DNA of 64,000 nt from an uncultured Gemmatimonadales bacterium (lineage in GTDB: Bacteria > Gemmatimonadota > Gemmatimonadetes > Longimicrobiales > RSA9), in contig CAWFKH010000001.1 of the NCBI GenBank assembly GCA_963816355.1, forward strand, positions 10,981 to 74,980. Direction: 5' to 3'. A program made the position numbers and the translations under genes. The notes below the pieces were generated by a model. The model had not been told where the DNA came from. It saw only the letters and a program-made list of their open reading frames with translations, and ran no database searches. Below are positions 1 through 64,000 of the stretch, piece by piece (the stretch's first letter is position 1; each line of letters starts with the position of its first letter).

Positions 1-823
1 TGTTGAAGTCGTGCGCGACGCCGCCCGCGAGTCGACCCACGGCCTCGATCCGATCCGAGTGCCGGACGCGCTCCTCCAGCTTCCGTTGCTCGGTGATGTC
101 GCGCAGCATGTGGACGTGCCGGTCGGCGCTGAAGCCGGTCGAGCGCACCTCGACGAGGCGCTCCACGCCGTCGTCGAAGCGAAGCGCGACTTCGCGCGGC
201 GAATCCGTCGCCTCGGCCGGCGCCTGGTCGGCGGCCGGCGCGGTCGGCAGCAGATCGCGGAGCGGCCGCCCCAGGACGGCGGACTCGACCCGTCTCAGGA
301 TCTCGAGCCCGGCTCGATTGCACCGTTGCGCGACGCCGTCCGGCCCCGTCACCAGGACTCCGTCGGCGACGGCGTCAAAGAGTCGTCGGAGCTGCTCTTC
401 GCTCTGCTGCAGCGCCGTCTCGGCGATGCGGCGGCTTCTGCGTTCGGCCGCCTTCTCAAGGGTCTTGAACAAGGTCTCCGGCTCGACCGGCTTCAGGAGA
501 TAGTCGAAGCTCTGCTCGCGAAGGGCGCGGATCGCGCTGTCGACGGTCGCGTTGCCGGTGAGGATGACCACTTCCGTCTGGCGCGATGCGGCGCGCAGCA
601 TGGCGACGAGCTCCATGCCGTCCATGTCCGGGAGGCGCAGGTCGACGAGCGCGATGAGCGGCGGATCGCCGAGATGGCTCGCGACTTCGATCCCTTCCCG
701 CCCCGACGTCGCGGTCCGAGCGCGGTAGCCGCGCAGGCGCAGGATGTCGGTGAGCGTTCTCAGCAGCGCGCTGTCGTCGTCGACGATGAGGACGTCGAGC
801 TGTCCGAGCGCGTCAGTCGACAT
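1..823 (-). CDS. Hybrid receiver (REC) - PAS - histidine kinase; 3' part lies beyond the left window edge
   Basis: My own translation of the minus strand from ATG 823..821: [33 protein letters not shown]...[14 protein letters not shown] (receiver), a PAS-like middle, then [17 protein letters not shown] (H-box) at the window edge. It is absent from the ORF track because no stop is reached. The ATG overlaps the upstream stop by 11 nt. Confidence 0.8.
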
Positions 824-1538
824 GGGCGGCATCGATCATCTCCAGCAGGCGGTCGGGCGCGAACGGCTTCTCCAGTTTGCCGTGGATCCAGTCCGGCGGG
901 AGCGCGGTCGCGGTCTCCCGCAGCAGCACCGGGTGGCCGCTGTAGAGGATGAGCACGACGGACGGGTCGACGCTCCGGATGGCGAGGATCCCGCGCCGCG
1001 GATCGAGGCCGTCCAGCCGAAGGTCGAGCACCACGATCGCCGGCGCCGCCCGCTCCATCTTCTGCACCGCATCGCGGATGTCGGTCGCCTGAAGGACGGG
1101 GTGGCCGCGGCGCCGCACGATGTCGGCGAGCGTCGAAAGGAACTGCGGGTCGTCGTCCACCACCAGGATCGGCCGCGGATCGGGACCGACCTCCTCCAGC
1201 AGCTTCAGCAGCTGCGGAATCGCGACCGGCTTCGGCAGGACGCGAAGCACGCCGCACCGCTCCGCCTCCGCCAGCAGCTCGGCCGCCGTGTAGGCGGTCA
1301 TCAGGATCACGCGGATGCCCGGGCGCAGCTCGCGCATCCGCTTCAGCGCCTCCACGCCGTTGATCCCGCCCATCTTGATGTCCATCAGCACGACGGAGAA
1401 ATCCGAGGCCCGCACCGCCTCGAGCGCCGCCTCGCCGCTGTGCACCCCCTCGCTCTCCCAGCCCCGCAGCCGCAGCAGGTCGCACAGCGTTCGAACCATC
1501 TGCCGGTCGTCGTCCACCACGAGGATGCGCCCGCTCAT
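813..1538 (-). CDS. Response regulator with two tandem receiver domains and no output domain
   Basis: Track ORF of 241 aa. First REC: [11 protein letters not shown]...[17 protein letters not shown]...LPKP. Second REC: [11 protein letters not shown]...[15 protein letters not shown] start/stop overlap with the upstream kinase gene at 1535-1538. Confidence 0.85.
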
Positions 1539-3403
1539 GCGTCCGCCTTGCCGTGCGCGGGCATCCGGAGCCGGAACTCCGCGCCCGCTCCGCCTTCGCC
1601 TGTCGCCACCGTCAGCTCACCGTCGTTCGCGCGGATCAGCCGCCGTGACACGGCGAGGCCGAGGCCGATGCCGCGTGCCTTCGTCGTGTAGAGTGGCTCG
1701 AAGATCCGATCCGCGTCCTCCGGCGCGACCCCCGGGCCGGTGTCGGCGACGCGGAGCTCGATCGCCTCGTCGCTGACGCGCTCGGCCGAGAGGCGGAGCG
1801 TACCCTCGCCGTCCATCGCCTGGACCGCGTTCGTCAGAAGGTTCAGCACGACCTGGCCGACCTGCACCGGATCGACCAGGACCGCCGGCAGGTCGTCCGG
1901 AAAGCTGCGTTCCACCCGTATGCCGTCGTGAACGCCCAGGGGATCGAGCTGCGAGTCGACGAGCGCTTCCACCGCGATCGCTCGCCGCTCCGGATCCCGG
2001 ACCCGCGCGAAGTCCAGCAGATCCGACACGATCCGGCCCGAGAGGGTCACCTGCGTGCGCAGGATGTCCAGATATTCGCGGACGTCCGAGGGTACGTCGG
2101 TCAGCCGGGCGTCCAGATAGTAGAGCGCGTTCGTCATCACGCCGAGCGGGTTGCGCAGCTCGTGTCCCACGCCGCTCGCAAGCTGGCCGATGATCGCGAG
2201 CTTCTCGTTCGCCACGAGCTGGTCCTGCGTCGACTCCAGCTCGCGCAGCGCCCTCTCCAGCTCTCGCGTCCGATGGCGGACCTGCTCCTCGAGTCCCCGC
2301 TGCGAGGCCTCGACCTTCTCCGCCATCCGGTTGAACGCCCGCCCCAGCACCGCGACCTCGTCCCCACCGCGCACCGGCACCCGCTCCGAGTAGTCCATGC
2401 GGCTGATCCCTTCCGCCGCGCTCGTCAACGCCGTCAGCGGCCGCGTCATCCGACCGGCCGAGACGAACGCCGCGACGACGCCCGCGAGCAGCACCAGAAG
2501 GGCCACCAGCGACAGGCGCCCGAGCGTCGCACGGGCCGGGGCCAGCGCCGCCGCCCTCGGCATTCCGGTCCACACCGCCCACGGCGTGCCGGGGACCGCT
2601 TCGATCGCGGCGAGGGCTGTCGTCGTCGCGGCCGCATCGGCGCCGGCCGCCGCGGCCTCGAGCTCGGCCGCTCCGGGGCCCGGGACCCGTTTCGTGAGGT
2701 CCGTCCACACGCCGCCGTCCCGGTTGCCCAGCCGCAGATACATGTCGGCGCCCAGCAGTTGACCCAGGCGACGTGCGCCCTCGACCGTCGACAGCCGGCG
2801 CGACGCGATCAGCCGCGCCCCGGACGCGGAGTCCCCGACCGGAACGACCACCGTGTATCGGGCACCGCTCTCGTCCGCTTCGATCGGCCCGATCCCCGGC
2901 ACGACGCTCGACGCGCGCCGGGCCGCGGCGCCGGCGCCCGCGGCCGCCGCGGCCCCGCCACCCGCGGCCGCCGCGGCCCGCCCACCCTCGATCGCCGCCG
3001 AGTCGCTCGACCCCGCCGCCGCGCCCGCCAGCTCCAGCGGCGGCGCGCCCGGCGTCTCGAGACGGAGGCCCACGACGAGCGCGCCCCCCCGCGCCGCGGC
3101 CTCGAGCGCGCTGCGGGCCGCCGCCCGCGCGGCCGCATCATCGGCGGCGGCGCCGCTCGCGTACGCGACGATCGCCGCCTCCCGCGCGACGCGACGCGTC
3201 TCGTCCCGGACGCCGACCACACCGGTCTCCAGCAGCCCCGAGATCTGCTGGGCGACGGCGCGGGAGCGGGCTACCGCCGTCTGCGTCAGCACCCGCGTCA
3301 GCTCCCGATACGCCATCCAGGAGAACGCCGCGAGCACAGCCAGGAGCAGCGTCGCGATCAGCACCGCGAGGCGCCGTCGCAGCTTCCAGTTCGAAGGTCC
3401 CAT
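1535..3403 (-). CDS. Membrane sensor histidine kinase (periplasmic loop, HAMP-like linker, HisKA, HATPase)
   Basis: Track ORF 1535..3511. I prefer the internal ATG at 3403 (MGPSNWKLRRRLAVLIATLLLAV, an N-terminal TM helix), but the start is uncertain. H-box GVGHELRNPLG; ATPase boxes NLLTNAVQA, DTGPGV, GIGLGL. Confidence 0.8.
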   Translation of the reverse strand: MGPSNWKLRRRLAVLIATLLLAVLAAFSWMAYRELTRVLTQTAVARSRAVAQQISGLLETGVVGVRDETRRVAREAAIVAYASGAAADDAAARAAARSALEAAARGGALVVGLRLETPGAPPLELAGAAAGSSDSAAIEGGRAAAAAGGGAAAAAGAGAAARRASSVVPGIGPIEADESGARYTVVVPVGDSASGARLIASRRLSTVEGARRLGQLLGADMYLRLGNRDGGVWTDLTKRVPGPGAAELEAAAAGADAAATTTALAAIEAVPGTPWAVWTGMPRAAALAPARATLGRLSLVALLVLLAGVVAAFVSAGRMTRPLTALTSAAEGISRMDYSERVPVRGGDEVAVLGRAFNRMAEKVEASQRGLEEQVRHRTRELERALRELESTQDQLVANEKLAIIGQLASGVGHELRNPLGVMTNALYYLDARLTDVPSDVREYLDILRTQVTLSGRIVSDLLDFARVRDPERRAIAVEALVDSQLDPLGVHDGIRVERSFPDDLPAVLVDPVQVGQVVLNLLTNAVQAMDGEGTLRLSAERVSDEAIELRVADTGPGVAPEDADRIFEPLYTTKARGIGLGLAVSRRLIRANDGELTVATGEGGAGAEFRLRMPAHGKADA

Positions 3404-3623
3404 CGTGTCGGGATTGGCGTGACGGCATCCCGGGACGGGATGCATCGTCCTCGGGGAGACCGGGCGGTGGGGAGGAGGGTACCGCGCGAGGCCGTGGGCG
3501 CCGCTGCCCACACAGCCATTCTCCCGCGCCTGGCGCCCGCTGTCAAGGTTTTCCCCACCGCCACCATGTGCGCGGGATCCGCCGATGACGCCGCCACGAC
3601 GAGGCCCCGGGATGCCGGTGGCG

Positions 3624-5897
3624 TCAGTTCACGGGCCGCTGCGTCCCCATGATCCGGTACACGATGTCCTGGGGGAACTCCGGCGGGAAGTTCGTGCCGG
3701 TCATCGCGTCGGTGAGCGTGCAGCTGCCCGGCCCGCTCGGGCACATGATCGTGCCGGTCTGCATGAGATGGATGTCCGGGTACTGGCCGCCGGCGAAAGT
3801 GCCGGTCCCGGTCGCCGTGAACGCGCCGGTCGCGGGATCGAACATGCCGGTGAGCGGCACCCACGGCGACGGGCCGGTGACGGTGATCTGGTCGCCGGCC
3901 ACCACGATGTCGAGCGTCTGCACCGTCGGCATGCCGATGAAGGGCTCGTGGTTGCTGGGATCACTCTGCACCGTGATCTGCACGTCGTACGTCCCGTTCT
4001 GCGGCGGCGGAGCGCACGCGTTGCCCGGCGCGCCGGGGGTGAAGCTGCCCGCGTGGGCGGCGGCGGGCACGATGCCATCCGCGCCCGCAGCGCCCGCGGC
4101 GCCCGGACCCTTGCCGTCGCCGCCGTTCCCGCCGTTGCCCACGGCGCTCACCGTCTGAGCGCCATCGGCGCCCGCCGGAGCGCCGCCGCCGCCGCTGCCC
4201 GGACCGCCGCTCGCGCTCGCGCCCTTGCCGCCGTCGCCGCCCGGGTCGTCGGGGCAGCGCGGCGCGCCGTTGCCGCCGGTGCCGCTCTCGAACACCGCGT
4301 CGCCGCCCGCGCCGCCCGCGCCGATGAGGGCGTCGTTCTGGTCGCGCAGGTCGGCCGTGCCGCCGTCGCCGCCGTGCGCCGCGATCGCGCCCGCGGCCGC
4401 GCCCGGCGGGTGCGCGTCGTCGCCGTCGCCGCCGTTCCCGACGTGCGCCGTCGCCTTGCCGCCGGCGCCCGCGTCGCCGCCCTGCACGCTCACGCCGGCG
4501 AGCCCGGTGACGGCGCCGCTCGAGGCGAGCTGCTTGTCCGGCGTGCCGCCGCCCGCGCCCGCCGTCGCGGTCGCGTCGCCGCCGCCCTGCGCGGCGTCGC
4601 CCCGCGCGGCGGCGTCGACGCCGTCGGCGCCCGTCGCCGTGGCGGCACCGCCCGCGCCGCCGTGGCCCACGCGCAGCGTGAGCGAGCCGGCGTCGATCGA
4701 GATCGAGCCGTTGGCGCGTACCTCGATGAGGCCGGGCCGGCCGCCATCGCCGCCGGTCGCCGCGGCCGGGGGCGCCTTCGCGGCCGTCGCATCGCTCGTC
4801 GCCGTGGCGACCGCGCTGCCGCCGTCGCCGCCGTCGCCGGACGCGATGCTGTTGCCGCCGCCGGAGAAGCTGATGTCGCCGGTCGCGCGGACGCGGATGC
4901 GGCCGCCGTCGCCGCCGTCGCCCCCCTTCGCCTGGGCGGACGAGGCGCTGGTGTGGCTGCCGTCGCCGCCGTTGCCGCCGCCCTGCCCGACGACCGCGAC
5001 GGCGCCCTGCACGTCCAGGCTGCCGCGGCACGACAGCGTCCACGTGCGGCCGTCCTTGCCGGCCGTGCCGTCCTGGCCGTCCGATCCGTCGCGCGGCGGG
5101 TCCGCCATGAACGAGCGACCCGCCACGATGCAGAGCGCGCCGTTCGCCTGCGGCTCGATCCCCGCCGCGAAGATCGGCGCGCCCGCGACCGTCGGGAAGT
5201 CGGCGTCGCCCAGCGTCGGGTCGTTCTGGATCTCGACGTCCCCCGAGCTGGCGAGCGTGCCGGCGCCGAGCGTGAGGTTGCCGTCGCCGACGATCTTCAG
5301 CTCCGGCGGGCTGTCGCCCGCGTCGCCGCTGCACGCGTTGCTCACGTCGCCGGCGATCGTCACGTCGCCTTCGCCGACCAGCGACAGCTCGACGCAGTCG
5401 CCCTTCAGGTCGCCCTCGATGTCGATCGGCCCGCTCGAGCTCAGCGTCGCCTGGCCGGTGACGGTCACCGTCACGCCCGCGGGGATCGTGATGCTGGCGT
5501 AGCTCTTCGACCCCTCGACGTTCGTGTCCGCCGTGGGATTGAAGGCGACGGGCGCGACCGTGACCTCGGCGCTGCCGCTCTTGCCGCCCGCGGTCGCGGT
5601 GATCGTCGCCGTGCCCGGGCCCACCGCCGTTGCCAGGCCGGCCGCGTCCACCGACGCGATCGCGGCCGCGCTCGACGACCACGTCACGGTGCGGCCGGTG
5701 AGCGTGTTGCCCGCCTCGTCACGCACCGTCGCCGTGAGCTGCTGCGTATCGCCGACGCCCAGGCTCGCGGTCGCCGGCGTGACCTCCACGCTGCCGACCG
5801 GGGGCGGGCCCGACGGCCCGGAATCGCCGCCGCACGCGGCGGTCGCGAACAGCGCCGTCGCCAGCGCCGTCGCTCGGATGGAGCATCTTCCAATCAT
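3624..5897 (-). CDS. Lipoprotein with a Big_2 Ig-like domain followed by a long Gly/Asp-rich (GGDGG, GNGGDG) repeat region
   Basis: Track ORF of 757 aa. Lipobox ALFATAAC-GG. Big_2-like block VEVTPATASLGVGDTQQLTATVRDEAGNTL...VTWSSS...ATITATAGGKSGSAEVTV. This is followed by about 450 aa of GGDGG/GGAGG/GNGG repeats and a non-repetitive C-terminus. Confidence 0.75.
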   Translation of the reverse strand: MIGRCSIRATALATALFATAACGGDSGPSGPPPVGSVEVTPATASLGVGDTQQLTATVRDEAGNTLTGRTVTWSSSAAAIASVDAAGLATAVGPGTATITATAGGKSGSAEVTVAPVAFNPTADTNVEGSKSYASITIPAGVTVTVTGQATLSSSGPIDIEGDLKGDCVELSLVGEGDVTIAGDVSNACSGDAGDSPPELKIVGDGNLTLGAGTLASSGDVEIQNDPTLGDADFPTVAGAPIFAAGIEPQANGALCIVAGRSFMADPPRDGSDGQDGTAGKDGRTWTLSCRGSLDVQGAVAVVGQGGGNGGDGSHTSASSAQAKGGDGGDGGRIRVRATGDISFSGGGNSIASGDGGDGGSAVATATSDATAAKAPPAAATGGDGGRPGLIEVRANGSISIDAGSLTLRVGHGGAGGAATATGADGVDAAARGDAAQGGGDATATAGAGGGTPDKQLASSGAVTGLAGVSVQGGDAGAGGKATAHVGNGGDGDDAHPPGAAAGAIAAHGGDGGTADLRDQNDALIGAGGAGGDAVFESGTGGNGAPRCPDDPGGDGGKGASASGGPGSGGGGAPAGADGAQTVSAVGNGGNGGDGKGPGAAGAAGADGIVPAAAHAGSFTPGAPGNACAPPPQNGTYDVQITVQSDPSNHEPFIGMPTVQTLDIVVAGDQITVTGPSPWVPLTGMFDPATGAFTATGTGTFAGGQYPDIHLMQTGTIMCPSGPGSCTLTDAMTGTNFPPEFPQDIVYRIMGTQRPVN

Positions 5898-6278
5898 GGG
5901 AGTCCCTTTCCCGGGGAGAGGGTTCGGCGGCTCTCATGCTGAACCGCGGTCCGGCTGCTGCGGGATTGTCGAGCGTGCGGACGCGAGTCGCGGCCGCGCG
6001 AGACCTGCGTGATGCGCGCCGGCGAAGCCGACGTCTGGCGGAGCGCGGAGTTGGGCCCCTTGAAGCAGGGCCATTGTGCTCCCGCCCCCTTCGCCCTGTC
6101 AAGCGGGCCGGGCCGAGCGGAGCGGGGCCCGGGACGAAGGCACCGCTTCCGCGATCCGACGCTTCCCCCTACCTTTCCTTGTCAGCGAGTCGGTCGCCCC
6201 GCCCGAGCACCGACCGGAGCACCGTCGCTCGCCGACCGCCGCCGGTCCCCCGTCCGGCGCGGGTCTGGAGAACCCACC

Positions 6279-8399
6279 GTGCATCGACGCTTCACCCTCG
6301 CCCTTGGCATCGCCGCCGCGGCCGCCGCGGCCGCGCTGTCGGTCGCCACGCCCGTCGACCGCGTCGACGACGCCGCCGCCGAGACGGTCGCTGCCGACAC
6401 GGGCGGCCTCGCGCCCTACCTGGACGCCGCCGCCTCCCCCTTCGACAGCGCCGGAATCGGGTTCCTCGCCCGCGGCATCGCGCTGCGCGCCCGCGGCGAG
6501 GCCGCCGCCGCGGCCGCCGCCTTCGACTCCGCCGGCCGCAGGCTGCCCGGCCTGCGCGACTGGGCCGCGTTCCTCGCCGCCGAGGCCGCGGCCGACGCCG
6601 GCGATGTGGCGGGCGTGCACGCCGCACTCGCCGCGACCGAGCCCGGCCTCGCCGCGGCGCGCGGCTGGGAGGTGCTGGTGCGGGCGCAGCGCCGCGCCCG
6701 CGACCCGGTCGGCGCCCGCGCCACCGCCGAGCGCGCCGCCCTCCTGGCGCGCGACCCCGTGCGCCACGCCGCCGCGCTGCTGCGCACCGCGAGCCTCGCG
6801 CTCGTCCTCGGCGACACCGCCTCCGCAACCGCCTCGCTGCGGCTCGCAATGCGTCTGGCGCCGCGCGCGGGCGAGGGCGCCGAGGCGGCGCGCGCGCTGG
6901 CCGGGCTGCGCTCCGCGACGGCCGATGACGGCCTCCGCATCGCGCGGCTCTACCTCGCCAACGGCAATCGCAGGCGCGGCATCGAGGGGCTCCTCGCCTA
7001 CCTCGACCGGCCCGGCCGCGACCCGGTCGAGCGCCAGCGTGCCCGGCTCGACCTGGCCGACGCCCGCCTCGCCGACGGCGACTACCGCCGCGCCGTCAAG
7101 GGCGCCCTCGCGGTCGCCGCCGGGCCCGCATCCCCCGCCCTCGGCGCCCGTGCGCTCGTCCTCGCCGGACGCGCCCGCTACCGCCACGGCCAGGCCACCG
7201 CGGCACGGGCCGTGTTCCGCGACGCCGCGCGCCGCTTCCCGCGCGAGCCCGCGACCGCCGAAGCCCTCTTCTTTCTCGGGGACTTCGCGCACGACGCCGG
7301 CCGCATCGACGAGGCGCGCGGCCTCTACGACCGCACGATCGCCGTCGACTCGACGAGCGACGTCGCAGGCGAGGCCGCGATGCGCCTGGGCGGCCTCGCG
7401 CTCGTGAGCGGCGACGCGGCGCGCGCCGCGCGCGCCTTCGACGCCTGCCGCCGCACGCACCGCACCGGCGACTACTACGCGCGCGCCAGCTACTGGGCCG
7501 GACGCGCCTACCTGCGCGCGGACGACACGGCGCGCGCCGCCGACCGCTTCCGTGAAGCGCTTCGCGCCGACCCGATCTCGTTCCACGCGATGCGCGCCGC
7601 CGACCACCTGCCGGACGTCGAGTGGCGCTCCGCGCTCGCGCCGGCGCCCGCCACCGCGCCCGGCGTGGGGCCGCACGTGGTGGCGGGGCTGCGCCGGCTC
7701 GACGTGCTGCGCGCGCTCGGCCTGGACGACGGCGCCCGCCTCGAGATCGCGCGCCTGCGCACCCACCTCGCCGGCCGCGAGGGCGGCGCCTACGCCCTCG
7801 CCGAAGCGCTGCGCGACCGCGGCGAGATCGCGCTCGCCGTCCGCCTCGGCCGCGACATCCGGCGCGATCGCGACGCCTGGGACGAGCGGCTGCTGCGCAT
7901 CGTCTACCCCTTCCCGCTCCGCTCGACCGTGGTGGCGGAAGCGCGCCGGCACGGCCTCGACCCCGCGCTCGTCGCCGGCCTGATCCGGCAGGAATCGCTC
8001 TTCAACCCGCGCGCGGTCAGCTCGGCCGGCGCGGTCGGCCTCATGCAGATCCTGCCGAGCACCGGCCGCGCCCTGGCGCGCAGCGAGGGGATCCGCCCCT
8101 TCTCGCGGTCGATGCTGCGCGAGCCGGACGTCAACATCCGCCTCGGCACCCGCTTCGTCGCCGACCTTCTGGGCAGCTACGGCGGCAGCCTCGCCGAGAT
8201 GCTCTCCGCCTACAACGCCGGCAGCGGCCGCCTCGACCGCTGGCGCGCCCAGCCGGAGCACGACGACGCGGAGCTCTTCGTCGAGCGCATCCCCTTCCCC
8301 GAGACGCGTGAATACGTCCGCACCGTGCAGCAGAACGCCCGCATCTACGCCGCCATCTATCCCGACGACGACGAGGACGCCGCGAGCGCTCTCCGCTGA
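6279..8399 (+). CDS. slt: Soluble lytic murein transglycosylase (Slt70-like)
   Basis: Same frame as track ORF 6009..8399. GTG at 6279, preceded by GGAG (6267-6270), gives the signal peptide VHRRFTLALGIAAAAAAAALSVA. The C-terminal SLT domain shows LIRQESLFNPRAVSSAGAVGLMQI and AYNAGSGRL. The N-terminal region is long and helical-repeat-like. Confidence 0.85.
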   Translation: MHRRFTLALGIAAAAAAAALSVATPVDRVDDAAAETVAADTGGLAPYLDAAASPFDSAGIGFLARGIALRARGEAAAAAAAFDSAGRRLPGLRDWAAFLAAEAAADAGDVAGVHAALAATEPGLAAARGWEVLVRAQRRARDPVGARATAERAALLARDPVRHAAALLRTASLALVLGDTASATASLRLAMRLAPRAGEGAEAARALAGLRSATADDGLRIARLYLANGNRRRGIEGLLAYLDRPGRDPVERQRARLDLADARLADGDYRRAVKGALAVAAGPASPALGARALVLAGRARYRHGQATAARAVFRDAARRFPREPATAEALFFLGDFAHDAGRIDEARGLYDRTIAVDSTSDVAGEAAMRLGGLALVSGDAARAARAFDACRRTHRTGDYYARASYWAGRAYLRADDTARAADRFREALRADPISFHAMRAADHLPDVEWRSALAPAPATAPGVGPHVVAGLRRLDVLRALGLDDGARLEIARLRTHLAGREGGAYALAEALRDRGEIALAVRLGRDIRRDRDAWDERLLRIVYPFPLRSTVVAEARRHGLDPALVAGLIRQESLFNPRAVSSAGAVGLMQILPSTGRALARSEGIRPFSRSMLREPDVNIRLGTRFVADLLGSYGGSLAEMLSAYNAGSGRLDRWRAQPEHDDAELFVERIPFPETREYVRTVQQNARIYAAIYPDDDEDAASALR

Positions 8400-8517
8400 C
8401 GTCGCCCCCCCGCCGCCGGGTTTGTCTCGCGGCCCCGCTTGCCCCATCGTGACACGTTCCAGACCGCCGGCCGCGCCCCGGCCCGGCGAAGCGTGACCGG
8501 CCGTGGAAGGAGCCGCG

Positions 8518-9636
8518 ATGGAACTGCTCGACTACGGGTTCTTCGGGAACCCGCTCAGTGCCTGGGGAACCGCGATCCTGCTCGCGCTCCTCGCCTACCT
8601 CTTCCTCGCGGGACTCCGCCGCCTGCTCATGCGCGGGCTCGCCCGCTTCGCGAAGTGGACCACCGGCTCCTACGACGACCTGATCGTAGAGCTGATCGAC
8701 CGCACCCGCTTCTTCTTCCTCGCCGCCCTCGCCGTCTACGCCGCCACCCGGTTCCTCGTCCTCGGATCCGGCGCCACGCAGGTGCTCCGCGTCGCCGTCG
8801 TCGTCGCCGTCGTGCTGCAGGCCGGCGCCTGGGGCAACCGCGTCATCGCCTTCTTCATCGGCGTCCACCTCACCTCGATCGGCGACGACCCCGCCGCCGA
8901 GACGACCCTCTCCGCCCTCGGCTTCATCGGGCGTCTCCTGCTGTGGAGCGTCCTCGTCCTGCTCGCCCTCAGCAACCTCGGCGTCGACATCACCGCGCTG
9001 GTCGCCGGCATGGGCGTGGGCGGCGTGGCGATCGCGCTCGCCGTGCAGAAGATCCTCGGCGACCTGTTCGCCTCCCTCTCGATCGTGCTCGACAAGCCGT
9101 TCGTCCTGGGCGACTTCATACTCGTCGACGACCTGATGGGGACGGTCGAGCACATCGGCCTCAAGACGACGCGCCTGCGCAGCCTCGGCGGTGAGCAGCT
9201 CGTCTTCGGCAACACCGACCTCCTGTCGAGCCGCATCCGCAACTACAAGCGGATGAACGAGCGACGCATCCTCTTTTCCTTCGGCGTGGTCTACCAGACG
9301 CCGCGCGACACGCTCGAGCGCATTCCGGGGATGGTGAAGGAGATCGTCGAAGGGATCGAGCAGACGCGTCTCGACCGCGTCCACTTCAAGGCGTTCGGCG
9401 CGTCGTCGCTCGATTTCGAGGTCGTCTACTACATGCTCGTCCCGGACTACAACGCGTACATGGACGTGCAGCAGCGCATCAACCTCGCGCTCTTCAGCCG
9501 CTTCGAAGAGGAAGGGATCGAGTTCGCCTACCCCACGCAGACGCTCTTCGTCGAGCGCACGGGGGAGCCCGCCGCGGCACCGAACGGCGACGGCGGCACC
9601 CCGCCCGCGCACGCCGGCGCGCGCAGCGAGCGCTGA
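8518..9636 (+). CDS. Small-conductance mechanosensitive channel (MscS family)
   Basis: Track ORF 8503..9636. ATG at 8518 has AAGGAG 5 nt upstream. There are TM helices, then the MscS core GMGVGGVAIALAVQKILGDLFASLSIVLDKPFVLGDFI...GTVEHIGLKTTRLRS. Confidence 0.9.
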   Translation: MELLDYGFFGNPLSAWGTAILLALLAYLFLAGLRRLLMRGLARFAKWTTGSYDDLIVELIDRTRFFFLAALAVYAATRFLVLGSGATQVLRVAVVVAVVLQAGAWGNRVIAFFIGVHLTSIGDDPAAETTLSALGFIGRLLLWSVLVLLALSNLGVDITALVAGMGVGGVAIALAVQKILGDLFASLSIVLDKPFVLGDFILVDDLMGTVEHIGLKTTRLRSLGGEQLVFGNTDLLSSRIRNYKRMNERRILFSFGVVYQTPRDTLERIPGMVKEIVEGIEQTRLDRVHFKAFGASSLDFEVVYYMLVPDYNAYMDVQQRINLALFSRFEEEGIEFAYPTQTLFVERTGEPAAAPNGDGGTPPAHAGARSER

Positions 9637-9661
9637 GCCGCGCCGCCGCGAGCCACCGCCC

Positions 9662-11101
9662 TCAGCGCACGGGGAAGACCGCCCGTCCCACGACGATGCG
9701 CGTCGAGTGCGCGCGCTTCCCGCCCGCCGCGGCCCCGGGTACCGCCTCCGTCCACGCCGCGAACGCGCGTCCCGCGTGGATCGAGACGCCGGTGTAGTCG
9801 CCCAGGAACTCGCCGCCCGGCTGGAACGCGCGCTCGCTCCACGGCCGGCGCCGGAACGTCCGCCCGCCGTCCGCCGACCACGCGAGCATGTAGCGCAGGG
9901 CGTGATCCGGCTCCTGCCTGTAGTAGCCGACGACGACCAGCCCCGTCGCCGCGTCGACCGCCATCCACGCGAAGAACCGGTCCCGCGCGTCGGACGCCGA
10001 GTTGGCGCTGACCGGGATCGGCGCAGACCAGGTGGCGCCGCCGTCGTCGGACGTCGAGAGGAAGACCGCCGTCGCCCCGAGCCGGCCGTCCGCCCACTCG
10101 ACGTACAGCCGACCCGTGCGCGCGTCGACATCCAGCGACGGGTAGCCCTGCGCGCGGTCGATCCCCGGCACGCCGAAGACGATGTCCGGCGTGCGCGCCA
10201 CCAGCACGTCCGGACCGAACGTCGCCCCGCGGTCCCTCGAACGATCGAGCCGGATCCCGGTCGAGTCGCTCCACACGACGTACACCGTGCCGTCCGGCCC
10301 CACCGCCACGTCCGTTCCCTCGTCCGCGCCCACGCTGTCCTTCGGGCTTCCGGCGCGGTCGCTGATCTCGATCGGCGGCGAGAAGCTCTTCCCCCGGTCC
10401 GCCGAACGGCTGAAGAGGATCACCGATTCCGTGCGCCGAAACTCCGTCCACGCCACGTAGATGCGGCCCCGGCGCGCCGGGTCGTCGCTGCGGTCGATCC
10501 CCATCATCGGCTTGTCCTCGAACGGGATCCCCGGCCGCTCCATCCGCTCGATCACCGGCGTCGGATACTCCCACCACGTGAGCCCGCCACTGTCCGATCG
10601 GTTCAGGAAGATGCCGTTGTGGTGCGCGCGCGCCCCCAGCGTGTCGTAGCTCTCCGGCCGGTGGAACGCGATGTAGAGCGCGTACGCCCGCCCGTCCGCG
10701 TCGAACTCGACCGACGGATCGCCGGACAGGTCCCACTCCTCCCCGCCCGGAAGCGGCTGCCGCACCCACGTGTCGCCGTCGTCCACCGACGACGCCACCG
10801 TCGCCGGAACCTGGTAGGCGACCACCACGTTCGCCGGATTGTACGGGTTGATCGCGATCGACGGCTCGTCCTGATAGCCGATCCCCGTCACCGGCGTCGA
10901 CGCGACCACCGGCTCCCCCACCGTGGTCGGAAGCGGCGTCCCGGGGACCACCCCGCCGCAACCCGCCGCGAGCCCGCCCGCCCCGAGCGCGAGCGCCGCG
11001 CGCCACGCGGCGCCGGCGGCCCCGATCGCCGCGCGCGCGCGGCGCCGCCCGCCGGCCCGAGCGTGGGGCACGCCGCGACTCCCCGCTGCCTCTGTGTCCA
11101 C
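9662..11101 (-). CDS. BNR/Asp-box repeat (sialidase-fold) lipoprotein
   Basis: Track ORF 9662..11167. An in-frame GTG at 11101 has AGGAAGAGG upstream and gives an RRRARAAIGAAGAAW...LAAGC signal/lipobox. There are repeated Asp-boxes: SSVDDGDTW, SDSGGLTW, SADRGKSF, SRDRGATF, TSDDGGATW, SADGGRTF. Confidence 0.75.
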   Translation of the reverse strand: MDTEAAGSRGVPHARAGGRRRARAAIGAAGAAWRAALALGAGGLAAGCGGVVPGTPLPTTVGEPVVASTPVTGIGYQDEPSIAINPYNPANVVVAYQVPATVASSVDDGDTWVRQPLPGGEEWDLSGDPSVEFDADGRAYALYIAFHRPESYDTLGARAHHNGIFLNRSDSGGLTWWEYPTPVIERMERPGIPFEDKPMMGIDRSDDPARRGRIYVAWTEFRRTESVILFSRSADRGKSFSPPIEISDRAGSPKDSVGADEGTDVAVGPDGTVYVVWSDSTGIRLDRSRDRGATFGPDVLVARTPDIVFGVPGIDRAQGYPSLDVDARTGRLYVEWADGRLGATAVFLSTSDDGGATWSAPIPVSANSASDARDRFFAWMAVDAATGLVVVGYYRQEPDHALRYMLAWSADGGRTFRRRPWSERAFQPGGEFLGDYTGVSIHAGRAFAAWTEAVPGAAAGGKRAHSTRIVVGRAVFPVR

Positions 11102-11304
11102 GTGCGCCTCTTCCTGAGCTCCCCCTCGCCGCTCCGGGCGGCGGCGACCGCCAAGAGTAAGGGACACGCCGTCACGCCTGCAAACGTCACCCCCCGCGAG
11201 CCCCTCCGCTCCGCCTCCGCCGGCCCTGTTGCGAGCGCGCCCCGCACGCCCGCATCTTGCCAGGCCGCTTCAGCGTCTTCTCACCGTTCGACGGAGGTGC
11301 GCCG

Positions 11305-11823
11305 TTGAGGATCGTCGCGGGGCGCTGGGCCGGCCGCGACCTCGTCTCGCCGCCCGACCGCCGCGTACGCGCCACCGCCGAGGCGGTCCGCGCCGCGATC
11401 TTCGAACGCATCGCGCCGGCGATCGACGGCGCCCGCGTCCTCGACCTCTTCGCCGGCACCGGCGCGCTCGGCCTCGAGGCGCTCTCCCGCGGCGCGCGCG
11501 ACGCCGACTTCGTCGAGACGCGCCCCTCCAGCCTGCACGCGCTGCGCGCCAACATCGCCGCGCTGCGGGTGCGGCGCCGCACCCGCGTCTTCAAGCGCGA
11601 CGCGCTGCCGTTCGCGGCGTCGCTCGATGCCGGCGCCTACGACATCGCCTTCGCCGACCCGCCCTACCGCTCTCGCATGCTCGACCGCCTCGTCGAGACG
11701 TGGCGGCGCCGCGGCTTCGCCACGCTCCTCGTCGCCGAGCACGCCGCCGACCACGTGCTGCCTCCCGGCGGCGAGCAGCGGCGCCACGGCGACACCGCCG
11801 TCACCCTCTACCGCCGCGCCTGA
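11305..11823 (+). CDS. rsmD: 16S rRNA (guanine966-N2)-methyltransferase
   Basis: Same frame as track ORF 11257..11823. TTG at 11305 has ACGGAGG 7 nt upstream and gives LRIVAGRWAGRDL. SAM motif DLFAGTGALGLEALSRGA and catalytic FADPPY. Confidence 0.85.
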   Translation: MRIVAGRWAGRDLVSPPDRRVRATAEAVRAAIFERIAPAIDGARVLDLFAGTGALGLEALSRGARDADFVETRPSSLHALRANIAALRVRRRTRVFKRDALPFAASLDAGAYDIAFADPPYRSRMLDRLVETWRRRGFATLLVAEHAADHVLPPGGEQRRHGDTAVTLYRRA

Positions 11824-11908
11824 TAGCCGGTGGCGCCGCGCCCGCCGTCGCGCCCGCGAGGGACGCCGGCGCCCGAGACCGCGGTCGCGCGCCGGCCCGC
11901 GCCGGCCG

Positions 11909-12994
11909 TTACTGCGCCGCGCCGAACCGCACGCCGGCGAGCCGCCGCTCGATCAGAGCGACGAGCGTGTCCGGCAGCGGTGCGTACTGCAGCGGCGGCG
12001 CGTACTGCTGTCCGTCGTGCACGCCCCAGCGCACGAAATCGACGAGGGCGTGACCCTTCGGCGTGTCCGGCTGATCGCCGCACAGCAGCATCCACGTGAA
12101 GGAGGAGATCGGATACGCCTGGGCCCCGGGCGCGTTCACCACGGAGAGGCGGAAGTCGGTCCCGGCCGAGACGCTGCCGGCCACGCCCGCGGCCGCGGCC
12201 GTCGCGCCCTCCAGTGATGGCTGCACGTAGTTCCCGGCCGCGTTCCGCAGCACCGCGAACGGCAACTGGTTCTGCGTCGCGTACGCCAGTTCGACGTAGC
12301 CGACCGCCCCCGGCACCTGCTTCACCTGGCCTGCGACGCCCTCGTTCCCCTTGCCGCCCAGCCCCACCGGCCACGCCACGTCCTTGCCCTTGCCCGGCCC
12401 CGCCTTCCACGCCGCGCTCGTCGCCGACAGATAGTCCGTGAAGATGAAGGTCGTGCCGCTGCCGTCGCTCCGGTGCACCACCAGGATGTCCCTCGACGGC
12501 AGGCTCACGCCCCGGTTGAGCGCGCGGATCGCGGGCGCGTCCCACTTCGTGACGCGCCCCAGGAAGATCTCCGCCAGCACGTCGCCCGTCAGCTTCAACG
12601 GCTGCGTGACCTCCGGCAGATTGTAGATCACCGCGACGGCGCCGAGCACCGTCGGGATCTGCAGCACGTCCTTGCACTCCGCCTTGCCGAGCTCCTCGTC
12701 CGTCATCGGCGCGTCCGTGCCGCCGAAGTCGACGATCCCGCTCGAGAACTGGCGGATCCCCGCGCCCGACCCGACCGACTGGTAGTTCACCTGAGTGCCG
12801 CGCTCCCGCGCGTACACGGAGGACCATTTCGAGTAGATCGGGTACGCGAAGGAGGACCCGGCGCCGGTCAGCTTCGCCGCCGCGCCCCCCCCGCCGGCGC
12901 TGCCGCCGGCTCCCGCCTGCGCCTCGGGCTGCCGCTCGCCGCCGCCGCACGCCGCGAGCGCCAGCATGGCCGTCACGGTCAACCAACGTCTCAT
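11909..12994 (-). CDS. pstS: Phosphate ABC transporter substrate-binding lipoprotein
   Basis: Track ORF 11909..13087. The internal ATG at 12994 has GGAGAAAGGA upstream and gives MRRWLTVTAMLALAAC-GG. Motifs: GAGSSFAYPIYSKW, YQSVGSGAGI, DFGGTDAPM. Confidence 0.9.
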   Translation of the reverse strand: MRRWLTVTAMLALAACGGGERQPEAQAGAGGSAGGGGAAAKLTGAGSSFAYPIYSKWSSVYARERGTQVNYQSVGSGAGIRQFSSGIVDFGGTDAPMTDEELGKAECKDVLQIPTVLGAVAVIYNLPEVTQPLKLTGDVLAEIFLGRVTKWDAPAIRALNRGVSLPSRDILVVHRSDGSGTTFIFTDYLSATSAAWKAGPGKGKDVAWPVGLGGKGNEGVAGQVKQVPGAVGYVELAYATQNQLPFAVLRNAAGNYVQPSLEGATAAAAGVAGSVSAGTDFRLSVVNAPGAQAYPISSFTWMLLCGDQPDTPKGHALVDFVRWGVHDGQQYAPPLQYAPLPDTLVALIERRLAGVRFGAAQ

Positions 12995-13089
12995 CGTTCG
13001 TCCTTTCTCCCGCTTGCGTTGCCGGCGTCGCCGCCCGCCGATCGCCAGGATCGTTCCGTCGCCGGACGGCGACGGGAACGGCTGCAAGC

Positions 13090-13140
13090 TCGAACGCTTT
13101 CGTCACGGTCCCGCCACCACCGGCGTAACGGCGCCGTCAC
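13090..13140 (-). promoter_or_regulatory. Two pairs of GTGACG-N5-GT(T)ACG/GTTCGA direct repeats (11-bp phase) upstream of pstS; candidate Pho-type boxes
   Basis: Minus-strand reading: GTGACGgcgccGTTACG (13140..13124) and GTGACGaaagcGTTCGA (13106..13090), about 96 nt upstream of the pstS ATG. A related GTTACGcggccGTGATC lies upstream of pstC. Confidence 0.35.
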
Positions 13141-13184
13141 GCGCGCCGAGCGGACGCGGCGGTGCGTCCCGCCGGGGCCGCGGC

Positions 13185-13961
13185 TCAGCCGAAGCGGCCG
13201 GTGATGTACGCCTCCGTGCGCTCGTCGCGCGGCCGCGTGAAGAGCAGGTCGGTCGGCGAGAACTCGATCAGCGCGCCGGAGAGCAGGAAGGCCGTATGGT
13301 CGGAGATGCGCGCCGCCTGCTGCATGCTGTGCGTCACGATGACGATCGTCATCGAGGCGCGGAGCTCGTCCAGGAGTGCCTCGACGCGCTCGGTGCTCAC
13401 CGGGTCGAGGGATGCCGTCGGCTCGTCGAGGAGCAGCACGGCGGGCCGCATCGCGAGAGCCCGCGCGATGCAGAGCCGCTGCTGCTGGCCGCCGGAAAGC
13501 GCGGTCGCGCTCTCGTCGAGACGGTCCCTGACCTCGTCCCACAGCGCCGCCTCGCGCAGCGCGCGCTCGACCGTCTCACCGCGGCGCTCTCCGCCGCGCG
13601 GCAGCACCTTGAGGCCGGCCGCCACGTTGTCCGCGATCGACATCGTGGGGAAGGGCGTCGGCCGCTGGAAGACCATGCCGACGTGCCGCCGCACGCTCAC
13701 CGGGTCGACGTCGGACGCGTAGATGTCGCGCCCGTCGAGCAGCACCTCGCCCTCCGCCCGCGCGCCGGGCACCGTCTCGTGCATCCGGTTGAGGCAGCGC
13801 AGGAACGTGGACTTGCCGCAGCCGGACGGGCCGATGATCGCCGTGACCTGCCGGTCCGCGAGCGGCAGCGTCACCGACCGGATCGCGTGCACCGCGCCGA
13901 AGTACGCGTCGAGCTGGTGCGTACGCATGCGCGCCCGAGCGTCGCCCGCCGCCGTCGCCAC
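13185..13961 (-). CDS. pstB: Phosphate ABC transporter ATP-binding protein
   Basis: Track ORF of 258 aa. Walker [20 protein letters not shown], signature [14 protein letters not shown], Walker B LLLDEP. Confidence 0.95.
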
Positions 13962-13964
13962 GGC

Positions 13965-14849
13965 TCACTCCCCCGCGCCGTAACGCCGCCGGGTGGCGAA
14001 GCGCGCGGCCATCCCGATCAGCAGGATCACCATGATCAGCACGAGCGCACCCGCCCACGCGAGTGCGTGCCACTCGTCGTAGGCGCTGATCGCGTAGTTG
14101 AAGATCTGGAGCGGGAGCGCGGCGATCGGGCGGTTCAGCGAGACCGACCAGAACTGGTTGCCGAACGCGGTGAAGAGCAGCGGCGCCGTCTCGCCCGCGA
14201 TCCGCGCCATCGCCACCATGACGCCCGTGACAATGCCGCCCGCCGCCGCCGGCAGCACGACCCGCAGCGACGCGCGCCAGCGCGGATACGCCAGCGCCAG
14301 CGCCGCCTCCCGCAGCGAGTTCGGTACGACGCGCACGATCTCCTCCGTCGTGCGCGTCACCGTCGGGACCATCATCGCCGCCAGCGCGACGCCGCCGGCG
14401 AACGCCGAGAAGTGCCCCATCGGCCGCACGATCAGCTCCCACGCGAAGATCCCCATCACCACGGAGGGCAGGCCGTTGAGGACGTCGGCGAGGAAGCGCA
14501 CCGTGGTGGCGAGCCGGCCGCGCTTCCTCTCCGCCAGGTAGACGCCCGCACCCACCCCGATCGGCACCCCCATCGCCGTCGCGAGCCCGATCAGGATGAG
14601 CGTGCCGACGATCGCGTTCGCCATGCCGCCGCCCGCCTCCCCCACCGGCTTCGGCAGCGCCGTGAAGAACGAAGGCGAGAGCGAGCGCGCACCCTTGTCG
14701 ACCAGGTAGAAGAGGATCAGCGCCAGCGGCGCCAGCACGATCGCCGCCAATGCGTACGTCGTCCCGATCATGAACGCGCTGCGGAAGCGCCGCCACGGCG
14801 ACGTCCGCCGCTTCGCCCACGAGCCGCCCGCCGGCGCGTCGGCCCTCAC
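13965..14849 (-). CDS. pstA: Phosphate ABC transporter permease
   Basis: This is the 3' part of track ORF 13965..15992. GTG at 14849 overlaps the pstC stop (GTGA). Typical PstA segments: GGGMANAIVGTL, LAERKRGRLA, EAALALAYPRW, ARIAGETAPLLFTA. Confidence 0.9.
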   Translation of the reverse strand: MRADAPAGGSWAKRRTSPWRRFRSAFMIGTTYALAAIVLAPLALILFYLVDKGARSLSPSFFTALPKPVGEAGGGMANAIVGTLILIGLATAMGVPIGVGAGVYLAERKRGRLATTVRFLADVLNGLPSVVMGIFAWELIVRPMGHFSAFAGGVALAAMMVPTVTRTTEEIVRVVPNSLREAALALAYPRWRASLRVVLPAAAGGIVTGVMVAMARIAGETAPLLFTAFGNQFWSVSLNRPIAALPLQIFNYAISAYDEWHALAWAGALVLIMVILLIGMAARFATRRRYGAGE

Positions 14850-15847
14850 TCCCCCTCCCGCGCGGTCCGCCACACCAGGTAGCGCGCCAGCCCGTTCACC
14901 ACGAGCGTGATCAGCAGCAGCACGAAGCCCACCGCCATCAGCGCCGACAGGTGCAGGTCTCCCGACGCCTCGCTGAACTGGTTCGCGATCAGCGACGCCA
15001 TCGTGTAGCCCGGCGCGAAGAGCGACGCGGCGATCTCGTTCCGGTTGCCGATCACCATCGTCACCGCCATCGTCTCGCCGATCGCCCGCCCCAGCCCCAG
15101 GATCACGCCGCCGATGATCCCCGACTTCGCGTTCGGCAGCACCGCGCCCCGGATCATCTCCCACCGCGTCGCGCCCAGCGCCAGCGCCGCCTCCCGCTGC
15201 GAGCGCGGCACCGCCAGCAGCACCTCCCGCGACACCGCCGAGATATAGGGAAGGATCATCACCGCCAGGATCAGCGCCGCCGCCAGCATGCTCGGGCCGT
15301 ACGCCGCACCCCGGAAGAACGGCGTCGCCCCCAGCCCCAGTCCGTCCCGCAGAAACGGCATCACCACCGTGCGCAGCACCGGGATCAGCACGAAGATCCC
15401 CCACAGCCCGTACACCACGCTCGGAATCGCCGCCAGCAGATCCACCAGGAACGACACCGGCTGCCGCAGCCACCCCGGCGCGAACTCCGACAGGAACACC
15501 GCCGTCCCCACCGCGAGCGGCGTCGCCAGCACCAGCGCCAGCACCGACGACACCACCGTGCCGTAGATCGCCGCCGCCGCCCCGAACCGGCCCGCTCCCG
15601 GGTCCCACTCGCTGCTCACCAGAAAGCTGAGACCGAACTGCCGCAGCGCCGGCCACGCCGCGATCCCCACTACCACGAACACCAGCAGCAGCAGCACCGG
15701 AACGCTCGCCGCGAACACCGTGATCGTCGCATCGTACAGACGGTCGCCCCACCCGCCACGGTCCGGCGGTCCCGCGCCGAAACGCGGCTCCGCCGGCCCC
15801 GCCGCACCCACGTCTTCGCTCGCCTCGACGCTCACGTCCGCCGACAT
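14846..15847 (-). CDS. pstC: Phosphate ABC transporter permease
   Basis: Track ORF 14846..15952. The internal ATG at 15847 is preceded by GGAGAGG. Segments: FGAAAAIYGTVVSS, FLSEFAP, EAALALGATRWE, GRAIGETMAVTMVIGN. Confidence 0.9.
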   Translation of the reverse strand: MSADVSVEASEDVGAAGPAEPRFGAGPPDRGGWGDRLYDATITVFAASVPVLLLLVFVVVGIAAWPALRQFGLSFLVSSEWDPGAGRFGAAAAIYGTVVSSVLALVLATPLAVGTAVFLSEFAPGWLRQPVSFLVDLLAAIPSVVYGLWGIFVLIPVLRTVVMPFLRDGLGLGATPFFRGAAYGPSMLAAALILAVMILPYISAVSREVLLAVPRSQREAALALGATRWEMIRGAVLPNAKSGIIGGVILGLGRAIGETMAVTMVIGNRNEIAASLFAPGYTMASLIANQFSEASGDLHLSALMAVGFVLLLITLVVNGLARYLVWRTAREGE

Positions 15848-15946
15848 CCGCCTCTCCGGCTCGGCTGGCCTCGACTCCCCCTCTCCCCCAGGACCCGCTC
15901 CCCCGCGGCCGCGCCTGTGGTAATCTTCTGCCGCCTGTCCCCTCCC

Positions 15947-15963
15947 GATCACGGCCGCGTAAC
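15947..15963 (-). promoter_or_regulatory. GTTACG-N5-GTGATC direct repeat upstream of pstC; candidate Pho-type box
   Basis: Minus strand GTTACGcggccGTGATC (15963..15947), about 100 nt upstream of the pstC ATG. It has the same hexamer family and the same distance as the boxes upstream of pstS. Confidence 0.3.
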
Positions 15964-16032
15964 GAAAAGGTATCGGCCACGGCGCGTCCCATTCCGCTTG
16001 GCCGCCGCGACGTCAGCCCCTATCGTTCCCAC

Positions 16033-16581
16033 ATGGCATATCTCAACCGGAACTCGCTGCGCGCCGCCGCCTGCGGCGTCGGACTGGTGGCGACGCTGCT
16101 CGCGCCGGCGCCCGCCGCGGCGCAGGCGCCCGCCGCCGCGCCTGCGACCGCGGCCGACTCGGCGGCGGCCGGCCTGCGCGCGCAGGCGGGGACGGGCCGG
16201 CAGGTCCGCATTGATCTGCGCGACGACGGCCGCCGCACCGGCTCCGTCGTGGAGCTGCGGCCGCCGCTGCTGGTGCTGCGGACGGCGGAGGGGGCGAGCC
16301 CGATCCAGCTCGACCGCATCGAGGCGGCGTGGGTGCGGGAGCGTGCGACCGGCCGCGGCGCGAAGATCGGCGCGATCACCGGCGCCGTTGGAGGCGCGGC
16401 GGGCGGCGTGCTCGCGGGGCTGGTCGTGGCGGCGTTGTGCGAGTCCGACTGCCCGTCCAACTCGACGCTGCAGACGGTCGCCTTCACCGCCGGGGGCGCG
16501 CTGCTGGGCAGCGCCGCGGGCGCGCTGCTCGGCGCGACGATCGGCGCGGCGCTGCCGCGCTGGCGCCGGATCTATCCATGA
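16033..16581 (+). CDS. Secreted/membrane hypothetical protein with glycine-zipper-like C-terminus
   Basis: Track ORF of 182 aa. Signal peptide GVGLVATLLAPAPAAAQA. C-terminal segments GAITGAVGGAAGGVLAGLVVAAL and GGALLGSAAGALLGATIGAAL. No family recognised. Confidence 0.55.
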   Translation: MAYLNRNSLRAAACGVGLVATLLAPAPAAAQAPAAAPATAADSAAAGLRAQAGTGRQVRIDLRDDGRRTGSVVELRPPLLVLRTAEGASPIQLDRIEAAWVRERATGRGAKIGAITGAVGGAAGGVLAGLVVAALCESDCPSNSTLQTVAFTAGGALLGSAAGALLGATIGAALPRWRRIYP

Positions 16582-17180
16582 GCGCGCGACGCGCGGCGGC
16601 GTGCTCCGGCGCGGCGATCGCGGCCTTCGTGGCCGTGGCGCTGCCGCCTGCGCTCGCGCCGGCGCCGGCGTGCGCGCAGGCGATCGGCGCGTTCTCGCTC
16701 ACCGGCGGCTATGCGGCGCACGCGCGCGGTAGTGGCGGCGGCGGCGGCGAGCTCGCGGTCGCGTTCACGCCGGTGTTCGGCCCGCTGTCGTTCGGACCGG
16801 AAGTCGGCGTCGCGGGGCTCGGCCGGCAGCCGGTGGCGAGCGAGTGCCCGGTGGTGGATTGTCCGGACCGGCTCGGCGTCGCGCCCGAGGTGGCGTGGCA
16901 CGCGGGCGGCGTGGTGCGCCTCGAGGTGGGGGCGCTGGCGCTGCGGCCGTACGCGGTGGCCGGCGCCGGCCTCTACTCCTGGCGCTCGTCCACGAGCGAC
17001 GTGACGACCTCGCTCGAGCTCGTCGGCTACTCGGCAGGACTGGGCGTCCGTTCGCGGCTGCCGTGGGCCGCCTGGAGCGCGCGCCTCGAGGCGCGCCGCC
17101 ACGACAACCTGAGCCACAGCGGCAGCGCCCGTGAGCTCGCCTTCTACACGGTCTCCGCCGGCCTGTCCCGCGTCTGGTGA
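16578..17180 (+). CDS. Putative outer-membrane beta-barrel protein
   Basis: Same frame as track ORF 16329..17180. ATG at 16578 overlaps the upstream stop (ATGA). Signal peptide AAFVAVALPPALAPAPACAQA, alternating beta-like pattern, and aromatic C-terminus SAGLSRVW. Confidence 0.55.
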   Translation: MSARRAAACSGAAIAAFVAVALPPALAPAPACAQAIGAFSLTGGYAAHARGSGGGGGELAVAFTPVFGPLSFGPEVGVAGLGRQPVASECPVVDCPDRLGVAPEVAWHAGGVVRLEVGALALRPYAVAGAGLYSWRSSTSDVTTSLELVGYSAGLGVRSRLPWAAWSARLEARRHDNLSHSGSARELAFYTVSAGLSRVW

Positions 17181-18018
17181 CGGCCCCGCCCGCCGGCCCC
17201 GGCTCCCGGAACGATCCCTGACGGACCCCACCCGCGTCGAACGATTCCGCGCCGCCCGCCGCGATCCGGCGCTCGCGGTCCTGGAAGGGATCCACCCCCT
17301 CAAGCACGCGCTGCGCTTCGGCGCGCGGGTCGTCGAGGCCGTCTCTCCCGACCCGGAGCGGATCGCCGCACTGGCCCGCGACCTCGCGCCGGACGTCGCG
17401 CCCCGCATCGAGGCGCTGCTGCGCGTCGTTCCCGAGGAGGTCTTCGTCGAGCTCGCCCCCGCGCCGCCGACCTCCGGCGTCCTCGCGCTCGCGCACCGCC
17501 CCCGCCAGGACCTCCGCGCCGCCCTCGCCCACACCGGCTCCGCCCCCGTCGTGCTGCTCGACCGCCCCACCCATCTCGGCAACATCGGCGCGGTCGTCCG
17601 CGTCGCCGCCGCCGCCGGCGCCGCCGCCGTCGTCACCACCGGGCCCAACGACCCGTGGCACCCCGCAGCGCTCCGCGGCGGCGCCGGGCTGCAGTACGCG
17701 CTGCCGGTCGCGCGCCTGGACGCCGCCCGCTTCGCCTCGCCCGGCGAGCTCCCCGTCGCAACCGCCGCGGCGCTGCCCCCGTTCGGACGGACCGTCGTCG
17801 CGCTGGACCCGGACGGCGATCCGCTCGAAGACGTCAGCCTGCCCGCACGCGCGATCCTCGCCTTCGGCTCCGAGCGCCGCGGCCTCGCCGCCTGGATCCT
17901 CGATGCCGCCGACCGCCGCGTCGCGATCCCCATGCGGGCCGGCGTCTCCAGCCTCAACCTCGCCACCGCCGCCGCCGTCGTGCTCTACGCCCGTCGGCGC
18001 GAGCCCCGCGACGGCTGA
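17131..18018 (+). CDS. SpoU/TrmH-family RNA 2'-O-methyltransferase
   Basis: Track ORF of 295 aa. GTG start; there is no other in-frame start before the conserved region, and it overlaps the upstream gene by 50 nt. Motifs: LDRPTHLGNIGAVVRVAAAAG, AFGSERRGL, IPMRAGVSSLNLATAAAVVLY. Confidence 0.8.
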   Translation: MSSPSTRSPPACPASGDGPARRPRLPERSLTDPTRVERFRAARRDPALAVLEGIHPLKHALRFGARVVEAVSPDPERIAALARDLAPDVAPRIEALLRVVPEEVFVELAPAPPTSGVLALAHRPRQDLRAALAHTGSAPVVLLDRPTHLGNIGAVVRVAAAAGAAAVVTTGPNDPWHPAALRGGAGLQYALPVARLDAARFASPGELPVATAAALPPFGRTVVALDPDGDPLEDVSLPARAILAFGSERRGLAAWILDAADRRVAIPMRAGVSSLNLATAAAVVLYARRREPRDG

Positions 18019-18264
18019 AGCCGCCGGGGTACGCGACCGTCCTCCGTCGCGGCCCCCCTTGGGGGGACCACCCGCCCCTGAGCGGGGACGGTCCGCAGAC
18101 CACGCTTGCCGAACCGCGCTGGACCGCCTACCGTAGTGGACCTGCCCAGTCTCCCGGTCCGCGCTCCGGGAGCCGCACCGAGCGCACGAACAGCGCTCCG
18201 CTGCTTGCACTGGTCCGGCCCTCTTCGGCCATCCCAGCGTAACCCGCTACACGGAGTCTCGTCG

Positions 18265-20118
18265 ATGCGACGCCATCTCGTCCTGCTGTTCGCCCTCGGC
18301 ATCGCCGCATGCCAGGACATGACCCAGCCGCCGGGAACCGCCACCGGGCCCGCCGCGGACGTCGCGCCGCCGGCGGCGGTGCAGAGCGGCCGCGACCGCG
18401 TCGTCGCCGGCGAAGTGATCGTGAAGCTGCGCGACGGCGCGAACGCCGCCGACGTGGCGCGCGCGCACGGCCTCGCCCTCGGACGCAGCGGCTACCGCGA
18501 CGCCTTCACCGTCCTGCGCGGCGCGGCCGGCGCCGAGCGCGCGAATGCTTCGGCGCTCGCGCGGGACGCGCGCGTCGTTTACGCCGAGCCGAACTACCTG
18601 CGCCAGACGAGCACGTTCGACACCCGCCTGTGGGCGTACTTCAACCCGGGCGGCCTGACGATCAAGTTCACGCGCGGGCGCAACAGCGGCCAGGTGGTGA
18701 CGTCCGACCTCTCGAAGGCGGACGCGGACGAGGACAACATCGAGGGCTACGCGAGCGGCGGCTCCCCGGTCGTCATCGGCAGCATCGACACGGGCGTGCA
18801 GTTTGACCACACCGAGTTCTCCGGCGTAAACCTGATCGCCGGCCGCGACTGGTACTCCGGCGACGACGACCCGTCCGACGAGGACGGCCACGGCACCCAC
18901 ACGACCGGCACCATGGCCGGCCGCACCGTGGGCGTCGCCGGCGTCTCCGGCGCGGGCCCGAACGTCAGCGTCTACGTGCAGCGCGTGTGCGGGCCGCAGG
19001 GCTGCCCGACCAGCGCGATCGTGAACGCGATCAACGCCGCGGCGGACTTCCTCTCCAGCGGCAGCCACATCGTCGCCGTCAACATGAGCCTCGGCGGCGC
19101 CAGCGAGTCGCAGGCGGAGCACGACGCGATCCAGCACGCGACAGACAACGGCGTGCTCGTCATCGCCTCCGCCGGCAACGGCGGCACCGGCACGGTCTCC
19201 TGCCCCGCGTGCGACGCGAACGCGATCTCGGTCGCGGCGACGAACTGGCGCGACACGCTCACCTACTATTCGAACTGGGGCGGCGGCCTCGACATCTCCG
19301 CGCCGGGCGGCGAGATGTTCTCCAACACGACCGAGGAGAGCGGCATCTACAGCTCCTACCTCGGCGGTGGCTACGCCTACCTGCAGGGCACCTCGATGGC
19401 GGCGCCGCAGGTCACCGGCGCGGCCGGCGTCGTCGCCTCCGTGACCGGGCTGCGCGGATCGGCGCTCCGCACCCGCATCCTCGGCTCGGCCGACGACCTC
19501 CACGACGCCAATCACTTCGGCGCGGGCCGCCTCAACACGTACCGCGCGGTGACCAACACGACGCTGTCGGCGGCGGCCGACCAGGTGAACGGCGGCGGCA
19601 CGACCAACGCTCCGCCCACCGCCGCCTTCACGTCGAGCTGCAGCGGCCTCACGTGCAGCTTCACCGACGGCAGCAGCGACAGCGACGGCTCGATCTCCGC
19701 GCGGAGCTGGAGCTTCGGCGATGGCGTCGGCTCGGCGGCGACGAACCCGTCGCACACGTACGCCTCCGGCGGCACGTACACCGTCACGCTCACGGTCACC
19801 GACAACGGCGGCGCAACGGGCTCCATCAGCCACGATGTCGCCGTGAGCGCCGGCTCCGGCGGCGGCGACGTCATCGTGCTCGGCGTGACGCAGTCGAACA
19901 AGGGGCCGAACGTCTTCGCCGAGCTGGCCTGGACGGGCGCGAGCGCCGCGAACGTGGACATCTACCGCGGCCTGAACAGCGCCACGCCGTCGCTGCTCAC
20001 CACCACGTCCAACACCGGCTCCTTCTCGGACAAGCTCGGCAGGAGCTTCACCGGCACGGTCCAGTACAAGGTGTGCGACGCCGGCACCGCCGTCTGCTCG
20101 AGCCTGGCCGGCTTCTGA
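18265..20118 (+). CDS. Secreted subtilisin-like serine protease (S8) with C-terminal PKD domain
   Basis: Same frame as track ORF 18106..20118. ATG at 18265 follows ACGGAG and gives the lipoprotein-like signal MRRHLVLLFALGIAAC. Triad motifs IDTGV, HGTHTTGT, GTSMAAPQVTG. PKD block FTSSCSGLTCSFTDGSSDSDGSI...TYTVTLTVTDNGG. Confidence 0.9.
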   Translation: MRRHLVLLFALGIAACQDMTQPPGTATGPAADVAPPAAVQSGRDRVVAGEVIVKLRDGANAADVARAHGLALGRSGYRDAFTVLRGAAGAERANASALARDARVVYAEPNYLRQTSTFDTRLWAYFNPGGLTIKFTRGRNSGQVVTSDLSKADADEDNIEGYASGGSPVVIGSIDTGVQFDHTEFSGVNLIAGRDWYSGDDDPSDEDGHGTHTTGTMAGRTVGVAGVSGAGPNVSVYVQRVCGPQGCPTSAIVNAINAAADFLSSGSHIVAVNMSLGGASESQAEHDAIQHATDNGVLVIASAGNGGTGTVSCPACDANAISVAATNWRDTLTYYSNWGGGLDISAPGGEMFSNTTEESGIYSSYLGGGYAYLQGTSMAAPQVTGAAGVVASVTGLRGSALRTRILGSADDLHDANHFGAGRLNTYRAVTNTTLSAAADQVNGGGTTNAPPTAAFTSSCSGLTCSFTDGSSDSDGSISARSWSFGDGVGSAATNPSHTYASGGTYTVTLTVTDNGGATGSISHDVAVSAGSGGGDVIVLGVTQSNKGPNVFAELAWTGASAANVDIYRGLNSATPSLLTTTSNTGSFSDKLGRSFTGTVQYKVCDAGTAVCSSLAGF

Positions 20119-20194
20119 GCTGAGGGCGCAGGCGCGCGGGGGCGGGCGGCGGCGCTCGCGCGCGCCGCTCTTCGCGACGCGTCCGCCCGCCGGA

Positions 20195-20228
20195 GCGGGC
20201 CGGGCCCCCAGGGCCCGGCCCGCTTTTC
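20195..20228 (+). terminator. Rho-independent terminator after the S8 protease gene
   Basis: GCGGGCCGGGCCC-CCA-GGGCCCGGCCCGC followed by TTTTC. Confidence 0.6.
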
Positions 20229-20246
20229 GCATCACGCGGTCCGGCC

Positions 20247-22415
20247 ATGTCCGCGCACGAGGAGGCCCCGCTCACCGACGCTACGACGGCGGACCGTCGC
20301 ATCGCGGAGATCCTGGGCCGCATCGACGTGGCGTTCGTCGCGGTCGACAAGGCGTGGACCGTGACCGACGCGAACGCGGCCGCCGCCCGCATGATCTGTG
20401 CGGCGCCGGACGTCCCGGCGGCCCGCCTGGTCGGCGACAACCTGTGGCGGCTGTGGGTGGGCGCGGTCGGCAGCGACCTCGAGCGTGAGTGCCGCGACGC
20501 CATGGCGCGCTCCGTTCCGGTGCGCGTCACGCAGGAGCTGCCGTCCCTGCGCGCGTGGGTCGAGTGCCGCGTCTACCCCGCCGCCGACGGACTCGCGATC
20601 TTCGCGCTCGACGTCACCGAGCGGAAGCGCCGCGAGGCGGAAGACGACTTCCTCGCGGCGACCGCCGACGCGATCGCCGCCGGCGTCGACGACGACGACA
20701 CGCTGCGCCGGCTCGCCTCGCTCACGATCCCGTTCCTCGGCGACGCGTGCGTCGTGGACGTCGTCGGCGGCGACGGCAAGATGCGTCGCATCGCCGCAGC
20801 CGATGCACGCGGCGGGCGGCACGACTTCGCTGCCCGCCTCGGCGGTTCCGTCGACGGCGTCGAAGAGAGCGGCGTCCTCGCGCGCGTGTTCCGCACCGCG
20901 GTGCCGCAGATGAGCGGCCCCTCCACGCCGGATCCGGTCGACCTCCTCGCCACGCGGGAAGACGCGCGCGCCCTGCTGCGGGCCGCGGGGGTGAGCGCGT
21001 TCGTGTGCGTTCCGATCCAAGCTCCGCCTTCGACCTTCGGCACGGTGCTGCTGCTCCGCATCGGGGCCGGCCGGGGTCCCTGCGAGCGCGACCTCGAGTT
21101 GGCGCGCGAGGTCGGCCGCCGCGCCGGCATCGCGGTGCAGCACGCCCGGCTGCACCGGGCCGAGCGCGACGCGCGCGCGCGCGCCGAAGCGGAGGTCGAG
21201 CGCAGCAAGCGCCTGCAGGCGCTCACCGCCGCGCTCTCCGGCGCCCTCGACGCCGCCGCGATCGCACGCGTCGCTCTCTCCGAGATGATGCCCGCGGCCG
21301 GCGCGGCCGCCGGCGAGATCGTGCTCCTCGACGAGCGCGGCGCGGCCCTCGTGACGCTCGCGTCGCGCGGCTTCGGCGAGGACGTGGTGCGGCGCTACGA
21401 GCGCTACCCGCTCGACGGCTCGACCCCCGCGACCGTCGTCGTGCGCACCGGCCGCCCCCTGTTCCTGCCCTCCGCCGCCGAGCTCCAGAGCCGATTCCCC
21501 GCGAGCGCGCAACTCGAGCGCGACGCCGGATACGCGGCCAGCGCGACGCTCCCGCTAGCGGTCGAGGACCGCGCGTTCGGCGCGCTCACGTTGCACTGGA
21601 CCGAGGACCGCGAATTCGACGCCGCCGATCGCGATCTGCTGCTCTCCGCGACCCGCCAGTGCGCGCAGGCGTTCGAGCGCGTCCGACTCTACGAGGCCGA
21701 GCGCGTCGCGCGCGCGGAGGCGGAAGCCGCCAACCGCGCCAAGTCCGAGTTCCTCGCCGTCATGAGCCACGAGCTGCGCACGCCGCTGAACGCGATCGTC
21801 GGCTTCACGGAACTGCTGCAGCTCGGCGTCCGCGGCCCGCTGCGCCCCGAGCAGCAGCAGGACCTGGCCCGCGTGCGCACCGCCGCCGCGCACCTCCTCG
21901 GCATCATCAACTCCGTGCTGAACCAGGCGAAGATCGAGGCGGGCCAGCTCGACTACCACCTCTCCACGTTCCCTCTCGACCCCGTGCTCCGCGAGACCTA
22001 CGAGCTGGTCGAGCCGCTCCTCGCCGCCCGGGGCCTCGGCTTCCGCTCGACCGGCCCCGACGACGAGGTGCACGTCCACGCCGACCGCGAGAAGCTCAAG
22101 CAGGTGCTGCTCAACCTCCTCGGCAACGCCGTGAAGTACACCGAGGAGGGCGGGATCGTCGTGACGATCGACACGACCGCGGACGCGGTCCACCTCCGCA
22201 TCCGCGACTCCGGCATCGGCATCTCCGCCTCCAAGCTCGAGCACATCTTCGACGCCTTCGTCCAGGTCGAGCCGTCGATCACCCGCACCCACGAGGGCAT
22301 CGGCCTCGGCCTCACCATCAGCCGCGCCCTCGCGCGCGGCATGGGCGGCGACATCCACGCCGAGAGCACCCTCGGCCGTGGCTCCACCTTCACGCTCCGC
22401 CTCCGCCGCGCCTGA
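20247..22415 (+). CDS. Cytoplasmic PAS - GAF - GAF histidine kinase
   Basis: Track ORF of 722 aa. N-terminal PAS-like and two GAF-like regions, H-box MSHELRTPLNAI, and ATPase boxes NLLGNAVKYT, DSGIGI, GIGLGLTISR. Confidence 0.85.
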   Translation: MSAHEEAPLTDATTADRRIAEILGRIDVAFVAVDKAWTVTDANAAAARMICAAPDVPAARLVGDNLWRLWVGAVGSDLERECRDAMARSVPVRVTQELPSLRAWVECRVYPAADGLAIFALDVTERKRREAEDDFLAATADAIAAGVDDDDTLRRLASLTIPFLGDACVVDVVGGDGKMRRIAAADARGGRHDFAARLGGSVDGVEESGVLARVFRTAVPQMSGPSTPDPVDLLATREDARALLRAAGVSAFVCVPIQAPPSTFGTVLLLRIGAGRGPCERDLELAREVGRRAGIAVQHARLHRAERDARARAEAEVERSKRLQALTAALSGALDAAAIARVALSEMMPAAGAAAGEIVLLDERGAALVTLASRGFGEDVVRRYERYPLDGSTPATVVVRTGRPLFLPSAAELQSRFPASAQLERDAGYAASATLPLAVEDRAFGALTLHWTEDREFDAADRDLLLSATRQCAQAFERVRLYEAERVARAEAEAANRAKSEFLAVMSHELRTPLNAIVGFTELLQLGVRGPLRPEQQQDLARVRTAAAHLLGIINSVLNQAKIEAGQLDYHLSTFPLDPVLRETYELVEPLLAARGLGFRSTGPDDEVHVHADREKLKQVLLNLLGNAVKYTEEGGIVVTIDTTADAVHLRIRDSGIGISASKLEHIFDAFVQVEPSITRTHEGIGLGLTISRALARGMGGDIHAESTLGRGSTFTLRLRRA

Positions 22416-22517
22416 AGCCCCGCGCTGGCATGGCGGTTGCCCCGCAAGGTGCGACCGGAGCCGCGTTCCGGGGCGTCGCCCCGCCGGCTCTCCTGACGAC
22501 GCGCAACGGAGGTCGCC

Positions 22518-23516
22518 ATGGCCATCAGCCCCATATCCCGACGGCCCGATCACACGCTCCCGGCCGGCACCCCGGACGTCCGTAGCTGGGAGGTCCGATC
22601 CGCGGTCGACGACGAGAGAGTCGGTACGGTCGACGACATCCTCGTCGACGACGAACGCGACGACGCCCGCTTCCTCGACGTCGACCTCGGGCCGCTTCAC
22701 GGCCATCGCCTGCTGCCGGCACGCCGCACGCGCCCGGACGGCGAGCGCCGCATCCTCTGGGTCGACGGCCTCGCGCGCGACGACCTCGAGAACGCGCCCA
22801 AATACGCGCTCGACGGCGACGTCGTCCCCGCCGACCACGTCCGCCGCGCCGAGGCCGCCTACGACGCCGCGAGCGAGCGCCGCGCCGCGGAAAGCCGCGA
22901 AGCCGCGCGCACGCCCGCCGGCCGCCCCGCCGCCACCGGCGTCCCCGGCGACTCCCCCGCGCGCCTCGCCCGGCTCGACGACCTCGACGAGTACCGCGTC
23001 GCCGGCGGCGACGCCGACCCGCGCGGCTGGAAGCTCGTCACCATCGAGGCGAAGCCGGTCGGCAAGGTGGCGGAGCTGCTCGTCGACATCGAGGAGCGCA
23101 GGGTCCGCTACCTCGACTGCGACCTCGACGAGAAGACGCTCCGGCTCGAACCGCTCGACCGCCACGTGCTCATCCCCGTCGAGCGCGTCCGCCTCGACCC
23201 GCGCCACCACCGCGTCGTCGTCGACGGACTCCTCGAGCGCGACCTCCGCGACTACCCCGTCTACGGCGGCCTGCCGCTGCGCGGCGAGGACGCGGCTCGC
23301 ATCCGCGCGGCGTTCGAGGACGACGGCGCTGGCGACGCGATCCGGCGCAGGGAGGAAGTGCAGGCGGCGCCGCGCCGCGAGGAGACCGCCGTCGAGGAGC
23401 CGGCGAGTGATGAGCGCCGCCGCGTCGAGGCGGTCCAGCTGCGCGGCGAAGGCGAGGAGGTCCGCATCCATCTGAGCGGCGACGACATCGTGATCGAGAA
23501 GCGGCCGCGCACCTGA
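22518..23516 (+). CDS. Stress-type protein with two PRC-barrel domains and a YsnF/DUF2382-like C-terminus
   Basis: Track ORF of 332 aa. PRC-barrel-like segments VRSWEVRSAVDDERVGTVDDILVDDERDDARFLDVDLG and PRGWKLVTIEAKPVGKVAELLVDIEERRVRYLDCDL. C-terminus EEVRIHLSGDDIVIEKRP. Confidence 0.65.
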   Translation: MAISPISRRPDHTLPAGTPDVRSWEVRSAVDDERVGTVDDILVDDERDDARFLDVDLGPLHGHRLLPARRTRPDGERRILWVDGLARDDLENAPKYALDGDVVPADHVRRAEAAYDAASERRAAESREAARTPAGRPAATGVPGDSPARLARLDDLDEYRVAGGDADPRGWKLVTIEAKPVGKVAELLVDIEERRVRYLDCDLDEKTLRLEPLDRHVLIPVERVRLDPRHHRVVVDGLLERDLRDYPVYGGLPLRGEDAARIRAAFEDDGAGDAIRRREEVQAAPRREETAVEEPASDERRRVEAVQLRGEGEEVRIHLSGDDIVIEKRPRT

Positions 23517-23608
23517 GGCCGCCACCCGCCGCCGCCCCCGCGGGCGAACGCCGGCCGGCCTCGGGGCGGGTGCGGCGGCGACCATCGAGGAGAGGAGGGA
23601 TCGAAGAT

Positions 23609-23872
23609 ATGGCAGAGATCGGCATCGAGCGCCGCCCCCGGCGCAAGCTGTGGCCGTGGCTGCTCGCGCTCGTCCTCATCGTCGTCGCCGTCGTCGCGTT
23701 CTGGGCGTGGTACTCCGGTGGCCTCGGCACGAAGCCGGCCCCCGCCGACGACGTCACCGCGCCGGCGGGCGCGCGGCACCCGGGCGCGGAAGGAGCGCCC
23801 GGCGGGGCCGGCGTGCCGGCCAGGCCCGGCGTAGCGGGACGTTGCCCGCGCGGCGAGCAGGCGCCACCTTGA
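23609..23872 (+). CDS. Small single-pass membrane protein (hypothetical)
   Basis: Same frame as track ORF 23570..23872. ATG at 23609 follows GGAGAGGAGGGA. TM helix WPWLLALVLIVVAVVAFWAW, with a low-complexity tail. Confidence 0.4.
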   Translation: MAEIGIERRPRRKLWPWLLALVLIVVAVVAFWAWYSGGLGTKPAPADDVTAPAGARHPGAEGAPGGAGVPARPGVAGRCPRGEQAPP

Positions 23873-23927
23873 GCGCGACATCCGCGCGCTGCGGCGCGCC
23901 CCTTCCCGCACCGACACGACACGCCCC

Positions 23928-24509
23928 TTGAGCGACGAACGCGTGCCGCTGCCGCGCCTCGCGGCCGGGATCGACCGCCTCAACGAGTTCGTCGGCACCA
24001 TGATCCAGTGGCTGGCACTGGTGATGGTGGGGGTCGGCGCCTACAACGCGCTCGCCCGTTACGCGAGCCGCTGGGCCGGCATGCCGCTCACGTCGAACGC
24101 GCTCTTCGACGTGCAGTGGTACCTCTTCAGCCTGATCTTCCTGCTCGGCGCCGCCTACGGCCTGAAGCACGACGTCCACGTGCGCGTCGACGTGCTCTAC
24201 GCGCGGCTCGGCCCGCGGGCGCAGGCGTGGGTCGACCTCCTCGGCACGCTGCTCTTCCTCCTGCCGTTCTGCGCCCTGATGCTGTGGACGTCGTGGCCGG
24301 CCGTGCGCAACTCATGGGCGATACGCGAGACCTCGCCCGACCCCGGCGGCCTCGCCCGCTACCCCATCAAGACCGTCCTTCTCGTCTCCTTCGTGCTCCT
24401 CCTGCTCCAGGGCCTCTCGCGGATCCTCCGGACGATCGGCGTGCTGCGCGGCGCCCCGCCGGAGGAGGCGGGCATCGACCGCGCGCACCACCACGGGGAG
24501 GGCGTCTGA
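23928..24509 (+). CDS. TRAP transporter small permease subunit (DctQ-type)
   Basis: Track ORF of 193 aa (TTG start, uncertain). Four TM helices. Family-typical YNALARY, WYLFSLIFLLGAAYGLKHDVHVRVD and SPDPGGLARYPIK. Confidence 0.85.
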   Translation: MSDERVPLPRLAAGIDRLNEFVGTMIQWLALVMVGVGAYNALARYASRWAGMPLTSNALFDVQWYLFSLIFLLGAAYGLKHDVHVRVDVLYARLGPRAQAWVDLLGTLLFLLPFCALMLWTSWPAVRNSWAIRETSPDPGGLARYPIKTVLLVSFVLLLLQGLSRILRTIGVLRGAPPEEAGIDRAHHHGEGV

Positions 24510-24532
24510 GCGGCCACGTCTGGGGCCCCCTC

Positions 24533-25810
24533 ATGTTCGTCGGGGCGCTCGCCCTCATCTTCACCGGCTACCCCGTCGCGTTCGCGCTCGCCGGCACCGC
24601 GATGCTCTTCGCGCTGCTCGGCTCGATCGCCGGCGTGTTCGACCCGGCGCTGCTCAGCGCGATGCCCGAGCGCGCCTTCGGCATCATGTCCAACTACACG
24701 CTCCTCGCCGTGCCCTTCTTCATCTTCATGGGCACCGTCCTGCAGAAGTCCCGCCTCGCCGAGCAGCTGCTCGAGACCATCGGCATCCTCTTCGGCCGCT
24801 TCCGCGGCGGCATCGCGCTCGGCGTCGTCTTCGTCGGCGCGCTGCTCGCGGCCGCCACCGGCGTCGTCGGCGCCTCCGTCACCGCGATGGGCCTCATCTC
24901 GCTGCCCGTGATGCTGCGCTACGGCTACCGCCGCGAAGCCGCCCTCGGCGTCGTCGCCGCGTCCGGCACCCTCGGCCAGATCATCCCGCCCAGCATCGTG
25001 CTGATCGTGCTCGGCGACCAGCTCGGCGTCTCCGTCGGCGACCTCTTCGCCCACGCGCTCCTGCCCGGCCTCGCGCTCACCGCCCTCTACACGATCTACA
25101 TCGTCGTGCTGGCGACGACGCGGCCGCACGCGCTGCCCGCCATGCCCGCCGCCGCGCGCGACGTCCACGGCATCGACCTGCTCCGCCGCGTCGCCTTCTC
25201 CCTCGTGCCGCCGCTCTTCCTCATCCTCGTCGTGCTCGGCAGCATCTTCGCCGGCCTCGCCACGCCCACCGAGGCGGGCGCGCTCGGCGCCATCGGCGCG
25301 ATGGCCCTCGCGGCGGCGAACCGGCGCCTCGACCGCGCCGCGCTCCGCGCCGCCATGCTCGAGACCTCCAGGCTGACCATCATGGTCGTCTTCCTGCTCA
25401 TCGGCTCGACCGCTTTCTCCCTCGTCTTCCGCGGCCTCTACGGCGACATCTGGATCGCCGACATGCTCACCGGCCTGCCGGGCGGCGCGCTCGGCTTCCT
25501 CATCGCCGTCAACCTCGTCATCTTCCTGCTCGGCTTCTTCATCGACTTCTTCGAGATCGCCTTCATCATCGTGCCGCTCATCGTCGCGCCCGCGGCCCAG
25601 CTCCACATCGACCTCGTCTGGCTCGGCATCGTCATCGCGCTCAACCTCCAGACCTCCTTCCTCACGCCGCCCTTCGGCTTCTCGCTCTTCTACCTGCGCG
25701 GCGTGACGCCGCCCGAGATCCCCACGACCTCGATCTACCGCGGCGCCGTGCCGTACATCGCGATCCAGGCGCTGCTGCTCGCGGTCGTGATCGCGCTCGC
25801 GCACCCTTGA
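24533..25810 (+). CDS. TRAP transporter large permease subunit (DctM-type)
   Basis: Same frame as track ORF 24008..25810, whose upstream part overlaps dctQ out of frame. ATG at 24533 gives MFVGALALIFTGYPVAFALAG; the protein is polytopic and ends ...YIAIQALLLAVVIALAHP. Confidence 0.9.
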   Translation: MFVGALALIFTGYPVAFALAGTAMLFALLGSIAGVFDPALLSAMPERAFGIMSNYTLLAVPFFIFMGTVLQKSRLAEQLLETIGILFGRFRGGIALGVVFVGALLAAATGVVGASVTAMGLISLPVMLRYGYRREAALGVVAASGTLGQIIPPSIVLIVLGDQLGVSVGDLFAHALLPGLALTALYTIYIVVLATTRPHALPAMPAAARDVHGIDLLRRVAFSLVPPLFLILVVLGSIFAGLATPTEAGALGAIGAMALAAANRRLDRAALRAAMLETSRLTIMVVFLLIGSTAFSLVFRGLYGDIWIADMLTGLPGGALGFLIAVNLVIFLLGFFIDFFEIAFIIVPLIVAPAAQLHIDLVWLGIVIALNLQTSFLTPPFGFSLFYLRGVTPPEIPTTSIYRGAVPYIAIQALLLAVVIALAHP

Positions 25811-25826
25811 GCGCTCGCCGGGCGGC

Positions 25827-26013
25827 GAGGGAAGCTCGGCCTGGCGGCGAGGGAAGCTCGGCCTGACGGCCGAGGGAAGCCCGCCTGGCGGCGGGGGAAG
25901 CTCGCCTGCGGCGAGGGGGGCGCCTGGCGGCGCGGAAGCTCGGCCTGACGGCCGAGGGAAGCCCGCCTGGCGGCGGGGGAAGCTCGCCTGCGGCGAGGGG
26001 GGCGCCGGACGGC
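25827..26013. repeat. Intergenic array of short GC hairpins (82-bp unit x2 plus a partial copy), GGGAAGC-type unit starts
   Basis: The string ggaagctcggcctgacggccgagggaagcccgcctggcggcgggggaagctcgcctgcggcgaggggggcgcc occurs at 25852 and again at 25934. Sub-hairpins are CTCGGCC-TGAC-GGCCGAG, CCCGCC-TGGC-GGCGGG and CTCGCC-TGC-GGCGAG. The array lies between convergent TRAP genes. Confidence 0.85.
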
Positions 26014-26019
26014 GTGGGG

Positions 26020-27186
26020 TCAGGGGGAGGGGCGGGGGAAGGCGAAGGAGGCATAGGAGAGTTCGGGGCGGGCGAAGTAGGCGAAGGCGGTGCGGCGGAA
26101 GGCGGACCACTGGTCGTGGATCTTGCGGAAGGACGGGTTCTGCGCGGCGAGGTCGCCGAGGACGCTGTCGGCGGCGCGGGCGGACGCTTCCATGACGTCG
26201 CGCGGGAACTCCCGCAGCTGGACGCCCTTCTCGCCGACGAGGCGCTGGAGCGCCTTCGGGTTCGCCTCGTCGTAGCGTGCGAGCATGTCCTGGTTGACCT
26301 CGCGCGTCGCGCTCTCGAGCACGTGCCGGTAGCCTTCGGGAAGCTGGTCCCAGGCGCGCTGGTTCACCTGCAGCGAGATCGTCGGACCGGGCTCCCACCA
26401 GCCCGGGTAGTAGTAGTACTTCGCGATCTCGTCGAAGCCGAGCTTCTCGTCGTCGTACGGGCCGACCCACTCCGTCGCGTCGATCGCGCCGCGCTCGAGC
26501 GCGGGGTAGATGTCACCGCCGGCGAGCACCTGCACCGTCACGCCCAGGCGGCTCATCACCTCGCCGCCGAGCCCGGGAATCCGCATCCGCAGCCCCTTCA
26601 GATCGGCCAGCGAATCCACCGGACGGCGGAACCACCCGCCCATCTGGCAGCCGGTGTTGCCGCACGGAAAGCTGAGCATGCCGAAGTCGGCGAAGACGTC
26701 GCGCAGCAGTTCCATGCCGCCGCCATGATAGAGCCACGCGGCGCGCTGCCGTGCGTTGAACCCGAACGGCACCCCGGAATCGAACGCCAGCGCCGGGTTC
26801 TTCCCGATGTAGTAGTACGACGCCGTGTGCCCCGCCTGAACCGTCCCCTGCTGCACCGCGTCCATCACCTGCAGCCCCGGCACCAGCTCGCCGGCCGGAT
26901 AGACCCGCAGCGTGAAACGGCCGCCCGTGAGCTGCGCCACCCGCGCCGCCAGCGTCTCCGCGTTGCCGTACAGGATGTCGAGGCCGCGCGGAAAGCTCGA
27001 TGCGACGCGCCACGTCACGCTCGGGCCCGCCACCGCGCCCGTCGCTCGCGACGACGCGCCCGCGCCCGGCGATCCCTGGCCGCACGCCGCCGCGACGCCG
27101 CTGCCGGCGGCGGCGACGCCGGTGCCCGCCGCCGCCAGCGCCGCCTTCCCGAGGAAGCTGCGTCGTCCCATCGGTGGATTGCTCAT
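26020..27186 (-). CDS. TRAP transporter periplasmic solute-binding subunit with Tat signal
   Basis: Track ORF 26020..27237. The internal ATG at 27186 gives MSNPPMGRRSFLGKAALAAAGTGVAAAG (twin-arginine signal). Family-typical GNTGCQMGGWFR, LKGLRMRIPG, ALERGAIDATEWVGPYDD. Confidence 0.9.
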   Translation of the reverse strand: MSNPPMGRRSFLGKAALAAAGTGVAAAGSGVAAACGQGSPGAGASSRATGAVAGPSVTWRVASSFPRGLDILYGNAETLAARVAQLTGGRFTLRVYPAGELVPGLQVMDAVQQGTVQAGHTASYYYIGKNPALAFDSGVPFGFNARQRAAWLYHGGGMELLRDVFADFGMLSFPCGNTGCQMGGWFRRPVDSLADLKGLRMRIPGLGGEVMSRLGVTVQVLAGGDIYPALERGAIDATEWVGPYDDEKLGFDEIAKYYYYPGWWEPGPTISLQVNQRAWDQLPEGYRHVLESATREVNQDMLARYDEANPKALQRLVGEKGVQLREFPRDVMEASARAADSVLGDLAAQNPSFRKIHDQWSAFRRTAFAYFARPELSYASFAFPRPSP

Positions 27187-27240
27187 CGTCGTCCAGCTCC
27201 GTACCGTGTCTTTCGAGGGCCTCGAACCGGGTGCCACCGC

Positions 27241-27781
27241 TTGGTCAAGTCGATCCTGTTACTACGCGGCATCAACGTCGGGGGCAAGAACGTCCTGCCG
27301 ATGGCCGAGCTCACGCGGGTGCTCGAATAGCTCGGCGTCGAGGACGTGCGGACGTACATCCAGAGCGGCAACGCGGTCTTCCGCGGACCGGAAGCCGGCG
27401 TCGCCCGCGCTGTCGCGGCGGATCTCGGACGCGATCGAGCGGCGCCGCGGCTTCAGGCCGCACGCCCTGCTGTTGAGCGAGGAGGCGCTGGCGGACGCGA
27501 TCGCGTCGAACCCGTTTCCGGATGCGGAGGCCACGCCCCGGACACTCCACGTCTTCTTCCTCGACGCCCGGCCGGTGAACGCCGACGTCGAGTCCCTGGC
27601 CGAGCTCCGCGCGCCCTCCGAGCGCTTCCACCTCGCGGACCGCGCCCTCTACCTCCACGCGCCCGACGGAATCGGCCGCTCCAGACTCGCCGCGAACGTC
27701 GAGAAGCGCGTCGGTGTCCCCGCCACCGCTCGGAACTGGCGCACCGTCCAGAAGCTGTGGGAGATGGCGCAAGCCCCGTGA
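27241..27781 (+). pseudogene. DUF1697-family gene disrupted by an in-frame TAG and a +1 frameshift
   Basis: Frame 1 reads (L)VKSILLLRGINVGGKNVLPMAELTRVLE-TAG(27328-27330)-LGVEDVRTYIQSGNAVFRGPEAG. The remainder, ISDAIERRRGFRPHALLLSEEAL...TLHVFFLD...ALYLHAPDGIGRSRL...ATARNWRTVQKL, is in the +1 frame. The switch lies between about 27385 and 27420. Confidence 0.7.
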
Positions 27782-27812
27782 GACCGCCGGCTCTCCCCGC
27801 CGGCCATCCCCC

Positions 27813-27960
27813 GGGGCCGCGCTCCCGGCCGCGCTCCCGGCCGCGCATCCGCCGCGCACCCGCCCCCCATCCGCACGAGGCGCGAGGGGCGGGGCTGATG
27901 CCCGCACGAGGCGCGAGGCGCCGGCCTGATTCCCGCACGCGACACGAGGGGCCCCGGCGG
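27813..27960. repeat. Intergenic short tandem repeats (12-bp x2, then about 31-bp x3)
   Basis: ggccgcgctccc occurs twice (27813-27836). ccgcacgaggcgcgagg occurs at 27871 and 27902, with a degenerate third copy at 27933. The repeats lie between convergent genes. Confidence 0.6.
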
Positions 27961-28060
27961 AATCCGCCGGAGCCCCTCGCCCTCTCCCGGGAGCCCCGCG
28001 ATCTCCAGGGAGCGCCACCGGAGCCCCCGTAGGCCCCAGCACCCGCAGCCCCCGGACCTG

Positions 28061-31000
28061 CTACCTCTCCGCCCCGCCCTCCTCCCCGCCCTCGGCGTCC
28101 TCCGCCGAACCCTGCCCCTTCACGTGCACCGTCTGCCGCAGCGTCTGGCCACCCGCCGTCAGCACCACCGTGTAGTCCCCGCTGTCCACGGTGCCCGGCC
28201 CGCCGCCGAAGCCGCGGAACCCGCCGAAGCCCCGGATGCCGGAGCTGCGCAGCGCCTGGAAGATCTCGCGGATCACGTCGGTCGGCACCTCGCCGCCCGC
28301 CGCCCCCGCGCCGCCCGCCCTCGCGGCACCCGCCGCGGCACCCGCCCCCGCAGCCCCGCGTTCCCGCGGCGGCGGCGACTCCGCCGGCCGCGCGACGAAC
28401 GGCTCCCCCGCCACCACGCCTTCACCGCGCCCGCCGCCGCCGAAGAAGCGGCGGCCGCCGCCCTCGATCTGCGCGAGCGCGCGGTCCACCATCCGCCGAT
28501 CCATTCCGGACGACACCAGCGAGTCCCCGATCTCCTTCAGCCGCACCACCCTCGCCACGCTGTCCCGCTTCTCCGAAGGCGACAGCGGCCCGCGCGGCTC
28601 CGGCTTCTTGCGGAAGTCCCACGCCACGTGGTGAAGCCCGCGGCTGCCGGGGCCCGTCAGCGTCTGCACCGTGTCGCCCGCCGCGTTCAGGATCGCGATG
28701 TGGACCTGCTCCGCCCGCGGCGGCCGCCGGAATCCACCCGCGCCCGCGGCGCCCGCCCGAGCGCCCGCGACTCCCGCCCGAGCGCCGGCGCCGGCTCGTT
28801 CGCCCGCCCCGGCACCGGCTCGAGCACCCGCGGCGCCCGCCTGGGCGCCCGCGGCCGCGCCCTCGTCCCCGGCCGCGCCGTCGCCCGACAGCTCCGCCGC
28901 CGCCGGCGCCAGCGCCTGGGGCAGCCAGTAGGAGATCGTGGCGCCGTAGTCGGGGCTGGGCGCCTGGAAGAACTGCTGCGCGACCGACTCGCCGCCGATG
29001 GGCGGGTCGCCGAACTGGAACGCGCTGTCGGGGTCGAAGAGGACCGGCCCGGCGAGGTCCGCCTTCGGCAGCTGCTCGAGAGGCGCGATGCCGACGATCC
29101 ACAGCGAGCGGCCGTGCGTGCCGGCGATCAGCTCGTGGTCGCGCGGGTGGATCTTCAGGTCGAAGACGGCGACCGTCGGGAAGTTCTCCATGAACGCCCG
29201 CCAGCTCGCGCCCCGGTCGGTCGACACGTAGACGCCCACGCCCGTGCCGGCGAAGAGCAGGTCGCGGTTGTACGGGTCCTCGCGGATCACCAGCACGAAG
29301 TCCGGGCCGCCGGTGGGCAGACCCGCGGCGATCGAGCGGAAGCTCCTGCCGCCGTCGTTCGTCACGAAGACGTACGGCTTGAAGTCGTTCGTCGTGTGGC
29401 CGTCGAACGTGACGTAGAACGTGTTCGCGTCGAAGTGCGACGGCTCGATGCGGCTCACCCACGTGGTGTCCGGCACCAGCCCCTTGAAGCGCGGCGTCAG
29501 GTTCGTCCAGTGGCCGCCGTCGTCCGGCGAGAGCCAGACGTTGCCGTCGTCGGTGCCCGCGTAGAGCAGGCCGCGCGTCACCGGCGACTCCGCGAGCGCC
29601 GTGATCGTCGCGTACGTCTCGGCGCCGGTCACGTCCGGCGTGATGCCGCCGGTCGTCGCCGTGCTGACCCGGATCTTCGCCGTGTCGCGCTTGCTCAGGT
29701 CCGGCGAGATCACGATCAGCGTGTCGCCCCGGTTCGGCGACTTCAGCACCTTGTTCGCGCCGACGTAGAGCACGTGCGGGTCGTGCGGCGAGAGGAAGAA
29801 CGGCGTGTCCCAGTTGAAGCGCAGCGCGCTGTCCACCGAGTCCGCGAACTGGCGCGCGCGCAGCTCGGCCAGGTGCTTCTTCACCGCCGCCGGCGGCGGC
29901 GACGTCGTATCGCCGCGCTCCACGACGATCGAGTCCTCGTACTCGCGGTAGCGGTCCTCCCACCCCGGCTTGCGCAGCCGCTTCGACTCGCCGCTCGCCA
30001 TGTTCACGCGCACCACGTTGCCGCCCTGCGACTCCGCGTAGACCGTGTTCGCGTCCGTCGGGTCCTGCGCCGTGTAGAAGCCGTCGCCTCCCGCGATCGT
30101 CGCCCACATGTAGTTGTCCAGCATGCCGCGCTGCCGCCGGCTCGGCCCACACCACGAGCCGTTGTCCTGCAGCCCGCCGCACACCCGGTACGGCGTCCCC
30201 ATGTCGAAGCTGATCGCGTAGAACTGGCCGATCGGCAGGATGTTCACGTACTCGTAGTTGCCGCCGCGGTCGAACGTCTGCGCCACGCCGCCGTCGTTGC
30301 CGACGATGAAGTGCTCCGGGTCCGTCGGATCGATCCACATCGCGTGGTCGTCCACGTGCACGCCGTTCGTCCCCGTGCGCACCGTCTTGCCGCCGTCGTC
30401 GGAAAACTGGAACGGCGTCGACGACCAGTAGATCCGGTTCGGATCCTTCGGGTCGACCCTCACCTGCGAGTAGTAGAACGGGCGGTTGTTCCGGTCGTTC
30501 ATCTTCGCCCACGTCGCGCCGCCGTCGCCCGAGCGGTAGAGGCCCGACTCGTTCGGCGCCTCCTTCGTCTTCCCCGCCGCCTCGACCAGCGCGTATACGA
30601 CGTCGCGGTCGCTGGGCGCGATGGCGATCCCGATCCGGCCCTTCATCCCCTCCGGGAATCCGCCCCCCTTCACCTCCGCCCACGTGGCGCCGGCGTCCGT
30701 CGACTTCCACAGCGCGCCGCCGGGGCCGCCGCTGTTCAGGAAATACGGCCCGCGCACCCGCTGCCAGCTCGAGGCGAAGACCACGTCCGGATTCGCCGGG
30801 TCCAGCGCGACGTCGACGAAGCCGGCCTTGTCGCTCACGAACTTGCTCTTCTTCCACGTGCGGCCGCCGTCCGTCGTCTTGTACAGGCCGCGCTCCGGGT
30901 TCGCGCCCCACGCGTGACCCAGCGCCGCCACGTAGACGACGTCCGCATCGCGCGGATCGACCACGATGCGGCCGATCTGCTGCGTCGCCTCCAGCCCCAT

Positions 31001-31417
31001 CGACTGCCACGTCAGCCCGCCGTCCGTCGACTTGTAGACGCCGCCGCCCGGCAGGATCGAGTTGCGCGAGTCCTCCTCCCCCGTCCCCGCCCACACCTGC
31101 ATCGTGTCGCTCGGCGCGATCGCCAGATCACCCATCGACGCCACGCGCTCGTGCTCGAACACCGGCCGGAACGTCGTCCCGGAATTCGTCGTCTTCCAGA
31201 TCCCGCCGCCCGCGGCGGCGACGAAATACGTCTTCGACGGACTCGCGATCCCCTCGATGTCCGTCACGCGGCCGTCCACGTTCGCCGGCCCGATCGTGCG
31301 CCAGCGGAACGCCGCGAGGAACGTCGAATCCGGTGCGGCGCTCGACTGCGCCTGCAGCGGCGCGGCGCAGAGCGCCGCCAGCGCGAAGACGGCACCACGG
31401 AGGCGTTGCTTCTTCAT
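28061..31417 (-). CDS. Large secreted BNR/Asp-box (sortilin/VPS10-like beta-propeller) protein
   Basis: Track ORF of 1118 aa. Signal peptide MKKQRLRGAVFALAALCAAPLQAQS. Many Asp-boxes: KTTNSGTTF, KSTDGGLTW, KTTDGGRTW, KSTDAGATW, RSGDGGATW, SDDGGKTV, TNDGGRSF, STDRGASW. There is an Ala/Gly/Arg low-complexity insert near the C-terminus. Confidence 0.85.
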   Translation of the reverse strand: MKKQRLRGAVFALAALCAAPLQAQSSAAPDSTFLAAFRWRTIGPANVDGRVTDIEGIASPSKTYFVAAAGGGIWKTTNSGTTFRPVFEHERVASMGDLAIAPSDTMQVWAGTGEEDSRNSILPGGGVYKSTDGGLTWQSMGLEATQQIGRIVVDPRDADVVYVAALGHAWGANPERGLYKTTDGGRTWKKSKFVSDKAGFVDVALDPANPDVVFASSWQRVRGPYFLNSGGPGGALWKSTDAGATWAEVKGGGFPEGMKGRIGIAIAPSDRDVVYALVEAAGKTKEAPNESGLYRSGDGGATWAKMNDRNNRPFYYSQVRVDPKDPNRIYWSSTPFQFSDDGGKTVRTGTNGVHVDDHAMWIDPTDPEHFIVGNDGGVAQTFDRGGNYEYVNILPIGQFYAISFDMGTPYRVCGGLQDNGSWCGPSRRQRGMLDNYMWATIAGGDGFYTAQDPTDANTVYAESQGGNVVRVNMASGESKRLRKPGWEDRYREYEDSIVVERGDTTSPPPAAVKKHLAELRARQFADSVDSALRFNWDTPFFLSPHDPHVLYVGANKVLKSPNRGDTLIVISPDLSKRDTAKIRVSTATTGGITPDVTGAETYATITALAESPVTRGLLYAGTDDGNVWLSPDDGGHWTNLTPRFKGLVPDTTWVSRIEPSHFDANTFYVTFDGHTTNDFKPYVFVTNDGGRSFRSIAAGLPTGGPDFVLVIREDPYNRDLLFAGTGVGVYVSTDRGASWRAFMENFPTVAVFDLKIHPRDHELIAGTHGRSLWIVGIAPLEQLPKADLAGPVLFDPDSAFQFGDPPIGGESVAQQFFQAPSPDYGATISYWLPQALAPAAAELSGDGAAGDEGAAAGAQAGAAGARAGAGAGERAGAGARAGVAGARAGAAGAGGFRRPPRAEQVHIAILNAAGDTVQTLTGPGSRGLHHVAWDFRKKPEPRGPLSPSEKRDSVARVVRLKEIGDSLVSSGMDRRMVDRALAQIEGGGRRFFGGGGRGEGVVAGEPFVARPAESPPPRERGAAGAGAAAGAARAGGAGAAGGEVPTDVIREIFQALRSSGIRGFGGFRGFGGGPGTVDSGDYTVVLTAGGQTLRQTVHVKGQGSAEDAEGGEEGGAER

Positions 31418-31574
31418 CCTGACCTCGATCGCTGTGTGGACGTGGACCCGGCGCGCGGCCGCTCGCGACCGCGCTCGGCCGCCTCGGCCGCCTCGGCCGC
31501 GCGGGAGTCGGAGACGCGGCCCCGCCCGGGCCGCTCAGCCTTGAACGACGCGCGGCGCCCGCAAAACGTTGAGC

Positions 31575-32366
31575 TCAGCGCAGCGACAGCGTCACGCCGG
31601 CCAGCAGCCGCGCATCGTCCGGCCGCAGATCCGCGGGCGGCCGGCTGTCCCGCCGCCACTCGAGCGAGAGCTGCACGCCCACCCCGTGCGCGACCGCGAC
31701 GTCCAGCCCCGCGTCGCTCAGCACGCGGTAATCCGCCGGCGCCCGCAGCCGCGGCTGGAAGTACAGCACCTCCGTCGCGCTCACGCCCGGCCGCAGATCG
31801 AGCGTACCCGCGACGATGCCGTCCAGCCGCGTCGTTCGCTCCCGCGCGCGCTCCCCCGGCGCCAGCCGCGACGCGTCCAGCCGCTCCCACTCCAGCATCG
31901 CGCCCACCCCCGCGTCCACGCGCCCGCCCGCCCCCGCCGCCAGCCGGCGCCGCACGCCGCTCCCCACCAGCACGCGCCGCTCGAGCAGCAGCCGCGCGTT
32001 CGACTGCACCTGCACGAAGTGGAACGTGCGCCAGCGCCGCGTCAGGAAGTAGCTGTAGCGGAGGTGCACGTAACGGTTGTCCACGAGCCGCTCGCCGCCC
32101 CGCTGCTGCAGGTAGTCCGCGCCCGCGAACAGCCGCACCCAGTGACGCGCCGCGCGGTAAGCCGCCCCGGCGCTCACCGACGCCTGCGCCACCCGCGTGT
32201 TGCCCGCGCTCACGCTGCCCGTGCCCGCGAAGTCGAGCTGCGCCCCCATCACCGTGTCCGACTGCAGCCGCTCCACGTTCAGGATGCTCTGGCCGCGCGC
32301 CCCGGCCGCGACTCCGAGCAGCAGGACGACGGCGGCGGCGCACGCCGCCGTGGCACTCGCCTGCAT
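31575..32366 (-). CDS. DUF481-like outer-membrane beta-barrel protein
   Basis: Track ORF 31575..32393. ATG at 32366 has GAGGAGGGAG upstream. Signal peptide AAAVVLLLGVAAGARGQS; the DYLQQRG...RYVHLRYSYFLT...FHFVQVQSN pattern is typical of DUF481. Confidence 0.7.
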   Translation of the reverse strand: MQASATAACAAAVVLLLGVAAGARGQSILNVERLQSDTVMGAQLDFAGTGSVSAGNTRVAQASVSAGAAYRAARHWVRLFAGADYLQQRGGERLVDNRYVHLRYSYFLTRRWRTFHFVQVQSNARLLLERRVLVGSGVRRRLAAGAGGRVDAGVGAMLEWERLDASRLAPGERARERTTRLDGIVAGTLDLRPGVSATEVLYFQPRLRAPADYRVLSDAGLDVAVAHGVGVQLSLEWRRDSRPPADLRPDDARLLAGVTLSLR

Positions 32367-32483
32367 CCGCTCCCTCCTCTTCCGACGCTGCACCCCTGGA
32401 CGCCGCCCGCGCCCGCGCTCACCTTCCCCCGCGTCCCGCTGTCACGGGAACCCGATCGCTCCCCGCTCGATTGCGATGGCACG

Positions 32484-33206
32484 ATGCACACGTTCGCCTC
32501 GATCCTCGCCGGCGGCCTTGCCGACGACCTGCAGCGGCACCCGCTGCTGGCCCTCGGCACGCTCTTCGGCGCCGGCGTGCTGACCAGCCTCACGCCGTGC
32601 ATCTACCCGATGATCCCGATCACCATCGGCGTCATCGGCGGGAGCGCGGCCGCGGACCGCACACGCCGCCGCACCGTCCTGCTCACGCTCACCTACGCCG
32701 CCGGGCTCGCGCTCCTCTACGCGCTGCTCGGGCTGCTCGCCGGGCTGACCGGATCCCTCTTCGGCACCATCAGCGCCAACCCGTGGGCGCGCTTCGCCAC
32801 CGCCAACCTGCTCCTCCTCTTCGGCCTGGCGATGCTCGACGTGTTCCCCCTCGCCGCGCCCGCCCGCCTCGTCGCCTGGGCCGGCCGCCTCGGCGGCGGC
32901 TCCTTCCCCGCCGTCTTCCTGCTCGGCGCCACATCCGGCCTCGTCGCCGCGCCCTGCGGCGCGCCCGCGTTCGCCGCCGTCCTCACCTGGGTCGCCGGAC
33001 AGGGGAGCCCCGCGCTCGGATTCGTGTATCTCTTCGTGTTCTCGCTCGGGATGACCGCGCTGCTCATCGTCGCCGGCATCTTCTCCGGCTCGCTCGCGCG
33101 CCTGCCGCGCGCCGGCCGCTGGACCCTCTGGGTCAAGCGGATCGCCGGCGTCGTCCTGATCGGGATGGCGGAATACTACTTCATTCAGATGGGAATGGTA
33201 CTGTGA
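32484..33206 (+). CDS. ccdA: Cytochrome c biogenesis / thiol-disulfide electron transporter CcdA (DsbD core)
   Basis: Same frame as track ORF 31569..33206; ATG at 32484. The two conserved Cys motifs are LTPCIYPMIP and VAAPCGAP. Six TM helices. Confidence 0.85.
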   Translation: MHTFASILAGGLADDLQRHPLLALGTLFGAGVLTSLTPCIYPMIPITIGVIGGSAAADRTRRRTVLLTLTYAAGLALLYALLGLLAGLTGSLFGTISANPWARFATANLLLLFGLAMLDVFPLAAPARLVAWAGRLGGGSFPAVFLLGATSGLVAAPCGAPAFAAVLTWVAGQGSPALGFVYLFVFSLGMTALLIVAGIFSGSLARLPRAGRWTLWVKRIAGVVLIGMAEYYFIQMGMVL

Positions 33207-33820
33207 TCGGATCCAGAATCGACAGGCCCGAATCGACCGGGACGTCGCCCGAATCGACCGGGACGTCGCCCGAATCGATCGGGACGTCGCCCGAATCGAC
33301 GCGCCGCCTCGCCGGCGCCGCGCGCCTCGCGCTCGGCGCGCTCCTCGCCGCCGCCTTCACCGCCGCGCCGGCCGCGCTGCGCGCCCAGGACATCGGCCTC
33401 GACGTCGGCACCGCCCCGCCGGCCGTCACCATCGAGGACCTGCAGGGCAACGCCGTCGACCTCGGCGCCTACGTCGGCAAGCGGCCCGTCCTCCTCGAGT
33501 TCTGGGCCACCTGGTGCCCCATCTGCAAGGCGCTCGCGCCGCGCATCGAGGCCGCCCACCGCCGCTTCGGCGACCGCGTCGACTTCCTCGTCGTCGCCGT
33601 CGCCGTCAACGAGACGCCGCGCTCGATCCGCCGCCACCTGGCGAAGAACCCGGTGCCCGGCACGGTGCTGTGGGACGTCGACGGCCGCGCCACGCGCGCC
33701 TTCGACGCCCCCACCACCTCCTACGTCGTCGTGCTCGACCGCGCCGGCCGCGTCAGCTACACGGGCAGCGGCAGCGACCAGGACCTGGAGGGCGCGCTGG
33801 CGAAGGTCGCCGGCGGCTGA
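33203..33820 (+). CDS. TlpA/ResA-like periplasmic thioredoxin (thiol:disulfide oxidoreductase)
   Basis: GTG at 33203 overlaps the ccdA stop (GTGA), and there is no other in-frame start before the signal anchor. Reads VIGSRIDR-PESTGTS-PESTGTS-PESIGTS-PEST-RRLAGAARLALGALLAAAF, then LLEFWATWCPICKALAP (WCxxC). Confidence 0.85.
   Translation: MIGSRIDRPESTGTSPESTGTSPESIGTSPESTRRLAGAARLALGALLAAAFTAAPAALRAQDIGLDVGTAPPAVTIEDLQGNAVDLGAYVGKRPVLLEFWATWCPICKALAPRIEAAHRRFGDRVDFLVVAVAVNETPRSIRRHLAKNPVPGTVLWDVDGRATRAFDAPTTSYVVVLDRAGRVSYTGSGSDQDLEGALAKVAGG
33227..33300 (+). repeat. 21-bp in-frame tandem repeat (3.5 copies) inside the tlpA-like gene
   Basis: cccgaatcgaccgggacgtcg at 33227, 33248 and 33269 (one mismatch in the third), then a partial fourth copy. 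Encodes PESTGTS heptads. Confidence 0.9.
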
Positions 33821-33865
33821 GGCGAGCGCTCCGCCGAGCGCGCCCGGGACCCGGACCGACGGCGC

Positions 33866-34489
33866 TCAGCCGCCGCCCGCGCTGTCCGGCGGCACGAGCC
33901 GATCGAGCGCCGCACCCAGCTCCTTGTACGCGGTCGGATCGATCTCGCGGAACGGCGTCGCCGTGTAGGCGATCTTCCCGTCCGGCCCCACCACATACAG
34001 GTTGCGGTTCGTGAGGTCCGGCCGCTGCGGGAAGACGGCGCCGTACGCGCGGCCGACCACCGCGCCGCTGTCGCTCGCCATGAGGAAGGGGAACTCGTCG
34101 TCGCGGGCCCACGACGCGAGATCGGCGGGCGAGTCCGTGCTGATCGCGATGAGCACGATCCCGTGGCCGTCGTGGAAGAGCTGCGCGTACTGATCACGGT
34201 ACGCGTGCATTTGGATCGTTCAGCCCTTCGTCCGCGCGCGCACGAAGAAGGACAGCACGACCGTCTTCCCCTTGTAGTCGCTGAGCCGCACCGGCTCCGC
34301 CAGCACCCCCCAGCGCGTCGCCCCCGGCATGCTGAAGTCCGGCGCGACGTCGCCCGCCTGCAGCGGCTTCACGTCCACCTTCGCCGGCGCGGCTCCGCCC
34401 TGCTGCGCCAGCGCCGGCGACGGCGCGCCCAGCGCCGCCGCGACGCCTCCGGCCGCCAGCCAACCGAGCAGCTTCGCTCTCCCTCTCAT
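33866..34489 (-). CDS. Secreted AhpC/TSA (Bcp/PrxQ-like) peroxiredoxin with in-frame UGA (34222..34220) at the peroxidatic position; probable selenoprotein
   Basis: Track ORFs 34220..34648 and 33866..34210 share one frame and are separated only by TGA ACG ATC CAA. ATG at 34489 follows AGGAGGAA. Signal MRGRAKLLGWLAAGGVAAALGAPSPALA, then GDVAPDFSMPG...KGKTVVLSFFVRARTKG-U-TIQMHAYRDQYAQLF...IAISTDS. Confidence 0.7.
34182..34209 (-). promoter_or_regulatory. SECIS-like stem-loop 11 nt downstream of the in-frame UGA
   Basis: mRNA UG-(AC)-CGCGUAC [CGUGAUCA] GUACGCG-CA: 7 contiguous bp plus 2 bp after a 2-nt bulge, with an 8-nt loop containing GU. Confidence 0.45.
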
Positions 34490-34613
34490 CGCATTCCTCC
34501 TGTGACGTTCGGCCCTCGCGCGGCCGAGCGGCCGCGCGAGAAAGTTCGGTCCGCGCCCAACATACGCGCCCTCGCCGGCACCCGCGAACCGCGCCCGCGA
34601 GACGCGACTCGCC

Positions 34614-35858
34614 TCACGCCACGCCGCCGTCGCGCGCCTCCTGCGCAATCCGCCCGCCGCCCCCGGGGTTCCCCTCCTCCTCCAGCTCGCCTCGCTGCGC
34701 TTCCTCGGGCGGCACCGCCACGCGCCGCGCGACGAGCACGTCAGTCGAGGAATGCACGACGATCGACGCGGCGATCACGACGGCGGCGAGCTGGAACACC
34801 TTCCCGGCCTGCTCGGCGCCGCTGCGCAGGACGAGGATCGCGAAGACGACGGAGGCGAACCCCTTCGGTCCGAACCACGCGGCGACGAGCTTCTCCTTGC
34901 GCGAGAGGCGGCTGCCCAGGAGCGCAATGCCGATCGCCAGCGGCCGCGCGACCACCAGCGCGAGCCCCACGAAGGCCAGCTCCGCCAGGCCGAAACCCTG
35001 AAAGAGCCGCCCCGCGAGCAGCGTCCCGAAGAGCAGCACGCCGGCGAACTTGAGCAGGTCCGCGATCCCCTCGCCGAACTCCCGGAACGCCTTCGAGAAC
35101 CGACCGCCGGTCGAGCTGAGCGTGGCCCCCGCCGCGAACGCGGCCAGGAACTCGTTGGCGTGCAGCAGCCCGGCCGTCGCGTAGACGATCATCGCCACCG
35201 CGACCGCCACGAAGCGCTGGTACGCGTCGCTCACGCCGAGGAAGCGGAAGCCGGTGACGCGCACGGCGCACCACGCGATCGCGACGCCGACGGCGAGACC
35301 CGCCGCGACCGAGCCGGCGAGCCGGAACGCGAGCGAGCTCGTGTCGTAGGTGGCCAGGATGCCGAGCACGATCGGCAGCGCCAGGCCGTCGTTCAGCCCG
35401 CTCTCCACGTTCAGCAGGTGGCGCAGCCGCCATGGCACCTCCGCCCGCTGCACGAGCGCCGCCGCGAAGACCGGGTCCGTCGGCGAGAGGACGGCGCCCA
35501 GGAGGAACGCTTCCCGCCAGCGCACTCCGACCACCACGTGCGCCGCCAGCGCCGTGAGGCCCAGCGTCAGCGGCATGCCGACCAGCAGCGCGCGACCCGG
35601 CGCCCGCCAGCCGCGCCGCAGGTCGTCCAGCCCGGTGCGCGTGCCGTCCGTGAAGAGGACGCTGAAGAGGACGATCTGCGCCAGGTAGCGCACCGACGCG
35701 GCGTCCGCCCTCACCCGCACCAGGCCGAAGCCGCCGCCGCCCACCAGCCAGCCCGCCACGAGGAAGACCACCGCCGAGGAGACGATGCTCCGCCGCGAGT
35801 AGTCCGAGACGATCGCGGCAAGGAAGAGGGCCAGCGCGAATGCGAGTACGGCGGTCAT
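34614..35858 (-). CDS. Na+/H+ (cation:proton) antiporter, CPA1 family
   Basis: Track ORF of 414 aa, polytopic. Motifs LFTDGTRTG, GAVLSPTDPV, VESGLNDGLALP. Confidence 0.85.
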   Translation of the reverse strand: MTAVLAFALALFLAAIVSDYSRRSIVSSAVVFLVAGWLVGGGGFGLVRVRADAASVRYLAQIVLFSVLFTDGTRTGLDDLRRGWRAPGRALLVGMPLTLGLTALAAHVVVGVRWREAFLLGAVLSPTDPVFAAALVQRAEVPWRLRHLLNVESGLNDGLALPIVLGILATYDTSSLAFRLAGSVAAGLAVGVAIAWCAVRVTGFRFLGVSDAYQRFVAVAVAMIVYATAGLLHANEFLAAFAAGATLSSTGGRFSKAFREFGEGIADLLKFAGVLLFGTLLAGRLFQGFGLAELAFVGLALVVARPLAIGIALLGSRLSRKEKLVAAWFGPKGFASVVFAILVLRSGAEQAGKVFQLAAVVIAASIVVHSSTDVLVARRVAVPPEEAQRGELEEEGNPGGGGRIAQEARDGGVA

Positions 35859-35941
35859 GGCACCGGCGCTTCCGGTGCAAGCTCCAATCCACGCGCCGGG
35901 CGTGCGGCCCTACGCGCCGCCCAGCGAGCGCCGCTCCCCGC

Positions 35942-36517
35942 CTACCCGCCGCCCGCCAGCCGCGCGAAGTGCGCCTTGCGCAGCTTCGCGATCTTCGGCT
36001 CGATCACCAGCCGGCAGTACGACTGCTCCGGGTTGCGCCGGAAGTACTCGCGGTGGTACGCCTCCGCCGCATAAAACGCCTCCAGCGGTGCGACCTCCGT
36101 CACGATCGGCCCCCGCCACGTGCCCGCCCGCTCCAGCTCCGCGATCGCCGACTCCGCCGCCTCGCGCTGCTCCGGCGTGTGGTAGAAGATCGCCGAGCGG
36201 TACTGCGTGCCGACATCCGCCCCTTGCCGGTTCGGCGTCGTCGGGTCGTGGATCGTGAAGAAGACGTCGAGCAGGTCGCGGTAGCTCACCACCGCCGCGT
36301 CGAACCGCACCTGGACCGCCTCCGCGTGCCCGGTCCCGCCGCCGCACACCTGCCGGTACGTCGGGTTCGCCACCGTGCCGCCGGTGTAGCCGGATACCAC
36401 CGACTCCACCCCGCGGATCAGCTCGAACGCCGCTTCCAGGCACCAGAAGCAGCCGCCCGCCAGCGTCGCCGTCTCCAGCGCCCGCTCCTCCACTCGCCCT
36501 CCCTCGCTCCCGTCCAT
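35942..36517 (-). CDS. msrA: Peptide methionine (S)-sulfoxide reductase
   Basis: This is the 3' part of track ORF 35942..38332. ATG at 36517 follows AAGGGGAG. Motifs GGCFWCLEA, GYTGG...NPTYRQVC, GHAEAVQV, YHREYF. Confidence 0.9.
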   Translation of the reverse strand: MDGSEGGRVEERALETATLAGGCFWCLEAAFELIRGVESVVSGYTGGTVANPTYRQVCGGGTGHAEAVQVRFDAAVVSYRDLLDVFFTIHDPTTPNRQGADVGTQYRSAIFYHTPEQREAAESAIAELERAGTWRGPIVTEVAPLEAFYAAEAYHREYFRRNPEQSYCRLVIEPKIAKLRKAHFARLAGGG

Positions 36518-36531
36518 CGCCCGACTCCCCT

Positions 36532-38565
36532 TCAGCTCGCCGCGCCGCCGCCCGCGCCGGCGGGCAGCGTGCGGGCGAGGAGCGGACCGATCTCGGGGCC
36601 GCGGCCCATGAAGGCGCGGTAGAGCGCGTCCGGCTCTGCGCTCAGTCCCGGCCGCAGGATCGCCTCCGCGAACGCCTCGCCCACCGCCCGGCTCAGCAGG
36701 CCCTCCCGCTTGAAGCGCGTGAACGCGTCCGCGTCCAGCATCTCGCTCCACTTGTACGAATGGTACGCCGCCGCGTAGCCGCCGCCGAAGATGTGGGTGA
36801 AGGCGCACAGGAAGTCGTTGTCGGCGAAGTCCGGCCGCACCGCGTAGCGGCCGAGCACCTCGCGCCCGCGCGCCAGCGGGTCGCCCGCCGCGTGCGCGTG
36901 CAGGTCGAGGTCGACCGCGCCGAAGCCGAGCTGCCGCATCTGCGCGCTCGCGGAGCGGAAGTCGCGCGAGCGGCGCAGGCGCTCCACCACCTCGCCCGGG
37001 ATCGGCTCGCCGGAATCGACGTGGCCGGAGAAGAGCGGCAGCGCCTCCGGCTCCCAGCACCAGTTCTCCATGATCTGCGACGGCAGCTCGACGAAGTCGC
37101 GAGGCACGCGCGTGCCCGAGCGCGTCTTCAGCTCCGCCGTCGACAGCGCCGCGTGCAGCAGGTGGCCGAACTCGTGGAAGAGCGTCTCCACCTCGCCGTG
37201 CGTGAGCAGCGGCGGCCCGCCTTCCGGCGGCGGCGTGAAGTTCGCGCACACCGCGATCAGGTGCGGTTCGAAGCCGCGCTCCGCCGGCCCGCCCGTGACC
37301 AGCCCCTCCTTCCACGCGCCGCCCCGCTTCGTCGGCCGCGGGAAGAGGTCGAGGTAGAACGACGCCCGGTGCACGCCGGCGTCGTCGCGCAGCTCGAAGT
37401 AGCGCACGTCCGGGTGCCACAGCGCCTGCGTGGCGCGCTCCTCCACTTGCACGCCGAAGAGCCGGCCCGCGATCTCGAACAGCCCCTCGAGCACCCGCGG
37501 CAGCGGGAAGTACGGCCGCAGCGCCTCCTCGTCGATGTCGAAACGCTCGCGCCGCAGCCGCTCCGCCAGGAAGGCGACGTCCCACGGCTCCAGCCGCGCG
37601 TAGCCCTGACGCCCCGCCGCCGCCTCCAGCGCCTCGCTCTCCGCGCGGAAGTGCGGCGCCGTCCTCGTCGTCAGCAGCGCGACGAACTCCTCCGCCCGCG
37701 CCGCGGAGCCGACCATGTTCAGCTCGGCCGCGTACTGCGCGAAGCTCTCCCGGCCGAGCAGCGCCGCCAGCTCCCGCCGCGCCGCCAGGATGCGCGCGAT
37801 CACCGGACGGTTGTCGTACGGCGGACGCGAGGCGACCGAGACGTGCGCCTCGTGCATGCGACGTCGCAGGTCGCGCCGCTCCGCGTAGCGCTGGAATGGC
37901 GCGTACGACGGCGCGTGCAGCGTGAACACCCAGCCGTCCACCCCGCGCGCCGCCGCCTCCCGCCGCGCCAGCGAGAGCAGCGACGCCGGCAGCCCCGCCA
38001 CCTCCGCCGCCTCGCGCAGGTGCAGCGAGAACGCGTTCCGCGAGTCCAGCACCTGGTTCTCGAAGCGCGTCTGCAGCTCCGACAACTCCACCCGCAGCGC
38101 CGCCACCCGCTCCCGCGACGCCGCCGGCAGGCTGGCACCCGCGTGCCGCAGCTCCCGCAGCGCCCGCTCCAGGTAGAAGCGCCGCGGCTCCGCCAGCGCG
38201 CGCGCCTCCGCCGTCTCCGCGTACTCGCGCAGCGCCCCCCACACCGCCGGATCCGTGTCGATCCGCGCGAAGAACCGCTCGTACTCCGGCTGCGCCTCCG
38301 CGTGCGCCGCCCGCAGCGCCGGCGTGCTCCATACGTTCATCAGGTGCTCGACGATCCCGCTCACCCGCTCGACCCGCGACACCTCCTCGTCGAGCCGCGC
38401 CACCGTGAGCGCGAACGTGCGTCCGCCCGCGCCACCCGCCAGCTCGCCGATCCCCCGCTCCGCCCGCGCCACCGCCGCGCGCACCGCGCCCCGCACGTCG
38501 GCCGCCGTGATGCGGTCGAAGCGGACCGGAAAATCTTCCTCCAGCAGCGCGTTCAACGCCGGCAT
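36532..38565 (-). CDS. M3-family zinc oligopeptidase (oligopeptidase A / dipeptidyl carboxypeptidase-like)
   Basis: Track ORF of 677 aa. Zinc motif LFHEFGHLLH and downstream ELPSQIMENW, as in thimet/OpdA-type peptidases. Confidence 0.9.
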   Translation of the reverse strand: MPALNALLEEDFPVRFDRITAADVRGAVRAAVARAERGIGELAGGAGGRTFALTVARLDEEVSRVERVSGIVEHLMNVWSTPALRAAHAEAQPEYERFFARIDTDPAVWGALREYAETAEARALAEPRRFYLERALRELRHAGASLPAASRERVAALRVELSELQTRFENQVLDSRNAFSLHLREAAEVAGLPASLLSLARREAAARGVDGWVFTLHAPSYAPFQRYAERRDLRRRMHEAHVSVASRPPYDNRPVIARILAARRELAALLGRESFAQYAAELNMVGSAARAEEFVALLTTRTAPHFRAESEALEAAAGRQGYARLEPWDVAFLAERLRRERFDIDEEALRPYFPLPRVLEGLFEIAGRLFGVQVEERATQALWHPDVRYFELRDDAGVHRASFYLDLFPRPTKRGGAWKEGLVTGGPAERGFEPHLIAVCANFTPPPEGGPPLLTHGEVETLFHEFGHLLHAALSTAELKTRSGTRVPRDFVELPSQIMENWCWEPEALPLFSGHVDSGEPIPGEVVERLRRSRDFRSASAQMRQLGFGAVDLDLHAHAAGDPLARGREVLGRYAVRPDFADNDFLCAFTHIFGGGYAAAYHSYKWSEMLDADAFTRFKREGLLSRAVGEAFAEAILRPGLSAEPDALYRAFMGRGPEIGPLLARTLPAGAGGGAAS

Positions 38566-38656
38566 CTCTCCCTCGTCTCGGGTCCCGCCGCGCCGCGAAC
38601 GCCGCCGCGCCCCACCGCGCCGCGCCGCGCGCGCCGTCCGCCCGACGCGCGACCGA

Positions 38657-39850
38657 TCACGGCTCGCCGGTCATGATGAAGAGCGGGCGGCCGTTGAACT
38701 CGTAGATCGGGCGCAGCCGGTCGGTGTTGTAGTACTTCGCGACGCGGACGTACTTCTTGGCGCCCGTGACGGCGTCGATCGGCACGCTGTCGTAGTGGCC
38801 GTGGTGGATGCTGACGAGGCGGCCGAAGTTGCCGCCGAGCACGAGGTCGAGCGCGAGGTTGCCGAACGCCATCGGCACGATCGAGTCCATCGCGTCCGGG
38901 TCGCCGGAGCGCACGAGGTAGCCGAGCCGCTGGTTCACGACGTCGATGCGGCGGCCGCCGTTGTACTTCGGCGAGCGGTCCTTCAGCAGCGCGGCCACCT
39001 TGTCGCCCACGCCGCCCAGCTTGCGGTGCCCGTACTGGTCGCGCTCCTCGCTCTCGAACGACATCTCCGCCTCGCCCAGGATCGTCGCGCCCTCCGACAC
39101 CAGCACCACCGCGTAGCGGCTGGGGTGCCGGTTGCGATCGTACACCAGCAGCTCCGTGAGGCGCTCGATGTCGAACGGGTGCTCCGGAATCACGCAGCGG
39201 TCCGCCGCCCCCGCCATCGTCGGCAGCAGCGCGGTGAAGCCGGCGTAGCGGCCGAACACCTCGATCACCAGGAAGCGCTCGTGCGAGCCGGCCGACGTGC
39301 GCAGCCGGTGCGTCAGCTCGATCGTGCGCGTGACGCACGTGCTGAACCCGATGCAGTAGTCGGTGCCCGGCACGTCGTTGTCCATCGTCTTCGGCACCGC
39401 CACCGTCGGCACGCCCGCCGCGTGCAGCCGCGCCGCGTAGCTCAGCGTGTCGTCGCCGCCGATCGGGATCAGCGCGTCAACGCCCAGGAATTCGAGGTTC
39501 TTCAGGATCTCCGGCGTGATGTCGTTGACGTCCGCCCCGTAGCGTCCGGCGAGGTGCGGCGGCACGCGCTCGCGAGGGAGGTGGCTCGGCCGCGTCCGCG
39601 AACTGTGCAGGAACGTGCCGCCGGTCCGCCCCGCCCGGTTCACGATCGCCTCCGTCAGCTCCTGGACGTGCTCGCCGTTGTCCGCGCCCGCCTCCGGCAC
39701 CAGGTCCACAAGACCCGCCCAGCCGTGGCGGATCCCCAGGACGCGGTAGCCCTCGCGCGCGGCGCGGATCGTGATCGCGCGGATCGCGGGATTGAGGCCG
39801 GGGACGTCACCGCCCCCGGTGAGAATGGCGATGGTGCCCTTGCTGGCCAT
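38657..39850 (-). CDS. pfk: 6-phosphofructokinase (ATP- or PPi-dependent, not distinguishable here)
   Basis: Track ORF 38657..40075. The internal ATG at 39850 gives MASKGTIAILTGGGDVPGLNPAIRA. Other motifs: IPIGGDDTL, PKTMDNDV. Confidence 0.9.
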   Translation of the reverse strand: MASKGTIAILTGGGDVPGLNPAIRAITIRAAREGYRVLGIRHGWAGLVDLVPEAGADNGEHVQELTEAIVNRAGRTGGTFLHSSRTRPSHLPRERVPPHLAGRYGADVNDITPEILKNLEFLGVDALIPIGGDDTLSYAARLHAAGVPTVAVPKTMDNDVPGTDYCIGFSTCVTRTIELTHRLRTSAGSHERFLVIEVFGRYAGFTALLPTMAGAADRCVIPEHPFDIERLTELLVYDRNRHPSRYAVVLVSEGATILGEAEMSFESEERDQYGHRKLGGVGDKVAALLKDRSPKYNGGRRIDVVNQRLGYLVRSGDPDAMDSIVPMAFGNLALDLVLGGNFGRLVSIHHGHYDSVPIDAVTGAKKYVRVAKYYNTDRLRPIYEFNGRPLFIMTGEP

Positions 39851-39932
39851 GGTGACGTGCTCGATCTGCGGTGTGGAGGTCGGCGGCGATGCGGGACGTG
39901 CGGCGCGCGGCTCTCCGCGTGGATCCCGCGCC

Positions 39933-40166
39933 TCAGCGCGAGTCGCCGCCCTTGTAGCGGTACGTGATGCGGCCCCGGGAGAAGTCGTACGGCGACACCT
40001 CGAGCGCCACCCGGTCCCCCTGCAGCACCCGGATCTTGAACTTCGACATCTTGCCGCTCGCGTACGCCAGAACAATGTGACCGTTGTCGAGCTGGACCCG
40101 GAAGTTCTGGTCCGGGAGCACCTCCGTCACCACGCCTTCCACCTGAATCGCTTCCTGCTTCGCCAT
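39933..40166 (-). CDS. infA: Translation initiation factor IF-1
   Basis: Track ORF 39933..40253. The internal ATG at 40166 gives [72 protein letters not shown]. Confidence 0.95.
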
Positions 40167-40412
40167 AGATCGCCCCGCGCCACGTGAGCCTGCCCTGCAC
40201 GACGACGCCCGCCGAGCGCGCCGGCGGCGCCGCGTCGATCGGGCGGTTCGCACCGGCGCACCCCGCGCCGGTGAATTCCTCTGAATCTACTCCTTGCGGC
40301 GTACCCGCGCCACCCGTTCCCGCGCCCGCTCTTGTCCCCGCGCCCGCCGCCCGCCATCCTTGCCCGACCGCGCCTCCCGCCCACGCCGCGCCCCCCGAAC
40401 CGGACGCCCGCC

Positions 40413-41240
40413 ATGTTTCCGAGCTACGCCGCGCTGCACCCGGAGATCGTCCACTTCGTCATCGCGCTCCTCATCGTCGGCGTCGCCTTCCGCGTCGTCT
40501 CGCTCGGCCGCTGGTTCCGCTTCACCGACGGCGCCGCCGCGACGCTCCTCCTCGCCGGCACCGCCGCCGCCGTCCTCGCCGTCAGCACCGGCCAGCGCGC
40601 CCACGGCGCCGCCGAGCGCATCCCCGGCGCGCGCCAGGCCGTCCAGGAGCACGAGGAGTGGGGCGAGCGCACCCGCGACGCGTTCCTCGTCGTCTCCGCC
40701 CTCGAGATCCTCGCCCTCCTCGCCGCCGCCGCCGGACCCGACAGGCGACGCCGCCTCGTCACCGGCCTCAAGGCCGCCTCCGCCGTCGTCGGCGTCGCCG
40801 GCATCGCCGTCCTCTTCGAGGCCGGTGAGCACGGCGGCGACCTCGTCTACGGCTACGCCGGCGGCGTCGGCACCCGCTCCGGCGACACCGCCGATATCCG
40901 CCACCTCCTCGTCGCCGGCCTCTACAACGAGGCGATGGTCGCCCGCCGCGCCGGCGACCACACCCGCGCCGCCGCGCTGCTCGCCCAGCTCGCCGCCCTG
41001 CGGCCCGCCGACCCCGCCACCCGCCTCCTCGAGATCGAATCGATGATCCAGGACCGCGACCAGCCCCGCGCCGCCCTCGCCGCCCTCGACTCCATCGCCG
41101 CCGCCCCCGCCGCCGACCGCTTCACCCGCTTCCGCGCCGGCCGCCTCCGCGCCGCCGCGTACGAAAAGCTCGGCATGCCGGACTCCGCCCGCGCCGTCAC
41201 CGAGGCGCTGCAGCGCGAGCTCCAGGCCGCGCGGCGCTGA
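40413..41240 (+). CDS. DUF2231-like membrane protein with C-terminal helical-repeat (TPR-like) region
   Basis: Same frame as track ORF 40332..41240. ATG at 40413 gives MFPSYAALHPEIVHFVIALLIVGV. Four TM helices, FEAGEHGGDLVY, and an Ala/Leu/Arg helical tail. Confidence 0.6.
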   Translation: MFPSYAALHPEIVHFVIALLIVGVAFRVVSLGRWFRFTDGAAATLLLAGTAAAVLAVSTGQRAHGAAERIPGARQAVQEHEEWGERTRDAFLVVSALEILALLAAAAGPDRRRRLVTGLKAASAVVGVAGIAVLFEAGEHGGDLVYGYAGGVGTRSGDTADIRHLLVAGLYNEAMVARRAGDHTRAAALLAQLAALRPADPATRLLEIESMIQDRDQPRAALAALDSIAAAPAADRFTRFRAGRLRAAAYEKLGMPDSARAVTEALQRELQAARR

Positions 41241-41348
41241 CGGCCGGCGCCCTTCCCGTGACGCCTCGTCACCGCCTCGCCCCGCCCCATCCCGCCGCGC
41301 CGCGGCGGCGGAACGCACCGCCCCGGCGCAGAGTACCACTCTCGTGGT

Positions 41349-41384
41349 GGCGTGGCGCCCGGCTGGGGCCGGGTGCGCCACGCC
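41349..41384 (+). other. Long GC hairpin in the intergenic region
   Basis: GGCGTGGCGCCCGGC-TGGG-GCCGGGTGCGCCACGCC (15 bp with a 2-nt bulge). There is no U-tract, so a terminator role is uncertain. Confidence 0.4.
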
Positions 41385-41524
41385 GGCCCCAGCGGCGTTC
41401 CTCCGCTCCGATCACGACCGGCGCCCTGTGCACGGCGCGTCCGAACGATAGATTGTCGGTCCAGATCCCCCATGGCCCGGGCAGCCGGATCGCCCGCGCC
41501 CACACCCGCACCGCGTAGGCCCGC

Positions 41525-42289
41525 ATGCGCCGCCCTATGGCCCGCCTCGACCTTCTCCCCACCCTCCTCCTCGCGCTCGCAGCGAGCACCCTCGCCCGTC
41601 CGGCGCGCGCGCAGCAGGCGCAGGATGCGAAGAAGACGTTCACCCTCGTCGGCCGCATCACCGCGGCAGGCGGCGACGCGCCGCTCGAGGACGCGATCGT
41701 CTCCCTGCTGGACCAGGACGTGCACGTCTTCACGGATGGGAAGGGCCTCTTCGCGCTGCGCGGCGTCCACCCCGGCCTCACCGTGGTGCGCGTCGAGCGG
41801 ATCGGCTACGCGGACTTCCAGCAGGCGGTGCAGCTCGAGGAGGGCTCCGCCATGCACATCGCGCTGAAGGCCCAGCCGATTCAGCTCGAGCGGCTGGACG
41901 TCCGCGTCAGACAGCTCGACAAGCGGCTCGCCGACTACCCCTATCCGGTCCTCACCTTCGACCGCGAGGCCATGCGCAGCGCGCCCGACCTGACCGCCGA
42001 GGAGTACCTGCGCACGCGCGCCATGATCCTGCCCACGCGCTGCAGTTTCCAGCTCCAGATGGGCGGCTGCATCTACTACCGCGGCCGCTCGATCGAGCCG
42101 TCCGTCTACCTCGACGAGGCGAAGCTCCTCGGCGGCCTGGCCGCGCTGCGCACCTTCCACGCGAACGAAATCGCCCGCCTCGAGGTGTTCCGCCACGGCA
42201 CCATGATCCGCGCCTACACGCTCCGCTTCATGGACCAGCTCGCCAAGGGCCGCGAGAGCTTCGGCCTCGCGCCGCTCCCCCACCACTGA
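41525..42289 (+). CDS. Secreted protein with carboxypeptidase-regulatory-like (CarboxypepD_reg) domain
   Basis: Track ORF of 254 aa. Signal LLPTLLLALAASTLARPARAQ, then FTLVGRITAAGGDAPLEDAIVSLLDQDVHVFTDGKGLFALRGVHPGLTVVRVERIGYA. Confidence 0.6.
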   Translation: MRRPMARLDLLPTLLLALAASTLARPARAQQAQDAKKTFTLVGRITAAGGDAPLEDAIVSLLDQDVHVFTDGKGLFALRGVHPGLTVVRVERIGYADFQQAVQLEEGSAMHIALKAQPIQLERLDVRVRQLDKRLADYPYPVLTFDREAMRSAPDLTAEEYLRTRAMILPTRCSFQLQMGGCIYYRGRSIEPSVYLDEAKLLGGLAALRTFHANEIARLEVFRHGTMIRAYTLRFMDQLAKGRESFGLAPLPHH

Positions 42290-42297
42290 GCCGGACC

Positions 42298-43980
42298 GTG
42301 CCCCCACGCGACGAGCCCCCCGGCCTGGACCGCCGCGCCTTCATCCGCACCGGTTCCCTCGGCGCCGCCGCCGCCGCGCTCGGCCTGCCCGCCCCGCTCG
42401 ACGCCGACGCGCCGCCCGCCGCGCCATCCCCACCCGCGCCGCCCGCCACCGCACCGCCGCCCGACTTCGAGCTCGCCGAGCTCACCGTCGCCGACCTGCG
42501 CCGCGGCCTCGCCTCCGGCCGCTGGACGTCGCGCCGCCTCGTCGAGCTCTACCTCGGCCGCATCGACGCCGCCGACGCGCGCGGCCCCGCGCTGCGCGCC
42601 GTCCTCGAGACCAATCCGGACGCGCTCGACATCGCCGACCGCCTCGACGCCGAGCGCCGCGCCGGCCGCTCGCGCGGTCCGCTGCACGGCCTGCCCGTGC
42701 TCGTCAAGGACAACATCGACACCGCCGACCGCATGACCACGACGGCCGGCTCGCTCGCGCTCGAGGGCTCGATTGCGCCCCGCGACGCCGGCCTCGTGCG
42801 CCGCCTCCGCGCCGCGGGCGCCATCGTCCTCGGCAAGGCCAACCTCAGCGAGTGGGCCAACTTCCGCTCGACCCGCTCCTCCTCCGGCTGGAGCGGCCGC
42901 GGCGGCCAGGTGCGCAACGCCTACGTCCTCGACCGCACCCCCTGCGGATCCAGCTCCGGCACCGGCGCCGCCGTCGCCGCCAGCTACTGCGCCGTCGGCG
43001 TCGGCACGGAGACCGACGGCTCGATCGTCTGCCCCTCCGCCGCCGACTCCCTCGTCGGCATCAAGCCCACCGTCGGCCTCGTCAGCCGCGCCGGCGTGAT
43101 CCCCATCTCGCACACGCAGGACACCGCCGGCCCCATGGCCCGCACCGTCGCCGACGCCGCGATCCTGCTCGGCGCGCTCGCCGGCGCCGACGACCGCGAC
43201 CCCGCCACCGCCGCCGCGCGCGGCCACATCGCGGCCGACTACACGAAGTTCCTCGACCCCGCCGGCCTCCGCGGCGCCCGCATCGGCGTGCCCCGCGAGG
43301 GCCTCTTCGGCTACAGCCCCGAGGCCGACCGGATCGTCGACGACGCGATCGCCGCCATGAAGGACGCCGGCGCCGTCGTCGTCGACCCCATCGCGCTGCC
43401 CCACGTCGACGACTACGCCCGCGACGAGCTCACCGTCCTCCTCGTCGAGTTCAAGGCGGACCTCGACCGCTACCTCGCCGACCACCCCGCCGCCCCCATC
43501 CGCTCCCTCGCCGACGCCATCGCCTTCAACGAGGCCCACGCCGAGCGCGAGATGCCGTGGTTCGGACAGGAGCTCTTCCTGCGCGCCCAGGCCGCCGGCC
43601 CCCTCACCGACCCCGCCTACCTCCAAGCCCGCGAGCGCGGCCTCCGCCTCGCCGGCCCCGACGGCATCGACGCCGCCCTCGACGCCCACCGCCTCGACGC
43701 CCTCCTCGCCCCCACCGGCGAGCCGCCCAGCGTCATCGACCTCGTCAACGGCGACCACAACCTCGGCGGCGCCTCCGGCCCCGCCGCCGTCGCCGGCTAC
43801 CCCCACGTCACCGTCCCCGCCGGCTACGCGGCCGGCGCGCCCGTCGGCCTCTCCTTCTTCGGCCGCGCCTGGAGCGAGCCCACCCTGATCCGCCTCGCCT
43901 ACGCCTTCGAACAGGCGACCCTCGCCCGCCGGCCCCCCCGCTACCTCGCCTCCGCCGAGACGCCCTTCGCCCCCCGCTGA
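42298..43980 (+). CDS. Amidase-signature family amidase with Tat signal
   Basis: Track ORF of 560 aa. RRAFIRTGSLGAAAAALG; amidase signature GLPVLVKDNID and CGSSSGTGAAVAA. Confidence 0.9.
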   Translation: MPPRDEPPGLDRRAFIRTGSLGAAAAALGLPAPLDADAPPAAPSPPAPPATAPPPDFELAELTVADLRRGLASGRWTSRRLVELYLGRIDAADARGPALRAVLETNPDALDIADRLDAERRAGRSRGPLHGLPVLVKDNIDTADRMTTTAGSLALEGSIAPRDAGLVRRLRAAGAIVLGKANLSEWANFRSTRSSSGWSGRGGQVRNAYVLDRTPCGSSSGTGAAVAASYCAVGVGTETDGSIVCPSAADSLVGIKPTVGLVSRAGVIPISHTQDTAGPMARTVADAAILLGALAGADDRDPATAAARGHIAADYTKFLDPAGLRGARIGVPREGLFGYSPEADRIVDDAIAAMKDAGAVVVDPIALPHVDDYARDELTVLLVEFKADLDRYLADHPAAPIRSLADAIAFNEAHAEREMPWFGQELFLRAQAAGPLTDPAYLQARERGLRLAGPDGIDAALDAHRLDALLAPTGEPPSVIDLVNGDHNLGGASGPAAVAGYPHVTVPAGYAAGAPVGLSFFGRAWSEPTLIRLAYAFEQATLARRPPRYLASAETPFAPR

Positions 43981-44052
43981 GCCCACCCCCCGCCCCCCCC
44001 CCGCGACGCCGCCGCCTTGCGCGGCCGGCCGGCGCGCCGTACTCCAGAAGTC

Positions 44053-46882
<2,830 letters not shown>

Positions 46883-46886
<4 letters not shown>

Positions 46887-47611
46887 CCGACACCCTCACC
46901 GTCGCCTGGAAGGAGTGGAAGGAGCTCTTCGCCGAGGGCGGCCGCCGCCGCAGCGGCTGGTTCCGCATCGCCATCCTCCTCGCCCTCGTCGGCGTCGTCC
47001 TCCCCCTCCAGTCCGGCCCCGCCTGGACCTCCTCCCCCGTCCTCCTCGCCATGGCCGCCTGGATGCCCTTCATCCTCATCTCCGCCATCATCGCCGACGC
47101 CTTCGCCGGCGAGCGCGAACGACACACCCTCGAAACCCTCCTCGCCAGCCGCCTCTCCGACACCGCCATCCTCGCCGGCAAGATCGCCGCCGCCGTCGCC
47201 TACGGCTGGGGCGTCATGCTCCTCGCCTGCGCCGTCGGCCTCGCCGTCGTCGACATCGCCGCCCGCAAACCCCTCCTCTACCCCGCCTGGATGGTCGCCG
47301 GCGTCCTCGGTGTCGGCCTCCTCACCTCCCTCCTCGCCGCCGGCGCCGGCGTCCTCGTCTCCCTCCGCGCCCCCACCGTCCGCCAGGCCCAGCAGACCCT
47401 CAGCATCGCCTCCATGCTCCTCGTCTTCGTCCCCGCCTTCGGCCTCCCCGCCCTCCCCGCCCACCTCCGCCACGCCGCCCTCGCCCGCCTCGCCCGCCTC
47501 GACCCCCACGCCCTCGTCGCCACCGCCGCCGCCGCGCTGCTCCTCCTCGACCTCGCCCTCATCGCCGCCGCGCGGGCGCGCTTCCGCCGGGGACGCCTCA
47601 TCGCGCGATGA
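46883..47611 (+). CDS. ABC-2-type transporter permease
   Basis: Track ORF of 242 aa. The GTG start overlaps the ATPase stop (GTGA). Six hydrophobic helices. Confidence 0.75.
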
Positions 47612-47624
47612 CGCTCGCTCGCTC

Positions 47625-47852
47625 GGCGAGGGGAAGCTCGCTGCGCGAGGGGAGCCGGCTTCGCCGGGGAAGCTCGCCGGGCGAGGGAAGCCGGCTTCGC
47701 CGGGGACCTGCTTCGCAGGGGAAGCTCGCTGCGCGAGGGAAGCCGGCTTCGCCGGGGGGCCTGCTTCGCAGGGGAAGCTCGCTGCGCGAGGGAAGCCGGC
47801 TTCGCCGGGGGGCCTGCTTCGCAGGGGAAGCTCGCTGCGCGAGGGGACGGTA
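47625..47852. repeat. Intergenic array of about 12 short GC hairpins (53-bp period, about 4 copies), GGGAAGC-type unit starts
   Basis: cctgcttcgcagg recurs at 47707, 47760 and 47813. The unit is GGAAGCTCGC-TGC-GCGAGG / GAAGCCGGC-TTC-GCCGG / GGGGCCTGC-TTC-GCAGG. It shares gagggaagctcg... with the 25.8 kb array. Confidence 0.85.
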
Positions 47853-48381
47853 CGGGCGCGCGCCCGCGCGTCGGCGCCTCCGGTCCCTGCTCCCGCGGGG
47901 GGCGTCCCGCCTTTCCGGCGCTCCGCCCCGGGGCGGCGTGGCCGCCACCGAACCGGCGCCCGCCCCGCCGCGGCACGCCGCCGGCCGGAAGATCCCATCC
48001 CTACTTGACATGGCGCCCCTCCCTCTTCACCTTTAGCGTCGATGGCGTGTCGTTCGCGGTGACGACCCGCCTCAACCGGAAAAGAGAATCAACCCGTTAT
48101 CCTGTTCGGCTGTGCGACGTCAGCACCGCGGCCCCGGTGGGTCAGGCCCGGTCGCTCGACGGCCCCTCGCCTCTCCCCCGAGCGCGCCAGCACGCTTGCA
48201 GTGTACCACCCGGGTACGCCCAGTCCCGGACCAGTGCCGCGCGCGCGACCACAGTTATTTGAAACTATGGATTAGCCCCCTCGCTTGCGAGAGCGGAGCC
48301 ACCAGCGGAGTCCTTCAGCGGAGCGCCGCAGCCCACCCTAGCGGATCCGGGCTGACGCAACCCGAAAGGAGGTGAGCTGAG

Positions 48382-48456
48382 TTGACGGCTTTCTTTGCCG
48401 CCCTTTTCGCTGGTTTCGCGAAGCTTCTTATGGCGGGTGTCACCATCATTCATTAA
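48382..48456 (+). CDS. Candidate 24-aa hydrophobic peptide (TTG start)
   Basis: AGGAGG (48367-48372) lies 9 nt upstream of TTG 48382. Encodes (M)TAFFAALFAGFAKLLMAGVTIIH-TAA, 33 nt upstream of ATG 48490. It has no homology support and could be chance. Confidence 0.3.
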   Translation: MTAFFAALFAGFAKLLMAGVTIIH

Positions 48457-48595
48457 GTGAGTGAGGGGGCTTTTCTTTCTTAAGACATCATGCCAAAGAA
48501 GATCGCCCTACTCTTTGCTGCCGTAGTTGTCCTCGGCGCAGCATCGTTCTGGCCGTTGCCGCTTGCCGACATTGCGGCGCCTAAGCGGCACGGCG

Positions 48596-49825
48596 ATGGG
48601 CGGCTTGTTGACGCTGACTGTCTTGGGGGTGCTGGCCGAGTTCCTTCCAGTTCAGTACAGTGTCGAAGGGCGCGAAGCGTCATCGTCCATCTCCTTCATC
48701 CCAATGTTCGTCATCGGACTGTCGTTCCATCCGACGACGACCGTATTGGCTACGGCGCTGATAATTGGGACAGCCTCTACGCTTGGCCATAAGCTCCCTG
48801 CTTGGAAGACGATATTCAATGTTTGCCAAGTCGCTCTAGCTGTCCGCCTTGGTTCAGAGTTATACTATTATCTGTCCACTTCAACTCTGCCGATTCTACA
48901 TTATGATGTAGTAGCACTTGCAGGTCTTTCGCTTACGTTCTTTATCACAAATACAGTACTCGTCTCCTTTTTCTATTCCATAGACCAATCGACTCCGTTT
49001 CTTCCAACGCTCAAACGAATTGCCGGACCGGGTGGTTCCAATCTCTATTATGACCTTCTAGTTAGCCCTCTAGCTCTGCTCGTATCATACGTATATCGAA
49101 GCAGTGGCTTGAGTGGCGTACTATTGTTAGTATTGCCACTTTACATCCTGCGCCATTCTTACGTCGCCATGCTGCAGCTCCAACAGGCGAATCGCGCCCT
49201 CCTGAAAGTATTGATCAAGGCCATTGACACGCGCGACCCTTATACGTCTGGTCATTCTCTCCGTGTATCACTCTTAGCCCGAGCGATAGCGGAGGACATG
49301 GGCGTTCGGGGGAGACGTCTCGATGATGTCGAGACGGCTGCTCTGTTGCACGACATTGGAAAGGTCGACGGAATATACGCGGAGTTGATTCGGAAGCCGC
49401 ACGCTTTGTCCGCAGATGAAGTCAAAGTTATTCGAACACACGCGACAAAGGGAGCGGACTTCGTTGGCGGGCTAAGGACGTACAGCGACGGCATAGTTCT
49501 GAGTATCAGGCATCATCACGAAAAATATGATGGTTCAGGGTACCCAAATGGTCTTCGCGGCTCTGAGATCCCACTTGCGGCACGCATAATTCAGATTTCC
49601 GATAGCATTGACGCGATGCTTTCTGACAGGCCTTACCGATCTGCCCTGTCTCTTGAGCAGGTTCACACGGAGCTTAGGCGGTGCGCGGGAAGTCAGTTTG
49701 ATCCAGGAATCGTGGACAACATGCTTGAGAGGGGATCCCTCACACGAATGCTGCCGACCCTCCGGCTTCATGGGGGCAAGACTGCAGCGGTTCTCCCGCG
49801 CATTGAAGCGTCAGCGGCTGTCTGA
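48596..49825 (+). CDS. Membrane-anchored HD-GYP domain protein (probable c-di-GMP phosphodiesterase)
   Basis: Track ORF 48527..49825. Multi-TM N-terminal domain, then HD-GYP catalytic motifs YTSGHSLRV, LLHDIGK, HHHEKYDGSGYPNGL, ISDSIDAM. The start is uncertain: ATG 48596 (MGGLLTLTVLG), or ATG 48490 in another frame (MPKKIALLFAAVVVLGAASFWPL), which would need a frameshift near 48590. Confidence 0.85.
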   Translation: MGGLLTLTVLGVLAEFLPVQYSVEGREASSSISFIPMFVIGLSFHPTTTVLATALIIGTASTLGHKLPAWKTIFNVCQVALAVRLGSELYYYLSTSTLPILHYDVVALAGLSLTFFITNTVLVSFFYSIDQSTPFLPTLKRIAGPGGSNLYYDLLVSPLALLVSYVYRSSGLSGVLLLVLPLYILRHSYVAMLQLQQANRALLKVLIKAIDTRDPYTSGHSLRVSLLARAIAEDMGVRGRRLDDVETAALLHDIGKVDGIYAELIRKPHALSADEVKVIRTHATKGADFVGGLRTYSDGIVLSIRHHHEKYDGSGYPNGLRGSEIPLAARIIQISDSIDAMLSDRPYRSALSLEQVHTELRRCAGSQFDPGIVDNMLERGSLTRMLPTLRLHGGKTAAVLPRIEASAAV

Positions 49826-49849
49826 TTCAGCTTACTTATAGGAGGCGCC

Positions 49850-50053
49850 GTGCAGACTAGACATTGTCCCTCCTGTGGCTCCGATCACTTGGAGCGCGCC
49901 ACTTGCGGGCCGGCTGAGTTGCCGCTTGCGGACGGGAGTGCAATTCGCCTGCTAGTACTTGGATGCTTGAATTGTGGGCACGTTAGTCTATGGATCCCAG
50001 AGGCCGACGATGGAAGTGGCGCAAAGTCCTTGGGGAGTCAGTCATTCTTATAG
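49850..50053 (+). CDS. Small zinc-ribbon protein (CxxC...CxxC)
   Basis: Track ORF of 67 aa. GTG start 4 nt after AGGAGG (49840-49845). Motifs CPSCGS ... CLNCGHVSLWIP. Confidence 0.6.
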   Translation: MQTRHCPSCGSDHLERATCGPAELPLADGSAIRLLVLGCLNCGHVSLWIPEADDGSGAKSLGSQSFL

Positions 50054-50471
50054 GCCTAGCGCAGCAGTTGTCAATGTCCTAGAAGATACGCTATCTGCTG
50101 GTGGTAAGTGCTTACCCGCTCAGATTGAGTACTTCCCGTCGAGCCGCTCCGGGGGTCAACTAGCAGACAGTCTATAAGTACTTCATCCAAAGAAGAATAG
50201 ACGGGTCCCCAAATGGTCGGCCCGAGCGCGGCTCGGTGCAGATCGATCGTCCGGCACGGCGTTCCTCCACGAGGATCCGGAGCCAGTGCTACTTCAGGGC
50301 GGACGTACAAGGTTGCGAGACTTCGTCCGGTCGATGAAGCCGCGCCTTTATCCGCGGCGTGAGGGAGCGTGTCGAGACGCTTCCCGGACAGCAGACGAGA
50401 TCGACGTCTCGACTTCAGCGGCTGCCGTTGCCGGGCGGTGAGACCGGAGCCGTTCGTGCGTTTTCCCTTTC

Positions 50472-50500
50472 TTGACAGGAGCCCCGGGAGGCGGGAGATT
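50472..50500 (+). promoter_or_regulatory. Candidate sigma70-type promoter for the RHH-nuclease-methylase operon
   Basis: TTGACA (50472-50477), 17-nt spacer, GAGATT (50495-50500). Downstream direct repeats GACGCTGTCG (50504) and CGACTGTCG (50524) lie before the ATG at 50543. Confidence 0.4.
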
Positions 50501-50542
50501 TGCAGACGCTGTCGCCCCTTGTTCCGACTGTCGAAATTGTAG

Positions 50543-50752
50543 ATGCCCACCGGCAAACGCCGCGTTGCGATCAACCTGCCTTACGGCGAATACGAGGAAA
50601 TGGCCGCTATCGCGGACGAGCACAACGTCTCACTCGCGTGGCTAGGCGGCCAATTCATGGAACGCTACCGCGAGGAATCTTTGCAGCTTCCCCTTCCGCT
50701 TCGGACCAACAGAAGTTTAGAACGAGGACCGGGAGCACATGCCGCGCAGTGA
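50543..50752 (+). CDS. Ribbon-helix-helix (CopG/Arc-type) DNA-binding protein
   Basis: Track ORF of 69 aa. KRRVAINLPYGEYEEMAAIADEHNVSLAWLGGQFMERY fits a beta-strand / helix / helix RHH pattern. It overlaps the next gene by 14 nt. Confidence 0.7.
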   Translation: MPTGKRRVAINLPYGEYEEMAAIADEHNVSLAWLGGQFMERYREESLQLPLPLRTNRSLERGPGAHAAQ

Positions 50753-52109
50753 TCTCCCCTTTGGCAGCGAGTTTTCGCCCGACCAGATTGATCTGGCCAC
50801 GCTACTGGATCTCGCGCACCAGCACGGCGAGGACTGGAAAGGATTCGAGGCCGCCGTACGGGCGCGCTATTTCGAGAATTACAAGACGTCGGACTACAAC
50901 AAGGACAAGCTCGCCAATAACGCGAAGCTCTCGTTGCGCGCCTATGGCCTGATCGGCGCGAAGGATGCCACGCTGACGGAGGCCGGATTAGCTCTCCACG
51001 CTTTGCATCAGGATGAGAGGCTCCTGCTAGATGCGTTTGCCAAGCACATTTTAAAGCACTGCCAGGGTATGAACTTCGTGCAGTGCCTCCTCGATATGCA
51101 GGCGGCGGGCGAGAGGATCACCCTCTTGAGCCTCCGCCGTGGTCTTGAGGAGCGGGGGCTTTCCGTGCCGCGCGGCGGGAAGCACATGAGCACGTTGCGG
51201 CTCTGGCTGGACCGGGCCGGTGTCATCGTAAGCGGCTACCGCGTGGATCAGGCCCGTCTCAACGATATCCTTGGCGTTAAAGTGGAGGAATTCGAGGCTC
51301 TGGCAAGCTTTTCGGGCGAGCAGAAAGCCTTTCTGAAGACGCTCGCGAACATGGAGGGTGGCCGGCCGCATCTGTCGAACGATATCGAGCGGCTTGCCAC
51401 GGCGACCTACGGCATCACGTTCAACGAGAAGAACCTGCCCAAGCAGGTTTTGTATCCGCTGGAGAAGACGGGCTACATCGCGCTTGAACGCGGCACACAA
51501 GAGCCCGGGCGCGGCGCTAAGCCTTTTTTGGTGACGGCAACCGAGAAGCTCGATGCCGACCTGATTGCACCGCTCATTGCGCAGATGGAGCGCCAGATCC
51601 AGGCTGATATCCGGCCGCTGCTTCGCAAGCCGCTTTCAGAGATCTTGGAGGAGCTGACGGAGGAGGACGCGCACACACGCGGCCTTGCCCTCGAGGCTCT
51701 CGCCTTCAAGCTCATGAGGCTCGTCGACCTCACCTATGTCGCGACCCGTCTTCGAGGCAGCCAGACCGGAGGGGCGGAAGTCGATCTGATCTTTGAAGGC
51801 GCCCGTCTGGTGTTCTCCCGCTGGCAGATCCAATGCAAGAACACGCGGAGCGTGTCGCTGGACGATGTTGCCAAGGAAGTGGGGCTCACGCACTTCCTGA
51901 AAAGCAACGTGATCGTGATGGTCTCGACCGGGACGGTCGGCCCGGAGGCGCGCCGCTACGCCAACAAAATCATGCGGGACTCTAACCTGTGCATCGTCAT
52001 GGTGGACGGTACCGACCTCGAGCTAATCGAGGAACGGCCGGCCGGAATTGTCGATGTCTTCAGCCGCGAGGCCCGTCATGCGATGGACCTAAAAAGGCTC
52101 GAACTATAA
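50739..52109 (+). CDS. Restriction endonuclease-like protein: winged-helix-like N-terminal region plus C-terminal Mrr-type PD-(D/E)xK nuclease domain
   Basis: Track ORF of 456 aa. The C-terminus GLALEALAFKLMRL...GGAEVDLIFEG...WQIQCKNTRSVSLDDVAKEVG matches the Mrr catalytic pattern (GxD...D...IQxK). The roughly 330 N-terminal aa are unassigned. Confidence 0.8.
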   Translation: MPRSDLPFGSEFSPDQIDLATLLDLAHQHGEDWKGFEAAVRARYFENYKTSDYNKDKLANNAKLSLRAYGLIGAKDATLTEAGLALHALHQDERLLLDAFAKHILKHCQGMNFVQCLLDMQAAGERITLLSLRRGLEERGLSVPRGGKHMSTLRLWLDRAGVIVSGYRVDQARLNDILGVKVEEFEALASFSGEQKAFLKTLANMEGGRPHLSNDIERLATATYGITFNEKNLPKQVLYPLEKTGYIALERGTQEPGRGAKPFLVTATEKLDADLIAPLIAQMERQIQADIRPLLRKPLSEILEELTEEDAHTRGLALEALAFKLMRLVDLTYVATRLRGSQTGGAEVDLIFEGARLVFSRWQIQCKNTRSVSLDDVAKEVGLTHFLKSNVIVMVSTGTVGPEARRYANKIMRDSNLCIVMVDGTDLELIEERPAGIVDVFSREARHAMDLKRLEL

Positions 52110-52125
52110 AGGGAAGGAACAACGG

Positions 52126-53445
52126 ATGCCGCAGAACGGCGTGAACAGGGCTAAGCCGTTCCACACAACCGCGTTCGGGCGAATCATCTGCGGCGATAGC
52201 TTGCAGGCGCTGTCTGCCCGTGCAGAAGGCTCGGTTAATCTCATCATGACCAGCCCGCCCTTCGCGCTCGTGCGAAAGAAGGACTATGGAAACGTCGAAG
52301 CCAACCAGTATATAGACTGGTTTCGCCCGTTCGCGGGGGAGTTCAAGCGCGTCCTCACCAATAATGGCAGCCTCGTTATTGACATCGGCGGGTCCTGGAA
52401 GAGGGGCTATCCGACCCGAAACCTGTATCACTTCAAGCTGCTTGTTATGTTGTGCGAGGAGTTCGGGTTTCATCTTGCGCAGGATTTCTACTGGTGGAAT
52501 CCGTCAAAGCTCCCGACGCCAGCAGAGTGGGTAAATATCCGCCGCATCCGGGTTAAGGATGCGATCAACACAATCTGGTGGTTATCGAAAACGCCTTGGC
52601 CGAAGGCCAGCAACCGGCGAGTCCTACAGCCTTACAGCGACAGTATGCAGGATCTTCTCGAAAGAGGCTATAAGGCGAAGAAGCGCCCATCCGGGCACGA
52701 CATCAGTGAGAAATTTAGCATCAACAATGGAGCGGCGATCCCGCCCAACCTGATCGCCATACCCAACACGGAAAGCAACAGCTTTTATCTGCGCTACTGT
52801 GAGGAGAACGGCCTAAAGCCCCACCCAGCGCGGTTTCCAACGGATCTACCAGAGTATTTCATTCGGATGCTGACAGACCCGGGCGACTTGGTCGTGGATC
52901 CGTTCGCAGGAAGTTGCGTCACCGGCGAAGTGTCGGAGCGCCTTCAGAGAGAGTGGGAGTGCATTGAGCTTCTGCCGGCGTATTGCGAGGCTGCCCTTGG
53001 ACGTTTTATTCGCCCTGCCGAAGAAACGGCGCGACCTGACCGGAACCCCGGCGACCCTTCCAACTACTATCGCATGCCGCATCCGGGCATTCTTGTGGAA
53101 CGGCAACACCGGCGCGCCTCTTCACGAGGATGGTGGGAGGAGGCGCCGCCTCGAGTCGAAGGCGAAGGGAAAGAACGGCAAGGCGAGCACGGTCCCCCCC
53201 CCCCCCCCCCCCCCTCTCCCCCCCCTCCGTGCCTCTCCCCCCCCCCCAGGCTCGCTGCGGAAAGGCGGCTCATGTCCAGCGCCCACCCGCCACCGCGTAC
53301 CATGTCGCCCGCGCCGGGAAGCGACGCGGCCCAGCATGATACAGCCCCGGCGCGCGCCTGCGACCGGCGCATCCCGGCCGGACCGAGCGGCCCGGGTGAC
53401 CACCCCGTCGCTGGGCGCATCGACGTCCGATGGCTGCCCACGTAG
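52126..53445 (+). CDS. Beta-class DNA methyltransferase (N4-cytosine/N6-adenine, SPPF type); C-terminal ~130 aa is probably read-through
   Basis: Track ORF of 439 aa. Motif IV LIMTSPPFALVRKKDYGN comes before motif I DLVVDPFAGSCVTG, which is the beta-class order. The recognisable domain ends near AALGRF (about 53010). After that the ORF runs through the poly-C tract (PPPPPPPSPPPP) into GC-rich sequence. Confidence 0.8.
   Translation: MPQNGVNRAKPFHTTAFGRIICGDSLQALSARAEGSVNLIMTSPPFALVRKKDYGNVEANQYIDWFRPFAGEFKRVLTNNGSLVIDIGGSWKRGYPTRNLYHFKLLVMLCEEFGFHLAQDFYWWNPSKLPTPAEWVNIRRIRVKDAINTIWWLSKTPWPKASNRRVLQPYSDSMQDLLERGYKAKKRPSGHDISEKFSINNGAAIPPNLIAIPNTESNSFYLRYCEENGLKPHPARFPTDLPEYFIRMLTDPGDLVVDPFAGSCVTGEVSERLQREWECIELLPAYCEAALGRFIRPAEETARPDRNPGDPSNYYRMPHPGILVERQHRRASSRGWWEEAPPRVEGEGKERQGEHGPPPPPPPSPPPPCLSPPPRLAAERRLMSSAHPPPRTMSPAPGSDAAQHDTAPARACDRRIPAGPSGPGDHPVAGRIDVRWLPT
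53194..53247 (+). repeat. Homopolymeric C tracts: C21, TCT, C8, TCCGTGCCTCT, C11
   Basis: Direct count: C run 53194-53214 (21 nt), 53218-53225 (8 nt), 53237-53247 (11 nt). It coincides with the switch from island GC to host GC. Confidence 0.95.
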
Positions 53446-53583
53446 GGATCTGTCGGGCCGCGCGCCTGAACCAAGCTTCTGTCCCCGCCCGACGAAGGAA
53501 GTCAGCGGAGGCAGCGCCGGGCGAGGGCGGCGTCTCCGCAGATCCAAAGCGCCGTGGCCACAAAGTAGTATGACGCCTACATC

Positions 53584-55089
53584 CTATGGGACGCGGAGGG
53601 ATAGCGCCCGGTACCCTGTGGCGGCGTCGTGGTCGGCGGGGTGGTGGCGGTCGTGGATGCGGCGGAGGCCGGCGGTCCAGACGTGGCGGACGACGTCGGT
53701 GCCGGCGCAGAGGGTAAGGAGGGCGGGGAGGGAGTCGGGGTCCCAGCCGGCGAGGGTGGGGTGGTGGAGGTCGATGGCGACGAGGTCGGCGGGCTGGCCG
53801 GCGGCGATGGCGGTGGCGCCGGCGGCGAGGGCGGCGGCGCCGGCGGCGGTGCCCATCTCGAGGAGGCGCGGGGCCACCTCGGCGCGGGGGAGGCGACCGG
53901 GGTGGGGCGGGGGCTCGGGGCGGGCGAGGACGACGCGGCGCAGGGTGCGGAGGCGCTCGTGGCATTCGACGAGGCGCATCTCCTCGAGGGGGTCGATGCG
54001 GGTCTGGCTGTCGCTGCCGAGGGCGATGGGGACGCCGGCGCGGACGAGGTCGGAGGCGGGGAGGAAGCCGTCGCCGAGGTCGCGTTCGGTGGAGGGGCAG
54101 GCGCAGACGGTGGCGCCGGTGCTGGCGAGGAGGCGGATCTCGGCGGCGTCGGCGTGGGTGGCGTGGACGGCGGTGAAGCGTGCGTCGAGGAGTCCCTCGT
54201 CGGCGAGGAGCTGGAGGGGGCGGAGGCGGTGGGCGTGGAGGCACGCGGCGACCTCGGCGGGCTGCTCGTCGGCGTGGGCGTGGCAGACGGCGTCGCGCGC
54301 GCGGGCCCAGTCGGCGAGCGGGCGCAGCCACGGGCGGGGGACGGCGCGCACGCTGTGGGGCGCGACGCCGACGGTGACGAGGGGCCGGCCGCGCGCGCGG
54401 TCGCGGAGCGTGTCGACGCCGGCGAGGAAGGCGTCGAGGTCTGGGGTGGCGAACCTGCGCTGCGCGCCGGCGAGGGGGGTGTCGAAGCCGCCGGTGGCGT
54501 AGCACGCGTCGAGGAGCACGATGCGGAGGCCGACGTCCTCGGCGGCGGCGATCACGCGCGCGGCCAGCTCGACGGGGTCGTCGTAGGGCGCGCCGGCGGG
54601 GTCGCGGTGCAGGTAGTGGAACTCGCCGACGGTGGTGATGCCGGCGTGGAGCATCTCGAGGAAGCAGAAGCGGGAGGCGGTCTCGAGGTCGTCGGGCGAG
54701 AGCGCCAGGGCGGCGCGGTACATGGCGTCGCGCCAGCTCCAGAAGTCGGCGGCGTCTTCGCCGGCGGGCCGCCACTGGGTGCGGCCGCGGATGAGGCGCT
54801 GGAAGGCGTGGGAGTGGGCGTTGACGAAGCCGGCGACGAGGGCGCAGCCGGGGAGGCGCTCGACGGCCGCGTCGGGGAAGGGCGGCGCGGCGGCGCGGCG
54901 GTCGAGCAGGGGCGCGGCGGGGGCGACGGCGCGGATCGCGCCGTCCTCGATGGCGACGGCGAGGCCGGCGGCGAAGGCGCCGGCGGTGTAGACGAGGTCC
55001 GGGACGAGGATGCGCGGGCCGCTCACGGTCGTGGTGGGGGGCGGGTGGCGGCGCGTCTCAGGCGCCGTCCATCTCGGCGACGGTCTCAA
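53584..55089 (-). CDS. hutF: Formimidoylglutamate deiminase-like amidohydrolase
   Basis: Track ORF of 501 aa; the start is uncertain, and a GTG at 55026 would avoid the overlap with clpP. Amidohydrolase motifs GFVNAHSHAFQ, TTVGEFHYLH, HADE, GSDS. It is near hutU. Confidence 0.75.
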   Translation of the reverse strand: MRPSPRWTAPETRRHPPPTTTVSGPRILVPDLVYTAGAFAAGLAVAIEDGAIRAVAPAAPLLDRRAAAPPFPDAAVERLPGCALVAGFVNAHSHAFQRLIRGRTQWRPAGEDAADFWSWRDAMYRAALALSPDDLETASRFCFLEMLHAGITTVGEFHYLHRDPAGAPYDDPVELAARVIAAAEDVGLRIVLLDACYATGGFDTPLAGAQRRFATPDLDAFLAGVDTLRDRARGRPLVTVGVAPHSVRAVPRPWLRPLADWARARDAVCHAHADEQPAEVAACLHAHRLRPLQLLADEGLLDARFTAVHATHADAAEIRLLASTGATVCACPSTERDLGDGFLPASDLVRAGVPIALGSDSQTRIDPLEEMRLVECHERLRTLRRVVLARPEPPPHPGRLPRAEVAPRLLEMGTAAGAAALAAGATAIAAGQPADLVAIDLHHPTLAGWDPDSLPALLTLCAGTDVVRHVWTAGLRRIHDRHHPADHDAATGYRALSLRVP

Positions 55090-55690
55090 TGACCTTGCCG
55101 ACGAGGCCGTAGTCGCGGGCGGCGGCGGCGTCGAGCCAGAAGTTGCGGTGGGTGTCGTCCTCGATCTTCTCGAGCGGCTGGCCGGTGCGCTCGGCGAAGA
55201 GGCGGTTGAGGCGCTCGCGCATGCGCAGGATCTCGCGAGCCTCGATCTCGACGTCGGCGGCGGTGCCGCGGGTGCCGCCGGCGGGCTGGTGCAGCAGGAA
55301 GCGCGTGTTGGGGAGCGAGAAGCGGCGCTCGCGCGGCACGGCGACGAAGATGAGGGCGCCGGCGCTGGCCACCCAGCCGGTGCCGACCATGCGGACGGGC
55401 GCGTCGATGAAGCGGATGACGTCGTGGATCGTGTCGCCGGACTCGACGTGGCCGCCCTGCGAGTTGATGAAGATGGTGATCGGCTGGTCGGACTCCGCGG
55501 ACATGGCGAGGAGCTGCCCCATCACGTCCGCCGCCAGCTTCTGGTTGACCTCGCCGCTGATGATGAGCGTGCGCGAGCGGAAGAGCCGGTCCTTCACGCG
55601 GTCCGTCAGCGCGGCCACGGTCGGCCGCTCGCGCTCCTCCGGCTCCTCCCAGCCCTCGTCCGGATCCTGCGGCACCCTGCGGTCCTTCAT
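55058..55690 (-). CDS. clpP: ClpP-family protease subunit paralog (Ser-His-Asn instead of Ser-His-Asp)
   Basis: This is the 3' part of track ORF 55058..57559; ATG at 55690. ITIFINSQGGHVESG, GWVASAGALIF (Ser), FLLHQP (His), IEDDTHRNFWLDAAAARDYGLV (Asn where E. coli has the catalytic Asp in [10 protein letters not shown]). Acidic N-terminal extension. Confidence 0.85.
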   Translation of the reverse strand: MKDRRVPQDPDEGWEEPEERERPTVAALTDRVKDRLFRSRTLIISGEVNQKLAADVMGQLLAMSAESDQPITIFINSQGGHVESGDTIHDVIRFIDAPVRMVGTGWVASAGALIFVAVPRERRFSLPNTRFLLHQPAGGTRGTAADVEIEAREILRMRERLNRLFAERTGQPLEKIEDDTHRNFWLDAAAARDYGLVGKVIETVAEMDGA

Positions 55691-55746
55691 CGCATCCCGA
55701 TCCACTTGCGGCTCCTTGCGTTGTCTCGTGATCGCCGCGCTGCCGC

Positions 55747-57507
<1,761 letters not shown>

Positions 57508-57813
57508 CGCTCTCCTCCGTTCGCTCGGCCCCCCGTGAGAATGCGCGCTCGCCGCCCATTCCTCAAGTGAGGCGGGGCCGCGGGGCGGCGCCACTGCCGT
57601 TCCGGCAGTCCCCGGCGCCGCGGCCGCCGGTTCCCGCCATTGTGGCACCGGAATTCCCGATTTCCAATGCTTGTTTGAACATGCGGAAGTCCAGGCAACA
57701 CAAGGGGATCCGGGGGGTATTCAGTGCGTGGCAAGCAACGTGCTTTGTGGATGTCGCGAGGCGCCGGGCCCCGCGGGCGGGGCGCCGAACCACGAATCGA
57801 GGAATCGAGGTCG

Positions 57814-60432
<2,619 letters not shown>

Positions 60433-60534
60433 GGGCGCGTCGGGCCGCGGCCGCGGCCGGGCGGCGGCCGCGGCATCCGGGGGCGGCCGCTTCGTCCGGG
60501 GGGCGGTAGCGGCGTCCGCGCACCCGCCCCGCGG

Positions 60535-60783
60535 CTACACCACCCGTTCCCAGCTTTCGCGCAGGCGGCCGAGCATCTCACGCGGAAGGAAGGCGTGGAT
60601 GAAGCCGCACTGCGCGCAGATCACGGTGTCGGGCGGCTTCTGCTTCACGAGTCCGCCCACGTGGCCCACGTCGACGATCATCTTCCGGGTCAGCCGCTCC
60701 GGTGAGCGGAAGAGGTCACCGCTGCCGCACGCCACGCAGGCGCGCACGGGCGGCGGCGCCCGGCGCGCCGCGTCGTCGCTCAC
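60535..60783 (-). CDS. Small zinc-ribbon protein (CxxC...CxxC)
   Basis: Track ORF of 82 aa. CVACGS ... CAQCGFIHAFLP, the same motif layout as the island ORF 49850..50053. Confidence 0.5.
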   Translation of the reverse strand: MSDDAARRAPPPVRACVACGSGDLFRSPERLTRKMIVDVGHVGGLVKQKPPDTVICAQCGFIHAFLPREMLGRLRESWERVV

Positions 60784-60925
60784 TGGGTCCTCCTCGAGGT
60801 GGGCGGTGTGCTGGTCGTGGACGTAGCATAGCGCGACGGCACGGGCGGGGCCATGAGCGGATCGCGCGCGGGTCCGCGGCGGTGCCCGGGGTGTCCGGGC
60901 GCCGAGCCGCCGCCGTCGTGCGGGG

Positions 60926-61657
60926 TCAGGTCGCGGCGTCCGGGGTGTCGGCGCGGCGCCGCTCCGTCCACTTCACCAGCCAGATGCTGACTTCGTAGAG
61001 GAGCAGCAGCGGCAGCGACATCAGCACCTGCGAGAAGACGTCCGGAGGCGTGAGCACGGCGCCGGCGATGAAGATGAGCACGATGGCGTAGCGTCGGCCG
61101 CGCCGCAGCATGTCGGACGTGACGACGCCCAGCGCGCCGAGCACGAGCATCACGACGGGCGTCTCGAACGCGACGCCGAAGCCGAGCAGCAGCTTGAGGA
61201 CGAAGCCGAGGTACGGCCCGATCGTGATCATCGGTTCCAGGCTCTCCTGCTGGAAGCCGGTGAGGAAGCGCAGCGCGATCGGGAGCACGCCGAAGTAGCC
61301 GAGCGCCATTCCCGCCACGAAGAGCACCAGCCCGAAGTAGAGCGCCGGCACGATCGCCCGCTTCTCCTCGCGCTTCAGCGCGGGCGAGACGAACGACCAG
61401 ACCTGGTGGACGATCACCGGGAAGGCGAGCAGCACGCCCACCATGAGGGCGAGCCGCAGCGTGATGAAGAACGGGTCCGCCGGGCTGAGGTAGCGCAGCT
61501 TGCCGCCGCTCAGCAGCGGGCGGATCGGCCGCACCAGCAGCCCCAGCACGTCGAAGCGGCTCACCACGACGAAGCCGACGACGGCGCCGGCCGCCAGCGC
61601 CAGCAGGCTCCACAGGATGCGCCAGCGCAGCTCCTCGAGGTGCTCGAGGAACGGCAT
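60926..61657 (-). CDS. tatC: Twin-arginine translocase subunit TatC
   Basis: Track ORF 60926..61693. The internal ATG at 61657 gives MPFLEHLEELRWRILWSLLAL, a typical TatC N-terminus. Six TM helices. Confidence 0.9.
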   Translation of the reverse strand: MPFLEHLEELRWRILWSLLALAAGAVVGFVVVSRFDVLGLLVRPIRPLLSGGKLRYLSPADPFFITLRLALMVGVLLAFPVIVHQVWSFVSPALKREEKRAIVPALYFGLVLFVAGMALGYFGVLPIALRFLTGFQQESLEPMITIGPYLGFVLKLLLGFGVAFETPVVMLVLGALGVVTSDMLRRGRRYAIVLIFIAGAVLTPPDVFSQVLMSLPLLLLYEVSIWLVKWTERRRADTPDAAT

Positions 61658-61690
61658 CTCGTCGCCCGTTCCGACCCGGCCTCGCAGTTT

Positions 61691-61830
61691 CACGCCCGCA
61701 CGCTACGCCGCCGCGCGGGCACGCACAAGCCGCCGCGCGGGCACGCACAAGCCGCCGCGCCGGCACGCACAAGCCGCCGCGCCGGCGCGCACAAGCCGCC
61801 GCGCCGGGGGCACGGCACGGCACGGCGCGG
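61691..61830. repeat. 22-bp tandem repeat (4 full copies plus a partial one) followed by GCACG pentamers, in the tatC upstream region
   Basis: gcacgcacaagccgccgcgc(g/c)g at 61719, 61741, 61763 and 61785 (the last begins gcgcgc), then ggcacggcacggcacgg. Confidence 0.85.
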
Positions 61831-62030
61831 CGCGGGCGCGCGAGTGGGTCCCGATTGACTCGTTTCGATGCAGGTGTTCGCGGGCCGACAGCCGGCGAGG
61901 GCGGCGCCCTGGATGGCAAGCCGTGCGGTATCAACGACTTGCGCGTGAACGCGGCTGCGGACCCGGTGTTGCCTTCCATGGGGGGCGACGACAGGCAGCA
62001 CGGACCCACACACCAGCACCGGAGGATCCA

Positions 62031-62534
62031 ATGACGAATCGCATCGCATCGACGATCGGCGCGCTCGCGCTCGTGGCCGCGTTCACGGCGTGCGCCGACT
62101 CGCCGGCCGGCCCGGCGACGGACGCCGCCACGCTGTCCGCGTCGCGCGGCAGCGACGACGGCAGCGTCGGCACGACCAGCGGCAGCGTGGACACGCGCCA
62201 GGAGGCGAACCTGGTGGCGACGAGCGCGGCGTTCCCGCGGGCGAAGGGCCGCGCCCGCTTCCGCGACCGCGGCGGCGAGCGGGAGCTTCAGATCGAGGTG
62301 GAGAACCTGCGGCCGGGGATCCAGGTCGGCTTCTTCCTGGACGGATCGGCGCTGATCTGCAGCGGCGGCGTGGCGTGCACGGCGACGGTGAACCAGTTCG
62401 GCAAGGCGCGCATCAACCTGAACACGGACGGCGGGCCGGGCGTGGACGGGACGGCGGTGCCGGCGTCGGTGAGCGGCAGCACGGTCTCGGTGGCGACGGG
62501 CGGCACGACGGTGGCGGCCGGCACGTTCAACTGA
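62031..62534 (+). CDS. Hypothetical lipoprotein
   Basis: Same frame as track ORF 61500..62534; ATG at 62031 follows GGAGGA. Lipobox LVAAFTAC-AD; no family recognised. Confidence 0.6.
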   Translation: MTNRIASTIGALALVAAFTACADSPAGPATDAATLSASRGSDDGSVGTTSGSVDTRQEANLVATSAAFPRAKGRARFRDRGGERELQIEVENLRPGIQVGFFLDGSALICSGGVACTATVNQFGKARINLNTDGGPGVDGTAVPASVSGSTVSVATGGTTVAAGTFN

Positions 62535-62553
62535 GGCGGGCGCGGCGACGGGT

Positions 62554-62631
62554 GGGCCCGGCCGGCGGCGCCGGCCGGGCCCTCGTCGCGAGCCTCCCGG
62601 GACCGGCATGCGTGCCGGCTCCGGGAGGCTC
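62554..62631 (+). terminator. Two consecutive GC hairpins after the lipoprotein gene
   Basis: GGGCCCGGCCGGC-GGC-GCCGGCCGGGCCC (62554-62582), then GAGCCTCCCGG...CCGGGAGGCTC with an inner CCGGCA/TGCCGG stem (62590-62631). The U-tract is weak. Confidence 0.5.
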
Positions 62632-62798
62632 GCCGTCGTCCGGGGCGCGGCGATCGGCGTGGCGCGGCGATCGCCGTGGCGGCGTCGACGCCCGCCGCGC
62701 TACTGTTCAGCCGGGGGTGATCCGCATCCCCGTTCGCGACGACCGCCCTCGACGACGAGCCCGACCTCGCGCGGTGGGGGGCGGAGATCGGAGGAGAC

Positions 62799-63242
62799 AT
62801 GAAGAGGAAGATCTGGCTGTTCGCGCTCGTGGCGCTGCCGCTCGCGGCCGGCTGCGGGCGCGCGGACCGGGGACGCGCGGCGGGGGCCGACGCCGCCGAG
62901 CCTGCGGCGGCGCCGGCCGCGACGAGCGCGGCGGGGGCGAAACCGGGCGCGGCGGCGCCGGCCGCGACGGCAGCGGCGGTCGTCTACGTCGACGTGCGGA
63001 CGCCGGAGGAGTACGCGGCGTCGCACGTGGAGGGCGCACTGAACATCCCGTACGACCAGATGGAGGCGCGCGCGGGCGAGCTGGACGGCTACCGCGGCCG
63101 GCACATCGTGCTGTACTGCCGCACCGGCCACCGGGCCGGCATTGCGTACGACGTGCTGAAGGGGAAGGGCTTCGAGGACATCGAGAACGGCGGCGGCCTG
63201 GAGGCGCTGGCCGGCAAGGGCCTGCCGGTCACCGGGAGCTGA
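62799..63242 (+). CDS. Rhodanese-domain lipoprotein (sulfurtransferase-like)
   Basis: Track ORF of 147 aa. Lipobox LPLAAGC-G. VVYVDVRTPEEYAASHVEGALNIP and active-site loop LYCRTGHRAG. Confidence 0.85.
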   Translation: MKRKIWLFALVALPLAAGCGRADRGRAAGADAAEPAAAPAATSAAGAKPGAAAPAATAAAVVYVDVRTPEEYAASHVEGALNIPYDQMEARAGELDGYRGRHIVLYCRTGHRAGIAYDVLKGKGFEDIENGGGLEALAGKGLPVTGS

Positions 63243-63308
63243 GCGGCGCGATGGGCGGCGATCGGCGGGCGGGCGGCTGCCCGCGGCCGTCGGCTCGGGG
63301 CGCGGCGC

Positions 63309-64000
63309 TCAGCTCGAGGCGCGGCGGACGGCGCGCGAGAGCGGCCAGCTGGCGGCGAGGACGGCGAGCACGACGAGGGTGTTGGCGGGCTCGCCGGCGG
63401 CGACGGTGACGAGCAGGGCGAGCGCGACGGCGAGGGCGAGCGCGGGGACGGCGGGGTAGCCGCGAGCGCGGTAGGGGCGCGGCGCCTCGGGCTCGCGACG
63501 TCGCAGGACGAAGAGGGCGGCGAAGCAGAAGACGTAGCGGACGACGATCAGGATCGCGGTCAGCCCGAGGACGACGGTGAAGGAGCCGGTGAGCAGGAAG
63601 CCGGCGATGACGAGCAGCGTCAGGACGAGGGCGACTTCGGGCGTGCCGCCGCGGTTGACCTGGGCGGCGCGCTCGAGGAAGAGGCCGTCGCGGCTCATGG
63701 CGAGGAGCAGGCGCGGGATCTCGATGAGGATCGCGTTGAGGGTGCCGAGGACGGAGACGACGATGACGAGGCGGATGACGAAGTCGCCGCGGGCGCCGAA
63801 GAGGGCGCGGGCGAGGGTGCCGCCGACGAAGGGGTCGCGGGCCATGGTGGCGACGGGGAGCACGGCGAGGTAGGCGGCGTTGACGACGAGGTAGATGGCG
63901 ATGATGACCCAGACGCCGCGGAACAGCGAGCGCGGGATCTCGCGGGCGGGGTCGCGCATCTCCTCGCTGCAGTAGACGACGGCGAAGTAGTTCTCGTAGG
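63309..64000 (-). CDS. APC-superfamily amino-acid permease, C-terminal part; 5' end beyond the right window edge
   Basis: Track ORF 63309..63959 begins at an internal Met. The frame stays open to the window end. Polytopic helices, REIPRSLF and RRREPEAPRPYRARGYP, are typical of APC permease C-termini. Confidence 0.8.
   Translation of the reverse strand, partial: YENYFAVVYCSEEMRDPAREIPRSLFRGVWVIIAIYLVVNAAYLAVLPVATMARDPFVGGTLARALFGARGDFVIRLVIVVSVLGTLNAILIEIPRLLLAMSRDGLFLERAAQVNRGGTPEVALVLTLLVIAGFLLTGSFTVVLGLTAILIVVRYVFCFAALFVLRRREPEAPRPYRARGYPAVPALALAVALALLVTVAAGEPANTLVVLAVLAASWPLSRAVRRASS

What the first reader, a model, noticed from the sequence alone, without database searches (positions are those of the whole stretch)
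33866..34489. In-frame UGA at the peroxidatic-Cys position of a secreted peroxiredoxin, with a SECIS-like hairpin: probable selenoprotein missed by ORF calling
Seen directly:
- Track ORFs 34220..34648 and 33866..34210 (minus strand) are in the same frame and are separated only by TGA ACG ATC CAA.
- Joined from the ATG at 34489 (AGGAGGAA upstream), they give one complete AhpC/TSA protein.
- It has a Sec-type signal peptide (MRGRAKLLGWLAAGGVAAALGAPSPALA) and then ...LQAGDVAPDFSMPG...VRLSDYKGKTVVLSFFVRARTKG-[UGA]-TIQMHAYRDQYAQLF...VLIAISTDSPADL.

Established knowledge: against the canonical active-site block (E. coli Bcp: [28 protein letters not shown]), the UGA aligns exactly with the peroxidatic Cys. 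Sec-containing peroxiredoxins exist in some bacteria.

Also seen: 11 nt after the UGA the mRNA can fold as UG-(AC)-CGCGUAC / CGUGAUCA / GUACGCG-CA (34209..34182). That is the spacing and size expected of a bacterial SECIS.

Inference:
- The protein is exported, which is uncommon for bacterial selenoproteins.
- It lies convergent to ccdA and a TlpA-like thioredoxin, which could deliver reducing power to it in the periplasm.
Basis: partly seen in the sequence, partly recalled or inferred. Interest (0 to 1): 0.72.

Follow-up and report, generated by a model that had tools for sequence, protein, structure and literature searches.

The report
Secreted selenocysteine peroxiredoxin, split by annotators
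This is one intact gene for an exported antioxidant enzyme (a peroxiredoxin) whose catalytic cysteine is replaced by selenocysteine, encoded by an in-frame UGA with a conserved RNA hairpin behind it; about 160 related soil Gemmatimonadota sequences share the design and gene callers routinely cut it into two fragments, but selenocysteine peroxiredoxins are already a known protein family.

Summary
On the minus strand, ATG 34489 to stop 33866 is one AhpC/TSA (BCP/PrxQ-type) peroxiredoxin gene. It is interrupted only by TGA 34222..34220, which aligns exactly with the peroxidatic Cys.

It is not a pseudogene or a sequencing error:
- The same TGA is present in all 164 related Gemmatimonadota loci of this form that I fetched, 80 of them from different species genomes.
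- Both halves are under purifying selection.
- A 7-bp hairpin starts 14 nt after the UGA. Its synonymous sites are frozen (pS 0.03 against about 0.53 in the flanks). Its closing pair covaries: U-A 61, C-G 52, G-C 7, A-U 1, unpaired 2.
- Cys-form relatives (TGC) do not show this codon freezing.

The protein has a signal peptide and no cysteine, so it is a "1-Sec" enzyme. In 89% of informative loci it lies convergent to ccdA plus a TlpA-like thioredoxin, which resembles the ScsB-TlpA-PprX envelope peroxide pathway of Caulobacter. The universal Pro of PxxxTxxC is replaced by Phe/Tyr in Sec forms (Val here).

I could not locate selA/B/C/D in this genome: none lie in the window or the fetched flanks, although published MAG tables report them in Gemmatimonadota.

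Verdict: a real selenoprotein gene and a new member of the known Sec-peroxiredoxin (TxxU) family. Interest is moderate.

The parts
33866..34489 (-). Complete coding sequence of the selenoprotein: 89 codons, UGA (Sec90), 117 codons, stop TGA 33868..33866. It is a BCP/PrxQ-type peroxiredoxin precursor of 207 residues.
   Evidence: Pfam AhpC-TSA 6.9e-28 spanning the junction; PDB alignments; AlphaFold2 model, pLDDT 84.8; best fold matches are BCP, Bcp4 and Bcp1, with TM-score normalised to the target 0.80-0.85.
34495..34500 (-). Shine-Dalgarno-like GGAGGA, 5 nt upstream of ATG 34489.
   Evidence: Read directly.
34406..34489 (-). Sec-type signal peptide MRGRAKLLGWLAAGGVAAALGAPSPALA, with predicted cleavage after ALA and before QQ.
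   Evidence: By inspection: a basic n-region, a hydrophobic core and an AxA site. Equivalent N-terminal hydrophobic segments ending in A-x-A/Q occur in relatives. No dedicated signal-peptide predictor was available.
34220..34243 (-). Active-site block V83-R-A-R-T87-K-G-U90. It corresponds to PxxxTxxC of peroxiredoxins, with Val in place of Pro and UGA in place of the Cys codon.
   Evidence: Thr at -3 is kept. Position -7 is Pro in 99 of 99 Cys-form proteins. In the 164 Sec forms it is Phe in 125, Tyr in 37, Ser in 1 and Val in 1 (this window).
34220..34222 (-). In-frame UGA, the predicted selenocysteine codon 90.
   Evidence: It is conserved as TGA in 164 of 164 loci of this form. It is the only internal TGA among 37 window genes, 32 of which end in TGA.
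34184..34205 (-). SECIS-like hairpin: a 7-bp stem (34205..34199 with 34190..34184) and an 8-nt loop CGUGAUCA (34198..34191). A G-C pair may form inside the loop.
   Evidence: Six stem pairs and G26-C31 are invariant in 123 distinct sequences. The closing pair is U-A 61, C-G 52, G-C 7, A-U 1, other 2. pS in these codons is 0.029 against 0.53-0.55 in the flanks.
34004..34006 (-). Codon for Arg162, the conserved active-site arginine of peroxiredoxins.
   Evidence: It is invariant in alignment A1. In the alignment to 2ywn it matches an Arg (LAKRAVFVID). That this is the family's conserved active-site Arg is from general knowledge of the family.
33203..33820 (+). TlpA-like membrane-anchored or periplasmic thioredoxin (WCPIC motif), convergent to the peroxiredoxin gene with 45 nt between the two stop codons. 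It is the proposed direct reductant.
   Evidence: Redoxin 7e-18, Thioredoxin 3.7e-10. The start is inferred as GTG 33203, overlapping the ccdA stop. The gene lies convergent within 3.5 kb downstream in 127 of 143 informative Sec-form loci.
32484..33206 (+). ccdA, a DsbD-family transmembrane electron carrier with two conserved Cys (TPCIYP and APCGAP).
   Evidence: DsbD_TM 6.5e-44. It is found beside the TlpA-like gene in the large majority of related loci where the flank allows (the tblastn also covered CcdA in all loci).

Best explanation
The region encodes one functional, exported selenoprotein: a BCP/PrxQ-type peroxiredoxin whose peroxidatic residue is selenocysteine.

Proposed mechanism, with shown and inferred steps marked:
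1. Decoding. UGA 34222..34220 is decoded as Sec by SelB and Sec-tRNA(Sec). They are recruited by the mRNA hairpin 34205..34184, which begins 14 nt downstream of the UGA. The conservation and covariation are shown; binding by SelB is inferred.
2. Export. The precursor is exported through the Sec translocon by its N-terminal signal peptide (inferred from sequence).
3. Catalysis. Outside the cytoplasm the selenolate reduces H2O2 or organic hydroperoxides, with help from Thr87 and Arg162. The residues are shown; the activity is inferred from the family.
4. Recycling. The mature protein has no cysteine, so the selenenic acid cannot be resolved within the protein. It is most likely reduced by the neighbouring TlpA-like thioredoxin. 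That protein is in turn kept reduced by CcdA, using cytoplasmic thioredoxin electrons. This is inferred from conserved gene neighbourhood and from the Caulobacter ScsB-TlpA-PprX precedent.

Gene callers split the gene into a fragment of about 75-90 aa and a 114-aa 'redoxin domain-containing protein'.
For: - The TGA sits on the peroxidatic Cys in PDB and homologue alignments.
- TGA is present in 164 of 164 related loci, 151 of them distinct sequences. They include 80 different Gemmatimonadota species genomes from Gemmatimonadales and Longimicrobiales.
- pN/pS is 0.27 upstream and 0.38 downstream of the TGA, so both halves are maintained as coding sequence.
- Hairpin codons +6..+11 are fixed as GCG TAC CGT GAT CAG TAC in 145-151 of 151 sequences, although these genomes vary synonymous codons freely elsewhere.
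- The closing pair covaries through four Watson-Crick types and is paired in 121 of 123 sequences. No shuffle out of 500 reaches the observed covariation score. RNAalifold independently predicts the same 7-bp stem.
- The seven Cys-form loci use TGC. They vary these codons (CGG/CGC, GAC, TAT, GCC) and some of the encoded residues.
- TGA is the ordinary stop codon here, ending 32 of 37 genes.
- The catalytic Thr and Arg are retained, and the model has a peroxiredoxin fold.
- 104 of 136 reconstructed proteins contain no Cys at all.
- TlpA and CcdA lie convergent downstream in 127 of 143 informative loci. They also lie next to 3 of 7 Cys forms.
- The literature supports each element. Sec-peroxiredoxins with a TxxU motif are an established bacterial selenoprotein family (PMC1088965, PMC1794560, PMC13188914). 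An exported BCP/PrxQ peroxiredoxin reduced through TlpA and a DsbD-family protein has been shown in Caulobacter (PMC3322552).
- Sec genes are reported in the phylum. selA and selD occur in 86% of Gemmatimonadota MAGs of one data set (PMC8938466, source data of Fig. 3a). SelA and SelB COGs occur in both Gemmatimonadetes bins of another (PMC5649159, Table S4).
Against: - No tRNA-Sec, selA, selB or selD was found in the window or in about 1.5 Mb of related flanks. This comes from ARAGORN, Rfam, and tblastn with E. coli SelA/B/D queries that I validated against the PDB. The rest of this genome could not be reached.
- Only one stem pair varies, so the covariation evidence rests on a single pair plus frozen synonymous sites.
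- The hairpin arms lie in codons A-Y...Q-Y-A, which protein function also conserves. Partial hairpins of 4-6 bp therefore persist in Cys forms.
- The single-sequence folding energy is not exceptional.
- The Pro of the otherwise near-universal PxxxTxxC motif is missing, so peroxidase activity is not guaranteed.
- Export, the TlpA electron route and selenium incorporation are all untested.
Confidence: 0.87

Rival explanations
1. Pseudogene or sequencing error: a TGC/TGT-to-TGA mutation, or a miscalled base, inactivated an ordinary Cys peroxiredoxin.
For: Full-length Cys homologues exist at 50-70% identity. No Sec machinery is seen in the window.
Against: The identical TGA is present in 164 independent loci, including 80 different species genomes and many metagenomes. 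There is purifying selection on both sides of it. A co-conserved, covarying hairpin follows it.
Confidence: 0.01
2. A naturally split gene: two separate polypeptides, an exported N-terminal piece of 61 aa after signal-peptide cleavage and a cytoplasmic 114-aa piece starting at ATG 34210. They would function without any residue at the catalytic position.
For: ATG follows the TGA after three codons in 150 of 151 distinct Sec-form sequences (CTG in one). Public annotation calls the two pieces as separate genes.
Against: - The Met is equally invariant in the Cys forms, so it is a structural residue and not a start signal.
- No Shine-Dalgarno motif precedes it: the sequence is GGCUGAACGAUCCAAAUG.
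- The second piece would lack a signal peptide and would be separated from the first by the membrane.
- The catalytic residue would be missing while Thr87 and Arg162 stay conserved.
- Frozen synonymous sites and a covarying pair inside the second piece are not explained.
Confidence: 0.03
3. UGA recoding without selenocysteine: hairpin-stimulated read-through by a near-cognate or suppressor tRNA inserting Trp, Cys or Gly, or regulated termination that tunes enzyme level. It would be independent of SelB.
For: Sec machinery was not demonstrated in this genome. The hairpin alone cannot tell SelB binding from a generic read-through stimulator.
Against: - The recoded position is exactly the redox-active Cys, the signature of Sec/Cys pairs in all known bacterial selenoprotein families (PMC1088965, PMC1794560).
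- The hairpin has the position expected of a bacterial SECIS, immediately downstream of the UGA inside the coding region (PMC1088965). It also has the expected size and loop G, with 21 nt from the UGA to the loop. The numerical criteria are from my memory of the bSECISearch model.
- Trp or Gly at this site would kill catalysis.
- sel genes are reported in most Gemmatimonadota MAGs examined.
- TGA is the normal stop codon here.
Confidence: 0.04

Closest known systems
Selenocysteine-containing peroxiredoxins: the 'Prx' selenoprotein family with a T/SxxU motif. It includes PrxU of Eubacterium acidaminophilum and the many Sargasso Sea, GOS, deltaproteobacterial and clostridial members.
   Same: Same Pfam family (PF00578). 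Sec replaces the peroxidatic Cys in a TxxU motif. A SECIS hairpin lies directly downstream of the UGA within the coding region. Cys-form orthologues coexist (PMC1088965, PMC1794560, PMC13188914).
   Different: - It is not a PrxU equivalog: NCBIfam NF040737 scores 54 bits against a cutoff of 270.
- It is found in a different phylum, Gemmatimonadota, mostly from soil and groundwater.
- It carries a signal peptide.
- It has no other Cys.
- The Pro of the motif that the 2026 review gives as PxxxTxxU is replaced by Phe or Tyr (Val here).
ScsB-TlpA-PprX cell-envelope peroxide reduction pathway of Caulobacter crescentus (PMC3322552).
   Same: An exported BCP/PrxQ-type peroxiredoxin with a signal sequence. 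A TlpA-type periplasmic thioredoxin is its reductant. A DsbD-superfamily membrane protein imports the electrons.
   Different: - Here the membrane component is the minimal CcdA, not ScsB.
- The peroxiredoxin uses Sec and has no resolving Cys, whereas PprX is a Cys enzyme with a resolving Cys.
- The link here is inferred only from conserved convergent gene order.
- Homology to PprX itself was not tested, because I did not have its sequence.
E. coli Bcp and archaeal Bcp1/Bcp4 (the BCP/PrxQ subfamily).
   Same: These are the best sequence and fold matches: 2ywn 3.5e-13, and 9a4d_B, 3hjp and 3drn with TM-score normalised to the target 0.80-0.85. The Thr and Arg are shared, and the catalytic residue sits just before helix alpha2.
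   Different: - It scores below the Bcp equivalog cutoff: NF006960 gives 62 bits against 140.
- It is secreted.
- It has Sec instead of Cys.
- It has no Cys at +5.
- It lacks the motif Pro.
Bacterial SECIS elements, with E. coli fdhF as the prototype and the bSECISearch consensus as the general model.
   Same: A stem-loop inside the coding sequence immediately 3' of the UGA, with a small apical loop that has G as its second nucleotide. The location and the conserved loop G are stated in PMC1088965. The loop starts 21 nt after the UGA, within the 16-37 nt I recall from the bSECISearch model.
   Different: - The loop sequence is CGUGAUCA rather than GGUC.
- No bulged U is evident.
- The core stem starts 14 nt rather than 11 nt after the UGA.
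- Rfam has no bacterial SECIS model that matched, so membership could not be scored formally.

Membership tests
Peroxiredoxin (AhpC/TSA, BCP/PrxQ subfamily) | Significant match to the AhpC/TSA domain, and a thioredoxin-like Prx fold | tested here: met
   Pfam PF00578 6.9e-28, 97.5 bits against a cutoff of 26. The AlphaFold2 model has pLDDT 84.8. The top Foldseek PDB hits are BCP, Bcp4, Bcp1 and Prx1, with probability 1.00.
Peroxiredoxin (AhpC/TSA, BCP/PrxQ subfamily) | Peroxidatic Cys (or Sec) in a TxxC motif at the start of helix alpha2 | tested here: met
   The motif is T87-K-G-U90. The UGA column aligns with Cp of 2ywn and 2cx3 and with Cys of 99 homologues. Residue 90 lies just before model helix 92-99.
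Peroxiredoxin (AhpC/TSA, BCP/PrxQ subfamily) | Conserved active-site Arg | tested here: met
   Arg162 is invariant in alignment A1. In the 2ywn alignment it matches an Arg, which from general knowledge of the family is the conserved active-site Arg.
Peroxiredoxin (AhpC/TSA, BCP/PrxQ subfamily) | Pro of the PxxxTxxC motif (called 'absolutely conserved' in PMC3322552) | tested here: not met
   The window has Val83. Of the 164 Sec forms, 162 have Phe or Tyr. All 99 Cys-form proteins and all 7 Cys-form loci keep Pro.
Peroxiredoxin (AhpC/TSA, BCP/PrxQ subfamily) | Thiol- or selenol-dependent peroxidase activity | not testable with these tools
   This needs the purified protein, or a U90C variant, assayed with the TlpA-like protein or thioredoxin.
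Bacterial selenoprotein (SelB/SECIS-dependent) | An in-frame UGA that aligns with Cys in homologues and is conserved among orthologues | tested here: met
   TGA in 164 of 164 loci of this form, and Cys (TGC) in the sister forms.
Bacterial selenoprotein (SelB/SECIS-dependent) | A stem-loop immediately downstream of the UGA, under selection as RNA | tested here: met
   A 7-bp stem at nt +18..+39. One pair covaries (61, 52, 7 and 1 across the four Watson-Crick types; 2 of 123 unpaired) and the other pairs are invariant. Synonymous divergence is 0.029 against about 0.53.
Bacterial selenoprotein (SelB/SECIS-dependent) | tRNA-Sec, selA, selB and selD in the same genome | not testable with these tools
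   None lie in the 64-kb window or in the flanks of about 165 related loci. The rest of the genome could not be retrieved. Phylum-level presence is reported in PMC8938466 and PMC5649159.
Bacterial selenoprotein (SelB/SECIS-dependent) | Selenium actually incorporated at the UGA position | not testable with these tools
   This requires 75Se labelling or mass spectrometry.
PrxU (NCBIfam NF040737, Sec-peroxiredoxin equivalog) | Score above the curated equivalog cutoff | tested here: not met
   54.1 bits against a cutoff of 270.
Bcp (NCBIfam NF006960, thioredoxin-dependent thiol peroxidase equivalog) | Score above the curated equivalog cutoff | tested here: not met
   62.3 bits against a cutoff of 140.
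Envelope peroxide-reduction module (DsbD-family carrier + TlpA + exported Prx, as in Caulobacter) | An exported Prx, with a TlpA-like thioredoxin and a DsbD-family membrane carrier genetically linked to it | tested here: met
   The signal peptide was identified by inspection. ccdA and the TlpA-like gene lie convergent to the prx gene in the window and in 127 of 143 informative loci.
Envelope peroxide-reduction module (DsbD-family carrier + TlpA + exported Prx, as in Caulobacter) | Electron transfer CcdA -> TlpA -> Prx demonstrated | not testable with these tools
   This needs biochemical or genetic redox-state assays.

The most novel reading that the evidence does not exclude
A phylum-wide extracytoplasmic selenoperoxidase module. 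A Sec-translocon-exported '1-Sec' peroxiredoxin is recycled by a dedicated CcdA-TlpA electron relay. Adopting selenocysteine went hand in hand with re-engineering the otherwise universal active-site motif, Pro to Phe/Tyr at -7. The Sec form far outnumbers the Cys form in the metagenome contigs fetched here: 77 against 2 in the metagenome scan. If true, it would be the first envelope peroxide defence built on selenium. It would also be a natural experiment on what Sec demands of a Prx active site.
Probability: 0.35. Interest if true: 0.6.

Novelty: new member of a known kind. Interest (0 to 1): 0.4.

Why it matters
- Annotation. A gene present in at least 80 Gemmatimonadota species and in many soil metagenomes is systematically mis-annotated as two fragments, for example as a 114-aa 'redoxin domain-containing protein'. 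Its antioxidant function and the selenium dependence of these abundant soil bacteria are therefore invisible in current annotation.
- Biology. It points to a selenium-based peroxide defence outside the cytoplasm, fed by CcdA and TlpA.
- Enzymology. The strict coupling of Sec with loss of the canonical Pro gives a concrete, testable question about selenium and sulfur chemistry in peroxiredoxins.

It does not change what is known about how Sec is encoded.

Tried and rejected
- Retrieving the source contig. Look-ups for two window proteins found no record, so neither the organism's accession nor the rest of the genome could be examined. Taxonomy (Gemmatimonadota) is inferred only from the relatives.
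- Searching for Sec machinery locally. ARAGORN and Rfam found nothing in the window. ARAGORN on 86 loci gave two 96-99-nt 'tRNA-???' calls (L039, L083) that looked like candidate tRNA-Sec. Neither has an Rfam match, and by inspection L083 lies in GC-rich, coding-like sequence, so I rejected both. tblastn with E. coli SelA, SelB and SelD found nothing in 1.57 Mb.
- Looking for other selenoprotein genes. I scanned for in-frame TGA flanked by coding-like sequence. In the window only this gene qualifies. In the loci all 24 hits are adjacent genes in the same frame.
- Thermodynamic test of the hairpin. It is not significant for the single sequence and I dropped it as evidence.
They are unsupported, being broken in 16 and 21 of 123 sequences.
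- Stop-codon bias. The Sec-form genes end in TAG 65, TAA 39 and TGA 32. The neighbouring tlpA gene shows a similar mix, so I did not pursue it.
- A neighbour-joining tree of Sec and Cys forms. It suggests at least 3 Sec/Cys switches. The tree is from a short protein and is unbootstrapped, so I do not rely on it.
- msrA, upstream at 35942..36517. It is not a conserved neighbour.
Full report
OBSERVATION

The window has 72.9% G+C. On the minus strand, ATG 34489 is preceded by GGAGGA at 34500..34495. It opens a reading frame that runs to TGA 33868..33866 and is interrupted once, by TGA 34222..34220 at codon 90.

With Cys put at codon 90 for the search, the 207-residue product matches Pfam AhpC-TSA (6.9e-28) and Redoxin (2.7e-17). 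Each match is a single stretch that crosses the junction. HMMER alignments to solved BCP/PrxQ peroxiredoxins put codon 90 on their peroxidatic Cys. An AlphaFold2 model (pLDDT 84.8) has a peroxiredoxin fold. Residue 90 sits just before helix 92-99, and the best PDB matches are BCP, Bcp4 and Bcp1.

IS THE TGA REAL AND MAINTAINED?

A protein search returned about 99 full-length homologues with Cys at this column (RARTxGC-T[IV]QM.AYRDQY). It also returned 14 clusters of 113-116-aa proteins that all start at the Met four codons after the TGA. Some of these are named 'redoxin domain-containing protein [Gemmatimonadales/Gemmatimonadetes bacterium]'. Their contigs carry an upstream 74-78-aa AhpC-like ORF that ends in TGA, followed by three codons and then the called start.

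Two wider scans confirmed the pattern:
- A scan of one genome per species returned 80 loci, all Gemmatimonadota (Gemmatimonadales, Longimicrobiales, Ca. Kutchimonas, bacterium HR33). All 80 have TGA at this codon.
- A metagenome scan seeded with a profile of Cys forms still returned 77 TGA loci and only 2 TGC loci.

In total there are 164 TGA loci, 151 of them distinct sequences. Pairwise divergence shows purifying selection on both sides of the TGA: pS 0.55 and pN 0.15 upstream, pS 0.53 and pN 0.20 downstream. In the window, 32 of 37 genes end in TGA and only this gene contains an internal one. TGA is therefore the ordinary stop codon and has not been reassigned. A pseudogene, a sequencing error and a changed genetic code are all excluded.

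THE HAIRPIN

Numbering the U of UGA as 1, nt 18-24 pair with nt 33-39 around the 8-nt loop CGUGAUCA. In the window this is 34205..34184.

For the single sequence the fold is unremarkable: z = -0.77 against shuffles. The comparative evidence is strong:
- In 123 distinct sequences, six stem pairs and a possible G26-C31 pair are invariant.
- The closing pair 18-39 joins two synonymous third-codon positions 21 nt apart. It is U-A 61, C-G 52, G-C 7, A-U 1 and unpaired 2. No shuffle out of 500 reaches the observed covariation score, and sliding the 3' partners by 1-3 columns lowers pairing from 96.8% to 11-59% and the number of double-change cells from 60 to at most 4.
- RNAalifold predicts the same 7-bp stem independently.
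- Codons +6..+11 (A-Y-R-D-Q-Y) are fixed as GCG TAC CGT GAT CAG TAC in 145-151 of 151 sequences. The same amino acids elsewhere in the gene use several codons.
- Synonymous divergence in those six codons is 0.029, against 0.53-0.55 in the flanks.

The seven Cys-form loci whose DNA I could fetch use TGC. They vary these codons (CGG/CGC, GAC, TAT, GCC) and some of the encoded residues, and they keep only 4-6-bp remnants of the stem.

There is a caveat. The arms lie in A-Y...Q-Y-A codons, and that amino-acid motif is conserved in the Cys forms as well. The sequence was therefore predisposed to form a hairpin, and the covariation rests on one pair.

The element's position immediately after the UGA and its loop G fit what is described for bacterial SECIS elements (PMC1088965). 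The numerical bSECISearch limits I quote are from memory. Rfam has no matching model.

THE PROTEIN AND HOW IT PROBABLY WORKS

- The N-terminus MRGRAKLLGWLAAGGVAAALGAPSPALA/QQ has the features of a Sec-type signal peptide, judged by inspection. Relatives have equivalent segments.
- Thr87 and Arg162, the catalytic partners of the peroxidatic residue, are conserved.
- The mature protein contains no cysteine, and 104 of 136 reconstructed relatives have none anywhere. There is no resolving Cys, so an external reductant is needed.
- ccdA (32484..33206) and a TlpA-like thioredoxin (WCPIC motif, ending at 33820) lie convergent to the gene, with 45 nt between the stops of the TlpA-like gene and the prx gene.
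- The TlpA-like gene holds the same convergent position in 113 loci immediately downstream and in 14 more within 3.5 kb. That is 127 of 143 loci with enough flank to judge. The pair also lies next to 3 of 7 Cys-form genes.

This mirrors the experimentally shown pathway in Caulobacter, where ScsB (DsbD family) reduces TlpA, which reduces PprX. PprX is an exported BCP/PrxQ peroxiredoxin (PMC3322552).

I therefore infer the following route. Cytoplasmic thioredoxin reduces CcdA, CcdA reduces the TlpA-like protein, and that protein reduces the Sec-peroxiredoxin, which reduces peroxide outside the cytoplasmic membrane. Shown: the anatomy, its conservation and the gene linkage. Inferred: SelB-dependent decoding, export, peroxidase activity and the electron route.

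AN UNEXPECTED DETAIL

The Pro of the PxxxTxxC motif is present in all 99 Cys-form proteins and all 7 Cys-form loci. PMC3322552 calls it 'absolutely conserved', and PMC13188914 writes the motif as PxxxTxxU for Sec-peroxiredoxins. In the 164 Sec forms it is Phe in 125, Tyr in 37, Ser in 1 and Val in 1, the last being this window. The coupling of Sec with loss of Pro is complete in this sample. Its meaning is unknown.

SEC MACHINERY

I could not examine the rest of the genome. The local searches were all negative:
- No tRNA-Sec or sel gene lies in the window.
- None lies in about 1.5 Mb of related flanks.
- The E. coli query sequences were verified against the PDB.

Published tables give support at phylum level only:
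- selA and selD were annotated in 86% of Gemmatimonadota MAGs from Challenger Deep sediments (PMC8938466, source data of Fig. 3a).
- SelA and SelB COGs are present in both Gemmatimonadetes bins of a sponge metagenome (PMC5649159, Table S4).

This remains the main gap.

COMPARISON WITH WHAT IS KNOWN

Sec-containing peroxiredoxins with a T/SxxU motif are a long-established bacterial selenoprotein family:
- The first was PrxU of Eubacterium acidaminophilum, described in 2001.
- There were 43 such genes in the Sargasso Sea data.
- Five Cys-to-Sec conversion events were inferred in 2006.

The present protein belongs to that kind but to none of the curated equivalogs: PrxU scores 54 bits against a cutoff of 270, and Bcp scores 62 against 140. 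My literature searches found no paper describing selenoproteins of Gemmatimonadota. That is not proof of novelty.

I class it as a new member of a known kind. It has three variant features: export, a 1-Sec design linked to CcdA and TlpA, and Pro replaced by Phe/Tyr.

VERDICT

The feature is real and under strong selection, and annotation pipelines have missed it. Its mechanism is ordinary for a bacterial selenoprotein. Interest is 0.4.

Noticed in passing
window 48000-53400: A low-GC island: 52-62% G+C against 73% for the window. It encodes an HD-domain protein (48527..49825), an Mrr-like restriction endonuclease (50739..52109) and an N6/N4 DNA methylase (52126..53445). It is probably a horizontally acquired restriction-modification island.
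   Followed up: partly
window 33226-33300: A 21-nt tandem repeat of 3.6 copies, 96% matching. It lies in frame within the 5' end of the TlpA-like ORF if that ORF starts at GTG 33203, which overlaps the ccdA stop in a GTGA. That reading gives a (PESTGTS)n N-terminal tail and a 205-aa protein, against 162-172 aa in relatives. It is a possible recent repeat expansion in the cytoplasmic tail.
   Followed up: partly
window 34241-34243 (codon 83) and loci L001-L166: The residue at the position of the canonical Pro of PxxxTxxC is Phe or Tyr in 162 of 164 Sec forms and Pro in every Cys form. The window is the only sequence with Val.
   Followed up: partly
L167:4001-4603 (Cys form P0001): Cys-form genes close to the Sec forms keep a 6-bp GCGUAC/GUACGC remnant of the hairpin. 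A rough neighbour-joining tree nests one large Cys clade among the Sec lineages. Together these hint at Sec-to-Cys reversion, with Pro regained.
   Followed up: partly
loci L087-L166 (metagenome scan): The scan was seeded with a profile of Cys forms, yet 77 of the 79 metagenome loci where the active-site motif was found carry TGA. In the metagenome contigs fetched here the Sec form is therefore much more common than the Cys form. The pattern-based sampling is not unbiased.
   Followed up: no
window 35942-36517 and 34614-35858: msrA (peptide methionine sulfoxide reductase, PMSR 1.1e-66) and a Na+/H+ exchanger lie directly upstream on the same strand as the peroxiredoxin gene. This neighbourhood is not conserved in relatives.
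   Followed up: yes
L039:12057-12152 and L083:1836-1934: ARAGORN reports 96-99-nt 'tRNA-???' genes with four-base anticodons, 1.3-1.9 kb from the peroxiredoxin gene. Neither has an Rfam match. By inspection L083 lies in GC-rich, coding-like sequence. They are probably false positives and not tRNA-Sec.
   Followed up: yes

Follow-up and report, generated by a model that had tools for sequence, protein, structure and literature searches.

A PvuII-type methylase, a winged-helix/Mrr-type nuclease and a ribbon-helix-helix regulator in a probable Type II restriction-modification module of a Gemmatimonadota bacterium

The locus and its setting

The window, a stretch of 64,000 nucleotides of DNA from an uncultured Gemmatimonadales bacterium, carries, inside a low-GC island, a copy of a module of three co-oriented genes that encode, in this order, a ribbon-helix-helix (RHH) regulator, a nuclease and a methylase. 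The features are the following:

50472-50500, + strand: candidate sigma-70 promoter (TTGACA at 50472-50477, 17-nt spacer, GAGATT at 50495-50500), read from the sequence
50501-50533, + strand: operator-like region downstream of the -10 box and upstream of the RHH gene, with CTGTCG at 50509 and 50528 and TTGTTC between them
50543-50752, + strand: RHH regulator gene, 69 aa (open reading frame list)
50739-52109, + strand: whole nuclease gene, 456 aa (open reading frame list)
50739-51668, + strand: N-terminal region of the nuclease (aa 1-310), the presumed DNA-recognition domain, with tandem winged-helix modules in an AlphaFold2 model
51687-52109, + strand: C-terminal Mrr-type PD-(D/E)XK domain of the nuclease (aa 317-427) and terminal helices (Pfam, conserved residues, Foldseek)
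52126-53091, + strand: intact part of the methylase gene (aa 1-322), a beta-class N4-cytosine methyltransferase of the M.PvuII family (1boo, PADLOC and Pfam matches)
53090-53187, + strand: frameshifted methylase tail (DNA alignment with locus L081, comparison of the tails of 73 loci, open reading frame list)
53194-53247, no strand: C-rich tract that borders the low-GC island on the right, where GC content steps from about 0.56 to about 0.73 (Tandem Repeats Finder, sequence)

The RHH and nuclease genes overlap by exactly 14 nt (50739-50752), and the methylase gene starts at 52126, after a gap of 16 nt from the nuclease stop codon. All three genes and the motifs named by a first-pass annotation of this DNA are present in the open reading frame list and in the sequence, and its description of the locus as a restriction-modification (R-M)-like operon is supported. 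The label "atypical" is not supported: R-M pairs of this kind are very common, and many lineages have the three-gene form. The module is ordinary in kind; the fold of its regulator is one not described for R-M systems.

The methylase and its probable target

The methylase aligns with the M.PvuII structure 1boo_A over aa 9-295 (positions 6-295 of the structure; E 4.6e-108), with the target-recognition region between motifs IV and I covered, and matches the PADLOC profile MTase_II PDLC03323 at 1.7e-119 and the Pfam family N6_N4_Mtase at aa 37-290 (E 2.2e-38). Motif IV (TSPPF, aa 42-46) precedes motif I (DPFAGS, aa 258-263), and this order, together with the structural and Pfam matches, supports the earlier assignment to the beta class and the M.PvuII type. 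In the comparison with L081, the closest relative of the window locus, the methylase gene has a dN/dS of 0.08.

The 3' end of the gene is another matter. An extra T at 53090/53091, a 1-nt insertion, shifts the conserved methylase tail WNGNTGAPLHEDGGRRRR into another frame; the likeness of the DNA to that of relatives stops at 53187, and the gene is cut off at the poly-C junction, with the stop codon absent from both frames. The gene had been annotated as ending at 53193, where there is no stop codon; due to the insertion and the truncation at the C-tract, the open reading frame runs on to 53445. The loss of the conserved tail and the stop codon may or may not matter; some relatives of 304-336 aa, among the 73 loci compared, are entirely devoid of the tail.

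The system is probably specific for CAGCTG, an assignment that rests on the 60-odd per cent identity of the methylase to M.PvuII and on depletion of the site, measured without a non-carrier control. In 718 kb of flanking DNA, all of it from carriers, CAGCTG is the most depleted palindromic hexamer (observed/expected ratio 0.42, rank 1 of 64), with CTCGAG nearly as depleted (0.44). The host part of the window contains 8 CAGCTG sites compared to 30.6 expected under a Markov model, and the window as a whole contains 8 sites compared to 15.8 in shuffled sequences.

A widespread nuclease family coupled to the methylase

Pfam Mrr_cat (PF04471) matches the nuclease at aa 317-427 with an E-value of 2.7e-8 (34.4 bits, cutoff 21), although this family describes the catalytic fold only. 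The motifs GGAEVD (aa 344-349) and WQIQCK (aa 362-367) are present. Neither of the two alignments (38 and 58 sequences) shows any variation at E319, E347 or K367, and D349 and Q365 are invariant in the former and at least 90% conserved in the latter. Among the Foldseek matches to the catalytic domain are MspJI (4f0q, E 4e-4, the best PDB match), AF1548 and NucS. The Mrr-type nuclease domain proposed from the sequence is supported, with Mrr_cat above its cutoff and the catalytic residues E...D...QxK conserved. The open reading frame is intact, every invariant residue is kept, and dN/dS in the comparison with L081 is 0.10.

The N-terminal region had been flagged as resembling winged-helix modules of no recognised family, and modelling agrees. 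The AlphaFold2 models of this region are confident (pLDDT 87-90; pLDDT 89.6 and pTM 0.82 for model m114a2532df39) and show tandem winged-helix modules, with no close solved relative or Pfam family; more broadly, the region has no match in Pfam, NCBIfam or PADLOC. Foldseek recovers partial matches to winged-helix proteins only, with a best E-value of 0.025. The highest query-normalised TM-score belongs to FokI (2fok; 0.33, E 0.2), with PaqCI also among the matches, at E-values of 0.2-0.5 that are not significant. A search of solved structures found no relative, R.PvuII included.

The family itself is large, comprising more than 2,200 clusters spread over bacterial and archaeal phyla; among 1.84 billion cluster representatives, we identified 457 relatives, of which the full-length ones share the same architecture. 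We found no biochemical data for any member. The family is very widespread and unstudied. It ranks among the more abundant families of uncharacterised restriction enzymes in environmental bacteria and archaea, and its recognition domain has no solved relative.

A PvuII-type methylase gene adjoins the nuclease gene (within 350 nt) in 76 of the 80 genome loci, from many phyla, and lies directly downstream of it in 71. A haloarchaeal nuclease with only 29% identity is still found beside a PvuII-type methylase with 46% identity, the pairwise identities of the two enzymes correlate (rho 0.56), and one protein, P0230, is a natural methylase-nuclease fusion. Adjacent, co-inherited nuclease and methylase genes are expected of a Type II system, and a Type IV enzyme would have no cognate protective methylase. 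From the linkage, the fusion and the archaeal pair, the system is read as a classical Type II system rather than a Type IV paradox. The question of how self-restriction would be avoided, raised when an Mrr-type domain was first noticed beside a methylase, accordingly loses its force: the nuclease comes with a PvuII-type methylase that diverges along with it. Such coupling and fusion are the hallmark of a Type II enzyme that is sensitive to methylation, and we infer this sensitivity for the nuclease.

The RHH regulator and its promoter region

The window RHH protein, taken by itself, matches only Pfam RHH_5 and below threshold (E 0.03, 14.5 bits, cutoff 26), whereas its homologues, at 39-52% identity, pass RHH_1 (26.5-30.5 bits, cutoff 20.5) and match both RHH_1 and RHH_3. 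The RHH assignment made earlier therefore rests on the aligned homologues, which pass RHH_1, and not on the score of the window protein. The strand-helix-helix pattern is conserved, with helix B four residues short: this 4-aa deletion, seen in the comparison with L081, is absent from 52 other family members, and in the alignment with 12 homologues from other loci, a Gly replaces a near-invariant Arg. The dN/dS of the gene relative to L081 is 0.22; taken with the values for the nuclease and methylase genes, this shows purifying selection.

Of the 80 loci, 15 have the RHH gene upstream of that for the nuclease. It is found also in L081/L082, in L085-L088 and on a Roseivivax plasmid, and always abuts or overlaps the nuclease gene (by 4 nt in L085 and L083). 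In P0145, the two are naturally fused, and RHH identity follows nuclease identity (rho 0.51). The gene is an optional, co-inherited part of the module, and because about 80% of the loci have no RHH gene, it is not needed for the existence of the system. Near the C-terminus, the motif (N)PELPL / QLPLPL is nearly invariant amid residues that vary.

Part of the promoter proposal survives as well. L081 and L082 keep the -35 box, the same spacing and the AGATT of the -10 box, with unrelated sequence upstream of TTGACA, but the candidate falls below the threshold of the scanning tool because its second hexamer matches the consensus at 3 of 6 positions. The direct repeats put forward as operators fare less well, being reducible to the 6-mer CTGTCG at 50509 and 50528, which is not conserved in L081; by our estimate, a repeated 6-mer would occur by chance in about one in five stretches of 45 nt. 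The operator-like region of the window aligns with the direct repeats AACACC-N4-TACACC of L081, spaced by 10 nt, with the window half-sites reading AGACGC and TCGCCC where L081 has AACACC and TACACC. In 15 loci, the element TGGTGNNNWAAAYAYC is found a single time each, in every case no more than about 30 nt before the start codon of the RHH gene, and the 0.98 Mb searched contain no further copy. Other RHH subgroups have their own conserved repeats in the same place, over the -10 region, and in L085, the operator element is present in two copies.

A proposed mechanism and its alternatives

The best explanation of the whole, which we consider probable, is a horizontally acquired, mobile three-gene Type II R-M module consisting of a CAGCTG methylase, a winged-helix/Mrr nuclease and an RHH autorepressor. 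By homology, the most likely product of the methylase is N4-methylcytosine at the inner cytosine of CAGCTG, in both strands. The nuclease would read the same site in its unmethylated form via the N-terminal winged-helix array and cut it with the C-terminal Mrr-type PD-(D/E)XK domain (E319, D349, Q365-x-K367), probably after dimerising. The RHH protein is most likely an autorepressor in the role of a C protein: its dimer would bind short repeats that overlap the promoter or the 5' end of its own gene and repress the RHH-nuclease transcript, so that nuclease expression is capped, which would do the job of the negative arm of a helix-turn-helix (HTH) C protein with a different fold. The methylase gene, downstream as in EcoRI, presumably has an internal promoter of its own.

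Simple repression, however, leaves the tail motif (N)PELPL unexplained, and this is where an antitoxin-like reading enters, one that we find unlikely. The RHH protein would then be a bifunctional partner, as in type II toxin-antitoxin systems, holding the operator with its RHH domain and binding the nuclease with the conserved C-terminal tail, for inhibition or co-repression. The layout of an RHH domain followed by a short tail is that of RHH antitoxins, the near invariance of the tail amid variable residues would make sense, the gene lies directly upstream of and overlaps that of the "toxic" nuclease, and the fusion protein P0145 not only joins the two but also has a weak match to Pfam CopG_antitoxin (E 0.004). 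Yet the methylase already is the antidote, most loci do without the RHH gene, and natural fusions are also on record between nucleases and HTH C proteins, which act purely as regulators (PMC3850674). Quite unlikely, in our assessment, is a true C-like delayed activator, with a weak promoter that fires only in the presence of the RHH protein so that the nuclease appears after the methylase following transfer. The poor -10 box of the window (GAGATT) would fit such a scheme, the overlapping regulator-then-nuclease order mirrors pvuIIC-pvuIIR (PMC2997769, PMC2175313), and the two operator-element copies of L085 are reminiscent of paired C-boxes, but, judged by eye against promoter consensus sequences, the conserved repeats cover the -10 box, follow it or fall in the spacer rather than preceding the -35 box, a placement typical of repressors, and the RHH regulators that were compared with C proteins in a 2013 review are strictly repressors (PMC3874152).

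The remaining alternative, which appears very improbable, concerns the nuclease: it could be modification-dependent (Type IV/IIM, like Mrr and MspJI), with the site of the methylase not attacked, or the window system could be dead and the methylase effectively an orphan. In structure, the catalytic domain does match MspJI best, MspJI-family genes can adjoin methylase genes, and the window copy is decayed in the RHH gene and the methylase tail. Against this stand the near-universal adjacency of nuclease and methylase genes, which co-diverge down to 29% nuclease identity, the fusion of the two enzymes, the depletion of CAGCTG in carrier genomes, an N-terminal domain unlike SRA-type readers, and the intact, constrained nuclease frame with its full set of invariant residues. 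Returning to the regulator, a bolder reading, to which we would assign a low probability, is that the RHH proteins are a second, unrecognised class of R-M controllers, antitoxin-like in that the RHH domain binds operator repeats, the invariant (N)PELPL tail contacts the nuclease or another host protein and the nuclease level feeds back on its own transcription, and that the nuclease family is a widespread, structurally new CAGCTG enzyme.

Relation to known systems

The closest comparison is with the PvuII system, which shares a closely homologous methylase, a small regulator gene upstream of and overlapping the nuclease gene and, probably, the target CAGCTG. R.PvuII, however, is a small homodimer of about 157 aa, in contrast to the 456-aa nuclease with winged-helix modules and an Mrr-type domain, the regulator here is an RHH protein rather than an Xre-type HTH protein, and the PvuII methylase gene is divergent whereas the three genes here are co-oriented. 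The nuclease may be an alternative enzyme for the PvuII site. In our models, it is built more like FokI, SdaI or PaqCI than like R.PvuII, with the same domain logic of winged-helix recognition and a separate PD-(D/E)XK cleavage domain; the single PvuII-type methylase favours a palindromic site over an asymmetric Type IIS one. With Mrr and MspJI, it shares the catalytic family PF04471 and the D...QxK variant of the active site, but those enzymes act only on modified DNA and lack a protective methylase, whereas this nuclease has an obligatory methylase partner, to which it is sometimes fused.

As in EcoRI, the nuclease gene comes first and the methylase gene follows on the same strand after a short gap; in EcoRI, this arrangement requires methylase promoters inside the nuclease gene (PMC3141266). 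The enzymes are unrelated, and EcoRI has no protein regulator but uses antisense RNA; the internal promoter of the present module is presumed by analogy. C proteins, like the RHH regulator, are encoded upstream of and overlapping the nuclease gene (with co-transcription predicted in our case), have conserved repeats at their own promoters (here, candidate binding sites) and occur in natural fusions with nucleases (PMC3850674 for C proteins). The fold differs, as the first-pass annotation had suspected: the window protein matches no HTH family and lacks the Xre-like fold, and its homologues hit the RHH_1 and RHH_3 families. The placing of the operator points to repression only, and the regulator is found in about one fifth of the loci. 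Being ribbon-helix-helix proteins, such regulators would escape homology surveys for C proteins (such as PMC2632904). CopG, Omega, ParD and PaaR, RHH repressors or antitoxins, have in common with the present protein the fold, the small size, the tandem or inverted short repeats at the promoters of their own genes and the short C-terminal tail; their partners are toxins or plasmid copy-control genes, not an R-M pair.

No paper that we found describes an R-M system with an RHH controller, and, to our knowledge, studies of R-M regulation have dealt almost exclusively with HTH C proteins, HTH domains carried by methylases and antisense RNA. An RHH regulator that recurs and has clear subgroup-specific operator candidates would add a new solution to the problem of "methylase first, nuclease later", and Roseivivax marinus TCYB24, with the RHH gene on a plasmid, is a cultivable carrier. 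In the window copy, both catalytic cores are intact, the methylase tail is damaged, and regulator and operator look degraded; given the sub-threshold RHH match, the deletion in helix B and the diverged half-sites, RHH repression may not operate in this host. For this genome, the locus identifies a small defence island, acquired and partly eroded. The methylase frameshift with the missing stop codon, the 4-aa RHH deletion and the low GC content of the island are features of the locus that the first-pass annotation had left unmentioned.

A probable Type II restriction-modification module in an apparently composite island

In kind, the module formed by the ribbon-helix-helix (RHH) regulator, Mrr-type nuclease and PvuII-type methylase genes is a Type II restriction-modification (R-M) system. 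Three co-oriented open reading frames (ORFs) are present where the first-pass annotation had placed them, and the motifs it had read are all in the sequence, namely, TTGACA-N17-GAGATT (50472-50500), TSPPF preceding DPFAGS, and GGAEVD...WQIQCK.

Genes of the module (window numbering)
50543-50752, co-oriented with the other two genes: RHH-like gene, ORF of 69 aa
50739-52109, co-oriented: nuclease gene, ORF of 456 aa, overlapping the RHH gene by 14 nt
From 52126, co-oriented: methylase gene, ORF

The module lies in a low-GC island (approximately 48000-53200), where GC content is 0.47-0.63, against 0.71-0.79 on either side; a scan of the island edges detected no tRNA gene, no Rfam family and no flanking direct repeats marking an insertion. 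In the closest relatives, L081 and L082, the nuclease is 90% identical to that of the window, and its gene likewise overlaps the RHH gene by 14 nt. The stretch similar to L081 extends from 50541 to 53187 (85.5% identity), with the -35 box, the 17-nt spacing and AGATT also kept just upstream of 50541, an extent that identifies the three genes alone as the mobile unit; the L081 module is flanked by a NikA/MobC-like gene and a transposase gene. The island in the window also contains an HD-GYP-type membrane gene (48527-49825; MASE9 and HD_5) and a 67-aa zinc-ribbon ORF (49850-50053). Neither has a counterpart beside the L081 module, and the island therefore looks composite. Just to the left of it, at 47617-47845, a GC-rich 53-nt unit composed of short palindromes is tandemly repeated about four times.

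The third protein of the module matches Pfam N6_N4_Mtase (E 2.2e-38), one specific Type II methylase model of PADLOC (1.7e-119) and the M.PvuII structure 1boo, the latter with E 4.6e-108 over residues 9-295, so that the entire motif IV-to-I stretch is covered. The structure and PADLOC matches back the beta-class assignment originally drawn from motif order. Judged from its sequence, the methylase is a close relative of M.PvuII and a member of the M.PvuII family, and homology makes CAGCTG, with N4-methylcytosine, its most likely target.

A widespread nuclease family with a predicted winged-helix recognition domain

The nuclease matches Pfam Mrr_cat at aa 317-427 (E 2.7e-8), and searches retrieved no match to it among PDB sequences and none to either the nuclease or the RHH protein in NCBIfam and PADLOC. 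The nuclease matches more than 2,258 database clusters, the best 120 of them being 456-470 aa long and 73-100% identical. Out of 196 genome matches, 80 loci were kept (53-77% identity), from Proteobacteria, Chloroflexota, Acidobacteriota, Actinomycetota, Planctomycetota, Nitrospirota, Cyanobacteria and several archaeal phyla; such identities between members of so many phyla, bacterial and archaeal, suggest that horizontal transfer has been frequent. Among these carriers may be metagenome-assembled genomes of marine or sponge-associated origin (Candidatus Poriferihabitaceae is an example). When only residues 1-315 were searched against 1.84 billion cluster representatives, 457 relatives with identity down to 28% were retrieved; of these, the listed full-length proteins (about 440-540 aa) are matched over the whole N-terminal region, in the same position as in the query. 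To judge from these comparisons, the family is very large and uniform.

In the catalytic domain, E319, E347 and K367 are invariant in both alignments (38 and 58 sequences), and D349 and Q365 are invariant in the 38-sequence alignment and at least 90% conserved in the 58-sequence alignment, a set of residues that fits the D...QxK active-site variant described for Mrr. The AlphaFold2 model of the whole nuclease, built from 58 diverse sequences, has a pLDDT of 87, and its C-terminal domain matches the structures of MspJI, AF1548, NucS and PspGI. The model of the N-terminal 312 residues (pLDDT 89.6, pTM 0.82) consists of helix-helix-helix-hairpin units at approximately aa 19-90, 93-170 and 190-270. 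Comparison of this N-terminal model with the PDB gave nothing significant (best E 0.025), and the highest overall TM-score, 0.33 for FokI, is likewise not significant (E 0.2). The partial matches are all to winged-helix proteins, namely, MarR, PadR, RTP, forkhead, Orc1/Cdc6 and the Pol III subunit C82 (chain O); together with the model itself, they lend support to the earlier reading of this region as repeated winged-helix modules. The nuclease belongs to the PF04471 superfamily, and its presumed recognition domain is without a solved or curated relative. The logic of its domains is like that of FokI, PaqCI and SdaI, a likeness of layout only.

Pairing of the nuclease with the methylase

In the first-pass annotation, the association of an Mrr-fold nuclease with a methyltransferase was considered atypical and raised the question of how self-restriction is avoided. 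The architecture is, instead, common: the nuclease-methylase pair is widespread over many phyla, the distance between the nuclease gene and a PvuII-type methylase gene being at most 350 nt in 76 of the 80 genome loci, with the methylase gene directly downstream in 71. At one locus, the methylase is about 2 kb distant, on the opposite strand, and no methylase match was found at L035, L063 and L077, the nuclease match at L063 stopping about 50 nt short of the locus end. The pair is also present on the plasmid of the cultured Roseivivax marinus, annotated there as 'restriction endonuclease' and 'site-specific DNA-methyltransferase', and on a Haloplanus plasmid, where the nuclease is 29% and the adjoining methylase 46% identical to those of the window. 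Pairwise identities of nucleases and methylases are correlated (rho 0.56; the pairs are non-independent, which makes a p-value meaningless), and the database protein P0230 (879 aa) is a natural fusion of a PvuII-type methylase with the nuclease. Given the adjacency in 76 of 80 loci and this fusion, and given that PF04471 denotes a catalytic fold rather than modification dependence, the self-restriction paradox dissolves.

In the 718 kb flanking the module in the 80 carriers, CAGCTG is the most depleted palindromic hexamer (rank 1 of 64), with 98 sites observed against 232 expected (O/E 0.42). As evidence for a methylation-sensitive Type II system, this depletion is supportive only, because CTCGAG, the second most depleted palindromic hexamer in the same flanks, is nearly equal (O/E 0.44) and the sample consists of carriers only. 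The host part of the window has 8 CAGCTG sites, compared to 30.6 expected under a Markov model, and the whole window has 8, compared to 15.8 expected from dinucleotide shuffling; the R-M genes themselves show no CAGCTG depletion (rank 14 of 56). Taken together, methylase adjacency, co-divergence, fusion and CAGCTG depletion are features of a methylation-sensitive Type II system.

An RHH protein in the position of a controller

The RHH protein of the window matches only Pfam RHH_5, below threshold (E 0.03), and aligns with small proteins at the equivalent position in other loci. Members of this family match RHH_1 at 26.5 and 30.5 bits (cutoff 20.5), and PF01402 is found in most of the 234 database relatives. 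When the 450 nt preceding each nuclease gene were searched with a profile, the RHH gene was detected in 15 of the 80 loci, two of the copies being visibly degraded. The three-gene form is also known from peat or soil contigs and from the Roseivivax marinus TCYB24 plasmid (L083; NZ_CP090156), where the RHH ORF (3741-4004), missing from the plasmid gene table, shares 4 nt with the start of the nuclease gene and the operator pattern is at 3779-3794. The overlap is likewise 4 nt in L085-L088, where the RHH-R-M genes are preceded by ubiquitin-like, E2 and E1/JAB genes and followed by MTaX1 and an SNF2-type helicase gene, neighbors that place them in a defence island. The RHH and nuclease genes bear signs of co-inheritance: RHH identity correlates with nuclease identity (rho 0.51), and the database protein P0145 (540 aa) is a natural fusion of an RHH_1 domain with the nuclease, which parallels the known fusions of helix-turn-helix (HTH) C proteins, the controllers of R-M systems, with nucleases (PMC3850674).

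The RHH gene occupies the position of a C protein gene, and its product would do the work of a C protein, but the fold differs from the HTH fold that defines C proteins, and the RHH protein should not be classed as one. A search of the open literature for an RHH controller of an R-M system found none, only a review that mentions RHH regulators for toxin-antitoxin systems and contrasts these with C proteins (PMC3874152); a search for a characterized member of the nuclease family also found no paper, and REBASE may already list the genes as putative enzymes. Both the RHH regulator and this widespread, uncharacterised nuclease family merit experimental study; Roseivivax marinus TCYB24, which carries all three genes, is cultivable.

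The RHH genes are preceded by short conserved repeats, which vary with the RHH subgroup. In the 'MARPRGNRKEAR' group, GTAAAGTGGTGCAATAAACACC is located between a TGGACT-like -35 and a TAAACA-like -10 element and ends 5-8 nt before the ATG, a placement with which the transcript would be leaderless or nearly so. A second group has GGTGT-N5-ACACC, and in the group nearest to the window, the -10 region is covered by direct repeats ATGCACCA / ATGAACCA with a distance of 10 nt. L081 has AACACC / TACACC, also 10 nt apart. In 0.98 Mb, the pattern TGGTGNNNWAAAYAYC was found only shortly before RHH starts, in 15 loci and once in each; it superseded an initial pattern, GGTG-N8-CACC, which had the wrong spacing and was unspecific. 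The direct repeats originally proposed as operators in the window, CTGTCG at 50509 and 50528, did not hold up, being statistically weak and not conserved in L081. In L085, the operator-like element is present in two copies, 75 nt apart.

Repeats that cover the -10 box or the start of the transcript suggest autorepression, and the RHH protein is probably an autorepressor that limits nuclease expression: it would repress its own transcript via the candidate repeats and thereby cap the nuclease level. The methylase would presumably be transcribed from its own promoter inside the nuclease gene, as it is in EcoRI (PMC3141266).

A role as autorepressor leaves one feature of the RHH protein unexplained. 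The tail motif (N)PELPL is nearly invariant among the relatives although the adjacent tail varies; in the window, it reads QLPLPL (RHH aa 50-57; 50690-50715). It resembles short linear motifs for protein binding, one of them the clamp-binding QLSLPL of Hda. With this tail, an antitoxin-like role in protein binding is a less likely alternative for the RHH protein.

At two loci, L073 and L079, another small protein, encoded by a 70-74-aa ORF with no Pfam match, takes the regulator position before the nuclease and may represent a second, unrelated type of regulator. A perfect 24-nt palindrome, ATGGATACACAAATGTGTATCCAT, lies about 30 nt upstream of this ORF in L073, and the element in L079 has two mismatches.

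Partial erosion of the window's copy

Relative to L081, dN/dS is 0.22 (RHH gene), 0.10 (nuclease) and 0.08 (methylase), and such low values indicate that purifying selection has acted on all three genes. The copy in the window is, nevertheless, partly eroded, with damage to the RHH protein, the half-sites and the methylase tail. The RHH protein is missing four helix-B residues that are found in all 52 other members examined and has Gly at a nearly invariant Arg position, and the half-sites of L081 read AGACGC and TCGCCC in the window. Owing to an additional T at 53090/53091, the methylase ORF changes frame after residue 323, and the conserved tail (WNG...DGGRRRR) now lies in a different one. 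Just after the end of the similarity at 53187, a 54-nt C-rich tract (53194-53247; about 21 C, TCT, 8 C and later 11 C) coincides with the jump in GC content, and the methylase ORF continues through it as poly-proline, with no nearby stop in either frame. The tract may mark a genuine junction or an assembly join, and the extra T, likewise, could be real or an assembly error. The whole nuclease and the catalytic core of the methylase (to about aa 296) are intact, and some relatives have methylases of 304-336 aa that lack the tail, so the nuclease-methylase pair of the window may still work.
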